DNA from: an uncultured Clostridium sp.
Lineage (GTDB): Bacteria; Bacillota; Clostridia; TANB77; CAG-508
Reading direction: 5' to 3'
Length of the DNA stretch: 64,000 bases
NCBI GenBank assembly: GCA_947364715.1
Contig: CANAUI010000001.1
Location: 1,157-65,156, forward strand
The translations under genes were made by a program, and so were the position numbers. The notes below the pieces were generated by a model that did no database searches, was not told where the DNA came from, and worked only from the letters and a program-made list of their open reading frames with translations. Positions within the stretch are counted from its first letter, which is position 1, and every line of letters starts with the position of its first letter. Positions 1 to 64,000 of the stretch are shown piece by piece.

Positions 1-696
1 AACACCTAAAACAAATAATGTTAAGAAAGCTATTCCATTATATTCTGATAATAAGATATTTGTAACTGCTAGTTGTTCTTCTACACTTAGTATTTCTTTT
101 TCTTTTGGTGCTGGTTTTTTAGGGTATTTTGGTTTCTTTACTGGATTTGTTGGTATTAATTCCATTTCCTCCTCAGCATCAGCAAAAATCATTCTTAATA
201 TCTTTACAGTATCTTTAATTGTTTTTAAAGATAAGAAATCTTTTGATTGTTTCCCCTTTGTAGTGGATAAGTGGTTTATGAATAATTGTATATCATGTTT
301 AGTGATTTCTTGAATTTTACGATTTTTAAAATAAGGTCTAATATATGAGTTGATTTTAGATATATATCCTGCTAAAGTGGATTCTGCAATAGTTAATCTT
401 TTATAATCTTTTACCCATATTTTAATCCATTCTTCTAATATTACCTCAGACTGTTTTATTCTTAAATAAGCATACTTTTTTTCTTTTTCTTCGTAAAACT
501 TTTTTAATGCTTTGGCTTTATCTCTAGCCTCTCTTTCAGTATCACCACTTACTGATTTCTGAACAGAACGACCATTTATCTTTACTGATATTCTGCCTTC
601 CCATTTGTTACCTTTTTTTCTAAAGTTACCTTCACCATTTTTCTTTCTAGTTCCTTTATTTTTATCTTGATCATTATTTATATTCTGTTTTACCAT
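1..696 (-). CDS. tyrosine recombinase/phage-type integrase, N-terminal ~232 aa (C-terminal catalytic part lies beyond window start)
   Basis: Reverse-strand ATG at 696..694 preceded by GGAGGGAGG RBS (703..715 rc). Translation MVKQNINNDQDK...EEWIKIWVKDYKRLTIAESTLAGYISKINSYIRPYFKNRKIQEITKHDIQLFINHL resembles the integrase N-terminal SAM-like/core-binding domain. Open to position 1. Not in the supplied ORF track because it is incomplete. Confidence 0.65.
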   Translation of the reverse strand, partial: MVKQNINNDQDKNKGTRKKNGEGNFRKKGNKWEGRISVKINGRSVQKSVSGDTEREARDKAKALKKFYEEKEKKYAYLRIKQSEVILEEWIKIWVKDYKRLTIAESTLAGYISKINSYIRPYFKNRKIQEITKHDIQLFINHLSTTKGKQSKDFLSLKTIKDTVKILRMIFADAEEEMELIPTNPVKKPKYPKKPAPKEKEILSVEEQLAVTNILLSEYNGIAFLTLFVLGV

Positions 697-817
697 TAAA
701 TTTTTCCTCCCTCCAATTAAGGAAAAACAGAATAAGTCAAAATATAATGATTTTCCTTAATTATAACGTGCTCAAAAAAATAAGTCAGCCCCAGGAGCAA
801 AAAAATAATGATAGATA

Positions 818-1009
818 CTAAAAATATCTACCACTATTCTTATCAAACCATTCTTGTAACCTCAATTTATTAATTACAATTCTTCGTTTGAACTTTATAC
901 AAGGGAATCCTTTTACATGAGTTAATTCTGACATTAATTTCTCATTAATTCCCATTAATCTACTTGCCTCTTTTATATTCAGACCAATTTTTTCATCTGT
1001 AGAAACCAC
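818..1009 (-). CDS. excisionase/AlpA-MerR-like HTH DNA-binding protein (Xis-like)
   Basis: 63 aa, ...KEASRLMGINEKLMSELTHVKGFPCIKFKRRIVINKLRLQEWF, typical small excisionase-family HTH. Directly upstream of the integrase on the same strand. Confidence 0.55.
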   Translation of the reverse strand: MVSTDEKIGLNIKEASRLMGINEKLMSELTHVKGFPCIKFKRRIVINKLRLQEWFDKNSGRYF

Positions 1010-1061
1010 CTTTTACACTCCTATCTATAAAAAACATTATTTTAACCTTTTATCTTAGCTG

Positions 1062-1973
1062 CTATATATCATAATCATCTTTATCCATAAGTTCTTCATA
1101 TACTTTCATTGTTTTCTTTGTATCTTCTGCTCTATGTCCCATAATTAAACATATTTTTTCTCTAAGTTTTTCCTTTGCCTCTCTTTCTGTTTCTCCAAAA
1201 GCATGTATAACTCTTTTATTATTAAATTTATCATTACAGAAAGCTCTTGCTACATACTTTCCATCTCTTATCTGTCTTAAAAATCTATTTCCATAAGCGA
1301 ATCTTCTACTTAATGTATAAAAATAAGTATTTTCATCTAATTTAATTAGACTTTTTTCTTCATTTATTCTACATTTGCTATATTGAATAATATCCCTCTT
1401 TATGAAATCTAATAAATCTTCTTTATTAAGTGTAGTATAGGGCATTAATTGAAGTTGATTAATTTTGGCATCACGTACAAATATTTTAAATCTATCATTG
1501 TAATTAATAAGAAAAATATCATTATTTTCATTATTAAATCTGCTTAATATAGAAGAATATGCTATTATCTCTTCATCTGTTAATTTAGGTAAAATACTAT
1601 CATTAAATTTATCTTCATCTATAATTTTATAAGCAAAAGTATTTTTCCAAGATTCATATTCTTCTAGATCCTCTATAGTGTTATTATCTTGTAATTCTTT
1701 AATATCTCTTTCTGTAATCTCTATCAAATTTTTTTTAAACCAGTTACCCTTTATTTTTATATAAATATCATAATCTGACTTTTCTTCTGAATTAGCTCGT
1801 ATATAGTATTTTTCGATAAGTGCTTTAAATTTAGGCACTAAATGTACCTGTTCTTTTTTTAAACTTTCCAATGCAATAAAATCATCAGCAGTTATGTTTT
1901 CTCCTAGTTTTTCCTCACATAATTTTTTGAAATTATCAATATTTAAAACAACATATATTTTCATATCTCCCAT
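1062..1973 (-). CDS. hypothetical protein with C-terminal DDYDI tail
   Basis: 303-aa ORF in the int/xis module. Extreme C-terminus ...ELMDKDDYDI matches the tail seen on many proteins at 26-38 kb. Confidence 0.6.
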   Translation of the reverse strand: MGDMKIYVVLNIDNFKKLCEEKLGENITADDFIALESLKKEQVHLVPKFKALIEKYYIRANSEEKSDYDIYIKIKGNWFKKNLIEITERDIKELQDNNTIEDLEEYESWKNTFAYKIIDEDKFNDSILPKLTDEEIIAYSSILSRFNNENNDIFLINYNDRFKIFVRDAKINQLQLMPYTTLNKEDLLDFIKRDIIQYSKCRINEEKSLIKLDENTYFYTLSRRFAYGNRFLRQIRDGKYVARAFCNDKFNNKRVIHAFGETEREAKEKLREKICLIMGHRAEDTKKTMKVYEELMDKDDYDI

Positions 1974-1982
1974 AAAAATCCC

Positions 1983-2480
1983 TCAATTCCATTTGATCTT
2001 TTTAGGTACAGCATAAGAAGTTTTGTTTTTAAATTCTTCTTTTAGTCTGTATTCCTTTGTTTTTTGATGAAATTCATAGATACTACTGTTCCAGTTTCTA
2101 AAAGCTCGATTATTAATTGTTCTCTTTCCAGACAATTCACAACTTGCTTGATTGTGCGAATAATCTAAAATAGCTTTTTCATCTCTATTTCCAATAGTTT
2201 GTGATTTTCTTTTTTTCTTCATAAATTGTTTTGTAAATTCTTTGTTTTTTAATTTATTTTCATTTATTCTTTTTGCTTTTTCATCTATATAATTTTCATT
2301 TTTTCTAACAATTCTACTAACTTGACTAATAGAAATGTTAACTACTTTTGAAATCTCTGAAAATGTCATTTTACTGTAAAAGTATAATTTATAAATTTCT
2401 TCATTTCTGTTGAACTTACTTTTATTCAATTCCATACCTCCAAAATGCAAAAATCTACTAACACTTTTTTGACATGACAA
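1983..2480 (-). CDS. sigma-70 region-4-like HTH regulator
   Basis: TFSEISKVVNISISQVSRIVRK resembles a sigma region 4 / HTH. True start probably the internal MELNKSK. Confidence 0.45.
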   Translation of the reverse strand: MSCQKSVSRFLHFGGMELNKSKFNRNEEIYKLYFYSKMTFSEISKVVNISISQVSRIVRKNENYIDEKAKRINENKLKNKEFTKQFMKKKRKSQTIGNRDEKAILDYSHNQASCELSGKRTINNRAFRNWNSSIYEFHQKTKEYRLKEEFKNKTSYAVPKKIKWN

Positions 2481-2991
2481 TCCATATAGATAACTACAGA
2501 AATCACTTTAATCCTTCTGTAAGATAATCTATATAGTTTGTAAAATCCTTTCCATGTAAATCTGATAATCTTGGTGTATGATAAACTTTTTTTCTAGTTT
2601 TAATTTTCAACCTTTTAAAACGAATTGTATTAATTATTGCTAAAACATTTAAAATTGCACAACAAATTATTAAAAATGATATAAATATTTTCATAATTCT
2701 GTTAATTCCAAATTGTTCAAAATATTTGTAGCCATTTCTTTGATTTTTCTTTTGTCATATACATAGTACATAAGCCAAATTGTATCTGCTAGTTTTTTTG
2801 CTGTCATTTTCGTTTTATTTATTCTACATTCTTTTCGCAAATGTTCAAAAGCAATAACAGCATAACAAATAAATAGTTTAAAACACATTGGAACTTACCT
2901 CACTTTCTTTTTAAATTTGAGTTGTTATTTTTCCCCTCTACTAGATAAGTTCCAATATAAAACCAAAATGGGAAAGTTTTTTAAAATTTTT

Positions 2992-3180
2992 TTAATTTTT
3001 TTCTTTTTTTCTATTTTTAGTAAGTGCTTTACATATTTGCATTTTTATTTCTTGCTCGCAATCTTCTTTATATTTTCCCAGTTTTGATGCTTTTGACTTA
3101 ATTATATTTTCAAAGTCAATTAGTATTTTGCTAACTTCATCATTAGTTAAATTGTAATTATTAAATTTATTATCTTCCAT
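2992..3180 (-). CDS. small hypothetical protein
   Basis: 62-aa ORF overlapping the end of the sigma factor gene by 11 nt. Lys-rich. No recognisable motif. Confidence 0.3.
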   Translation of the reverse strand: MEDNKFNNYNLTNDEVSKILIDFENIIKSKASKLGKYKEDCEQEIKMQICKALTKNRKKEKN

Positions 3181-3670
3181 TTTTTAAATTCTCCTTTACA
3201 TCACTTACTTTCTTTTTGAATGAATTAACCCTATTACAAATTGTTCTTCTATTTACATCTAGCAAAAATGCAATTTGATTAACCTGATACTTTTTCAGAT
3301 ATAATAAAAACACCACTAACTTTTCATTAAAAGTCAATGGTGTTATAAACATAGAAAGTCCCAATTCTACTGCTATATTTTCTAATGTATCAACAATTTC
3401 TTTCATTTCATCTTTAGAGTAAGGTTTTGAGGCACAAATATCCCTTAGTATTTTTGTTTCAAGTTTTTTATTAACAAAGTTGTATTTATCTTCTGTTGCC
3501 AACAGCTCCTCTGGAAAATCATCATCATCTATAGAGATGCTTTCTTTTTCTAATTTATTTGTTTTTCTAAAATATTTCAGAATGGTTTTGTTTATTATTC
3601 CATAAATATATCTTTCCTCCTCATCAGATAAAGAATCTTTTAAATAGTCTTTCATAGACATAACCTCCAA
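3170..3670 (-). CDS. sigma-70 family (ECF/TcdR-UviA-like) RNA polymerase sigma factor
   Basis: Region-2-like YIYGIINKTILKYF and region-4-like LKKYQVNQIAFLLDVNRRTICNRVNSF. 166 aa. Confidence 0.55.
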   Translation of the reverse strand: MEVMSMKDYLKDSLSDEEERYIYGIINKTILKYFRKTNKLEKESISIDDDDFPEELLATEDKYNFVNKKLETKILRDICASKPYSKDEMKEIVDTLENIAVELGLSMFITPLTFNEKLVVFLLYLKKYQVNQIAFLLDVNRRTICNRVNSFKKKVSDVKENLKNGR

Positions 3671-4182
3671 ATTTCTAAATTAGAAACTTGTCCTAATTGA
3701 AATTTTGAAGTTAGGCCCAAAATAAATAAAAAACTACCCTCCTTTAATACAAACAATTTGCCTACTAATAAAACTCTATGTCATATAATTGGTACGAATA
3801 AAGAGTGGAATTATTAGTTTAATTGAATTTTATTATCACTACAAAATCCAACAGACAAATTTCAAGGAGATTATACATATAAGTATTTAAAATGTCTGTC
3901 GCAATATGTAACTATCTTCCATTTTTTTGTAAAATTCCTTCAATGTATTTATAATACTAGCTTTTATAATAGTTTTTTTATAAAATTTGAGGAAAATATA
4001 AGAAATATGCTTTACGAAAAATAGCAAAAAGACAATAAAAATAAGAGAAAAAATCGTAAAATTGGAAGTTTGATAATTAGAATTAAAATTCGTGTAAGTA
4101 TATGGAATAATTATTGATAATATGCTATAATGATAGCGATAAATAGTAAGTTATCGCTGAGATTAAAAATTATTGTGGGGAG

Positions 4183-5043
4183 ATGTATCGTATGAAAAAG
4201 AAAATAGGTATTAGTATAGGAATATTGGTAATTGTACTTATAGTTGCAGGGATTATTACAAATTATTCAGATAGTGCTAGAGTAACAACAGGACACGAGC
4301 CAAAGTGTTGCATAAAGGTAGTTAGCAATGATGGAAGTAAAGTAACTTATTGGGGATTAGGTTATAAAGTAGTTCGTTATGTTGGAGTATCTCCAAACGA
4401 GCCTTATGAAAGCAATATTGGTGTAAAAATGGGAAATTGGTTTATGAAATATGAATTACCAAAAGCTGATATTATTGAAATTGAATATGAAGGACAAACA
4501 ATTACTATTACAGATATAAAAGATATAGGAATTATAGAAAATATATTATTAAATTCAAAATATAATGGAGAAATATGCAATGGAATAAATACTCACAAGA
4601 TAATATTAAATAAGGATATTTATTATATTAAAGAATCTTGCAAAGAAATACAAAAAGGAGATAAACAAGCGACAATTTCAACAGAAGATTTAGAAACAAT
4701 CAATAATATTATTTCTCAAAATAAAACTAATGAAATAAATAGTATAGCAGAAAGCTATACTTTTACAAAAACATATAATGTAGTAAATGTAGCTGACAGT
4801 AATGATGAAAATTACTTATACTTAACAATTAGGAAATTTCAAGATGAAGAAGTAAAAACGGTCAAAGTACAAAGAAGTTTAGCAAATACTGTTGAAAAAG
4901 AAAATAATTATGAGTTTACTTTTCAATATACAAATAATATCGCTGAAGATAACATAGAATCAATATTTGCAAATACTATGCTTATTGCAATAAAGAAAAC
5001 AGATAAACAAGGATTAGAGCAAGTTCAAGATTCAATTAGATAA
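4183..5043 (+). CDS. membrane-anchored extracellular protein, unknown function
   Basis: N-terminal TM KKKIGISIGILVIVLIVAGIIT then a hydrophilic domain. GGGGAG RBS suits the second ATG at 4192 better. Confidence 0.55.
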   Translation: MYRMKKKIGISIGILVIVLIVAGIITNYSDSARVTTGHEPKCCIKVVSNDGSKVTYWGLGYKVVRYVGVSPNEPYESNIGVKMGNWFMKYELPKADIIEIEYEGQTITITDIKDIGIIENILLNSKYNGEICNGINTHKIILNKDIYYIKESCKEIQKGDKQATISTEDLETINNIISQNKTNEINSIAESYTFTKTYNVVNVADSNDENYLYLTIRKFQDEEVKTVKVQRSLANTVEKENNYEFTFQYTNNIAEDNIESIFANTMLIAIKKTDKQGLEQVQDSIR

Positions 5044-5078
5044 TCATCTCGAAAAATTACAATTTTTATAGAAGGGCA

Positions 5079-5888
5079 GTGAAATTAATGGAAATATGGA
5101 ATGTGGGAAATCGAATTGTTAATACATATATTTATCAAATAGAAGATGGATATATTATGATTGATACAGGATATGATAATGGGTTTAAAAAAGTATTAAA
5201 AAAAATGGAAAAAAATAATTTAAAACCTGAAAATATAAGATATATTTTCTTAACTCATGCCCATGATGACCATGCAGGTTTTATAAATGAGATTATGAAC
5301 AAATTTCCAAAAATAAAATTAATATGTAATAGTAAATCTATAGAGATTTTAAAAAAAGGTCAAAATCCTTTTGAAGGGGGATGTAGTAGTAAACTAGCTC
5401 TTTTCTTTTGCAATATAATGAAAATTTTTGGGAGAAGTAAACATCTTTTCCCAATAATTTCAGAAGAAAATTTAAAAAGAACTATTTCAATTAATGAGGC
5501 TAATAAAAATGAAATAGAAAAAATATTAAAAGGAAATGTTTATGATACTCCAGGTCATACTAAAGATTCCATTTCATTAATGCTTAATGATGGTAAGTTT
5601 TTTTGTGGGGATGCTTCAATGAATGGGTTACCTAGTATTAACAAAATAACAATCTGGATTGAAAATAAAAAAGAATATGTAGAATCTTGGAAAAAAATAA
5701 TTAGTATAAAACCATTAAAAATATATCCTGGACATGGGAAATCATTTAATTACAATTGCCTTGAAAATAAAATTAATAAATTAGATAAAGTAAAATTATT
5801 AAAATTAAGTGAAGATTCTTTACTTGAGCCATCTGTTCCGAGAGCAGAATTAGAAACAGAAACAAAAAAAGATGAATGGGAAAGATAA
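5079..5888 (+). CDS. MBL-fold metallo-hydrolase
   Basis: HxHxDH motif FLTHAHDDHAGF plus downstream His/Asp ligand residues (TPGHT, GDAS, PGHG). Confidence 0.8.
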   Translation: MKLMEIWNVGNRIVNTYIYQIEDGYIMIDTGYDNGFKKVLKKMEKNNLKPENIRYIFLTHAHDDHAGFINEIMNKFPKIKLICNSKSIEILKKGQNPFEGGCSSKLALFFCNIMKIFGRSKHLFPIISEENLKRTISINEANKNEIEKILKGNVYDTPGHTKDSISLMLNDGKFFCGDASMNGLPSINKITIWIENKKEYVESWKKIISIKPLKIYPGHGKSFNYNCLENKINKLDKVKLLKLSEDSLLEPSVPRAELETETKKDEWER

Positions 5889-6082
5889 ATTACAATATAT
5901 AGGGCTAATAATTAGTTGATAATGTCAGTCTTTTATTATATAATAGTAACATCAATTAGTAAGTTGTAGAGGAGAGATAAATATGATACCAAGAATATGG
6001 TAAGATCACGAGTTATTTCGTGATAAGAACATTATTACAGTAACTCGTATAAAAATACGAAATGTAATAAAGGAGTAAATAA

Positions 6083-7528
6083 ATGGATTTAATAGTAAAA
6101 GCAAAAAATATAGATTTAGAATATAATGGAAGACAAATTTTAAATATTGATAATTTAGAAATATATAACTATGATAAAATCGGAATAGTAGGAAAAAATG
6201 GTAGTGGCAAAACAACATTATTAAAAGTCTTATTAGGACAAATAGAATTAAAAACAGCAGAGATTAAAACTTATGGAAAAATATCATATATTCCACAATT
6301 AGAGCAAATAGATATAACCAACATAGAAGATAAATCTATATTAGGTAAATTAAATGTTCATAATGTAGAAGGTAATAATCTATCAGGAGGAGAAGAAACA
6401 AAATTAAAAATAGCAAAAGCATTATCAGAAAATAGTGATGGCATATTTGCAGATGAACCTACTTGTAATTTAGATAAAGACAGTATCGATTATATAACAA
6501 AAACATTAAAATATTATTCTGGAAGTGTAGTAGTAATCAGCCACGATAGATATTTTTTAGATGAAGTTGTAAATAAGATATGGGAAATTGAAAATGGCAA
6601 AATTACAGAATATTGGGGGAATTATACAGATTATATAGAACAAAAAGAACAAGAAAAGCAAACCCACTTAAAAAAATATGAACAATATATAAATGAAAAG
6701 CAAAGGCTAGAAAAAATAATTACTGAAAAACAAAAGCAAGCACAAAAAGTTGGAAAAAGTAAAAATCAAAAAAGTACAGAAAATGGTGGAAGATTAGCAC
6801 ATCAAAAATCAACAGGGAGTAAAGAAAAAGCACTTCATAAATCAGCAAAAGCAGTAGAAAAAAGAATAGAAGAGCTAGAAGAAATAAGTAAACCAATAAA
6901 AGAAAGGCAAATACATTTTAGAATTAGTGGTTCGCTTGAGATATATAATCCTGTTCCAATTATGAGTGATAATCTAAATAAAAAAATTGGTAATAAAATA
7001 ATATTTGAAGATGCAAAATTTAAAATACCACTTGGCAAAAAAGTAGCAATTACTGGAGCAAATGGAACTGGAAAAACCACATTAATAAAAATGATTTTAA
7101 ATAAAGAAACTGGAATAGAAATATCTCCCAAAGTACAAATTGGTTATTTTGCACAAAATGGATATAAGTTTGAAAAAGAAAAAAATGTTTTAGAGTTTTT
7201 AAAAGAAGAATCAGATTATCAGGTGTCAGAAATAAGAAGTATGATAGCAATGTTAGGATTAAACCAAAATGTAATTACTAGAAAAATGAAAACATTAAGT
7301 GGTGGAGAAATTGTAAAAATATTATTATGTAAAATGTTGCTTGGAAGATATAATGTACTAATTATGGATGAACCTAATAATTATTTAGATATACCAAGTA
7401 TAGAAGCATTAGAAAGCCTTATGAAACAATATAAAGGTACAATAATATTTATATCACATGATAAACGATTAGTACAAAATGTAGCAGATATTGTATATGA
7501 AATTAAAGATAATAAAATAATGGAATAA
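6083..7528 (+). CDS. ABC-F family ATPase (two ABC domains with a long charged linker; possible ARE-type ribosomal protection protein)
   Basis: Walker A GKNGSGKTTLLK and GANGTGKTTLIK. Signatures LSGGEETK and LSGGEIVK. About 80-aa Lys/Gln/Glu-rich interdomain linker. No transmembrane domain. Confidence 0.8.
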   Translation: MDLIVKAKNIDLEYNGRQILNIDNLEIYNYDKIGIVGKNGSGKTTLLKVLLGQIELKTAEIKTYGKISYIPQLEQIDITNIEDKSILGKLNVHNVEGNNLSGGEETKLKIAKALSENSDGIFADEPTCNLDKDSIDYITKTLKYYSGSVVVISHDRYFLDEVVNKIWEIENGKITEYWGNYTDYIEQKEQEKQTHLKKYEQYINEKQRLEKIITEKQKQAQKVGKSKNQKSTENGGRLAHQKSTGSKEKALHKSAKAVEKRIEELEEISKPIKERQIHFRISGSLEIYNPVPIMSDNLNKKIGNKIIFEDAKFKIPLGKKVAITGANGTGKTTLIKMILNKETGIEISPKVQIGYFAQNGYKFEKEKNVLEFLKEESDYQVSEIRSMIAMLGLNQNVITRKMKTLSGGEIVKILLCKMLLGRYNVLIMDEPNNYLDIPSIEALESLMKQYKGTIIFISHDKRLVQNVADIVYEIKDNKIME

Positions 7529-7662
7529 CATAACAATAAATTACAATTTTGAAAGGAAGTAATATATGGATTATCAAAAACATATACCATATTTATTAGA
7601 TAAAAACTTTAAAGAAAATGTAAGAAAATATAAAAGATTTATTTTTTGCCTTAATAAAAAAC

Positions 7663-7688
7663 CGTAGACTGGTACACCAGTCTACGGA
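7663..7688. terminator. GC-rich perfect hairpin (bidirectional terminator candidate)
   Basis: ccgtagactggt-acacc-agtctacgg between the convergent ABC-F and 7741..8232 genes. T-rich flank upstream on the plus strand. Confidence 0.55.
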
Positions 7689-7691
7689 AAT

Positions 7692-7705
7692 CTGTGGGAG
7701 ATACT
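7692..7705. repeat. left copy of a 14-bp perfect inverted repeat flanking the GC-rich cassette
   Basis: ctgtgggagatact is the exact reverse complement of 8258..8271 agtatctcccacag. Confidence 0.7.
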
Positions 7706-7740
7706 AACTATTTGTTACTTACTGTTGCTGTTTGCTGAAA

Positions 7741-8232
7741 TTAATAAATCCAGCAGTTAATGCGACCGGACCCAGGGGTATTGCCATTCCAGTTGATGAT
7801 GGAATAGTGAATGCGATAGGTTCCTGTCTGACCGTTAAGGAACTTGATGTTATGCCAGTTGTCCTTGTTGGACATAGTGATGTAATCACCAGCATTATCA
7901 AGTGTCCCCCATGCGAAAGTGCCATCCGGTCTGTAAACCTGAACTGCCACAGCATCATTGGAACCGAAGTTCTCAATGTTTAAAGTAAGCTGTGCAGTAG
8001 GCCAGCCCATGCCAGTTACATTGACATAGAAATCGCCGACGGTGCTTTCGCCAGAATTGTGCCAATGCTGACCATATCCACTCAGCGATCCGTAAGGAAC
8101 AATCCCACTGTCGCTCGCTTCAACGGCAACCACATTGGAAACGGGTTCTGCCTCTGCTGCAAACGCAGTAGTGCCACAAAGGCAGGTGAAAGCCATGGCT
8201 AACGCCATAATGATACCTAAATGTCTTTTCAT
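7741..8232 (-). CDS. secreted protein of unknown function, encoded in a compositionally foreign (~48% GC) cassette
   Basis: Likely start MKRHLGIIMALAMAFTCLCGTTAFAAEA (signal peptide) with AGGAGG RBS (8242..8247 rc). The track ORF extends to 8256. GC content far above the surroundings. Confidence 0.65.
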   Translation of the reverse strand: MKRHLGIIMALAMAFTCLCGTTAFAAEAEPVSNVVAVEASDSGIVPYGSLSGYGQHWHNSGESTVGDFYVNVTGMGWPTAQLTLNIENFGSNDAVAVQVYRPDGTFAWGTLDNAGDYITMSNKDNWHNIKFLNGQTGTYRIHYSIINWNGNTPGSGRINCWIY

Positions 8233-8257
8233 GATATTACCTCCTGTAATAGACACA

Positions 8258-8271
8258 AGTATCTCCCACAG
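8258..8271. repeat. right copy of the 14-bp inverted repeat
   Basis: agtatctcccacag, immediately upstream of the RBS of the 7741..8232 gene. Confidence 0.7.
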
Positions 8272-8447
8272 TTTTTTTTGCTTACCGAACGATTACAACC
8301 GTTCTTAATAAATAAGCATAGCATAAATTATACAACATATTTTTATAAAAGTAAAGTAAAAACACAAAAAATACGCAAAAAGATGTCGACAGAAATCGAC
8401 AAATAGCAGTGTTTTTTAGTTTTATATTTAGAAAGGGGGGCTAGATT

Positions 8448-9185
8448 GTGAATAATAAAGAAGATTGGGAAGAATTAGAAAAATGGCAAGAAAGAAGAAA
8501 AGAAGAACAAATGGAAAAGTTTAGAGTGGATTTTTCAGAAATAGCTAAAAAAAGAGAATACAAAGGAGTAAACACTATTGTAAAAGGAATGAAAATAGCA
8601 GGAAAAACAATTAAAATTGGTGGAATTATAACTATTATAATAGTTATAGCTATCGTTCTTTTGATTTTTGACTTAATTATTTCTAATATAAATGCAAAAA
8701 CAAATATAAAACCAAAAAAAACAATAGAAAATATGTATAATACAGAAGTTGATTTAATCTATCAAGACATAGATGAAAAAGAAAATGGCAAATATGTTTT
8801 TAAAGTATCAAATAATAACGAAATTAAATTCACAGCCATAAGAAAATTTGGAAGTTTAAGTGAAGATTATTCTGATAATTGTCATAAATATTACTTTGAA
8901 CGATGGGAAAGTAAAGAAAAAGAAAATTTTATAATAACTGAAAATAAAACAGAAGATATTTTAGACTATGATACATATATAGAAATAGATTCATATGAAG
9001 AACTAGAAAAAGCAATGGATATTATAAATAATTTTGTGAATTATTGTGGAAATAATTTTTCTGCTAATTGGAGAATTTATTTAAAAAAAGGAAATTACAT
9101 AATATATCCTTATCAACAAAGTGGAATATCTAAAGAGGAGGCAGTTAATAACGCAAAAGAATTATATAATAAATATTTAAAATAA
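8448..9185 (+). CDS. membrane protein (one central TM), unknown
   Basis: Hydrophobic stretch IGGIITIIIVIAIVLLIFDLII. Plausible RBS gaaagggggg upstream (start read as GTG). Confidence 0.5.
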   Translation: MNNKEDWEELEKWQERRKEEQMEKFRVDFSEIAKKREYKGVNTIVKGMKIAGKTIKIGGIITIIIVIAIVLLIFDLIISNINAKTNIKPKKTIENMYNTEVDLIYQDIDEKENGKYVFKVSNNNEIKFTAIRKFGSLSEDYSDNCHKYYFERWESKEKENFIITENKTEDILDYDTYIEIDSYEELEKAMDIINNFVNYCGNNFSANWRIYLKKGNYIIYPYQQSGISKEEAVNNAKELYNKYLK

Positions 9186-9398
9186 ATTTTGCAAAGAATG
9201 TAACGAAAATGAACTTGATTCGTCTTATATGTAAAGATATATAAAATACTGCATAACTCAAAATTTATTGCTAATGTATATAGATGATTCAGCTAGTATT
9301 TGATTTTTAGAGTATAAAAAAACATTTAAGAGAATACAAAAAATATACATAAACTAACTTGATATTTATTAAAGAATCTATTATAATACAAATAGAAA

Positions 9399-10091
9399 TT
9401 GGAGGATAAAATTATGGAAAAAGAAAAAATAAAATTATGGAAAATAATAGTTGCAATATTAGTAATATTATTAGTTATTTTTGCAATAAATACGATTAGA
9501 AAAGTTATAATATTTAATAATTTACAAGAAAAAATTAGCAAGTATGAAAAAAGTGAGAATATGTATTCTAAAATAGATTCAGAAAAGTCAATAACAGAAA
9601 GATTTATTAAAAATGATATAGATAAGTTAATAATAAAGTATAAAGATAAACCAATGACAGTTATTCAATTAAAAAATGGAAACGAATGTAAGAATTATAC
9701 CTTTTTTGAAGAAACTAAAAAAGTAACAGTAACTGATGTTAATAATATGGATGCCTTGAGAGTTACAAAAATAAATAATACCATTAACACAAATTCTTTT
9801 ATAGATAAACTTATAAAATGTATTACTTCAAAAGTTTCTACAGAAACAATAGATGGAAAAGAATATTATGTTATAGATGGAAAATTAAGCGGAAGTCAAT
9901 TAATGCTACAAAATGTTATATCAACGAAAGCATATATAGATAGAGAAACTGGATTAACAATGAAAATAATTGAGATCACAAAAGAAAACAATAATAAAAA
10001 AGAATATATTACTAATTATGAGTACAATTTTGACTCTATTACAGATGATGAAATTAGTGAACCTAATACTATTGGTTATGAAGAAAATTAA
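9399..10091 (+). CDS. membrane-anchored protein, unknown
   Basis: N-terminal TM WKIIVAILVILLVIFAI. GGAGG RBS at ~9402. Confidence 0.55.
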   Translation: MEDKIMEKEKIKLWKIIVAILVILLVIFAINTIRKVIIFNNLQEKISKYEKSENMYSKIDSEKSITERFIKNDIDKLIIKYKDKPMTVIQLKNGNECKNYTFFEETKKVTVTDVNNMDALRVTKINNTINTNSFIDKLIKCITSKVSTETIDGKEYYVIDGKLSGSQLMLQNVISTKAYIDRETGLTMKIIEITKENNNKKEYITNYEYNFDSITDDEISEPNTIGYEEN

Positions 10092-10214
10092 TATAAATAG
10101 CATTAATAGGCAATAAAGTTTTATTGCCTATTTTTTACAATATCATTGAGAAAGCAGTATAAATTATGATAAAATTAGAGCAAGTACAGAGCTTATAAAA
10201 AGGGGAAATAACAA

Positions 10215-12410
10215 ATGTTAAAATTAGAAAGTGTATCAAAGATTTATTATAATAAAGGAATGATTGCAACAGGAATAACAAAAGTAAATTTAGAATTAAA
10301 ATTAGGAGAATTTGTTGTAATTACAGGAGAATCTGGAAGTGGAAAAAGTACACTCTTAAATGTAATATCTGGTATTGATAGTTATGAAGAGGGTGAAATG
10401 TATGTAAATGGCAAAGAAACAAGTCATTATACAGAAAAAGATTTTGAAGAATATAGAAGAAAATATATAGCAAATATATTTCAAAACTTTAATTTGATAA
10501 ATAGTTATACTGTATATCAAAACATAGAACTGATACTATTGTTAAAAGGCGAAAAGAAAAGTAATATAAAGAAAAAAATATTAGATATAATAAATAAAGT
10601 AGGTTTAACTAAATTCAAAAATACAAAGGTTTCAAAATTATCAGGAGGGCAAAAACAAAGAGTAGCAATAGCAAGAGCAATAATAAAAGATACTCCTATT
10701 ATAGTGGCAGATGAGCCAACAGGTAATTTAGATACGAAATCAGCAGAGGAAATTATAGAATTATTAAGAAAGGTTGCAAAAGATAAATTAGTAGTTATGG
10801 TAACACATAACATAGAACAAGTAGAACAATATGCCACAAAAATTATAAAAATGCATGATGGTAGAATTGTAAGTTGTAATGAAATAAAGAAAATTAAAGA
10901 AAATAAAGATATAATGGAATGCAAATATAATGAAATAACAGTGTTTAATAAAATAAGATTAGGAATTAGAAATACATTTAACATATTTTCAAAATTTACA
11001 TTATTGTTTATAGTTTTTCTATTTATGAGCATAGCATTTTTAACAGAGTACGCAAGTTTTCAACTTGCAGAAAACGAAGCTGATGAAAGTGGGTATAGCA
11101 TAGGATTTAGAGATATTTCTGATAACAGAATTTTGATAAAAAAACAGAACCAATCAGCATTTACCAATGAAGATTATGCAAGAATAAAAGGAATATCTAA
11201 TATTGATTATATAGTTGAAGATGATTTGTTTATAGATTGTAGTTTTTCTTTAAATAGAGATGATATGAGTTTTTATGGGAATATTTTAGATATAAAGAAT
11301 TTTAGAGGAAATATAGATTTGGGAAGAAAGCCAAATAATGACAATGAAATTATTTTAAGAATAGGAAGAAAGCACTTTTATATAACGAATAGAATAGATG
11401 AAGTTCTGGGTAAAACATTTTCAATAATGAATCCAAGTGATAATGAACAAATAAAGGATTTGACAATTGTAGGAATACAATATAGTAAAGACGATAATGA
11501 TTATAACCCTAAATTTTATTCGCAAAGTGAAACATTAAGAGAATTAAGAAGTTTAGTAAATAAAAATTATAGTGATTTAAAAATACTTTTTAATAATAAA
11601 TATGTTCAATATAATATAGAGCCTAATGATAATGTAAGTAAAGGATGTGTAATATTAGATGATGACTTAAAGTATCAATTTAAAAATTATAAAATTATAA
11701 ATCAACCTGTGGATATTAGTGCAAGTAATATTTATTATGAGGAAAAGATAAGTTTAAAAGTTTCTAATACTTTTACAAAATCTAATTTCAAAAGATTAAC
11801 TGGCTTAACAAAGTATGAGAATTATAGAAATACATTATTTATAAATAAAGAAGATTATAATTCTTTATTTAATAAATCTTCATATCAATCTAGTGTATAT
11901 GTAAAAAATAGTGAGATTATTGAAGAAACAATGCTAGAATTAAATAATATTGGATTAAAAGCTAAAAAGGTAACAGATTATAAGGTTGATGATTCTGCAA
12001 CCTACAAACAAATAATAAAAATAATAAAAGTAGTAGTAACGATAGTTGTAATTGTAGTATTGTTTTTTATATCATATTTGATAGTAAGGATAATTTTAAA
12101 ATCAAGAAATGTATATTTTACAACATTGAGAATGTTGGGGGCAAGTTTTAAAAACATAAAGAGAATTTTAGATATAGAATTATTTATAAATTCAAGCTTA
12201 TCATACATATCAGTTTTATTGTTTATACATCTAGTAAAAACAAATATAGTAAATGTTGATTTTATAGAACAGTTAGTAAACTATTTATCATTGAGAGAGT
12301 ATATAATAATGTATATTATTTTGTTTTTTACTGTAAAATTATTATCCAGAAAATTTGCAAAAAAAATTTTTAAAAGTACAGCAATGAATATATACAATGA
12401 GGAGGTGTAA
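10215..12410 (+). CDS. ABC transporter, fused ATPase + FtsX/MacB-like permease
   Basis: Walker A GESGSGKST, signature LSGGQKQRVAIARA, Walker B IIVADEPTGNLD. C-terminal multi-TM region with a large extracytoplasmic loop. Confidence 0.8.
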   Translation: MLKLESVSKIYYNKGMIATGITKVNLELKLGEFVVITGESGSGKSTLLNVISGIDSYEEGEMYVNGKETSHYTEKDFEEYRRKYIANIFQNFNLINSYTVYQNIELILLLKGEKKSNIKKKILDIINKVGLTKFKNTKVSKLSGGQKQRVAIARAIIKDTPIIVADEPTGNLDTKSAEEIIELLRKVAKDKLVVMVTHNIEQVEQYATKIIKMHDGRIVSCNEIKKIKENKDIMECKYNEITVFNKIRLGIRNTFNIFSKFTLLFIVFLFMSIAFLTEYASFQLAENEADESGYSIGFRDISDNRILIKKQNQSAFTNEDYARIKGISNIDYIVEDDLFIDCSFSLNRDDMSFYGNILDIKNFRGNIDLGRKPNNDNEIILRIGRKHFYITNRIDEVLGKTFSIMNPSDNEQIKDLTIVGIQYSKDDNDYNPKFYSQSETLRELRSLVNKNYSDLKILFNNKYVQYNIEPNDNVSKGCVILDDDLKYQFKNYKIINQPVDISASNIYYEEKISLKVSNTFTKSNFKRLTGLTKYENYRNTLFINKEDYNSLFNKSSYQSSVYVKNSEIIEETMLELNNIGLKAKKVTDYKVDDSATYKQIIKIIKVVVTIVVIVVLFFISYLIVRIILKSRNVYFTTLRMLGASFKNIKRILDIELFINSSLSYISVLLFIHLVKTNIVNVDFIEQLVNYLSLREYIIMYIILFFTVKLLSRKFAKKIFKSTAMNIYNEEV

Positions 12411-12413
12411 TAT

Positions 12414-14867
12414 ATGGTAAAATTAGAAAAAGTTAATAAATACTTTAATAGAAGAAAACCAAATCAGATACATATTATAAATAATACATCTCTTGAACTA
12501 GAAAAAACAGGTTTAGTAGCAATTTTGGGACATTCTGGAAGTGGAAAGACTACTATATTGAATGCAATAGGTGGATTAGATAAAGTAAATAAGGGAAAAA
12601 TTTTTGTAAATGGTAAGAAAATTACAAAAAGAAGTTCTTATGTAGTTGATAAAATCAGAAACTTAAATATTGGATATATATTTCAAGATTACAAATTGTT
12701 AGATAATTTGTCTGTTTATGAAAATGTAGCTATTTCTTTAAAAATGATAGGAATAAAAAATAAAAAAGAAATAGAAAAAAGAGTAAAGTATGTTTTAGAA
12801 GCAGTTAAAATGTATAGATATAGAAATAGACCTGCTAGAATGTTATCTGGAGGGGAAAAACAAAGAGTAGCAATAGCAAGAGCAATAGTAAAAAACCCAA
12901 GCATAGTAATTGCTGATGAGCCAACAGGTAATTTAGATAGTAAAAATTCATTAGAGATAATGAATATAATAAAAGCATTATCCAAAGATAAATTAGTAAT
13001 TTTAGTAACACACGAAATTGATTTAGCAAACTTCTACGCTTCAAGAATAATTAAGTTACAAGATGGAAAAATTATAGAAGATTATGAAAATAAGCCAAAA
13101 GAATCTTTGGAATATAGACTTGATAATAAGCTATACTTGAAAGATTTTCAAAGTAAAGATACACTAAATAAAAATAAAATTAATGTGGATTTATATACAA
13201 ATAATGAAAACAATGAGGTAAATATTGAATTAGCTATTAAAGATGGAAATATATATATAAAATCTAAAAGCCAAAAAATAGAAGTTATAGATGAAAATTC
13301 TGCGATAGAATTAGTAAATGAACATTATAAAAAGTTAGATAAAAGTATTTATGATGATTATGATTATAATTTAGAAAAAATAATAGACAAAAGGTATAAG
13401 ACTAAATATACTTCTATATATGGAATTATGAAATCTATAATAAATGGATTTAAAAGAATTTCTAATTATACAATATTAAGGAAGATATTATTGATAGGTT
13501 TTTTTGCATCAAGTATGTTTATAGTATATTCAGTAAGTAATATTGCAGGAACACTTGATATAAAAGATACTGATTTTATGGTTGTAGATAAAAACTATTT
13601 ACAAGTCGATATGGGAAATGTAAATGTTGAAAATTTTTTGAGATATGAACAATTAGAAAATATAGACTATATATTACCTGGGGATAGTAATATTAGCTTT
13701 AAAATAAAATTTGATGACTACTATCAATTATCTAGATATTCATTTGAATTATCAGGTTCTTTAGTTAGTATAGATACAATTAATCAAAATGATATAGTTA
13801 AAGGAAGATTACCAGAAGATAATTATGAAATTGTAGTTGATAAAAGAGTTATTGAACACATGGTAAATAGTGATTCAGGTATGATGAGAAACATGGGGAT
13901 AAAGAGTGAAGAAGAATTACTAAACAAAACTATATCAATGAATAATATGAAAGATTTTGTAATAGTTGGTATTGCTGATACAAAAGCATTGTCAATATTT
14001 ACGAGTAGAGAGATGTTTATAAATTTATTAAACAATTCAACCAAATCTGATGGACTAATGGGTATGTATATCCCAACGAGTAATGAAGAAACAGAAAGTG
14101 CAGTAATGGATTACAATTTATATTTAGACGATATTGTAATAACAAAGGGAAGATTACCAGAAAATGATTATGAAGTAATTGTAAACAAATCTAATCAATA
14201 TGATATGAAATTGAATAAGAAAATAAAAACAAAAGTAAATAATAATGAATTAAAAGTAGTAGGATATTATGATAGTAAAAGTAATATACAAGCATATTTA
14301 GTTAATAATAATACTGTAAAATATGATGTAGTTAATAAAAGCAATGGTTTAATGATTTATCCTAAAAACAAACAAGATATCATTAATAAATTTAAAAACG
14401 AGTATAATCTAAATGTAATTGATAGATATGAAAGAGATAAGGAAAATTATTTAAGTAAAAAAGAAAAATCTATAAGAAGTTCTATTATTTTTGCAACAAT
14501 AATACTTTCAATTTCATTAATAGAAATATACCTAATGATGAGATCGTCTTTTTTATCAAGAATAAAAGAAATAGGAATATATAGAGCAATAGGAGTCAAA
14601 AAGGCAGATATTTATAGAATGTTTTTAGGGGAAATTCTAGTTATAACAACTTTCAGTAGTATGTTAGGAATAATTCTTATGGCATATATATTAAATGGAA
14701 TATCTAATATTCCTTATGTAGATAGAATGTTTATTATAAATAACAAGACAGTAGGAATTAGTATTTTAATAGTTTATTTATTTAATATTATAATTGGACT
14801 AATGCCTTTACATAGAGTTCTTAAAAAGACACCTGCTCAAATATTATCAAGATACGACCTAGAATAA
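12414..14867 (+). CDS. ABC transporter, fused ATPase + FtsX/MacB-like permease (second paralogue)
   Basis: GHSGSGKTT, LSGGEKQRVAIARA, IVIADEPTGNLD. C-terminal TM helices. Start overlaps the previous gene (translational coupling). Confidence 0.8.
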   Translation: MVKLEKVNKYFNRRKPNQIHIINNTSLELEKTGLVAILGHSGSGKTTILNAIGGLDKVNKGKIFVNGKKITKRSSYVVDKIRNLNIGYIFQDYKLLDNLSVYENVAISLKMIGIKNKKEIEKRVKYVLEAVKMYRYRNRPARMLSGGEKQRVAIARAIVKNPSIVIADEPTGNLDSKNSLEIMNIIKALSKDKLVILVTHEIDLANFYASRIIKLQDGKIIEDYENKPKESLEYRLDNKLYLKDFQSKDTLNKNKINVDLYTNNENNEVNIELAIKDGNIYIKSKSQKIEVIDENSAIELVNEHYKKLDKSIYDDYDYNLEKIIDKRYKTKYTSIYGIMKSIINGFKRISNYTILRKILLIGFFASSMFIVYSVSNIAGTLDIKDTDFMVVDKNYLQVDMGNVNVENFLRYEQLENIDYILPGDSNISFKIKFDDYYQLSRYSFELSGSLVSIDTINQNDIVKGRLPEDNYEIVVDKRVIEHMVNSDSGMMRNMGIKSEEELLNKTISMNNMKDFVIVGIADTKALSIFTSREMFINLLNNSTKSDGLMGMYIPTSNEETESAVMDYNLYLDDIVITKGRLPENDYEVIVNKSNQYDMKLNKKIKTKVNNNELKVVGYYDSKSNIQAYLVNNNTVKYDVVNKSNGLMIYPKNKQDIINKFKNEYNLNVIDRYERDKENYLSKKEKSIRSSIIFATIILSISLIEIYLMMRSSFLSRIKEIGIYRAIGVKKADIYRMFLGEILVITTFSSMLGIILMAYILNGISNIPYVDRMFIINNKTVGISILIVYLFNIIIGLMPLHRVLKKTPAQILSRYDLE

Positions 14868-14948
14868 AAGTATTATAGTTCATAATAAGTAAAAAACAGT
14901 TTGTAATATATATGGATAACCAAAAATAACAATTTATAAATATAAAAT

Positions 14949-14977
14949 AGCAGAACTACCTCTGCTATTTTTATTTA
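14949..14977 (+). terminator. rho-independent terminator candidate
   Basis: atagcaga-actacc-tctgctat followed by a T-run, after the ABC operon stop. Confidence 0.5.
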
Positions 14978-14984
14978 TATTATT

Positions 14985-15233
14985 CTAATTAATAAACAAT
15001 TTTGAAAGAGATGAATCTTCGCTAAAGAAATAATCATACAATAAAGCCTCTATAAACATTAATCCCATAAATATAATAACTTCCCATGTAATATCACCAT
15101 AAACAGATGAATAAGATTTTAGAATTATTGTATTGGTAACACCACATAATCCAGTTATAGTAAAAGCTATTATAGTATTTAATATGCAACATAAAAGCAT
15201 AAAAAGTAACTCCTTCTTTTCTGACCTAGACAT
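14985..15233 (-). CDS. small hydrophobic protein (2 TM), unknown
   Basis: 82-aa ORF, two hydrophobic segments. Weak. Confidence 0.35.
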   Translation of the reverse strand: MSRSEKKELLFMLLCCILNTIIAFTITGLCGVTNTIILKSYSSVYGDITWEVIIFMGLMFIEALLYDYFFSEDSSLSKLFIN

Positions 15234-15477
15234 TTTATAGACCTCCTCCCCTATATGTAGTTATTGACTAGATTATTTTTTGCAAAATATTGTAATAAAA
15301 ATCTCTATATGTAGTTAATCACTACATATAATTACATACAATGATAGCACAATATTCTTTATCTTTCAACAAAATACTTCTTTTTTTAAAAACAAAATGC
15401 AAAATCCTATCTAGTTAGTGCATTGTGTATATTTGAATGCAAATTCAATATAATAAGAAATAAAAAAGGAGGTAGAA

Positions 15478-15815
15478 ATGGAAATTACAAATGAGCAGAT
15501 CAATAAAACTTTTGGAATGATTTTTCAAGAATATCGTTTAAAGAATAATATTACACAAGAAAAATTAGCAGAAGAATTAACAAAATCCACAAAAACTATC
15601 TCACAGCTCGAAACTCGGAAAAGATGGAACAAGTAAGAAAACTGATATAGAGTTTATGAATTTCTTAGGTATTGCACCTAATATATTATATAAAAGTTTT
15701 ATCACAAATCCAGATTTAATGCAGAAGATAGAAATTGATGAGAAAATTAGTGAATTAGAACCTGATAAGATTCAAGCATTGTTTAAAATAGTAGAAGTTC
15801 TAAAGAATCTATAAT
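15478..15815 (+). pseudogene. XRE-family HTH regulator interrupted by a 1-nt frameshift (~15625)
   Basis: MEITNEQINKTFGMIFQEYRLKNNITQEKLAEELTKSTKTISQLETRK then stop. The +1 frame continues DGTSKKTDIEFMNFLGIAPNILYKSF...KIVEVLKNL. Removing one A from the ggaaaag run restores a canonical Cro/C1 HTH. Confidence 0.5.
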
Positions 15816-15972
15816 GGTATTTAGAAAGCTAGAATAGTCTAGTTTTCTTTTATTTTGTAGAAAAATGTCGGAAAATTTTTTTACCATTGAAATTACTACA
15901 TTAAGAGTAAATTTACAATATCTAGGAGTTGACTAGATATAAAAATGTTGTATAATATATAACATAGTCATA

Positions 15973-16176
15973 TTGGAGGCGATAAAGTTGAAAAATAGCA
16001 AAATAGAGGATTTATCAAGAAGAACAATAATCCTATTAGAGAATACTAAAAAGGAATATGCGAAATTCGCAGAAGAAAGAAATCTACTATATCGTTATTT
16101 AGTAAACAAAGATGATCTAGTAAACTGGGAAAAATATGTGAACCAATTAGAAGAAGTAATAAAATGTAATAAATAA
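15973..16176 (+). CDS. hypothetical small protein
   Basis: 67-aa ORF. Consensus-like promoter TTGACT-16nt-TATAAT at ~15922..15950 upstream. Confidence 0.3.
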   Translation: MEAIKLKNSKIEDLSRRTIILLENTKKEYAKFAEERNLLYRYLVNKDDLVNWEKYVNQLEEVIKCNK

Positions 16177-16327
16177 TATGATAATTCTGAAAAAGGAGGT
16201 ACAAGGGAAAACAAATATATTTTTATGGGACTAATAATTGTGCTTTAAATGTAGTAATAAATGTATCAAAGTAAATTTTTTTTAAGCAAACCTACAAACT
16301 GGGTTTGTAGATTAGGAGGAAACATTT

Positions 16328-16786
16328 ATGAAACAAGTAATTGAAGTCAATGAAACAAATGAAAGAAAAATTGATGAATTAGGAAGAATTGTTATACCAC
16401 TTACAATAAGGCAGAAATTAAATTTACATGAGAACGATTATTTAGAAATATGTAAAAGTGGAAAAAATATTACATTAAATAAAATAGAAAAGTATCAACA
16501 AAAAGAGCATCTAAACAATTTTAATATCACATTAAATAATGAAATACAAATAAATATTGATATTAGCAAACTTAATAATAATATTCCAACAGCTACTAAA
16601 GGAATTGTAAGAACTATAGATCAATTAGGTAGAATTATAATACCAATGCAATTACGAAAAGATTTAGGTATTAAAGAAAAAGATTCAATAAAAATTTGTT
16701 ATAAAGATAATATGATTATTCTTATAAAGAAGGAGTATGATAACCATAATAGAAGAAAACAGAATTTTAATCATAACAGAAGATGA
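16328..16786 (+). CDS. tandem AbrB/MazE/SpoVT-type DNA-binding domain protein
   Basis: Two swapped-hairpin motifs, LGRIVIPLTIRQKLNL and LGRIIIPMQLRKDLGI. GGAGG RBS. Confidence 0.65.
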   Translation: MKQVIEVNETNERKIDELGRIVIPLTIRQKLNLHENDYLEICKSGKNITLNKIEKYQQKEHLNNFNITLNNEIQINIDISKLNNNIPTATKGIVRTIDQLGRIIIPMQLRKDLGIKEKDSIKICYKDNMIILIKKEYDNHNRRKQNFNHNRR

Positions 16787-17360
16787 GTTAGATAATTCTA
16801 TGAAATACTCTAAAAACATAGACATATTAAAAATAGAAATTGATAAAAAGGCTATACAAGAATTAAATAGAAGATTCAAAGAGAAATATAGTTATATATT
16901 TTTTACTAAAGAATGTATTTATGGTAAAGAATTAATTAATTTTGTACCTTCATATTTTATGGATAATTTAAAAAATAAATTATTTATAAATGAACTTATA
17001 GTAAACCCACTAATAATGGAAAATATACTAAATTATAACAATGTCATTGAAATAGCTATAATATTAAAATACATATTACAGAATGAAATAAAACAAGAAG
17101 ATTTTAATTTTAGTCAAGAGATGGATAAAATTAAAAAATTATATAGGTGTACGAACAATGATATATATCATTGTAAAGATGCAGTTTATCATGCTGTAGA
17201 AAAAAATTATGTACTAAATAATTTGGCAAAAATAGAATATGACTCCAGTAAAGATGAAATTGTAAAAAAAGTATTATTTAAGGCAATAGATAATATTATA
17301 TATAATTTAAAAAACACTAACGAATTAGTGTTCAAAGAGTTTATTAGTATTATCATATAA
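16737..17360 (+). CDS. hypothetical protein
   Basis: 207-aa ORF overlapping the end of the AbrB-like gene. No motif recognised. Confidence 0.45.
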   Translation: MITIIEENRILIITEDELDNSMKYSKNIDILKIEIDKKAIQELNRRFKEKYSYIFFTKECIYGKELINFVPSYFMDNLKNKLFINELIVNPLIMENILNYNNVIEIAIILKYILQNEIKQEDFNFSQEMDKIKKLYRCTNNDIYHCKDAVYHAVEKNYVLNNLAKIEYDSSKDEIVKKVLFKAIDNIIYNLKNTNELVFKEFISIII

Positions 17361-17624
17361 CTCATCAAGAGTAATATTAAGAGCCAAAGAAAATGCTTTA
17401 GCTTCAAAATCTTTCACAAGTCTTTTATTATGTTCAATTTCATATATATCAGCAATGAACATAGTAACACCTAGTAATTCCATTTTGCGACATAAATCTG
17501 GTTGAGAAAGACCTTGCATTTCACGATACTTTTTAACATTTGTGCCAATAATGTTTAAATTGTTATTAAATCTTCTAATTACACCCATTGCAAAAGCTCC
17601 TTTCTCATAAAATTTCTCTAGCAT
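17325..17624 (-). CDS. XRE-family HTH transcriptional regulator
   Basis: IGTNVKKYREMQGLSQPDLCRKMELLGV, canonical Cro/C1 HTH. Confidence 0.7.
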   Translation of the reverse strand: MLEKFYEKGAFAMGVIRRFNNNLNIIGTNVKKYREMQGLSQPDLCRKMELLGVTMFIADIYEIEHNKRLVKDFEAKAFSLALNITLDELYDNTNKLFEH

Positions 17625-17765
17625 ATTTTATAATATTTAAAGGGCTTACCCTACAAACTGGGTTTTATTTTTCGCAAAAAATATAAAAATTATACAAGAA
17701 AAGATAAAGGGATTAAATTTAGTTAGAACTAATAAATAAAAAATATAAATAGGAGGATAATAATT

Positions 17766-18482
17766 ATGAATAAAATAAGAATTGTAGTAGCATGCAAGAG
17801 TTTAAAAATCCAAGATGCTATACGAGATTTATCAGTAAACGACAAGTTCGAAATACTTGATTTTATTGAGGATGAAACAAATGTTATTGAAACAATAAAA
17901 TATACAAAACCTGATTTAGTATTTTTAGAGGATGACTTTGAGAATTTGAAAGTTATCAATGTGTTAGAACAGGTTAATAAAAGCTATTGTGAAGCAATAA
18001 CAGCATTTGTAGTAATATCAAATAAAAAAATTCCTTTGCAAATGGGTATATATCATAAATATAATGTTTTAAATATTTTATATACACCATTGGATGATGA
18101 GGATATAAAAACTATATTATGGGAAAGTGAAAGCAAAATATCATCTTATTTTGAAAATGTAAAAAAGTTAAAAGAGCAAGGAATAGAAGATCGATTATAT
18201 AATTATAGATATAATAGACATATAGACTATTCTAAATACTTTACCGAAGATGATTGTATATTGCTTAGAAAATTAGATGTATATATTGATTTTACACAAA
18301 AATATACAGAAGAAGAAAATGAAATATTTGCAATGAATCTTAATAAGTATTGGGATGGAGCAGAAGATACAGAAGGAAATCGTTTACCACCAACCAGAAA
18401 ATTAGAAATTACTGGCGTTTCCAGAGATGATTTTAATAGAATATATGAAACAATAAATAATGTAGAAACTTTATATACATAA
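17766..18482 (+). CDS. hypothetical protein with degenerate receiver-like N-terminus
   Basis: IRIVVAC...PDLVFLEDDF resembles a CheY-like fold but lacks the clear acidic pocket. GGAGG RBS. Confidence 0.4.
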   Translation: MNKIRIVVACKSLKIQDAIRDLSVNDKFEILDFIEDETNVIETIKYTKPDLVFLEDDFENLKVINVLEQVNKSYCEAITAFVVISNKKIPLQMGIYHKYNVLNILYTPLDDEDIKTILWESESKISSYFENVKKLKEQGIEDRLYNYRYNRHIDYSKYFTEDDCILLRKLDVYIDFTQKYTEEENEIFAMNLNKYWDGAEDTEGNRLPPTRKLEITGVSRDDFNRIYETINNVETLYT

Positions 18483-18500
18483 AAATATTTGGATGGTTAA

Positions 18501-18644
18501 TATGAAAAATAAATTGGAAGAATTAAAAATTGAGTTAAATCAAACAGTACAAGATACAAACTGTAGTATAAATGAAATACTAGAAATTTCAAATAAAATA
18601 GATAAAGAGATAGAAAGAGTATATTGGGGTAATTACGATTAAAT
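18501..18644 (+). CDS. Spo0E-like small regulatory protein (candidate)
   Basis: 47 aa MKNKLEELKIELNQTVQDTNCSINEILEISNKIDKEIERVYWGNYD. Size and helical pattern resemble Spo0E-family aspartyl-phosphate phosphatases. Confidence 0.35.
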
Positions 18645-18694
18645 ATGGAAAAATCATAAATCTCTTTTGATTTATGATTTTTTTATTTATTTAT

Positions 18695-18970
18695 TTATTT
18701 ATTAACAACATCTTTTAACGCTTTTCCTGCCTTAAATACAGGTGATTTAGAAGCTGGTATTTTAATTTCTTCTTTAGTTTGTGGATTTCTTCCTTTTCTT
18801 GCTGCTCTTTTTCTAACTTCAAAAGAGCCAAAACCAACTAATTGAACTTTATCACCTTTTACTAATGATTCTGTGATAATTTCAACTAAAGCATTTAATG
18901 ATTCTTCAGCACCTTTTTTAGTAGCACCTGTCTTTTCAGCTAATGCTGCAACTAATTCACTTTTATTCAT
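18695..18970 (-). CDS. hup: HU-family nucleoid DNA-binding protein
   Basis: [36 protein letters not shown]...[49 protein letters not shown] is a hallmark HU/HBsu sequence. GGAGG RBS. The track ORF has 6 extra N-terminal codons. A shared hairpin terminator with the convergent upstream gene lies at ~18648..18690. Confidence 0.9.
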
Positions 18971-19139
18971 CATATTCCCTCCTCTCATAATAGTATTTTG
19001 TTATATTAGTAATTTACCAAAAAGAAAGAATAAAGTCAATAAATAGAAGATTTTTCGACAAAGAATTTTAAATTTAATATTTGAACAAAATAAAAAAATA
19101 TGCTAGAATGATAAATAGATTATAGAAAAGAGGCAAAAT

Positions 19140-19352
19140 ATGAACGAAAAATTTTTAAATCAAAACATAGATAGATTAGATGTACCTTGTGCAGTAATAG
19201 ATAAATTAAAAGAAAATGGAATAACAGTTATAAAGCAATTATGTAGTAAAAACAAGACATATTTAAAAAACTTAGGGTTAGTAAGTGTTGAAATAAATAA
19301 ATTAGAAGTTGAACTACAATTATTGGGATTGAATCTAAATTCTAGATACTAA
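19140..19352 (+). CDS. small HhH protein resembling the RNA polymerase alpha C-terminal domain
   Basis: NIDRLDVPCAVIDKLKENGITVIKQLCSKNKTYLKNLGLVSVEINKLEVELQLLGL fits the alpha-CTD pattern (L.lS.R..N.L...gI.tv..L......L..i.n.G.kS..EI...L...GL). Confidence 0.4.
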   Translation: MNEKFLNQNIDRLDVPCAVIDKLKENGITVIKQLCSKNKTYLKNLGLVSVEINKLEVELQLLGLNLNSRY

Positions 19353-19366
19353 AGAGGAGTATATTT

Positions 19367-19711
19367 ATGGGATTATATACTGGGTTAATAAAGTGTAGTA
19401 ATTGTAACCATTCTTTTAAGGGAAGAAAAGAGAGAAATAATATAAACTATAGATGTAATTATAGACTAAAATATGGAACTAATAAATGCGATAATGATAA
19501 TATGGTAGAAGAATCCTACTTAACGGATCTAATAAAGCAACAACTAGATGTTATTAATATGGAAATAGAAGATGTTGACATACATTCTATTGTAGATTAC
19601 ATTATTGTATCAAGAACTAGGATTGAGATATTTTTTAAGAATCTTCCAATTAACAGTTGCTATTATGATAGTTCCTTAGGCAGATTGCACTTTGATACAT
19701 TAAATGATTAA
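19367..19711 (+). CDS. standalone zinc-ribbon/C-terminal fragment of a large serine recombinase (probable remnant)
   Basis: GLIKCSNCNHSFKGRKERNNINYRCNYRLKYGTNKCDNDNMVEESYL is the recombinase zinc-beta-ribbon motif. No resolvase catalytic domain upstream. Has its own AAGAGGAG RBS. Confidence 0.5.
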   Translation: MGLYTGLIKCSNCNHSFKGRKERNNINYRCNYRLKYGTNKCDNDNMVEESYLTDLIKQQLDVINMEIEDVDIHSIVDYIIVSRTRIEIFFKNLPINSCYYDSSLGRLHFDTLND

Positions 19712-19890
19712 AAAGGGGTACAACAAATTTTCAAAAAAATATCGGTAGGGAAGGTCAAAATTGGAATAATTTATTAAAATTGGCATATAATATAAAGTAA
19801 AGAGTTTTTTGCCTAGAAATTCAACTAAATTTTCAAAAATGTATTGACAAAGGCTCATTAAAAGTATATAATATAAAAGCGTTGAAACAT

Positions 19891-20218
19891 CGCGGGGTGG
19901 AGCAGTTGGCAGCTCGTCGGGCTCATAGAGGTAAATTGTGGCTCTACTTAGAAATATGTAGATGAACTGTGGGTGAATTCAAAGAAGGCTAAAGTATTTA
20001 TTTGAATATCATGTTAACTTTGAGCCAAGCTAAAAGTACACTTTTAGAAGGTGCAGAGACTACTGGAGGAATAGAGTTTCCTTAATTACCAGATTTAGTA
20101 CCCACTACCTAAAATAATATTGCAATATTATCAAGGTAAAGACATAGTCCAGCCTATAGTGAAAATTATAGATAACTAAACCCGAAGGTCGATAGTTCGA
20201 GTCTATCCCCCGCAACCA
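19891..20218 (+). tRNA. initiator tRNA-Met (anticodon CAT) interrupted by a group I intron in the anticodon loop
   Basis: 5' exon cgcggggtggagcagttggcagctcgtcgggctcat and 3' exon aacccgaaggtcgatagttcgagtctatcccccgcaacca reconstitute a canonical bacterial tRNA-fMet (C1xA72 mismatch, three G-C pairs in the anticodon stem, encoded CCA). They are separated by ~252 nt. Confidence 0.8.
19927..20178 (+). ncRNA. group I intron (no ORF) inserted after anticodon U36
   Basis: R-like element gtgcagagactac (20051..20063) and S-like element aagacatagtcc (20138..20150) can form P7 (GACTA/TAGTC). P-like aaattgtggctc near the 5' end. Insertion site is the same as known tRNA introns (5' exon ...CAU). Exact 3' boundary uncertain: as read the intron would end in A rather than the expected G. 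Confidence 0.7.
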
Positions 20219-20228
20219 AAGTATAGAA

Positions 20229-20262
20229 ACATTTACAAATTCGTGTAAATGTTTTTTTATTT
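20229..20262 (+). terminator. rho-independent terminator after the tRNA
   Basis: aaacatttaca-aattcg-tgtaaatgttt followed by TTTTTT. Confidence 0.55.
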
Positions 20263-20270
20263 GCACCTTA

Positions 20271-20507
20271 TTATCCTATTTGCACAAAGTGTTTACATTT
20301 AGGGCAAATCCATCCATGATTAACCCCTTTATAATGTTCTACATATTCTGGATTTATATTTGGATGTTTTTCAAGATAATCACATTTACAAAATAAGTTA
20401 TTATATTCCTCCATCTCTTTTTCTGTAACATCAAGATCAATTTCTGTAGTATTAATTGGATTACCATTAATATCTGTTTCCGTTAAGGTAAATTTCATTA
20501 ATCTCAC
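20271..20507 (-). CDS. small Cys-rich (zinc-ribbon-like) protein
   Basis: 78 aa with CKC...CPKCKHF. Last gene of the long minus-strand block. Confidence 0.4.
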   Translation of the reverse strand: MRLMKFTLTETDINGNPINTTEIDLDVTEKEMEEYNNLFCKCDYLEKHPNINPEYVEHYKGVNHGWICPKCKHFVQIG

Positions 20508-20578
20508 TCCTCTACTAAGAGTATAACGTATAAAATAAACTTTGTCAGCACATTTATTTATAATTTAATAATAAGATT

Positions 20579-22060
20579 ATGCACACTTTTCTAGTTGTTC
20601 TTCACAAAGTAGTTCTTCTAGTATATATTCTAATACATTCACAACAATACTATTCCCCGCCTGTTTATAAAGCTGAGTATCTGAAATTCCTACAGATTTT
20701 GCTTTGTAAAAATCTTCATCATCAAACCCGCATAAGCCTCCAGCACTCTAAAGGAGATAGTTTTCTAATTCTCATATAATGTTTTCCATCTTCTGATACA
20801 AGGACAGTTGAACTTGAAGTTGTGTTTCCACAACTTGTAGTTTGACAAGGTGCAATATCAGTTATCTCTTTATTGTTGTATGGATTAAACATTGTTTTTT
20901 CAGCTATTTTTGTTTTAAAATTACTTGCAACAATAGATGTGGCAATCCCTTCTGGATCATAAACTCTGTCTTGTATGCTTAATTTGTTATACTTATTGTT
21001 AATACAAATTGGTTTATCTATATTTTCTAATGTAGCCATATTGGGTGAGGTTAAAATTGTTTGAGATACTTCTTTTCCAACTCTACCTCTTTTTGTTGTA
21101 CTAGATGGATATGATATATTTATGGAATCACCTACTTTTGCTTTTGCATAACCACTCTTTGTACCTTCCTTAACTAGTACAAAAGGTTGCTTACTTCCTC
21201 CATTTGACATAGTAGTTAGAGTAGGAGAAATACCTTCTGGATTATAAACACTTCCAGCTTGATGCTTTTTATTTTCTTCATCATACAACCCTATAATTTT
21301 ATCTACTTTGTTTTCATCTGCTATATATTGATTGTTCCTTCCGTCCATTTTGTGATAACCTGCTATGAGGCAAGAACTTATTTCTGGATTTTGCATAGTT
21401 CTGACTAATTTGTTACTTTTCTTTATTAATCTTCCGATACCTTTTTCACTAAGATAATACTTTTCTTCAACATTATCTTCCAAAAAATCCTTAAGTTTCC
21501 ACAATAAAGGCACTTTGGGTGGAAAACAAAATTCACTTTGTGCTATATCTCCACGTACAGAGATAATAAAAACACGTTCTCGATTCTGTGGAATACCGAT
21601 AATCTTTGCTATTCAATACCTTCCAATAGTTTGTATATCCTAAATCTGATAAATCTTTTAGGATAGAATCAAATTGACTCTTAAACCTTTTGCTAGTTAG
21701 ATTTTTTACATTTTCTATAATACTGTAAGTTGGTCTTTTTTCTTTTAAGATTCTGTATCCTTCGTAGTATAACCCACTCCTAGTTTCATTTTCTTTAATG
21801 CCTTGCATTTTTCCTGCAATCGAAATGTCTTGGCAAGGAAATCCCCATGTCATAATATCAAAGTTTGGCAATATATTTGCATCAATTTTAGATATATCAC
21901 CATAATTCAATTCTTCTGAAACATTATGAATCGCACAATATGATTTAACTGCAAATTTATCTATTTCTGAGAATCCTACTAATTCATAAGGGATTCGTAA
22001 TCTTTCTAATGCTTTTTCAAAAGCCCCTATTCCAGAGAATAGGCTAAATAATTTTAACAT
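20579..22060 (-). pseudogene. C5-cytosine DNA methyltransferase (Dcm-like) interrupted by two 1-nt frameshifts
   Basis: Motif I FSGIGAFE, motif IV GFPCQDIS, motif VI ENV. ...VLNSKDY then frameshift (~21595). Next frame GIPQNRERVFIIS (motif VIII)...RKLSPLECWRLM then frameshift (~20725). Next frame GFDDEDF...QAGNSIVVNVLEYI (motifs IX-X). Confidence 0.75.
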
Positions 22061-22117
22061 ATAATAAGTTGTTCCTCCTTTGTATAAAAAAAGACCTTAG
22101 GACATCCTAAGGCGAAT

Positions 22118-23788
22118 TTAAGCCACTTTAATTTCACTATAGCTTTTATCAATTTCTTTCTTTTTATCTAACACATATTTTTCTAATTCTGTGCCAGTTA
22201 TATTTCCAATTAATTTGTCATCTTTATCATAAATTTCATATTCCTTATCATCAACTAAAAATAGTGTGTAATACTGGTGTTTTTCGTTAAATGCAGTATA
22301 TTTCTTAGGAATATGTATTTTTTCTTTAGTATAAGGTAAATTAATACAAAAGCAATCATTATTAGATTTTTTATAATCAATATGATTGCCTCCAAATTTT
22401 ATATTGTGGATGAAAAGATTGCTTTTTGAAAGTTTTTCTTCTTTAATTGTGTCTAAATGATTAAGTTCTCTTTGCAATTCTAATACTGCTTTTTTTGTCT
22501 TATTAATCTCTATTCTCTTTGGTAAAGAATCTTTTATGATTTGCTTTGCCTCATCTATTGAATTTATCTTTAATTCATTTTGTAAACTTAAAAATATTTC
22601 TACATCTACAGGTAAAGTATAATCTGGATTTACTTCTTTATAAGACATTGCATATTGATAAACCTTAAATAACCTAATATAATCTTGTGCTTTTTCCGTT
22701 CTGTCAATAATCCTATTAAAAGTATCTTTGTTCTTTTTTAACATTTGATTTAAAGATTTTATTTGTTCTCTTTTATTATTTATTTGGATTTCTATATCTT
22801 CAAAGGATTTTATATTATATTTATCCAGGTATTCTAATTGTTGTTTTAATTTGTAATATCTCTTTATCTCTTGATACCTTGTTTTTTGATACTCACTATA
22901 TATTTTACCTTCTGTAGATAACATACTTTTTTCTAAAGCTACTTTTGATTTATTTATTCTATTTATTAATTCATTATTAAATTTATTTTTAGAAACTCTT
23001 ATTTCTTCTAGTACAAGATTGTTTTGCGATTTATAATAGTTATATAAATTTTGTTCAGTATATCTTGAATCAATAGTGGATAATCTTGCATACTTTTGCA
23101 TACCTGTAGTTTTAACTGAAATATGTTTCCCTCTTTTTACACTATATCCAAGTATAGATAGCTCATCTAACATTTGCTCTATACTACTACATTTTAAAAG
23201 TAAATCCTCTACATCTTCTTTGATTTTTTGTTTCCAAGTTTGTTCTTTATATTGATGGTAATAATTTTTATTTTTAACTTTACTAAAGGTTCTCTTAGGC
23301 ATAATATAACAACCATACTCACTTGCAATTTTATCACTTACATCACTTAATCCATAAAGCCCTTCTTTTGGATTAGCCAGTCTATCATCTAACTTTTTAC
23401 CATTTAGATTTATAGAGTTTATCGCTATATGGTTATGAATATGACCTCGATCTATATGTGTACTAATAACACATTCAAAATCTGGATATAATTCTTCACA
23501 AAGTCTTTTACCTATTTCATTAGCTTGCTCTGGTGTTATATTATCGTTTGGTGAAAAACTTTGTATAACATGATAGGCTACTCTATTACCTCTCATATCA
23601 AACTTTTTTTGCGTCCTTGTAAAATTCAATAAAGCAGATTCTACTTTACAATTTATAGATGATGTAGCAGCGACTTTCTCACCATCATTTTTTTCATCTA
23701 AAATATATGAAATTAATTCGTTTGGAGAATTATAATGAGGCATCCTTTTTGTATAAGGCATATTATTCTTCCTCCATTTGTTTCTCAC
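22118..23788 (-). CDS. conjugative relaxase (MobP/MobA-VirD2-like nuclease domain)
   Basis: N-terminal YHVIQSF... and 3-His motif STHIDRGHIHNHIAINSINLNG. Long coiled-coil C-terminus. Confidence 0.7.
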   Translation of the reverse strand: MRNKWRKNNMPYTKRMPHYNSPNELISYILDEKNDGEKVAATSSINCKVESALLNFTRTQKKFDMRGNRVAYHVIQSFSPNDNITPEQANEIGKRLCEELYPDFECVISTHIDRGHIHNHIAINSINLNGKKLDDRLANPKEGLYGLSDVSDKIASEYGCYIMPKRTFSKVKNKNYYHQYKEQTWKQKIKEDVEDLLLKCSSIEQMLDELSILGYSVKRGKHISVKTTGMQKYARLSTIDSRYTEQNLYNYYKSQNNLVLEEIRVSKNKFNNELINRINKSKVALEKSMLSTEGKIYSEYQKTRYQEIKRYYKLKQQLEYLDKYNIKSFEDIEIQINNKREQIKSLNQMLKKNKDTFNRIIDRTEKAQDYIRLFKVYQYAMSYKEVNPDYTLPVDVEIFLSLQNELKINSIDEAKQIIKDSLPKRIEINKTKKAVLELQRELNHLDTIKEEKLSKSNLFIHNIKFGGNHIDYKKSNNDCFCINLPYTKEKIHIPKKYTAFNEKHQYYTLFLVDDKEYEIYDKDDKLIGNITGTELEKYVLDKKKEIDKSYSEIKVA

Positions 23789-24194
23789 GATTTATTTCTT
23801 GCCAAACATCAAAATCTAATTTTTCATCAATTAGTTTTAACATATCCTTTTGGTTGTTAATAACATTAAACATTAGCGATTTAACAGCTTTAATAGATAC
23901 ATCATCTAAGCTAGTGGCATATTTAATTAAATTTCTTAATTCTCTGGTAATCTTTTTTATTTCCTTTGTATAATCTGCGTAGGCATCACATATTCTATCT
24001 GAATTTTTCATATCAACTTTAGTAACCTTTTCATAAATTGCAGCATCACGAATGTATGCAGCAAAACTTTTATAACAATAGTAATCTGCTTTTGTTTCTA
24101 ATAATGTTTTTTCTTCATCTGAAACCCAAACCATAATTCTATGTGTTCTATTTTTTGAATTAAAATTCATATACATTAATCCTCTCTTTTGCAT
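23763..24194 (-). CDS. MobC-like relaxosome accessory protein (RHH)
   Basis: RTHRIMVWVSDEEKTLLETKADYYCYKSFAAYIRDAAIY. Position immediately upstream of and overlapping the relaxase. Confidence 0.5.
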   Translation of the reverse strand: MQKRGLMYMNFNSKNRTHRIMVWVSDEEKTLLETKADYYCYKSFAAYIRDAAIYEKVTKVDMKNSDRICDAYADYTKEIKKITRELRNLIKYATSLDDVSIKAVKSLMFNVINNQKDMLKLIDEKLDFDVWQEINREKQMEEE

Positions 24195-24231
24195 AAAAAA
24201 TAAGAAGTAAAAATCTCACTTCCCTCATAAT

Positions 24232-24879
24232 CTATTTATTAAATAAAAAAATATCGTATGGATAACCTGCCTCAATATATTTTTCTGTTAGTTCCATTTT
24301 ATATTTTTCTAATAATTCTAAATACTTATATTTAAAACAATTTTTACATAGCCATTTAATTCCTTCTTTAGAAATTTTATACTTTCCATTATCAATGAAT
24401 CTATAAGTTTTATTTACTTTCAACATTTTTAGAATTGCTTTTCTTATTGTTTCAGCTTTTCTTTTAAAATACTCATCCAATTCATATACATACATATTAT
24501 CTACAAAAAAATCTTTAGTAGGTACATTTAATAATTCTTCATATAACTGTATTCTAGTTATAAAAAATTCTATATCTGCATCTATTAAAGGTTTTTCTTG
24601 TTGATAATATACATCTAATAACCAGTAAAAGCCTTCTGCTAAAATATAATGTTTTCTACTATCTGGATTTTGACATTTCCATCTACAAGAAGGGTGCTTT
24701 TCATTCATAATATCTATGGCATCAATCAAATCTTTCATATTTATATTTTTATTGGTTCTAGTCTTAATATTTAATAATTTAAAATTTTCTAAAGCTCTAT
24801 GATAAGACATAAAAATTTTCTCTAGTTCTCTTTGTGTATCTGTATTCATAAAATATTCCTCATAATAAATAGATTCCAA
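24232..24879 (-). CDS. hypothetical protein (first gene of the 15-kb operon)
   Basis: 215-aa ORF, tightly packed on the same strand. Confidence 0.5.
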   Translation of the reverse strand: MESIYYEEYFMNTDTQRELEKIFMSYHRALENFKLLNIKTRTNKNINMKDLIDAIDIMNEKHPSCRWKCQNPDSRKHYILAEGFYWLLDVYYQQEKPLIDADIEFFITRIQLYEELLNVPTKDFFVDNMYVYELDEYFKRKAETIRKAILKMLKVNKTYRFIDNGKYKISKEGIKWLCKNCFKYKYLELLEKYKMELTEKYIEAGYPYDIFLFNK

Positions 24880-24893
24880 TTTTAAATTAAATA

Positions 24894-25553
24894 TTATTTT
24901 TCTATATCATATTCTTCTGTTTTTGATTCTTCTGCATGAAGCCATTTATTATAAACAGTATCATAAGTTTGGTCTGTTAATTGGCATAATTTCTCAAAAC
25001 ATCTTTCTCTAACAATAGTATCAGAATCTCCACCAAGTAATTCATATACATCTTTACCTTTACCAGAGTTTAGTAAATTATTTAATTCCAGAAAAGTAGC
25101 AGTATCAGATAATGTTTCTCCTACATCATCACTTGGATATTCTTTAAGATACCATGATTTAATTGATATATCTAATTTCACAATTAGATTCCTTAACTTT
25201 TCATCATTCTCTTTTACTATACGAGTAATCGTATTTTTTACATTTAATTTAGTATTTTCTATATCCTTAGCATTTAATTTATAATTTAAAATAGATTGAT
25301 TGCAGCTATCTAATAATTGATTAAAATGCTTATCTAAAATTGCATCTAAATATTTTAGTCTATTTTCACTCCATTTAGAATAATCTATATATACATTTAT
25401 TCCTGTTGGCTCAGATCCTTTTGACACAAATATTTTAATACCAGACTTATTGTATTGATAATGTAAAGTACATCTCATTTTAATTCCTCCATAATCAAAT
25501 TTTCTTTTGTTGTGCAATATATTTTTTATCACTAACTTTGTTAAGCCATTCAA
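24894..25553 (-). CDS. hypothetical protein; C-terminus ...TEEYDIEK
   Basis: 219-aa ORF. Confidence 0.5.
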   Translation of the reverse strand: MNGLTKLVIKNILHNKRKFDYGGIKMRCTLHYQYNKSGIKIFVSKGSEPTGINVYIDYSKWSENRLKYLDAILDKHFNQLLDSCNQSILNYKLNAKDIENTKLNVKNTITRIVKENDEKLRNLIVKLDISIKSWYLKEYPSDDVGETLSDTATFLELNNLLNSGKGKDVYELLGGDSDTIVRERCFEKLCQLTDQTYDTVYNKWLHAEESKTEEYDIEK

Positions 25554-26052
25554 TAAATTCCTTTTGATTATTATAGCTTAATTTTGTTAATAACCTTTGT
25601 TCATAAATGTTGTACCAGCCTTTATCTGTTTCCTCTTTTGTTGCATTATCTGGTATCATCTCTTTGTGATGTTCAGGACAAAAAAGAGTATTCTCGACCT
25701 CTTTAATTATGTTTTTAAAAAATTGTCTTACACATTTCTTGTATTGGTCCATATCCTCAATTTGTAGTTCTTTAAAACTTACAAATTCATAATTGGCTAC
25801 TTCATGACTATTTAAAGTATTTGTTCTAATATATACTTGTATATTTTCATCAATATATAATCTAAAAAATACTTCAAATTTCTTTATTGTTAAAATATAT
25901 TTTTTATTTTTTTCTAAAGACATTTTGCCTTTATAAATCGCTGTATATTTATTAAAGACCTTTTCAATTTCATCTTTATTAAATCTTTCAATTTGTTTTT
26001 TTATATCCGTATAAACCACCTTCCTTAAATTTAAAAATCTTAATACTAGCAA
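25495..26052 (-). CDS. hypothetical protein
   Basis: 185-aa ORF. Confidence 0.45.
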   Translation of the reverse strand: MLVLRFLNLRKVVYTDIKKQIERFNKDEIEKVFNKYTAIYKGKMSLEKNKKYILTIKKFEVFFRLYIDENIQVYIRTNTLNSHEVANYEFVSFKELQIEDMDQYKKCVRQFFKNIIKEVENTLFCPEHHKEMIPDNATKEETDKGWYNIYEQRLLTKLSYNNQKEFIEWLNKVSDKKYIAQQKKI

Positions 26053-26262
26053 AGCGAAGTATTAAGAGATGAGCAAAATCTCATTTTGCGTCGAATGAGT
26101 CAGGTATTTTTTACCGACTAACATTCGCCAGCATGGTGTTTTGACACCTCTAATGCTGTTTAGGGAAAACTCCCTAAGACCCTTTTAGCCCGCTGGGAGA
26201 AATTTTTTTGAGTTGATTTTTGAAAAAAGTGAAGCAAAAATGCTCCACTTAATCTCAATTTT

Positions 26263-26637
26263 TTATTCATAATCATAGTCAATTTCACTATCCTTTTTTA
26301 AAGATTTTTCTTTGTTTTTTATATCAAAAATTTCTAATTCTGATACATTAATTGGTTCTTTATCGTACCATTCTATTGATTTTTTTATATCATCACTCCA
26401 AGTTAATCCTTTATGATTTACATACTCAAATAAAAATATATTTTCATCTAAATTATTAATTTGAGCAAGACTTTGAAACTCACTAAATGTATTTGTTCCA
26501 TTTAAAATATCTGTTATTCCCAGGTATTTTAGAAAATCTTTAAACTTGTTAAATTCATTTTCATTTGTAACTTTTATTGTATTGTTTCCAGATAAAAAAT
26601 CAATCCATTTATAATTATAAGTTTTCAAATTTTTCAC
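26263..26637 (-). CDS. acidic hypothetical protein with C-terminal ...EIDYDYE
   Basis: 124-aa ORF. Confidence 0.5.
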   Translation of the reverse strand: MKNLKTYNYKWIDFLSGNNTIKVTNENEFNKFKDFLKYLGITDILNGTNTFSEFQSLAQINNLDENIFLFEYVNHKGLTWSDDIKKSIEWYDKEPINVSELEIFDIKNKEKSLKKDSEIDYDYE

Positions 26638-26640
26638 CTC

Positions 26641-27309
26641 TCAATATTCACATTCTATATCATTTTCCTTCTCATTTTCTTTTGATTTTTTATTTATATG
26701 CTCATAAATAGAATTTACATTTTGACTTACTACTTTTATTCCGTTAAAGGCATCTGTGTCTAATTTAATTTCTGAATTATCCTCAAAAGTTATAGTAGTT
26801 AAATACTTGCCATCCGAAAAATCTTCTGTAGAAACATACATATATTTTATATTTAATTTATCCATTAGTTCTTTATATAGAGAAGATAAATGATATAATC
26901 CTTCATCATAATCATTGCCATATTCCATTAGATTTTTTATTTTATGTTCTCTAAAATAATCTATAACTTTAGAAAGGATAACTTCTGAATAATTAGATTT
27001 ATCTATTCTATAGTCATCAATAAAATCTTGGTATGTTATTAAGCCACAAGCCAATCTAATTATACCTTTATTAAAATCATAATCTTCTGTAGATTCTAAA
27101 CTGTCATATTTTTGGTTATATTTAATGTCTTGTGTATTAAAATATAGATGCAATGAATTTTCAAAATACTCTAATTGTTCTATGGTAAAATGACTAAAAA
27201 AATCATCTACATTCTTATCTGATATGATATATTTTTTTATTAGAGGATATTTGGTTTCTGTTTCAATTTTATCTTGTATAGTATTCATATAATCCCCCTT
27301 TAACCACAA
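26641..27309 (-). CDS. acidic hypothetical protein (C-term ...DIECEY)
   Basis: 222-aa ORF, 3-nt spacing to the downstream gene. Confidence 0.5.
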   Translation of the reverse strand: MWLKGDYMNTIQDKIETETKYPLIKKYIISDKNVDDFFSHFTIEQLEYFENSLHLYFNTQDIKYNQKYDSLESTEDYDFNKGIIRLACGLITYQDFIDDYRIDKSNYSEVILSKVIDYFREHKIKNLMEYGNDYDEGLYHLSSLYKELMDKLNIKYMYVSTEDFSDGKYLTTITFEDNSEIKLDTDAFNGIKVVSQNVNSIYEHINKKSKENEKENDIECEY

Positions 27310-28196
27310 ATTCCTAAATCATATTCATCATCTTTTGTTACAGTATTTTCATTATAAGTATCTTTATTTAATTCAACTTCTAATCTACATTTATAAAGTA
27401 CATCAGAGTTAAGTTTATTTAAACTACGTTTGATAACATCAGCAGCTGATACTATTTCTCTAATAGTTGGTGGATTTTCTTGTCTTTCTCTTTCCATTAC
27501 CATTTGATTAATATAGCTTTCAGTATTAAAAGAATTGTATATATAATTAAGGTTTCTCATAATTCTTGAAACATCATAATTTAAAACATCAATATTAAAA
27601 GAATAACTTATATTAGACTTTATATCTTTAGATAATTTTAAATAGTTATCTGTATCTATTTGTGCTTTCCAACCACAATTTTCAATGATTGATTTCAATT
27701 TGTTAAGAGGTATTTTATCAATATTTATAGATTCTCTTTCATTATAATATTTACCTATTTTTAGTTCTTTAAAGATGTTATCTCTATCACTAAATCTAGT
27801 CCATAACCCTCTATGGCTTAATAGTTCGTTCTCTAAATCTCTAAACGAATTATTATAATATGCTCTAAATCCTTGTAAATCATAGTGAGCAATATCTTCA
27901 CAGGCATATATAAAAAAGTGGTACATTTCTTTGGTTAAACCATCCAAAGTTCCACTTTTTTGTAACTTTCTATATGCTTTTATAATCTTTTCAAAAGGAT
28001 ATACACTATTCCCATCATAAAGTATATCCGATTTTAATTTGTTTTTATCAATACATTCTTGTATTAATAGTCTGTCTTTAGATTCATTACCTGTTAATTC
28101 TAAATTTTCGATTATTGTTTTTTCATTTTGAATGATAGCCTTACTTCCATATAAAGTAATAGCTTTTCCATTTATATTTATTGTTATATTATTCAA
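27300..28196 (-). CDS. hypothetical protein (C-term ...DDEYDLGICG)
   Basis: 298-aa ORF. Confidence 0.5.
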   Translation of the reverse strand: MNNITININGKAITLYGSKAIIQNEKTIIENLELTGNESKDRLLIQECIDKNKLKSDILYDGNSVYPFEKIIKAYRKLQKSGTLDGLTKEMYHFFIYACEDIAHYDLQGFRAYYNNSFRDLENELLSHRGLWTRFSDRDNIFKELKIGKYYNERESINIDKIPLNKLKSIIENCGWKAQIDTDNYLKLSKDIKSNISYSFNIDVLNYDVSRIMRNLNYIYNSFNTESYINQMVMERERQENPPTIREIVSAADVIKRSLNKLNSDVLYKCRLEVELNKDTYNENTVTKDDEYDLGICG

Positions 28197-28215
28197 ATTT
28201 TAATCACCCCTTTTC

Positions 28216-28731
28216 CTAAATATCTATATCATATTCATTATCTTTTTGAGTTTTATTATCCTTAAATTGCAAGCTATTTATTGATTCATTTGCCTTTTCC
28301 CATTCTTTATTATTTATTAATGATGCTATTTCTTTTATATCTTTTAATATTTTTGTATCATATATTCTATACATAAATGCTGCTGAAACTTCATTAAGGT
28401 TACCATTAAAATCTACAAAATCATTTGATTCAGATTCTTTAAATAATTCTGTAGGTTCTATAAATGAAAATTGTCTTTCAACTATATCTTTTAGCATATC
28501 TATCGGATTTTTATTAGCACCATAAAATGTAATATATGCCCCATTATTCTCTTTTAGTTGTTTAATATGTTCTTGAATTTCATTATCTTTGTACTTTGGT
28601 TGAGGTACACGTCGATTCATAATAAAGAATTCTTTTCCATCTTTTATCATAAAATTGGGATACATAAGGCAATCGTTCATATTCCAATGATCATAACTTT
28701 TAAATGGCTTTTTTTCAATAAATTTAATCAC
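28216..28731 (-). CDS. hypothetical protein with C-terminal ...NEYDIDI
   Basis: 171-aa ORF. Confidence 0.5.
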   Translation of the reverse strand: MIKFIEKKPFKSYDHWNMNDCLMYPNFMIKDGKEFFIMNRRVPQPKYKDNEIQEHIKQLKENNGAYITFYGANKNPIDMLKDIVERQFSFIEPTELFKESESNDFVDFNGNLNEVSAAFMYRIYDTKILKDIKEIASLINNKEWEKANESINSLQFKDNKTQKDNEYDIDI

Positions 28732-28742
28732 TTTATCACCTC

Positions 28743-29702
28743 CTAATAATCTGATAAACTATCTGCAATATCGTAATTATTATTTGCTATTTCTTTTTCA
28801 TTTTCTTGGCAAATTCTTAAAAATTTATCTTTAAAATAAGTAGATAATTCCTGTAAATCTTGATGATATTCAGTAAAATCTTTTAATGATTCTGTTATGC
28901 TAAATGCTTGTTTATAATCATTACCTTGTCTATGAAGGTCTATTTCATCATCTATAGAAAAGTTTTCTGCCACTTTTTCTAATTCTTCCTCTATTTTGTC
29001 AACATTATATAAATTTCTAAAATCTTCAAACTGTATTGTCTGAATCATATCAACTCCACCATTAGTCCATTTTTCTATTTCAAAGCCTTGCTTTACACCA
29101 TCATATATTAATAAACTCGTTTTATATTCAAAGTGTTCAAATGTTTTTACAATATTTTCTATAAAGTTTTTTTCTTCATTTGTTTCAATATATTGTGATG
29201 TTTCTAACTGTTTAATATTAAAATCTTCATTTATTTTCTTTCCATAACTTACTCTAATATTATTAATACATTCATCATAATTTGTAATCATTATTTCTTT
29301 TGGAGGTAAAATATAAACCCCATTACTACAAATTATTTCAATAGGTTTATTAGATAAATTTTTGATATAATTACTATTACTATCACTTATACCAGTATTA
29401 ATATCATAGAATAAATCTAATTGATTATTAGTTTTTGTGTAATCATAAAAAATTTCTCCATTATCAGAAATAAATGGATGTTTTTTTTCATCTGCTTTGA
29501 AAAATAGAATTTCATTTTTATATTCAAAATATTTTTTATTGAAATCTACAATCATTTGCTTAAATTCTTCTAAATTTTTAACATTTTCTAATTGTTTGTA
29601 GCAATCTTTTCCTAAATTATCTACTCCCATACCACCATTAAATTGAGTTGATTTCCATATTTCGTTATCATTTGTTATTGCAAACATTGTTCCTCTGTGC
29701 AT
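28743..29702 (-). CDS. hypothetical protein (C-term ...SLSDY)
   Basis: 319-aa ORF. Confidence 0.5.
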   Translation of the reverse strand: MHRGTMFAITNDNEIWKSTQFNGGMGVDNLGKDCYKQLENVKNLEEFKQMIVDFNKKYFEYKNEILFFKADEKKHPFISDNGEIFYDYTKTNNQLDLFYDINTGISDSNSNYIKNLSNKPIEIICSNGVYILPPKEIMITNYDECINNIRVSYGKKINEDFNIKQLETSQYIETNEEKNFIENIVKTFEHFEYKTSLLIYDGVKQGFEIEKWTNGGVDMIQTIQFEDFRNLYNVDKIEEELEKVAENFSIDDEIDLHRQGNDYKQAFSITESLKDFTEYHQDLQELSTYFKDKFLRICQENEKEIANNNYDIADSLSDY

Positions 29703-29765
29703 ATAATTTCTCCTTTATCTAATAAAAAATATGACTGTCTTATATCAACAGCCATAGTAAAAATT

Positions 29766-39057: not shown

Positions 39058-40914
39058 TTAATTTCCTTTTAATCTAGCGAATCCATAGAAGTTACTTCCA
39101 TTCCACCATCCGTTTTTATATTTTCTTATTCTTACACCAGAAGGATTACCTCCTGTATCAATAATCCACTCATCAGTTTCACCATTTATAGTAAGTTCAC
39201 CCATATAAATACCAATATGAGATATACTACCAGGTTCACCAGTATCATAGGTATCTTTTAAGAAAATTAAATCTCCTGCTTTTCTGTCAGTTACAGACAC
39301 AGGATAGCAATATCCATTATAAATTCCTTGTGCCCCTGTGTTTGGGATTGTTATAATTCCACAATGTGCTAGGCAATGTATAACCCAACTTGAACAATCA
39401 TAGTAACTCATACACTCATCATATTTTAAATTACTATGATCCATTAAATATCTAACTCCTATATTCTTTAAAAACTCATTGTAAATTGCTTGTATTTGTT
39501 CATCACCAATACTTACACTTAAATAAGCATATCTTTCTTTAAAACTTCCACTAAATAAATCAAAGAAAGTATTTGAATTATATAATAATTTTATTTGTTC
39601 AACTTCACTATCTGTAAATTTAGTTTGTTTAGAATCATATTTTAATTTCTTAGCTTTTTTATATTTATTAATTTTACTAAAATTGTTATTACACCAGTTT
39701 ATATAATCATTTAGGGAAGGATTAGAAACAATTTTCTTTGTTTCTGTAACAGTTTGTTTTTTGGTAGTTTTATTACCATTTCTGTCTGTTTCTTCTATCG
39801 TTTTTTCGTAAGTATAGGTTTCTTCGGATATTTTTTCATACAAACCAGCATCCTTAAAAGAATTTAAAAGTTCTTTCTCAGCATTATCAAATACTAAATC
39901 TCCATTAAGCATCTGAATTATAGAAAGTGGAGCTTTCCAATTTATAAATCCTTTTCCTTCTATTGTACCTTGAACGATTTTTCCTTGATTATAATATTCT
40001 ACAGTTTGTTTGTCATACTCATCTTGAATAGAAATCATAAATTGTTCATAGTTCTTTTTAGTATCTTCACTCATTCCTAAACCGAAAAAACTACAAAATG
40101 CTACTATTACAACAAGTATAATAATAACTGGTGCAATCTCTGGTAACATAGAAATTATTAATTTCATTACACTTGCTATTAGTTTCATTAGTAGTTTCAT
40201 TATTCTTATCATAAGATGTGTTGTTTTCTGAACTACTTTTGTTCCAACTTTTTTAACAACTTTTTTTGTACCTTCTGCAACAAGATTTGTAGCTTTGTGT
40301 GTAACTTTATTTGCAACCTTTTTTACTGGCTTTGTCATTATTCTATTAGAGGTATGTTCAAAACTTTTTAAACCACCTTCATTTAATCCCGTATTTATGT
40401 TTTTACCAGTTTTAATTACTTTATTAGTAGTATTGCTAATAATTTTCGCACCTTTTATAGTAGTTGCAATTCTTTTAGGTATTTTACTATGTTTATTAGA
40501 AGTGTTGTCTATATTATTTTCTAAATTATTTGTAGTTTCAATATTATCAGCATTTTCAATGCTTTCATTATCTAATATTTGTGTTTTAATTCTAATATTA
40601 TTGGTATTAACAATCTTTTGTATATCATTGCTATTATTTGTTTGTAGCTCATCATAACTTTCTACTTTTGTTTCAAGTTTAGTTTGTGGTTGAATTGTGG
40701 TATTTTCTATTTCATCTGTAGAGTTATCTATAGATGTTTCTAATCTATTGGATTTAATATCACTTTCAGTTATTTTATCTAATTGTTCTGAATACCACTT
40801 ATTGATTGCATTTGCACTATCTAAAACAAGGTTTGTACTTTTATTTGCATAATCAGAATATTTACTTAAAGAATTTGCAATATCCTTATTAGAATTATTG
40901 TTTTCATTTTCCAT
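39058..40914 (-). CDS. conjugative-transfer cell-wall hydrolase, C-terminal NlpC/P60 domain
   Basis: C-terminus ...DCSSWVIHCLAHCG...GDLIFL...ISHIGIYMG (Cys/His catalytic residues). N-terminal TM and long coiled-coil/low-complexity region. Position next to VirB4, as Orf14/TcpG/PrgK analogues. Confidence 0.75.
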   Translation of the reverse strand: MENENNNSNKDIANSLSKYSDYANKSTNLVLDSANAINKWYSEQLDKITESDIKSNRLETSIDNSTDEIENTTIQPQTKLETKVESYDELQTNNSNDIQKIVNTNNIRIKTQILDNESIENADNIETTNNLENNIDNTSNKHSKIPKRIATTIKGAKIISNTTNKVIKTGKNINTGLNEGGLKSFEHTSNRIMTKPVKKVANKVTHKATNLVAEGTKKVVKKVGTKVVQKTTHLMIRIMKLLMKLIASVMKLIISMLPEIAPVIIILVVIVAFCSFFGLGMSEDTKKNYEQFMISIQDEYDKQTVEYYNQGKIVQGTIEGKGFINWKAPLSIIQMLNGDLVFDNAEKELLNSFKDAGLYEKISEETYTYEKTIEETDRNGNKTTKKQTVTETKKIVSNPSLNDYINWCNNNFSKINKYKKAKKLKYDSKQTKFTDSEVEQIKLLYNSNTFFDLFSGSFKERYAYLSVSIGDEQIQAIYNEFLKNIGVRYLMDHSNLKYDECMSYYDCSSWVIHCLAHCGIITIPNTGAQGIYNGYCYPVSVTDRKAGDLIFLKDTYDTGEPGSISHIGIYMGELTINGETDEWIIDTGGNPSGVRIRKYKNGWWNGSNFYGFARLKGN

Positions 40915-40924
40915 TTACTAACTC

Positions 40925-43354
40925 CTAAGCCACTTTAAGTTGCATATTTGATGTTTGATTTAATTCATATATATAAGATTCTTTTGAAATTTGATTTCTA
41001 AAAGGAACTTTATCTTCACCATACACCAATATTCCTTGACCTGCTGGAGAATCCATCACATACCTTGATTCCTCCTCCGAAATATCGAATATTTTACATA
41101 TAGCAGGTAGGTCCAAAGCCTTTTGTTTTAAAATCATTGCAAATTCTGAATTAGACAGTATTTTACATCCCTGTTCATTTTTAATTACATCTCCGAATGT
41201 TTTGCGTAATTATAGTAGGTATCGCATTTTCCTTTCTTCCGAGTTTTATAGATTTTAGCAATGTAATCAGCAGAGTAGGGATTTGCTAACAATATGTGAA
41301 ACTCATCAATGAAAATCCAAGTATGTTTTCCTAAATTTTTGTTTCTTTTTAATCTGTTCATAATATGCTCTAAAACAACAAGATAACCAGTTGTCTGAAT
41401 AGAACGAGGTAACTCTGATATATCAAAAGAAATTAAACGGTTTTTAATTTCAATGTTTGTTTTTTTAGAGAATATATCCATTCCACCTAGAACATATCTT
41501 TCGAGAACTAAAGCAAGGTTTTTAGCCTCTCTTTCTGGTTGTTTCATTAATTCTTCATAGAATTTTATAAAATCTGGTTCATATTGCTCACTAAAATTAT
41601 GAATCTGATATTCCTCATATATATTTTTAGTACATCTATCAACAAGTGTTTTTTGTTCTCCTGAAAGACCAGCACTTGATACAAGCGATTCTATAAATGC
41701 TAATGAAAATTCTATTTTATTATTTAGAGTTTCTTCATCATTCTCATATTGCAAAGAAGAATCAAAAGGATTTATATATGTGTTGCTAGAGGTACTAATA
41801 TTTAATGTTTGCCCTCCAAAGGCATCAATTAATGGTTTATATTCTCCGTTGCGGATCTAAAATAACAATTTCATCTTGTGGGTGTCTCAATAGAACTTGC
41901 TCTATATTTAGTTTTATTGAGAATGATTTTCCAGCACCACTTGTTGCCAAAACACATCCATTGCCATTTAATAATCTTTTTCTATCTGCAAAGACTGGAT
42001 TTTTTGATACTAGGTTAATTCCATAGAATATACTATTTTCGTGCATTAAATCTTTGGTGTTGAATGGAACATTTGCAGCGGTACTTTCTGATGTTAAAGA
42101 CCTTTGCATTTGTAAAGTATTATAACCAAAGGCAAGACAGTTTTGTAATCCTTCAAGTTGCTGCCAGTCTAAATTATAAATTGCGATTAAATGCTCACTA
42201 GCAATACTTTTTATCATTTTAGTTTCTTTTTCTAGTTCATCCAAACTATCTGATTGAATACAGATAAGAATATTATTAGTAAATAGTTTTTGCTTTTTCT
42301 TTTGTAAGGCATCTCTTAAAGATTGAGCATCTCTTAAAGCATCTTCTAATTTCTCATCTCTAACTGCCTCATAACTGTAGTTATTCTTATTGGCTTTTTT
42401 AATCTTTTCAAGTCTTTCAGTTTTCATACCACTTATTTTTTTATTAACCTTTTGTATAGTCTTTGATGGATCTGTAGGAGTTATATTAAGTGTTGTTATG
42501 ATATTACAGTTTTCTAGTGTAGAAATTCTATTATAAAATCTAGGAGTTATAGATTTAGGTAATCTGCTAACATACATTACTCTAATAAACTTTTTATTTC
42601 CTATGCTTATATAATTTTTCTCTCTTAAAGAAACATCTTCTTTACTTGCTAGAACATCATAAATGCTTAAATTATTATCTTTAGCATATCCAATAATATC
42701 AGTAATTCCTTCATCTTCCATTAAATTAGTATGGAACAAATTATATAAAGGTGCTAATCTTTCACCAATACTTATCCTTCTAATTTTAGATTTTAATTCC
42801 TTAAATTTTTCTTCTGTTCTTAACTGATATTGCATAAAAATATCTTGTGCATCTGCTAGACTTTCTGCTTTTGTACTTATTGTTATAAGTCTAGTATCAC
42901 AAGATATATTTTCTTTATTTCCTAAACAATTTTCAATTTGTGTATTAAATTCTTTTCCTATCCTTAACTCATTTCCTTGTAGTTTGTTTTCATCATATAT
43001 ATAATTCTTTTTATAATCAACTCTTTTTACTGGTGTACCTATTTTTATGACTTGGATATGGTCATTGAAGTTAAATGAATGTAAATATGATACCCATTTT
43101 AAAAATATGCTTTCTTGTGTTTCATAGTCAGCCTTTGAAAAGGATATATCTTGATATTCAAAGCATATAGAATAGTGTTCATCATCTAACTGTAGGATAG
43201 AAGTATTTTCGTTATAAGATTTAAAAAACATATTCATAATTTGAGATGTAGTGCGAGGTTTTGCTATTTTATTTGCTTTTCGTTTTTTTAAGAAAAGACT
43301 AAATCTTGATTCTCTCTTACTTTTTGTTTCTTTCTCTTTTTTTACTTTAGTCAA
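40925..43354 (-). pseudogene. VirB4/TraE-family conjugative ATPase split into three ORFs by frameshifts
   Basis: Walker A LATSGAGKSFSIK ...EIVILDPQ then frameshift (~41850). Continues NGEYKPLIDAFGGQTLNISTSS...HTWIFIDEFH (Walker B). Second frameshift ~41150..41185, then a 70-aa tail. Confidence 0.75.
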
Positions 43355-43611
43355 ACTATATTATCCTCCTTATCTTGTTTTAGAAGGTCTGTAATAAGAT
43401 ACATTTCTCCTTCTTTTAATTGCTTAAACATAGATGTAAGTGTTTCTTGACCTACAACTGGTTGACCTTTTAACTTCATTTTATAAATGTTAAACAAATC
43501 AACTCTAGTTTCTAAAAGTGGATGCTTGTTATTAAAAACCCTCATCCACTTTGCATTAAAATTATTCAAATAATAATTTAAAAATTTTATTTCCCATTTT
43601 GTTAATTTCAT
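43351..43611 (-). CDS. small hypothetical protein
   Basis: 86-aa ORF between the VirB4 and PrgI-like genes. Confidence 0.35.
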   Translation of the reverse strand: MKLTKWEIKFLNYYLNNFNAKWMRVFNNKHPLLETRVDLFNIYKMKLKGQPVVGQETLTSMFKQLKEGEMYLITDLLKQDKEDNIV

Positions 43612-43616
43612 AATTA

Positions 43617-44217
43617 TTACCTCTCTAATAGTTTCAAAAGAGCATCTTGCTGTTCTTTTGATAATTTAGAAAGTTTCTCTGATAGTTCATTTCCTTTATC
43701 ACTATAGTTATTGTCTTTCTCTATAATTTTATTTTGAGATTTATTATCAGTAATCCCATATTTCTTTTTAGCTTTTTGTAGTAGCTTTTCTTGTTTTTGC
43801 TTTTTCTTTAATTCCTTAATTTCATTTTTCTTAATTTTTGCAGTATTTTTATTAGTTTCTTTAGTAACTATTTGCTTTTTCTTACTACTTTCTTGATGTT
43901 GATTCTTAAATTCTTCATCAGTTATATAGTGAATTGGTTTAGCAAAGCATAAATAATGCCTGAACCAGTAAGGTAGGATTTTTTCGGCTGGTAGCTCGTG
44001 TATTTTAACAAATCCTATGAATCCAAGAATTCCTGCTATTCCGAATTACTATATAACTTGTTATTTCACTACCAATCTTATCTTTTAGTAAAAGATAAGT
44101 AGGAACTACTAAAGCAACTATTAATATAGCAAAAAACCATTGTCTAAAATTAAAGAAATATATCTTTTCCTTATAATCATTTATCTCATCAAAAACAGTT
44201 ATCTCTATATTATCCAT
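43617..44217 (-). pseudogene. small membrane T4SS component (PrgI/Orf17-like candidate) with one frameshift
   Basis: MDNIEITVFDEINDYKEKIYFFNFRQWFFAILIVALVVPTYLL...SEITSY then frameshift (~44010). Continues GIAGILGFIGFVKIHELPAEKILPYWFRHYL... with a Lys-rich coiled-coil tail. Confidence 0.4.
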
Positions 44218-44221
44218 AATC

Positions 44222-45050
44222 TTAATGACCTCCTGTTAGTTTTTCTGCAAATTGGCTAGCATACTGTATTATTGCAAGATACATACCATTTAGGAACAAC
44301 ATTGCAACTATAGTGGATATTGCATTTGTTGAACCAACTGTAGAACTTAGTCCAGATAAGCCAATCGCATAAATATTTGTAGCCAAGTAAATAATAATTG
44401 CCTCTATTCCTACAGATGCTGCAAACAGAAAATACTGAATTGCTTTTCCTCTACCTTCATCATCTACAGATAAGGCAAGAGGGATAGGGGCAAAGGCAAA
44501 GCAAAATATTAATTTTACTACTCTTAAAAATATTTGTGTCAGTATCTGAACAATTGTGGTCATGAACGGAATAAATAGTATTAGATATAATCCGATATGT
44601 CATAATACTATCTACGAATCCGATCGGGAATCGCATTTATAAGAGTATCTGCAATATTAATGTTAGAATTATTATTACTTAATACATTTGTAACACTAAC
44701 AAATATGTCATTTACAATATTCATTATTGCGGACATAAAACTATAGCCATTCATAATGAAATATTTTAATAATAAAAAAGCTATAAAAGACATAGCCAAC
44801 CTCTCCCAAGAGATTCTATCTACTTCCATAGCTTTTTTTATTAGATTTATCATAAAGAAAAGAATAAGCAAACTTAGTGCTACAGGAACAATACAGTCAT
44901 TTACTACTTTTCCAATGGACCAAATATTAATATTTTGAACACTTGAAAAATTGGTTAATTGTTGTACTGAACCAATTAAATTACCACTATCTAAGGTAAC
45001 TCCGAAATACTGTAAATTTAAAACTATAGAGAATTCTTATAATTCCATCC
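44222..45050 (-). pseudogene. VirB6/TrbL-like polytopic membrane protein, fragmented by at least 2 frameshifts
   Basis: Consecutive hydrophobic ORF pieces (44222..44563, 44608..44871, and an upstream piece reading into 44871). Synteny between VirB2-like and VirB4. Confidence 0.4.
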
Positions 45051-45071
45051 AATTATAAATTTCCTCCTCTT

Positions 45072-45401
45072 TTATAGTCCAAATAAGTTCTTTGACTGAG
45101 CAATAGCAACTAACATAAACCCAGCCATTAGTGTCATAAGTCCACGACTTTTACCTTCGGCATCCTCACGTTGCCAACCTAAAGCAAACATTACTCCACC
45201 AACTAAAGCTACAACTCCACCAATCTTTGTAAGCCAATCACAAGCAAAATTGATGAAAGAATCAATAGATTCTGTTCCAGATGCAGCACACACTCTGCTA
45301 GTACCAAGCATTAAAGTAACACCTATACTTGTGCTTATTGTAATTAATTTAGATTTTAATTTATTTTTATTTTCTTTAAAACTTTTTATTAAGTTTTTCA
45401 T
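45072..45401 (-). CDS. VirB2/TrbC-like pilin-type protein (signal peptide + two hydrophobic segments)
   Basis: Signal peptide ...SRVCAAS then IGGVVALVGGVMFALGW and LMTLMAGFMLVAIA. Confidence 0.4.
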   Translation of the reverse strand: MKNLIKSFKENKNKLKSKLITISTSIGVTLMLGTSRVCAASGTESIDSFINFACDWLTKIGGVVALVGGVMFALGWQREDAEGKSRGLMTLMAGFMLVAIAQSKNLFGL

Positions 45402-45496
45402 AAATCCTCCTAACTATAAAAAGGGGCAATCCCCTATATAGTTAGAAAATAACTATTATAATTTAGAGAATTGCCTCCTAAATTATTCAATTATTT

Positions 45497-47475
45497 TTAA
45501 GCAACTTTTAAATCTTCTAATTGTATTGCACCAGACTTTAAAAGTTCTTTTACTTCTTGTTTATCAACCTTTTCAATTTTTGAATTTTGAATAGGTTTAA
45601 CAAATTGTAATCCCAAATCATATAACAATTTATAATTGAAATTTTCTTGATATTCCAATTCTTGCTTATGATCGTATAACTTATTGTTATTATTTGCCCA
45701 AGGTTCGTATAAATCCGAATAATTTGGGTGTTCATTTAAGTTGTATAATTTGGAGTAAAAAGCTCCAACTGTAGATATAAAAATAATACAGTAACCTTTC
45801 TGCATTTTGGATAATTCATCTAAAGTTGCCAACTCTCTACCTACAATATCCCAATTTGTGCTACTAGAACCTTGTTTTGAGAAAGTTCTACCTGTGCTTT
45901 TCTTATACCAAGTCTTTTTACCGAGTAAAGCCACAATATATTCAAGTGTTTCTTTACTATTACTACCAAGAAATAGGGTAGTATCAACACAATCCAAAAC
46001 TGATTCCCAACTGTCTTTATATTTCTTTTTTAATTGACTTAGAGATTGTAAACCGAATTGTTATTCCGTACATTTAAGCCTCTAAGATAAGCCAGTTCTT
46101 CTACAAATCGAGGTATTTCTCCGTAACTGAGCCCATTCATCCATATAAATTTCCAAAGGTGTAACAAGACTTCCACCAAGTCTTTTAGCATTTTCATCTA
46201 TCATAGCAAATACCTGTGTGTAGAAAATACTTGCCAAGAAATTGAAAGTAGAATCGCTGGGTTTTGTAATAATAAAGTAAGCTACTTTTCCATTTCCTAT
46301 ATGTTTTCCAGTATCTGCATTGATTTTCTGTAGAATAGGTGAGTTATCATTAATAGGCATACCAATTCTTTCTAGTTCCATATCATCAGTATTAGTCAAA
46401 TCTGATATTTCCTTAATGTTAAAGGCTGCGAGCCTTGCAGTCGCAACCATGATGATGGTCGACATCATCTTTGGAGCAGAGGCAGCAACCTTGAAATGCT
46501 TATATTGTTTTACTCCAATGTGGTCTGGTTCTTCTCTAGCCCAATTATCAAAAAGTTTATCTAAAGGAGAAACACCTGTTGAATCTGGATTAGATAAACG
46601 AATTAATTTCAAAATAGTTGAAAAATTTTGATGTGGTTTATCATAATGCCTAATAGTATAGTAAAACAATGCTTGAAGGTAAATCATCTCTGATTTTTCC
46701 CAGAAGGGATCTCCACTTGTATTTTCAATATTTTCACTCTTCGTATTAACCATTAAAGTATTAATTAAGGTCATTACATCATCTTCTTGTATTTTATGAT
46801 TAGGATTTTCATTTCCTATTATTTCTTCAAAAGTAGGTAATTCTTTTATATATACAAAAGGATTATAATGATTAGATTTTGATTTTTCATCCAAATTTAG
46901 AACCTTAATTGTATAACCTTTTTTCTTCAATGAATATCCACAATCTCTAAGCAGTTCTCCGTTTAGGATCTGTTACTATTATAGTACCAGTCGCATTTAG
47001 GATGTTAGGCTTAAAATAGTAACGAGATTTACCGAGTACCAGGTCTACCAAGTAATATTACATGCCTATTCATTCCACTCTTTTTCATATTTTTAGAAAT
47101 GAACTCTGTTTGAGATAAAATCATATTGTTTTCAAAAACTTTATCTCTTTTGTTTTCAATATCTTTTGAAGTTCTCCATTCAGCAGAACCATAAGTGTTC
47201 TCTTGCACATTTCTTTTGTTTTGCATACGATAAGTTTCATATATCATAAGCATAAAAAAAGACACTCCCGCAGATATTGCAAGATTTTTACTTGTAATAT
47301 CTATTGGAGTGTTTAATTTATATATATTATTAAGAGCAATATTGAAAAATTCTAAATCCCAAATTCCATTATTACTATTTACTAGAGTTGTTACTCTAAG
47401 CATATAATAGAATATAATTACAAATGTTATAAATAAAAACAAGTATGGTGGCTTTTTATTTTTCTTTACTAACAT
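45497..47475 (-). pseudogene. type IV coupling protein (VirD4/TraG family) split into three ORFs by frameshifts
   Basis: N-terminal TM helices...NRHVILLGRPGT (P-loop) then frameshift. ...NHYNPF...GDPFWE...YMDEWAQL then frameshift. ...TLFLGSNSKETLEYIVALLGKKTW... Confidence 0.75.
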
Positions 47476-47488
47476 ATAATCACCATCC

Positions 47489-47908
47489 TTAATATTCCAA
47501 ATTTATAGAATCTTCTTTTTCTTTTATTTGATTTGTAATTATATTCGCATTTTTAAACTCTTTTAATTCATCAATAGTATAATCTTCCCAAGTCCAGTCA
47601 AAAGCACCTAAAGAATAAACTTTTTTCTGTCCTTCTGTAGTATTAATAATATGTCCTTTAATTTTTTCTGACAAAATTATTTTCCCATCTTCTTTTTCAG
47701 TAATACGATAGTAATCATTCTTTTCATCATATTTAATCTTAAAATTAGAAGTCGAAAAATTATGAGCAATTAGATCTGCTACATATTTTTCAAAACATGG
47801 CGTAGCCCATCCATTCCAACGTCTATCTTCAATATGATACCCTTCATAATATTCATTGTTATCTATATTGAAATATGCTTTTTTTTCTAAATTCTCTATA
47901 CTAATCAC
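47489..47908 (-). CDS. hypothetical protein
   Basis: 139-aa ORF. Confidence 0.45.
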   Translation of the reverse strand: MISIENLEKKAYFNIDNNEYYEGYHIEDRRWNGWATPCFEKYVADLIAHNFSTSNFKIKYDEKNDYYRITEKEDGKIILSEKIKGHIINTTEGQKKVYSLGAFDWTWEDYTIDELKEFKNANIITNQIKEKEDSINLEY

Positions 47909-49151
47909 CTGCCTCTTTTTCTATTTCATTATCAAAATTAACCTCTATCTCTTTAGGATTTTCAGCTATAGTAGGGGAGTTGTTTGCATCTTTTTCTAAT
48001 TGTTCAAAAATATGCAATCTTTCTAGTTCTTCACTTACTACATCTCTTTTTTTTTCTTTTTCTGCAAGTTCCTTTAAGTCTGCCTTTGCAACAGTCCAGA
48101 AGCACTCATTTTCTTGCCTTTTCATAATATAATTTTTACCAGATAAAGTAGAATATATTTGTTTCTCCTCATCACCAGTTTTACTTTTAAAAGAAACTAG
48201 CTCCTCTTGCGACTGGATATTCCATTGAAAGTTTTTATTATTGTTTCCATATACATACATTTGCCCATAGTCATTAAAGCCCAATTCATTGTATCTTTCA
48301 AGATGTTTATTTTCAAAATATATGTTAGCAATTTTTTCTTCATCTTCATTTTCAATGATTTTAATACCATAAGGAATATCTGCAACTTCAAGATCATCTT
48401 CAATAGACATAAATGAAGAAAAAGGCATCTCGTGAACACAATAATCTTGCTTAAATTTATCTATTCCTACATTTCCCATATCATGTAATTTGAATTTATC
48501 TGATAGATTTCTTAATTGTTCTGAATTTAGACTTTTTCCACCATTTCTTAGTTGTTCGATTGCAGATTGTGTATTTTCATCAAATAGTTTTTGTGAAATA
48601 CCAGTTCTATACTCTATTAAATCTGCTATTCTATCAGCCATATAAGGAGCTTTTGATTTGTTATAGTATATATTATAATATTTATTTTTATGATGCTTAA
48701 CCTCTGTATTTTGCTTATCCTGATATTTTTTTATAACTGAATCTAATTTAATAAATTTAGTAGCTTTAGGAAAATGTGCCTTTAAATCACTAAGTTGCTT
48801 TATTTTACGAGCATATCTTGTGATTCTTTTTTGTTCATACAAAGATTTCTTTTTTCCAAATTCACTATCTTCTGTAGATAATTTTCTTTCTGATGCAACC
48901 ACTCTAATACCATCATTTTGGCATTTCTGCATTATCCTAATGGTTTCATCATAGGAAAGATTAGTTAGTTTTTCCAGTTCTTTCGTAGGTCCATCTTTTT
49001 GAACTGCCTTAATTCCTTCTAAGAAGTAGTGATACCCAAATATGGATAAAGGTTTTAACAAATATTTAAAACTATCTTTTATACCTGTTTTTGTTGCTCT
49101 TGTAGCACCTTCATAAACTTGTGCTGCATCCGATTTATTACTTGCCTGCAT
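47901..49151 (-). CDS. hypothetical conjugative-element protein
   Basis: 416-aa ORF, start overlaps the primase stop. Confidence 0.5.
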   Translation of the reverse strand: MQASNKSDAAQVYEGATRATKTGIKDSFKYLLKPLSIFGYHYFLEGIKAVQKDGPTKELEKLTNLSYDETIRIMQKCQNDGIRVVASERKLSTEDSEFGKKKSLYEQKRITRYARKIKQLSDLKAHFPKATKFIKLDSVIKKYQDKQNTEVKHHKNKYYNIYYNKSKAPYMADRIADLIEYRTGISQKLFDENTQSAIEQLRNGGKSLNSEQLRNLSDKFKLHDMGNVGIDKFKQDYCVHEMPFSSFMSIEDDLEVADIPYGIKIIENEDEEKIANIYFENKHLERYNELGFNDYGQMYVYGNNNKNFQWNIQSQEELVSFKSKTGDEEKQIYSTLSGKNYIMKRQENECFWTVAKADLKELAEKEKKRDVVSEELERLHIFEQLEKDANNSPTIAENPKEIEVNFDNEIEKEAGD

Positions 49152-51496
49152 TAAGCCATCACCTCTTTTTCCATTTGTATTGAATATAATTTAAAATACT
49201 TTTTATAGAATTCATCTAATGTTAATCTGCTATGAAATTTCTTTTTATGCTCATTATTATCTATTTTATATTCACTCATATTGGCTTGATTAGCTTGATT
49301 ATTTAATATTTCTATTCTATTATCCTCTTTTTTATATAATTGTTTTGGAATATAAATTTGCTTTGTATCATCTATTGGAAGATACATACCATTATAAGTT
49401 TCCTTCTCTTTACCTGATAATTTTATAAAAATAGACATAGGCTTAGATTCTTTTATTTTCTCTTTTTCTACAATAGTTTCTTTTTGTGGTTCTATTTCCT
49501 GTTTAATCTCATATTCAGTATTTTTAATACTTTCAGCAGTTAATCCTAAAATATTTTTATTGTTATTAAATACTAATAAAGTTTTAAATTTCTCGTTATT
49601 TACAAACTCTCTACTCATTGCAGATTTCATATCATCCGAATATGCAAAACCATACCTAACAGCCTCCATTACCATTTCATTTTTAAAACGAGAAATAGAC
49701 TGTTCTTTTAATAGTTTTTCATAACTTTTAGGGAATAATTTTTCAAATTGCTCATGAGAATTTGCAATGAAAATTTCCTCAAACTCATCTGGATTATTCT
49801 CAATATATTCCTTAATATTATTATCAAAACTATCATTGTATTGTTTTATTACAAGTTCTTTTTGTTCTTTAGATAAATTAAGACTTACTTTATTTCCTTT
49901 AGAATCAAAAGCCTTAACATTATCTAATAGGTGTTCAAGGATAAAAATTTTATCATTTTGAAAATTGATATATTGTTCTGATTTGAATATATAATTCTTA
50001 ATATAACTACCTATATTAACAGTTAAACTATCATCTTTTAAATATTGTTCATTATCTAAAGATTTGATTAAAGTATTAGAATCTAGTTTTCCAGATTCTA
50101 TATATTTTAATAAAATGTTATCCTGATGCTTGTTAGCACAATTTTTTATCAATCCGATTATATAGTAATAGAAAAATACATCCTTATATCTATTAACTCT
50201 GTTTTCTTTTACTTCTGTAGGATTAATAATTTTTTCTATTTCATCATTTGAATAATCAGAATTATTAGTTATAAATTCTTTAAAATTTAAAGCATCTTTT
50301 GTATCTTTTATTAATCTATCTTTACACATTTTATTGTATATATTGTGGATATTTTCTACAGATAATTCTTTATTTTGAATATATTTATATTTTAGTAAAA
50401 AAGTAAATGCAGATATTTTTGTCTGATATACTTGCTCTCTCGTTATATTTGCCATTTGTAAATCTCCAAAATCTTTATAATTGCCTAACTTAGCAACATC
50501 TAATACATTTACTTTTAATTTTGCTTTTAATAATTCTGGAATAATCCTAATCATAGCCTCTTTACCTGCATTATCATTATCTAAACAAAGAGTTACCTCA
50601 CATTTTAGTTTTTTTATTAAGTCTATATGCTCTTTTGTTAGTGCTGTTCCCATTGAACCAACTACATTATCTATTTTCATTGCTTTTGCAGAAATTACAT
50701 CCATATATCCTTCAACAATAATAAGTTCATCATTTCTAGCATAAGATTTAGCCCTATGATAATTGAATAATACATTGCTTTTATTGAATATTTCTGTTTC
50801 TTTGGTATTCAAGTATTTAGGTTTTATACTATCATTTATTGCTCTTGCACCAAATCCTACTGCATTTCCGTTACTGTCAAAGATAGGGATAGTTATTCTA
50901 TTGATAAAGACATCTGTGTAACCATTACTAGATTCTTTAACAATTCCAACTTCTATCAGATCATCCAAAGAATATTTTGATAAAAGATTATTCATTACAT
51001 TATTTGTACCTACATTAAAACCAATATGAAATTGACTTATAATTTCTGTAGATAAATTCCTATTTTTTAAATACTTTAAAGCATTTTGACAGTCAACATT
51101 ATTTACTTTTAGATTATTTTCACTAATTGTAATTGCATCTTTTAAAATATTATTCAGTCTTTGTACTCTTTGTTGTTCTTCTGTTAAAGGTGTATTATTA
51201 CTAGGAATTGTAATGTTTAGTCCTTGAATATCAATAGCCTTTTGCATTGCATCTTTAAAACTAATTTGATTATGATTTATCTCATTTTCATATTTTTGGA
51301 TGAAAGAAATTGCATTTCCACCACTTCCACAAACGAAACACTTTGCGATTCCTTTACCAGAGTGAATACTCATAGATGGGTGAGTGTCATTATGAAAAGG
51401 ACAGTTACATTTATTTTTTGTAACTTTTAATCCATAATGTTCTAATATCGTTTGAATATTAGAACTATTTAATATATCCTCGTAAACATCACTCAT
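49151..51496 (-). CDS. DnaG-type DNA primase (CHC2 zinc finger + TOPRIM) with long C-terminal extension
   Basis: CPFHNDTHPSMSI...KCFVCGSGGNAISF zinc finger. TOPRIM LIIVEGYMDVIS...LCLDNDNAGKEA. Confidence 0.8.
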   Translation of the reverse strand: MSDVYEDILNSSNIQTILEHYGLKVTKNKCNCPFHNDTHPSMSIHSGKGIAKCFVCGSGGNAISFIQKYENEINHNQISFKDAMQKAIDIQGLNITIPSNNTPLTEEQQRVQRLNNILKDAITISENNLKVNNVDCQNALKYLKNRNLSTEIISQFHIGFNVGTNNVMNNLLSKYSLDDLIEVGIVKESSNGYTDVFINRITIPIFDSNGNAVGFGARAINDSIKPKYLNTKETEIFNKSNVLFNYHRAKSYARNDELIIVEGYMDVISAKAMKIDNVVGSMGTALTKEHIDLIKKLKCEVTLCLDNDNAGKEAMIRIIPELLKAKLKVNVLDVAKLGNYKDFGDLQMANITREQVYQTKISAFTFLLKYKYIQNKELSVENIHNIYNKMCKDRLIKDTKDALNFKEFITNNSDYSNDEIEKIINPTEVKENRVNRYKDVFFYYYIIGLIKNCANKHQDNILLKYIESGKLDSNTLIKSLDNEQYLKDDSLTVNIGSYIKNYIFKSEQYINFQNDKIFILEHLLDNVKAFDSKGNKVSLNLSKEQKELVIKQYNDSFDNNIKEYIENNPDEFEEIFIANSHEQFEKLFPKSYEKLLKEQSISRFKNEMVMEAVRYGFAYSDDMKSAMSREFVNNEKFKTLLVFNNNKNILGLTAESIKNTEYEIKQEIEPQKETIVEKEKIKESKPMSIFIKLSGKEKETYNGMYLPIDDTKQIYIPKQLYKKEDNRIEILNNQANQANMSEYKIDNNEHKKKFHSRLTLDEFYKKYFKLYSIQMEKEVMA

Positions 51497-64000: not shown

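Follow-up and report, generated by a model that had tools for sequence, protein, structure and literature searches.

The window, by which we mean the whole stretch of 64,000 nucleotides analysed here, carries on its minus strand a gene for a 163-aa precursor, which an earlier note, made from the sequence, had described as a secreted protein of unknown family ending in INCWIY. The gene is present, and the 163-aa protein matched no NCBIfam family and no Pfam family, PF04151 (PPC) included. A word-indexed search returned 29 homologues and an HMM search 140 clusters, and the C-terminal SGRINCWIY of the protein (...SGRINCWIY) is invariant in the family. Some long repeat proteins matched by the family HMM bear PPC or GBD domains. 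The protein has a hydrophobic helix at its N-terminus and an AFA|AE motif, and it is rich in G, A, W and T and poor in K, E and I. The AF2 model had a pLDDT of 84.5, with values above 90 for the mature domain. Searching with Foldseek gave weak matches to the beta-jelly-roll C-domains of subtilases, the furin P-domain and GOLD (best 3afg and 5fax; E ~1e-3, TM 0.36-0.41). As modelled, the product is probably a small secreted beta-sandwich protein.

The conserved neighbours at 8448..14867 on the plus strand are transcribed divergently from the secreted-protein gene (Table 1). The linkage to two single-pass membrane proteins (p245 and p230) and two MacB/FtsX-type ABC proteins is conserved, with homologues adjoining the secreted-protein gene at 10 of 20 loci for p245, 6 of 20 for p230 and 9 of 20 for the ABC pair. 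The gene and the membrane-protein/ABC-FtsX cluster travel together, within a conjugative-element-like region. Lactococcin 972 loci, where a Sec-secreted beta-sandwich bacteriocin is accompanied by an ABC ATPase and an FtsX-like permease, likewise place a small Sec-type secreted beta-rich protein beside MacB/FtsX-type ABC proteins; however, the secreted protein here is twice the size and has no bacteriocin family match, and there is no 7-TM immunity protein. For the ATPase domain of the 731-aa protein the best NCBIfam match was TIGR03608 ('putative bacteriocin export ABC transporter'), and for the 817-aa protein the FtsE score was slightly above that of TIGR03608. The TIGR03608 scores of 201 and 196 bits were below the cut-off of 254.85, with FtsE, LolD and DevA about equal. 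Considering these sub-cut-off scores and the lack of any bacteriocin family, or other family, among the NCBIfam matches of the secreted protein, a lactococcin 972-type system is not supported. The broader suggestion of the earlier note, a bacteriocin-like toxin with an export/immunity system, may or may not hold: the conserved linkage speaks for it, and the missing bacteriocin family match does not.

Table 1. Features of the secreted-protein transcription unit, in the order of transcription, and of the neighbouring genes (positions in the window).
Feature	Coordinates	Strand	Basis
TGTCGA repeats (TGTCGATTTCTGTCGACA, 8384-8401) and T-tracts phased ~10-11 nt, upstream of the promoter	8356..8401	minus	Sequence reading
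Predicted sigma-70-type promoter, -35 TTTACT, 17-nt spacer, -10 TATAAT	8327..8355	minus	Consensus scan
Predicted 5'-terminal two-tier stem-loop, a few nt past the predicted start	8279..8318	minus	MFE fold of the full mRNA
A-run linking the 5' stem-loop and the 5' arm	8272..8278	minus	Columns nearly invariant A, 20 loci
5' arm of the long-range helix, CUGUGGGAGAUACU in the mRNA	8258..8271	minus	Pairing, covariation, MFE
Shine-Dalgarno (SD) AGGAGG, 7 nt from the ATG	8240..8245	minus	GGAGG nearly invariant, 20 loci
Secreted-protein CDS, 163-aa precursor (ATG 8232, stop 7741)	8232..7741	minus	ORF reading
3' UTR motif UAAGUAACAAAUAGUUAG, stop codons in three frames directly before the 3' arm	7706..7724	minus	Conservation
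3' arm of the long-range helix, AGUAUCUCCCACAG in the mRNA	7692..7705	minus	Pairing, covariation, MFE
Intrinsic terminator, stem-loop 7687..7662 and U-run 7661..7655	7655..7687	minus	Same place in homologues (CCGTAG.../CCGCAG...)
Single-pass membrane protein, 245 aa (p245)	8448-9185	plus	ORF
Single-pass membrane protein, 230 aa (p230)	9399-10091	plus	ORF
ABC ATPase fusion, 731 aa	10215-12410	plus	ORF, Pfam/NCBIfam
ABC ATPase-FtsX fusion, 817 aa	12414-14867	plus	ORF, Pfam/NCBIfam

The predicted promoter matches the consensus at 10 of 12 positions and is the top promoter-like site of the region, and the TTTACT/TATAAT pattern was found at the same position in the homologues; the transcription start is a prediction from the consensus scan only. 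Phased T-tracts, partly also TGTCG/TGTCA repeats, lie upstream of the -35 in most homologous loci, and the region that holds them here may possibly be a UP-like or curved element, or an operator. The 5' stem-loop, composed of P1 (UGCUUAUU/GGUAAGCA) and P2 (GAACGGU-UGUA-AUCGUUC), recurs when the leaders of most homologues are folded. The P1 sequence is conserved and covaries little, 84.7% of its cells being paired, and P2 varies with compensatory changes (ACGGUU/AUCGUU, AUGAUU/AUCAUU, ACAAUU/AUUGUU and GUGGCU/GCUAC). The MFE fold places the SD in the loop of a short hairpin between GUGUCU (8251-8256) and AGACAU (8221-8226). Behind the coding region, 11 of 20 loci have (TAA)GTAACTAA at a distance of 15-17 nt from the arm core, variants of it occur in others, and we infer that this three-frame stop motif would act as a ribosome barrier. 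The GC-rich perfect hairpin reported in the earlier note exists, shifted by one nucleotide (7662-7687, not 7663-7688). It has 11 pairs, seven of them G-C, and a 4-nt loop, and TTTTTT comes next on the minus strand; it was therefore assigned as the intrinsic terminator of the secreted-protein gene. A known Rfam RNA family was rejected, as the search of 7500-8500 (E up to 10) gave chance-level scores only (NsiR4, 15.6 bits; EF0605_EF0606, 14.5 bits).

Inside this unit lies a perfect 14-bp inverted repeat, exactly as first described: CTGTGGGAGATACT at 7692-7705 has its exact reverse complement at 8258-8271 (14 nt), and the repeat lengthens to 18 nt at 94% (7688-7705 / 8258-8275). When up to two mismatches were allowed, the 14-mer had three matches in the window against 0.17 expected, and none of 100 shuffles reached three. 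Since 23 inverted-repeat pairs of 14 nt or longer, spaced by at most 1.5 kb, occur in the AT-rich window, the inverted repeat alone is only moderately unusual, and its weight comes from its conservation. Among the 23, it is the only pair that is not AT-only low complexity. On the mRNA the 5' arm precedes the ATG by 26-39 nt and the SD by 12 nt, and the 3' arm is followed by AUUU (7688-7691), a 4-nt gap, and then by the terminator stem.

The homologue set comprised 20 distinct loci of AT-rich gut Clostridia. Each of the 20 has a 5' UTR segment complementary to a 3' UTR segment despite differing sequences, the arms including CUGUGGGAGAUACU, AAUGGUAAGAGCUU, AUAGUGGAAAAUGC, CUACAGGGGU and UUAUGCAAG. 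In every locus the 5' arm follows the A-run and begins 34-46 nt ahead of the ATG, and the 3' arm directly adjoins the terminator. In 18-nt extracts, 87.8% of the helix cells were paired, compared with 59.7% in shuffles and 38-47% in slid registers. Both sides change at 18 of 18 helix pairs, compensatory cells numbered 107 against 34 expected, and the covariation score was 0.76 versus 0.23, a value that 0 of 500 shuffles attained. This formal count used position-anchored extracts with the register set by the best pairing near the terminator and G.U scored as paired; both choices favour structure, which is mitigated by a register-free test and by the MFE predictions. In the register-free test, the best-helix score averaged 35.7 for cognate 5'UTR/3'UTR combinations versus 22.9 +/- 4.5 for non-cognate ones. 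The non-Watson-Crick cells on the sense strand were G.U in 16 cases and A.C in five (p=0.027), an excess that RNA pairing would produce and DNA sites would not.

When the 673-nt transcript was folded without constraints, its MFE structure held the 5' stem-loop, the terminator and the 14-bp helix, and the long-range helix was likewise predicted for every homologous transcript (20 of 20 MFE structures). The duplex has an energy of -25 kcal/mol at the window locus and -20 kcal/mol on average in the family, and bulges are tolerated in the helix (L010, L016). The last A's of the A-run pair with U's 3' of the 3' arm, so that the outer three helix positions are A-U pairs in 19 of 20 loci, and the remaining A's could pair with the terminator U-tail. 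RNAalifold found no consensus structure in MAFFT leader alignments and recovered only four helix pairs from a plain sequence alignment of the full transcripts, because the arms of divergent subgroups cannot be aligned by sequence; for this reason the position-anchored extracts were used instead. RNAduplex on long UTR pieces pairs everything and was rejected as non-discriminating. At the level of covariation and thermodynamic prediction, pairing of the 5' and 3' arms is demonstrated. The earlier note had offered such pairing as its alternative reading, which conserved complementarity, covariation and folding now strongly support, and had held that arms belonging to a conserved UTR structure in orthologues would argue against mobility; such a structure is what the arms form.

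We consider it probable that the inverted repeat is an RNA element, and that the 5'/3' UTR helix closes the mRNA and stabilises the message. Minus-strand 8355..7655 would then be one self-contained transcription unit for the small secreted protein, running from the promoter through the 5'-terminal stem-loop, the A-run, the 14-18-nt 5' arm, the SD, the CDS, the three-frame stop and the 3' arm to the terminator. Pairing of the two arms would loop the coding region and bring the 5' stem-loop to the terminator hairpin. Helix, 5' stem-loop and terminator together would leave no single-stranded 5' or 3' end or leader, and shielding from RNase J, RNase Y and 3' exonucleases would give a long-lived, highly expressed mRNA. 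Signs of high expression are the 10/12 promoter, the AGGAGG SD, the upstream phased T-tracts, the strong terminator, the whole-mRNA fold, with a z of -8.2, and the fold stability of the CDS given below. The most likely role of the helix would be RNase protection and high, stable expression, by analogy with one characterised mRNA, hbs of B. subtilis.

In hbs, a 14-nt segment just past a 5' hairpin pairs with one just ahead of the terminator at a dG of -19 kcal/mol, an experimentally proven interaction that restricts both cleavage by RNase Y and decay from the 3' end (Braun, Durand & Condon 2017, PMC5737220). Our unit shares with hbs an arm of ~14 nt after a 5' hairpin and before a strong SD, a fully complementary partner arm just before an intrinsic terminator, a similar duplex energy (-19 kcal/mol in hbs, -25 here, -20 as the family average) and a short monocistronic mRNA in a Firmicute. 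Unlike hbs, it encodes a secreted beta-sandwich protein and not a nucleoid protein, and it has in addition a GC-enriched, well-folded CDS and the three-frame stop motif. The helix here is conserved and covarying down to 38% protein identity, whereas a review reports no conservation of the hbs 3' UTR between orthologues (PMC7821165). The hbs pairing is backed by structure probing and compensatory mutants, ours by evolutionary evidence and predicted folds. In messages with stabiliser stem-loops at the 5' terminus and in other stable mRNAs of abundant proteins, such as those with the ermC and aprE leaders and the ompA 5' UTR, 5' elements alone give the protection. The stem-loop a few nt from the predicted 5' end and the strong SD are like these and, by the same analogy, would be expected to hinder 5'-end-dependent decay; unlike in ermC, aprE and ompA, here a covarying helix physically links the 5' element and the 3' end.

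The composition of the gene was considered next to its ends. The GC jump over the single-gene segment was borne out, with values rising from 0.21-0.26 to 0.41-0.54 between ~7700 and 8300 in a genome of 26% GC. The secreted-protein ORF has a GC of 0.476 (48%) and a GC3 of 0.50, compared with a GC3 of 0.09-0.26, typically 0.13, in the 43 other window ORFs of at least 150 aa. Third-position A is reduced to 0.13 from a background of 0.46, and third-position T, at 0.37, stays close to its background of 0.40. CAG is used at four of four positions, ATC, GGC and TCC are frequent, and ATA does not occur. Elevated GC marks the gene family as a whole, with GC3 ranging from 0.20 to 0.50. It comes from the G/A/W/T-rich, K/E/I-poor protein together with third positions that avoid A. 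In AT-rich clostridia, CAG, AAG, GCG, CGC and TCC are not expected to be preferred codons; since the CDS bias includes these codons, against that expectation, and no other window gene has a GC3 above 0.26, translational selection behind the high GC3 was rejected.

The CDS was more stable than its synonymous-codon permutations in seven of seven family members (z -1.1 to -3.4, mean -2.3), compared with a mean z of -0.55 for 12 neighbouring genes, one of which, as a control, reached -3.8. This signal is moderate and the tested sequences are related; covariation within the CDS was too sparse to call. At least part of the GC richness seems tied to the unusually well-folded coding region, and its cause may be either mRNA-structure selection or exchange with GC-richer donors.

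Exchange would mean that recent or repeated transfer from GC-richer Firmicutes, rather than mRNA selection, accounts for the high GC, with the UTR helix as an independent feature, a possibility to which we give somewhat less than an even chance. The codon usage is like that of a moderate-GC organism, and a distant homologue (L030, 40% identity) sits in a contig of 47.7% GC, which ends before its 5' UTR. However, 19 of the 20 loci with measurable flanks (L030 is counted in the 20) lie in DNA of 24-30% GC, and GC3 is above 0.13 in all 19, even at 38-50% protein identity. The family range of 0.20-0.50 is as expected for varying amelioration, whereas polarised synonymous changes in the W lineage have no A/T bias (2-9 GC>AT vs 4-8 AT>GC), the third positions lose A specifically and keep T, which is no simple GC shift, and the synonymous codon arrangement folds better than permutations. 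Two close strains differ at 40% of four-fold sites in the gene and at 9% in the adjacent ABC gene, indicating that an allele was exchanged between close strains; both this locus and another copy (L032) lie in conjugative-element-like regions. Thus, of the recent acquisition proposed in the earlier note, exchange between close strains and the conjugative-element-like setting stand, but the high GC is family-wide in AT-rich hosts.

The alternative cause, selection on the mRNA, can be extended to an 'armoured' messenger, in which the helix ties the ends, the three-frame stop halts stray ribosomes, and the CDS has been selected to be GC-rich, A-poor and paired for RNase resistance. We hold this extension to be tentative and rather doubtful. 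Were it correct, the GC island would arise as in rRNA and tRNA genes, and not from foreignness.

The helix might instead be a translational regulator and not a stabiliser, which we regard as unlikely. A perfect duplex of 14-18 bp is a potential RNase III substrate, which fits a first version in which the 3' UTR blocks initiation and makes such a substrate, as in icaR. In icaR of S. aureus, 5'UTR-3'UTR pairing lets UCCCC mask the SD, which prevents translation and sets off decay by RNase III (Ruiz de los Mozos et al. 2013, PMC3868564), and RNAIII is, with icaR, a precedent (PMC7821165). Unlike in icaR, the 5' arm here is upstream of the SD, stopping 12 nt short and leaving it uncovered, the arms of most homologues are not anti-SD-like, and the predicted RBS accessibility is independent of the helix: the unpaired probability over SD..AUG was 0.45 when the 3' arm and terminator were included and 0.49 when they were left out. 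In a second version the helix would sense completeness, the RBS being freed once the 3' end is made, with part of the 5' arm alternatively pairing codons 6-8. In the W clade, the 5' arm GAUAC(UU) can pair with (AG)GUAUC at CDS +14..+21, enclosing the RBS, and one compensatory change pair, GAUGC:GCAUC (L001, L036), was found. However, accessibility changed in the predicted direction in only 6 of 20 loci (n.s.), and the arm-to-CDS pairing score was no better for cognate (16.2) than for non-cognate (15.2) combinations. A completeness sensor or RBS-opening switch is supported by neither result and was rejected.

Two readings treat the arms as DNA sites. Gut bacteria carry many invertible segments flanked by inverted repeats, and a site-specific recombinase could flip the segment between the arms, uncoupling the CDS from its promoter; the arms enclose the SD and CDS with the promoter outside, they co-evolve, and recombination between them would keep them identical and could mimic covariation. 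Such an inversion is very improbable here: the orientation of the CDS to the promoter, 5' stem-loop and terminator is the same in 20 of 20 assembled loci, the imperfect positions are mostly sense-strand G.U (16 vs 5 A.C), which is meaningless for DNA, helix bulges are tolerated (L010, L016), the arms occupy the position of the hbs RNA interaction, and no recombinase gene is consistently adjacent.

The miniature mobile cassette or passenger gene bounded by the inverted repeat, as first proposed, in which the 14-nt arms would be TIRs for a trans-acting transposase and the GC-rich passenger newly inserted between an ABC-F gene and the ABC cluster, is hardly credible, even though an exact 14-nt inverted repeat surrounds one gene whose composition looks foreign, the gene is found in several kinds of genomic surroundings, and the window resembles a conjugative element. 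Like MITEs and IS-bounded passengers, the segment is short, flanked by inverted repeats and of a composition unlike its surroundings; unlike them, it has arms that lie within the conserved unit, away from its ends, and are unconserved in sequence. The arms lie inside the transcription unit, and homology across contexts (L007, L031, L032) spans 7654 to 8373/8381, exceeding the arms by 38 nt and ~100 nt and coinciding with the terminator and promoter. Between homologues the arms vary yet stay complementary, G.U included, which argues against a protein-recognised TIR, as this would keep its sequence. No flanking direct repeat, as a target-site duplication outside the inverted repeats would be, was found next to the arms or at the ends of the homologous block; the only nearby one (7650-7667 / 8304-8321, 83%) is internal to the unit. 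There is no transposase between or beside the arms; the unit occurs once in the 64 kb, and a single locus was found in the matching MAG. In a natural deletion variant, 550 bp are lost between end points (7503/8054) that bear no relation to the arms. Neither megablast with the segment nor tblastn with the protein had a hit in the plasmid and phage collections, and a scan of viral contigs found no relative.

For genome scans, the locus is a caution that a GC-rich single gene flanked by an inverted repeat in an AT-rich genome is not necessarily a mobile cassette. Few bacterial mRNAs are known with pairing of the 5' and 3' UTRs (hbs, icaR and RNAIII/hld), and a 2021 review left open whether the mechanism extends to other genes (PMC7821165). 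With the helix read as an RNA element that ties the ends of a message, natural compensatory mutation over ~20 lineages offers ready variants for testing end-to-end pairing in Firmicute mRNA decay. If the signal in the CDS is true, it would mean that selection for mRNA structure reshapes the base composition of a protein-coding gene.

The segment was confirmed as GC-rich (0.41-0.54, compared with a window mean of 0.26), with one gene, a hairpin and an inverted repeat that was exact over 14 nt and extended to 18 nt with one mismatch. The encoded 163-aa protein bears the marks of a Sec signal at its N-terminus, namely a hydrophobic helix and an AFA|AE motif, and its mature domain was confidently predicted to be a beta-sandwich (AF2 mean pLDDT 84.5, >90 from residue 50 on). 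No family was found for it in Pfam or NCBIfam. A word-indexed search returned 29 homologues, none of them named, and an exhaustive HMM search returned 140 homologue clusters, nearly all stand-alone proteins of 140-170 aa. The C-terminus SGRINCWIY was invariant in 28 of 29 aligned sequences, the homologue P0029 having V instead of I. One MAG, labelled 'uncultured Clostridium sp.', encodes an identical protein; the other matches came from 'uncultured Clostridia bacterium' gut MAGs. The contig with the identical protein (L020; CANBHY010000001.1, 297 kb) stops ~200 bp upstream of the ATG, roughly at the start of the hyperdivergent 245-aa gene, which suggests that strain heterogeneity broke the assembly there.

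Since the hairpin is directly followed by a T-run on the minus strand, it was assigned as the intrinsic terminator of the gene. With a promoter-like site upstream and this terminator downstream, both arms of the inverted repeat fall inside the predicted transcript, one in the 5' UTR and the other in the 3' UTR, where 4 nt separate it from the terminator stem. Upstream of the -35, TGTCGA repeats (TGTCGATTTCTGTCGACA) occur with T-tracts phased at ~10-11 nt; most homologous loci have similar phased T-tracts, and part of them TGTCG/TGTCA repeats. The stretch may act as an UP-like or curved element, or as an operator that also serves the divergent 245-aa gene.

Features of the secreted-protein locus and its surroundings (window coordinates)
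Feature	Position	Strand	Remarks
Secreted-protein CDS, 163 aa	ATG 8232, stop 7741	minus	single gene of the segment, ORF
Promoter-like site	8355..8327	minus	TTTACT, 17 nt, TATAAT; best such site, upstream of the gene
Phased T-tract element	8356-8401	minus	upstream of -35
5' arm	8258-8271	minus	5' UTR
AGGAGG	7 nt before ATG of 163-aa gene	minus	sequence read
Alternative arm pairing	8221-8262	minus	with codons 6-8
Three-frame stop motif	7706-7724	minus	UAAGUAAC...UAG.UAG; 3' UTR, just before 3' arm
3' arm	7692-7705	minus	3' UTR
Intrinsic terminator	7662-7687	minus	hairpin, then T-run
Strain deletion	7504..8053		550 bp
ABC-F gene	6083-7528	plus	adjoins the transcription unit
245-aa single-pass membrane protein	8448-9185	plus	linked in 10/20 loci
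230-aa membrane protein			linked in 6/20 loci
ABC-ATPase fusion (731 aa) paired with ABC-ATPase/FtsX fusion (817 aa)			linked in 9/20 loci
Second inverted repeat	17617-17637 / 19087-19107		core TCTAGCATATTT / AAATATGCTAGA
MobA/VirD2 relaxase	22118-23761	minus	conjugative-element gene
C5 and N6 DNA methylases, LPD1 polyvalent protein	within 20700-56400	minus	
T4SS coupling-protein fragment	46082-46774	minus	
SpaA-type pilins	52596-56337	minus	

We compared 20 distinct loci with both UTRs (38-93% protein identity). In all 20, a segment of the 5' UTR, starting 34-46 nt before the ATG and directly after the A-run that follows the 5' stem-loop, was complementary to a segment of the 3' UTR that ends at the terminator. 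The arm sequences differed among loci yet stayed complementary.

Arms of the inverted repeat in the window and in homologous loci
Locus	5' arm	3' arm	Pairing
Window	CUGUGGGAGAUACU	AGUAUCUCCCACAG	exact
L001	...GGGGGAU...	...AUCCCCC...	compensatory change
L007	...GAGAGAU...	...AUCUCUC...	compensatory change
L012	AAUAGUGGAAAAUGC	GUAUUUUCUACUAUU	two G.U pairs
L018	AAUGGUAAGAGCUU	AAGCUCUUACCAUU	sequence unrelated, pairing kept
L028	AAAACUACAGGGGU	ACCCCUGUAGUUUU	sequence unrelated, pairing kept
L029	AAAAAUUAUGCAAG	CUUGCAUAAUUUUU	sequence unrelated, pairing kept

For a formal count, 18-nt extracts were anchored by position, with the register of each chosen by pairing. Paired cells amounted to 87.8%, compared with 59.7% in shuffles and 38-47% in slid registers; all 18 helix pairs had changed on both sides, and 107 compensatory cells were observed where 34 were expected. 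The covariation score was 0.76 (control 0.23), and 0 of 500 shuffles reached this observed value. Considering that the registers had been picked by pairing, three checks independent of that choice were added. The best local helix between cognate UTRs averaged 35.7, whereas non-cognate UTRs with divergent arms gave 22.9 +/- 4.5. The unconstrained MFE of the full transcripts, the window's among them, joined the 5' arm to the 3' arm region over 10-18 nt in all 20 loci, bridging a span of 550-650 nt. Finally, imperfect helix positions on the sense strand were G.U in 16 cases and A.C in 5 (p=0.027), an excess that speaks for RNA pairing on the mRNA strand. The duplex energy of the arms averaged -20 kcal/mol over the loci and was predicted at -25 in the window. 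This comparative evidence establishes the predicted pairing of the 5' and 3' UTRs, which the earlier note had offered as its second reading. One pseudogene homologue (L024 267-761), with an in-frame internal stop, has two adjacent mismatches in its UTR helix, in keeping with decay of the helix after the gene has lost its function.

Two readings at the DNA level were weighed against this pairing. Site-specific inversion of the segment flanked by the repeat would be expected to give both orientations, but all 20 loci lie in one; moreover, the G.U bias and bulges would be meaningless in DNA. A minority orientation might still show up among raw reads. The reading that the earlier note had preferred, a miniature mobile cassette bounded by the repeat, is refuted: the block common to unrelated contexts (L007, L031, L032) starts at 7654-7657, where the T-run of the terminator ends, and extends to 8337-8381, a little upstream of the -35, and thus comprises the whole transcription unit rather than the part between the arms; no direct repeat, such as a target-site duplication, flanks the arms or the block; the unit has one copy in the window and no transposase inside; and the end points of a 550-bp deletion in near-identical strains (L003-L006; 9 contigs, several samples) are unrelated to the arms. 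This deletion, whose junction (7503/8054) falls in a GAAxT microhomology, takes away the end of the ABC-F gene together with the 3' half of the secreted-protein gene and leaves a 98-aa chimeric ORF (P0028), indicating that the secreted-protein gene is dispensable in some strains.

Of the 44 ORFs that reach 150 aa, only the secreted-protein gene stood apart in GC3, with 0.50 (others 0.09-0.26). In 19 loci with flanks of 24-30% GC, gene GC was 0.34-0.48, GC1 and GC2 were mostly ~0.40-0.52, and GC3 was 0.20-0.50; the elevated GC is therefore family-wide. GC1 and GC2 are explained by the amino acids of the protein, among which G, A, W and T are abundant and K, E and I scarce. At third positions, A fell from 0.46 to 0.13 and C rose from 0.055 to 0.32, with T unchanged. 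Two explanations remain, and the present data fit either. Transfer from GC-richer donors is favored by a codon usage resembling that of a moderate-GC organism, by one distant homologue in a contig of 47.7% GC, and by clear allele exchange: compared with L001, four-fold sites differ by 40% in the secreted-protein gene and by 9% in the adjacent ABC gene, and the 245-aa neighbor is only 64% identical in protein. Selection on the mRNA is favored by the lack of A/T-biased decay in the window's lineage and by CDS folds that beat dinucleotide shuffles in 12/12 family members (z -1.3 to -4.9; window -4.2) and synonymous-codon permutations in 7/7 (mean z -2.3; window -3.4; 12 neighboring genes as the control, mean z -0.55). 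However, an unrelated control gene (MBL-fold, 5088-5888) likewise reached z -3.8.

The secreted-protein gene was linked to four neighbors, usually divergent. The ATPase domains of the 731-aa and 817-aa proteins are of the FtsE/LolD/MacB type, with a 'lactococcin 972' exporter subfamily and FtsE as their respective top NCBIfam matches, all below cut-off. The locus echoes those of Sec-secreted beta-sandwich bacteriocins, but none of their defining features was found; our best guess at the protein's function, made with low confidence, is an abundant extracellular binding/effector protein working with the ABC/FtsX system. Between the window and L001 (5062-5799), two close strains, the 245-aa protein is hyperdivergent, in contrast to 97% identity for the adjacent 731-aa ABC protein. 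Together with the four-fold-site differences of the secreted-protein gene, this pattern fits allelic replacement or diversifying selection, e.g. of a specificity/immunity determinant. The ABC-F gene is of the Msr-family ribosomal-protection (antibiotic resistance) type (NF000168, 676.9 bits, just under the cut-off of 680; ribo_prot_ABC_F, 515.9, cut-off 380). The secreted-protein gene of some loci adjoins an ECF-type sigma factor with a zf-HC2 anti-sigma factor, a small zf-HC2 ORF or a sigma-70 region-4 protein (L016 4481-5771, L001 4837-5001, L032 3377-3793), which may mean that part of the family has its own transcriptional control.

Taken as a whole, the window resembles a conjugative element: the relaxase, DNA methylases, coupling-protein fragment and SpaA-type pilins fall at 20-56 kb, the Msr-type ABC-F gene adjoins the transcription unit, and beyond the window's left end the near-identical contig L003 goes on into a tyrosine integrase. 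Such surroundings make horizontal movement plausible, with the locus traveling as cargo of larger elements and by allelic exchange, not via its own inverted repeat. A second inverted repeat with a non-trivial core, its arms 1449 nt apart, flanks small ORFs; it may have arisen by chance or form a further long-range element.

Among bacterial 5'/3'-UTR pairings, the closest known interaction to the window helix is that of the Bacillus subtilis hbs mRNA, in which 14 nt directly after a 5' hairpin form a duplex (dG -19 kcal/mol) with a full complement that directly precedes the terminator; mutants of one arm showed faster RNase Y cleavage in the leader or faster decay from the 3' end, and a compensatory double mutant regained wild-type behavior (PMC5737220). 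The 5' end of the window mRNA would be buried in a two-tier stem-loop, of which the P1 stem is conserved in sequence (84.7% of cells paired) and the P2 stem is variable with compensatory changes. The U's that follow the 3' arm pair with the conserved A-run, which might also reach the U-tail of the terminator. Just 5' of the 3' arm, (UAA)GUAACUAA / (TAA)GTAACTAA occurred in 11/20 loci, at a constant distance of 15-17 nt to the arm core; as stops are frequent in AT-rich DNA, only the conserved motif and its position deserve attention. The three-frame stop motif would keep ribosomes off the helix.

Regulation by blocking the SD was not supported in silico, as the SD lies outside the helix and predicted RBS accessibility (0.45 vs 0.49) was unchanged by it. 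Codons 6-8 (AGGUAUC) offer the 3' half of the 5' arm (GAUACUU) another partner; this pairing would lengthen a hairpin around the SD and AUG, and one compensatory change was seen, in L001 and L036. A switch based on it found no in silico support either: cognate pairing was no better than non-cognate, i.e. not above chance.

Signs of high expression include the near-consensus promoter, strong SD, upstream phased T-tracts and strong terminator; the whole-mRNA fold z-score was -8.2 in the window. Neither Rfam nor the literature searched has a family or paper describing this interaction, and on comparative grounds the predicted window helix joins the few known bacterial 5'/3'-UTR long-range interactions as a new and comparatively well-supported case. 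From the likeness to hbs, the buried 5' end and the stop motif, we propose a closed, RNase-shielded mRNA, whose putative stability would give high and lasting expression of the secreted protein.

What the first reader, a model, noticed from the sequence alone, without database searches (positions are those of the whole stretch)
19891..20218. Initiator tRNA-Met gene split by a self-splicing-type group I intron
The two exons flank a ~252-nt insert placed immediately after the CAU anticodon, the canonical position of tRNA group I introns (as in Azoarcus tRNA-Ile and cyanobacterial tRNA-fMet). The insert carries R-like (gtgcagagactac) and S-like (aagacatagtcc) elements able to form P7 and a P-like aaattgtggctc segment. 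It has no ORF. tRNA introns are rare in bacteria, and I am not aware of them being typical in Clostridia-like genomes. One oddity: as read, the last intron base would be A, not the universal omega-G (possible 1-nt error or a non-canonical boundary).
Basis: partly seen in the sequence, partly recalled or inferred. Interest (0 to 1): 0.75.

Follow-up and report, generated by a model that had tools for sequence, protein, structure and literature searches.

The report
Initiator tRNA intron lacking terminal G
A start-codon (initiator) tRNA gene is interrupted by a genuine group I ribozyme-type intron whose last base is A instead of the guanosine these ribozymes are thought to require, and eleven related gut-bacterial sequences keep the same oddity, so it is not a sequencing error.

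Summary
Window 19891-20218 is an initiator tRNA (tRNA-fMet, CAU) gene with its own perfect sigma-70 promoter and a terminator. A 252-nt ORF-less group I intron (Rfam Intron_gpI, 84.7 bits, E=4e-20) splits it between U36 and A37.

Eleven relatives were found in uncultured Clostridia MAGs and metagenomes (77-96% intron identity). They support a full P1-P10 fold with an extra P7.1 hairpin (97% of cells paired, 24 covarying pairs) and an intact cloverleaf with initiator hallmarks.

Three things place A at the omega position:
- the exon logic
- P10
- the register of P9.0, with one compensatory swap and the same rule in omega-G relatives

The G-binding pair in P7 is canonical. Splicing itself is inferred, not shown.

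A tRNA-fMet intron at 36/37 is already a described class (fMet.5Ug). A natural omega-A is described for hexacoral mitochondria, and I found no bacterial report. I therefore call this a new variant of a known kind.

The locus is also a hot spot for mobile elements that break tRNA-fMet genes at the anticodon loop.

The parts
19844..19872 (+). Sigma-70-type promoter of the tRNA gene (TTGACA, 17 nt, TATAAT; 12 of 12 matches)
   Evidence: The homologous promoter region is also present upstream of the orphan 5' fragment at 62.9 kb.
19891..19926 (+). 5' exon: tRNA-fMet nucleotides 1-36, ending with the anticodon CAU. U36 (19926) is the -1 base of the 5' splice site.
   Evidence: It shows C1xA72, A11-U24 and G29-G31.
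19927..20178 (+). Group I intron, 252 nt, no ORF, with helices P1-P10 plus P7.1
   Evidence: Rfam 84.7 bits. Covariation on 11 sequences. No ORF.
19936..19943 (+). Internal guide sequence. UU (19936-37) pairs with A37 A38 of the 3' exon (P10). GUGGCU (19938-43) pairs with the 5' exon (P1), and G19938 forms the U.G wobble with U36.
   Evidence: Read from the sequence; invariant in 11/11. The same UU-GUGR guide occurs in the omega-G seed Yba21.fMet.5Ug.
20056..20062 (+). P7 5' strand (GAGACUA), with bulged A20057 and G20058 of the guanosine-binding pair
   Evidence: It pairs with 20145-20150, invariant 11/11. The G20058-C20149 assignment is by alignment to the Rfam consensus and to Tetrahymena G264-C311 (established knowledge).
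20063..20092 (+). P7.1, an extra hairpin between P7 and P3' that is absent from classical IC3 tRNA introns
   Evidence: Three covarying pairs. It is treated as an insert by the Rfam model. It is present in the P7.1-bearing seeds of Williams 2020 and is nearly identical in crAss-like phage introns.
20145..20152 (+). P7 3' strand (UAGUCC, 20145-50) followed by J7/9 AG (20151-52), the 5' half of P9.0
20154..20171 (+). P9 hairpin, 7 bp with a GAAA tetraloop (20161-64). G20171 pairs with C20154 and is the base the covariance model mistakes for the intron's end.
   Evidence: C-G is invariant 11/11 and the inner pairs covary.
20172..20178 (+). Seven-nt 3' tail AUAACUA. CU (20176-77) is the 3' half of P9.0, and A20178 occupies the omega (last intron) position.
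   Evidence: Tail variants are AUAACUA, GUAGCUA and GUAAGUA, always 7 nt and always ending UA.
20179..20218 (+). 3' exon: tRNA-fMet nucleotides 37-76 including CCA
   Evidence: The T stem and pair 7-66 covary across the family.
20225..20262 (+). A+T-rich terminator-like hairpin followed by a U run
   Evidence: Fold -13.6 kcal/mol, z = -5.6. It is missed by the GC-rich consensus scan.
62835..62872 (-). Orphan 5' fragment of a second tRNA-fMet gene (nt 1-38) with its own promoter (62919-62890). It is cut in the anticodon loop at the same place as the intron insertion site, and it is inverted relative to the intron-bearing gene. It marks the far end of the ~42.6 kb conjugative element.

Best explanation
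Window 19891-20218 is a stand-alone initiator tRNA (tRNA-fMet) gene with its own promoter and terminator. A 252-nt ORF-less group I intron interrupts it between U36 and A37. The intron belongs to the P7.1-bearing kind seen in some bacterial tRNA and clostridial tmRNA genes, not to the classical IC3 kind.

Shown:
- The ribozyme fold and the tRNA cloverleaf are both maintained by compensatory changes across 11 diverged homologues.
- The only exon junction that yields a normal tRNA, with the same CUCAUAA loop in every member, is U19926|A20179.
- The last intron base is A in every member.
- The G-binding pair of P7 is the canonical G-C.

Inferred mechanism: exogenous guanosine docks in P7 and attacks after U36, which sits in a U.G wobble with guide G19938. 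The 3' splice site is then positioned by three elements:
- P9.0 (20151-52 with 20176-77)
- the 2-bp P10 (19936-37 with 20179-80)
- the anticodon-stem pairing between the two exons
The exons are ligated after A20178. This would be a natural omega-A intron, working either slowly on its own or with help from a host factor. G20171, where the covariance model stops, is the closing pair of P9 and not the intron end.
For: - Group I identity: Rfam 84.7 bits.
- Ribozyme fold on alignment A1: 97.3% of cells paired against 35-44% in slid controls, and 24 pairs changed on both sides.
- tRNA fold: 94.4% paired. Three T-stem pairs and pair 7-66 (which joins the two exons) covary. The 1x72 mismatch is present in 11/11.
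- Exon junction: only the U36|A37 junction gives tRNA-Met(cat), and it does so in all 11.
- P9.0: A-U is invariant, and G-C in 10 members is swapped to C-G in L004.
- P9.0 register in relatives: in 7 of the 11 Williams omega-G seeds I transcribed (of 26 in that seed alignment), including all 6 with P7.1, the two bases before omega pair with the first two bases of J7/9. The same register puts A at omega here.
- Closest 3' end: the Tsu4 tmRNA intron 3' end GAUCACUG compares with GAUAACUA here.
- Guide sequence: UU-GUGG matches UU-GUGA of the omega-G fMet.5Ug seed.
- Not an assembly error: 12 independent assemblies carry A.
- Precedent for omega-A: the hexacoral mitochondrial ND5-717 intron has omega-A and gives perfectly ligated exons in vivo (PMC8146996 and PMC6545197).
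- Housekeeping context: in L004 the gene closes a tRNA cluster (Leu-Leu-Tyr-Gln-Val).
Against: - No splicing data exist for this family.
- Omega-G is treated as universal and essential. Omega G-to-C mutants of bacterial tRNA introns accumulate the intron-3'exon intermediate (PMC13011429).
- The G-binding pocket shows no compensating change.
- P9.0 covariation rests on one event.
- Invariance of the omega A carries little weight on its own, because 58% of intron columns are invariant.
- I could not check whether these genomes also hold intact intronless tRNA-fMet genes. L002 has one 4.2 kb away, so the intron-bearing copy might be dispensable.
- L004's copy has two anticodon-stem mismatches.
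Confidence: 0.65

Rival explanations
1. Dead-end or decaying gene. The intron is genuine, but the G-to-A change at omega blocks exon ligation. In that case the locus yields no mature tRNA, and other tRNA-fMet genes supply the cell.
For: Omega-G is regarded as essential, and omega-G mutants stall after step 1. The G-binding site is unchanged. The gene sits among mobile elements and gene fragments. L002 carries an intronless copy nearby. L026 is a truncated copy. L004 has anticodon-stem mismatches.
Against: All 11 members share the A, so it predates their divergence. After that change arose, both the ribozyme (24 pairs with changes on both sides) and the tRNA kept their structures by compensatory change. 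The tRNA changes include pair 7-66, which spans the two exons. Every full-length copy with sequence upstream keeps a strong promoter or the native promoter.
Confidence: 0.17
2. The 3' splice site lies elsewhere. One option is after G20171, as the covariance model's end suggests. Another is a shifted pair of splice sites that gives a CUA (amber or 'Pyl') anticodon, as ARAGORN's intron mode proposes.
For: The Rfam alignment ends at G20171. ARAGORN -i calls tRNA-Pyl(cta) with the intron at positions 35-286. With a 5' site after U33, L020 and L033 would have a G at the corresponding omega.
Against: G20171 is paired in P9 in 11/11. A junction after it gives an 11- or 14-nt anticodon loop, which ARAGORN does not type. 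The CUA reading needs C or U at -1 and C, A or G at omega, and it would make the anticodon differ between members (CUA against GUA in L004). It would also place the covarying P9.0 bases in the exon. The P1 and P10 registers match the fMet.5Ug class.
Confidence: 0.05
3. Sequencing or assembly error: the true last base is G.
For: None beyond the expectation that omega is G.
Against: The same A is found in 12 independently assembled sequences from different samples and species-level bins, with diverged neighbouring positions.
Confidence: 0.01
4. Add-on hypothesis, compatible with the best explanation. The intron-bearing gene is cargo of integrative or conjugative elements that insert into, and split, the resident tRNA-fMet gene at its anticodon loop. 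The intron interrupts that same target sequence. The element-borne replacement gene would then be immune to the recombinase or homing nuclease while still encoding initiator tRNA.
For: Orphan tRNA-fMet fragments lie next to the intron gene in 6 of 11 loci. The 5' fragments end at nt 38-41 and the 3' fragments start at nt 32, so the shared core is the anticodon loop CUCAUAA. In the window the fragment keeps the native promoter next to a SufBD gene and is followed by about 42.6 kb of conjugation genes that end at the intron gene. In L002 the fragment carries the promoter that drives the intron gene in L001 and L005, the intron gene has its own distinct 3' exon, and a chimeric-looking intronless gene lies at the other end of a restriction-modification island. 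L010 has a tyrosine integrase and RepA_N beside the 3' fragment.
Against: No complete attL/attR pair was recovered. In the window the intron gene is inverted relative to the fragment, and no 3' fragment is present. No intact integrase was found in the window: only a serine-recombinase zinc-ribbon remnant turned up among the ORFs scanned, and many ORFs of the element were not scanned. The repeats next to the fragments may be replication iterons rather than arm sites. tRNA genes are integration hot spots in any case, and L001, L003, L005 and L012 show no fragments in the flanks held.
Confidence: 0.3

Closest known systems
fMet.5Ug class of bacterial tRNA group I introns (seed Yba21.fMet.5Ug; Williams 2020, bioRxiv 10.1101/2020.01.27.920355)
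   Same: Same host gene and same insertion site (CUCAU|AA). Same guide-sequence logic: UU for P10 followed by GUGR for P1. No ORF.
   Different: That seed ends in G and has no P7.1 hairpin. It has a different J7/9 (GACA) and a longer 3' tail. Here omega is A and P7.1 is present.
Group I introns in the T loop of clostridial and Thermoanaerobacter-type tmRNA genes (seeds Cbo40.tmRNA and Tsu4.tmRNA). The C. botulinum intron self-splices (PMC2729099).
   Same: Extra helices between P7 and P3'. The J7/9-P9-tail architecture is near-identical: Tsu4 has AGUCC-AGC-[7 bp, GAAA]-AUCACU-G, and here it is AGUCC-AGC-[7 bp, GAAA]-AUAACU-A. The hosts are Clostridia-type.
   Different: The host gene is tmRNA, not tRNA. 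Those introns have both P7.1 and P7.2. Omega is G.
P7.1-bearing tRNA introns of the Williams 2020 seed set (Pam37.Asn.4Ug, Dba165.Lys.2Ug, Mba55.Phe.2Ug, Mga42.Leu.1Ug)
   Same: GCAGAGACUA core followed by P7.1. A two-base P9.0 immediately precedes omega. Pam37 has a 7-nt tail, AUAAGU-G, against AUAACU-A or GUAAGU-A here.
   Different: Other tRNAs and other anticodon-loop positions. All end in G.
Classical IC3 tRNA introns (Azoarcus tRNA-Ile, Anabaena tRNA-Leu, cyanobacterial tRNA-fMet)
   Same: Small, ORF-less, located in the anticodon loop, with a GAAA-capped P9 and the exons paired in the anticodon stem.
   Different: They have no P7.1 and have omega G. The cyanobacterial fMet intron is inserted after U33, not U36.
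Hexacoral mitochondrial ND5-717 group I intron
   Same: The only natural omega-A group I intron I could find described. It is spliced precisely in vivo despite lacking omega-G (PMC8146996 and PMC6545197).
   Different: It is mitochondrial and interrupts a protein-coding host gene. It is giant, with genes in P8, and is thought to depend on host factors or back-splicing. No sequence relationship was tested.
Group I introns of crAss-like gut phages (NC_055894 cr6_1, NC_055893 cr4_1)
   Same: The P6-P7-P7.1 segment is 73-86% identical, with Rfam scores of 96.7 and 75.4 bits.
   Different: They are not in a tRNA-fMet gene. The host gene and splice sites are not annotated, so omega could not be read.

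Membership tests
Group I intron (Rfam RF00028) | Covariance-model score above the curated gathering score | tested here: met
   84.7 bits against 50, E=4.2e-20, full model 1-253
Group I intron (Rfam RF00028) | P1 formed by the 5' exon and an internal guide sequence, with a U.G wobble at the 5' splice site | tested here: met
   U19926.G19938, A-U and C-G, then further pairs. Invariant in 11/11, so there is no covariation to count. The guide is homologous to that of the fMet.5Ug seed.
Group I intron (Rfam RF00028) | Conserved core helices P3-P9, including the P3/P7 pseudoknot | tested here: met
   97.3% of cells paired, 24 pairs with changes on both sides, slid controls 35-44%
Group I intron (Rfam RF00028) | Guanosine-binding site: a G-C pair next to a bulged A in P7 | tested here: met
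   G20056-C20150, bulged A20057, G20058-C20149; invariant 11/11. The assignment is by alignment to the consensus.
Group I intron (Rfam RF00028) | Last intron nucleotide is G (omega-G) | tested here: not met
   A20178 in the window and in all 11 relatives. The nearest upstream G (20171) is paired in P9.
Group I intron (Rfam RF00028) | Two-step guanosine-initiated self-splicing | not testable with these tools
   Needs in vitro transcription with GTP, or RNA from a carrier organism
Bacterial initiator tRNA (tRNA-fMet) | CAU anticodon in a 7-nt loop and a standard cloverleaf after intron removal | tested here: met
   ARAGORN calls tRNA-Met(cat), 76 nt, for all 11 spliced sequences. 94.4% paired, with a covarying T stem.
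Bacterial initiator tRNA (tRNA-fMet) | Mismatch at 1x72 | tested here: met
   C1xA72 in 10 members and A1xA72 in L004; unpaired in 11/11
Bacterial initiator tRNA (tRNA-fMet) | Three consecutive G-C pairs (29-31 with 39-41) in the anticodon stem, and A11-U24 | tested here: met
   GGG/CCC in 10/11 (L004 has A29xC41). A11-U24 in 11/11.
Classical IC3 bacterial tRNA introns | Compact core with no helix between P7 and P3' | tested here: not met
   A 30-nt P7.1 hairpin (20063-20092) with three covarying pairs. The Rfam model treats it as an insert.
fMet.5Ug class (Williams 2020) | Intron between U36 and A37 of tRNA-fMet, with U at -1 and G at omega | tested here: not met
   Site and U at -1 are met. 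Omega is A, so in that nomenclature this would be 'fMet.5Ua'.
Mobile (homing) group I intron | Intron-encoded homing endonuclease | tested here: not met
   No ORF in the window copy. One relative, L004, carries a 133-aa HNH_3 ORF in the P5 loop (E=2e-17).

The most novel reading that the evidence does not exclude
This reading has two parts. First, a small (about 240-250 nt), protein-free bacterial group I ribozyme family ligates exons with adenosine at the omega position despite a canonical G-C guanosine pocket. That would make it the first bacterial (and tRNA) counter-example to the omega-G rule. Second, the family rides on integrative or conjugative elements that destroy the resident initiator-tRNA gene at its anticodon loop. 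Those elements would bring an intron-interrupted, and therefore target-immune, replacement gene.
Probability: 0.25. Interest if true: 0.8.

Novelty: new variant of a known kind. Interest (0 to 1): 0.6.

Why it matters
Omega-G is written into textbooks, annotation software and intron databases as a universal requirement of group I splicing. The same G-binding site is thought to serve both chemical steps.

This family is compact, ORF-less and bacterial. Both its ribozyme and its essential host tRNA have stayed under structural selection after omega became A. That makes it a tractable system for several questions:
- How is the 3' splice site chosen when omega is not G?
- Is exon pairing in the anticodon stem, together with P9.0 and P10, sufficient?
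- Is a protein cofactor needed?

It would be far easier to study than the giant mitochondrial ND5-717 intron.

There is also a practical consequence. Standard tools miss the gene, truncate it or mis-type it. Default ARAGORN finds nothing, the Rfam model ends 7 nt early, and ARAGORN's intron mode calls it tRNA-Pyl. Initiator tRNA counts in these gut Clostridia MAGs may therefore be wrong.

The link with elements that break tRNA-fMet genes at the same position suggests a possible role for an intron as a shield for an integration target.

Tried and rejected
- **Default ARAGORN on the window.** It found no tRNA. The intron is too long for the default mode, so this is not evidence against the gene.
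- **G20171 as omega (the Rfam end).** Rejected. It is the P9 closing pair, and the resulting anticodon loops have 11 or 14 nt.
- **Alternative 7-nt loops from shifted splice sites (CUA or CAA anticodons; ARAGORN -i 'tRNA-Pyl').** Rejected. They give non-canonical -1 and omega bases, an anticodon that varies between members, and a conflict with P9.0.
- **Search for a compensating change in the G-binding pair (A-U instead of G-C).** None found.
- **Pairwise global alignment to the Williams seeds, to name a single closest relative.** The identities (67-78%) did not discriminate, so no claim is made.
- **Synteny between the window and related loci.** None beyond the gene itself, apart from C5-methylase homologues.
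- **Plasmid and phage collections.** Plasmids match only the 5' exon of the tRNA and do not match the intron. Phages match only the intron core of crAss-like phages. Two viral-contig scans found no family member.
- **Source look-up by the exact relaxase protein.** Not on record.
- **Looking for the other end (3' tRNA fragment) of the conjugative element in the window.** Not found.
- **Williams 2020 Table 1 (class counts by phylum).** It is an image and could not be read. I therefore cannot say whether a 'Ua' case was among the four calls that paper set aside as errors.
- **PMC99078 (the tmRNA intron paper).** Not held.

Full report
**1. What is at the coordinates**

- Positions 19891-19926 read CGCGGGGUGGAGCAGUUGGCAGCUCGUCGGGCUCAU.
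- Positions 20179-20218 read AACCCGAAGGUCGAUAGUUCGAGUCUAUCCCCCGCAACCA.

Joined, they make a 76-nt tRNA that ARAGORN types as tRNA-Met(CAU). It carries the bacterial initiator hallmarks:
- a C1xA72 mismatch
- A11-U24
- three G-C pairs at 29-31/39-41

The 252 nt in between (19927-20178) give the only Rfam hit in the 64-kb window: Intron_gpI, 84.7 bits against a gathering score of 50, E=4.2e-20, full-length. No ORF longer than 27 aa lies inside.

The gene has a perfect TTGACA-17-TATAAT promoter at 19844-19872. An A+T-rich hairpin plus U run follows it (-13.6 kcal/mol, z = -5.6). Default ARAGORN sees no tRNA anywhere in the window.

**2. Relatives**

Neither specified the bases between the S element and the 3' exon.
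- The first returned five loci from species-representative genomes: four uncultured Clostridia MAGs and one labelled Mollicutes.
- The second returned six from metagenomes.

Ten relatives are full pre-tRNAs. One of these (L004) carries a 133-aa HNH_3 endonuclease ORF in the P5 loop. The eleventh (L026) is a 5'-truncated copy.

Intron identity to the window is 79-95.5%. The most distant pair is 77% identical.

**3. Structure**

I drew P1-P10 by hand on the 11-sequence alignment A1 and counted pairs.
- 97.3% of cells form standard pairs, against 35-44% when partners are slid by 1-3 columns.
- 24 of 76 pairs show changes on both sides. These fall in P2, P3, P4, P5a, P6a, P8 and P9, and in an extra hairpin between P7 and P3' (P7.1, 20063-20092).
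- P7 is invariant. It has the usual bulged A and a G-C pair (G20058-C20149) at the guanosine-binding position.
- P9 (20154-20171) is a 7-bp stem capped by GAAA.

The tRNA cloverleaf is 94.4% paired. Three T-stem pairs covary, as does pair 7-66, which joins the two exons. Both the ribozyme and the tRNA have therefore been kept by selection while the family diverged.

P7.1 sets the intron apart from the classical IC3 tRNA introns. It aligns with the P7.1-bearing tRNA and tmRNA introns in the seed alignment of Williams 2020. The P6-P7-P7.1 segment is also 73-86% identical to group I introns of crAss-like gut phages.

**4. The 3' end**

The covariance model stops at G20171, but that G pairs with C20154 in all 11 sequences. 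After it comes a 7-nt tail:
- AUAACUA in the window and seven of the aligned relatives (also in the truncated copy L026)
- GUAGCUA in L020 and L033
- GUAAGUA in L004

The exon sequence AACCCGAAGG follows the tail.

I enumerated every way to obtain a 7-nt anticodon loop. Only the junction U36|A37 gives the same loop (CUCAUAA) in all members and has U at -1. It makes the last intron base A (20178). Other options fail:
- Junctions after G20171 give 11- or 14-nt loops that ARAGORN cannot type.
- ARAGORN's intron mode proposes a shifted split that yields tRNA-Pyl(CUA). That needs C at -1 and C at omega, and it would change the anticodon in L004. I treat it as an annotation artefact.

Three further lines support the register with A at omega.
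- The two guide bases 5' of the wobble G (UU, 19936-37) pair with A37 A38 as P10. The guide UU-GUGG matches UU-GUGA of the omega-G seed Yba21.fMet.5Ug.
- The two bases before the terminal A (CU) pair with the first two bases of J7/9 (AG) as P9.0. In L004 the G-C is swapped to C-G.
- The same P9.0 rule holds in 7 of the 11 seeds I transcribed from the 26-sequence Williams alignment, including all six with P7.1. Those seeds end in G. The closest 3' end, from the Tsu4 tmRNA intron, reads AGUCC-AGC-[7 bp, GAAA]-AUCACU-G, against AGUCC-AGC-[7 bp, GAAA]-AUAACU-A here.

The A is therefore the homologue of omega-G. It is not a boundary error, and twelve independent assemblies exclude a sequencing error.

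**5. How it most likely works**

Shown:
- the fold and the exon logic
- the conserved A
- the canonical G pocket

Inferred:
- guanosine-initiated cleavage after U36
- exon ligation after A20178, with the 3' splice site held by P9.0, P10 and the five-pair anticodon stem formed between the exons

The main argument is that the omega-A state is shared by all members, so it predates their divergence. Compensatory evolution then continued in both the ribozyme and the tRNA. That is hard to reconcile with a locus that cannot finish splicing.

Several points count against this reading.
- There are no splicing data.
- Omega-G is held to be essential, and omega G-to-C mutants of bacterial tRNA introns stall as intron-3'exon (PMC13011429).
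- Nothing in P7 compensates.
- P9.0 covariation is a single event.
- The A's invariance is weak on its own, since 58% of intron columns are invariant.
- I could not census other initiator genes in these genomes.

That the G264-C311-type pair specifies guanosine, and that changing it to A-U shifts specificity toward adenosine or 2-aminopurine, is recalled from Michel et al. 1989 and Been and Perrotta 1991. I did not check those papers here.

**6. Comparison with what is known**

[quoted passage not shown] A survey of about 80,000 genomes extended four classical classes to 21 and includes fMet.5Ug, an intron at this very site. That survey found U at -1 and G at omega in 98.5% of raw calls. It accepted only one non-canonical class, Leu.3Cg, and set four other calls aside as errors.

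The classical cyanobacterial fMet intron is at a different position (fMet.2Ug). Every seed in that paper's alignment ends in G.

The only natural omega-A intron I could find in the literature held here is the hexacoral mitochondrial ND5-717 intron. It is spliced precisely in vivo (PMC8146996, PMC6545197).

So the gene-plus-intron arrangement is a member of a known kind. The family-wide omega-A in a small bacterial tRNA intron is a variant I did not find described.

**7. Surroundings**

To the right of the gene, at 20271-62586 on the minus strand, lies a conjugative element. Its genes include:
- a split C5 methyltransferase
- a MobA/VirD2 relaxase
- an LPD1 protein and an NlpC/P60 protein
- a TraC-like protein
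- a DnaG-type primase
- SpaA-type adhesins and a sortase
- a DUF3789 protein
- a replisome-organizer-like protein

At its far end (62872-62835, minus strand) is an orphan 5' fragment of a second tRNA-fMet gene, nt 1-38.
- Its promoter is homologous to the promoter of the intron gene.
- A SufBD gene lies beyond it.
- The homology between the two copies stops in the anticodon loop, at the intron insertion site.

Five relatives also have orphan fragments within about 230 nt upstream of the intron gene.
- 5' fragments ending at nt 38-41 occur in L002, L018 and L020.
- 3' fragments starting at nt 32 occur in L010 and L033.

The shared core of all these fragments is the anticodon loop. Other observations at these loci:
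- L010 has a tyrosine integrase and RepA_N beside its fragment.
- L002 has a restriction-modification island and then an intronless tRNA-fMet with two mismatches, which suggests a chimera.
- L002's fragment carries the promoter that drives the intron gene in L001 and L005.

This looks like repeated site-specific insertion into tRNA-fMet anticodon loops, with the intron-bearing gene either travelling with the elements or surviving beside them. An intron at that exact spot would remove the target sequence. I rate that idea at about 0.3. Reasons for caution:
- No complete pair of element ends was recovered.
- The window's copy is inverted relative to the fragment.
- No intact integrase was found among the window ORFs I scanned, and many ORFs of the element were not scanned.
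- tRNA genes attract elements anyway.

**8. Verdict**

The terminal A is real, conserved and homologous to omega-G. Whether and how such an intron completes splicing is the open and testable question.

I class it as a new variant of a known kind, with interest 0.6.

Noticed in passing
window 62835-62919 (minus strand): An orphan 5' fragment of a second tRNA-fMet gene (nt 1-38) with its own TTGACA/TATAAT promoter, which is homologous to the promoter of the intron-bearing gene. The homology ends in the anticodon loop, exactly at the intron insertion site. The fragment is inverted relative to the intron gene and 42.6 kb away. A SufBD gene (63265-63714) lies beyond it.
   Followed up: partly
window 20271-62586 (minus strand): A conjugative-element gene set of about 42 kb. 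It includes a MobA/VirD2 relaxase (22118-23788), LPD1 (30771-32840), NlpC/P60 (39058-40914), a TraC-like protein (41837-43354), a DnaG-type primase (49151-51496), SpaA adhesins (52596-56736), a sortase (58741-59478) and DUF3789 (62362-62586). No intact integrase was seen among the ORFs scanned, and many ORFs of the element were not scanned.
   Followed up: partly
window 62540-62680 and 61522-62355: Four copies of TTAGGGAT/ATCCCTAA lie between the tRNA fragment and a replisome-organizer/DnaD-like gene, so they are probably iterons. Similar ATCCCTAA repeats lie between the 3' tRNA fragments and the intron genes of L010 and L033. AAAGGGAC repeats occupy the same place in L002, L018 and L020.
   Followed up: partly
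window 20722-21513 and 21533-22060 (minus strand): A C5 cytosine methyltransferase appears split into two ORFs just downstream of the tRNA gene. Intact homologues lie downstream of the intron gene in L002 (with an Eco47II-type endonuclease) and in L005.
   Followed up: no
window 19367-19711 and 18695-18988: A 114-aa ORF directly upstream of the tRNA promoter holds only the zinc beta-ribbon of a large serine recombinase, so it is a remnant. An HU-like DNA-binding protein gene lies on the other strand.
   Followed up: partly
L002 1658-1696, 1887-2203 and 6393-6468: One contig carries three tRNA-fMet pieces. The first is a 5' fragment with the native promoter. The second is the intron-bearing gene, 190 nt further on. 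The third, after a restriction-modification island, is an intronless tRNA-fMet with A7xC66 and A27xA43 mismatches, which suggests a chimera made by recombination in the anticodon loop.
   Followed up: partly
L004 6368-7005, with tRNAs at 5467-6236: This copy closes a tRNA cluster (Leu, Leu, Tyr, Gln, Val). It carries an HNH_3 endonuclease ORF in the P5 loop of the intron. It also has two anticodon-stem mismatches (CCAGG against CCCGA), as if the 3' exon had been co-converted during a recent homing event.
   Followed up: partly
L026 (whole contig, 2546 nt): A 5'-truncated copy. Only the 3' half of the intron (from the P5 loop onward) plus the 3' exon is present, joined to unrelated genes. Coverage is low (1.67x), so a chimeric assembly is possible.
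   Followed up: no
L035 1-98, 1235-1356 and 1394-1653; L036 1-121: In crAss-like phage cr6_1 (L035) a RAGATH-7-assoc RNA (133 bits) lies immediately upstream of a 260-nt group I intron (96.7 bits). RAGATH-9 RNAs occur nearby in both cr6_1 and cr4_1 (L036). No host gene is annotated across the intron.
   Followed up: no
L025 160-432 (minus strand): A different group I intron (77.4 bits) lies in what looks like a long-variable-arm tRNA. It ends ...GGGG before AAACCCGAAGG and appears to have a normal omega-G. It came up only because of a chance pattern match.
   Followed up: no
window 19860-20250; L020 3762-4079: Annotation traps. The Rfam model ends the intron 7 nt early. The L020 homologue produced no Intron_gpI hit at the gathering threshold, although it aligns throughout.
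   Followed up: partly
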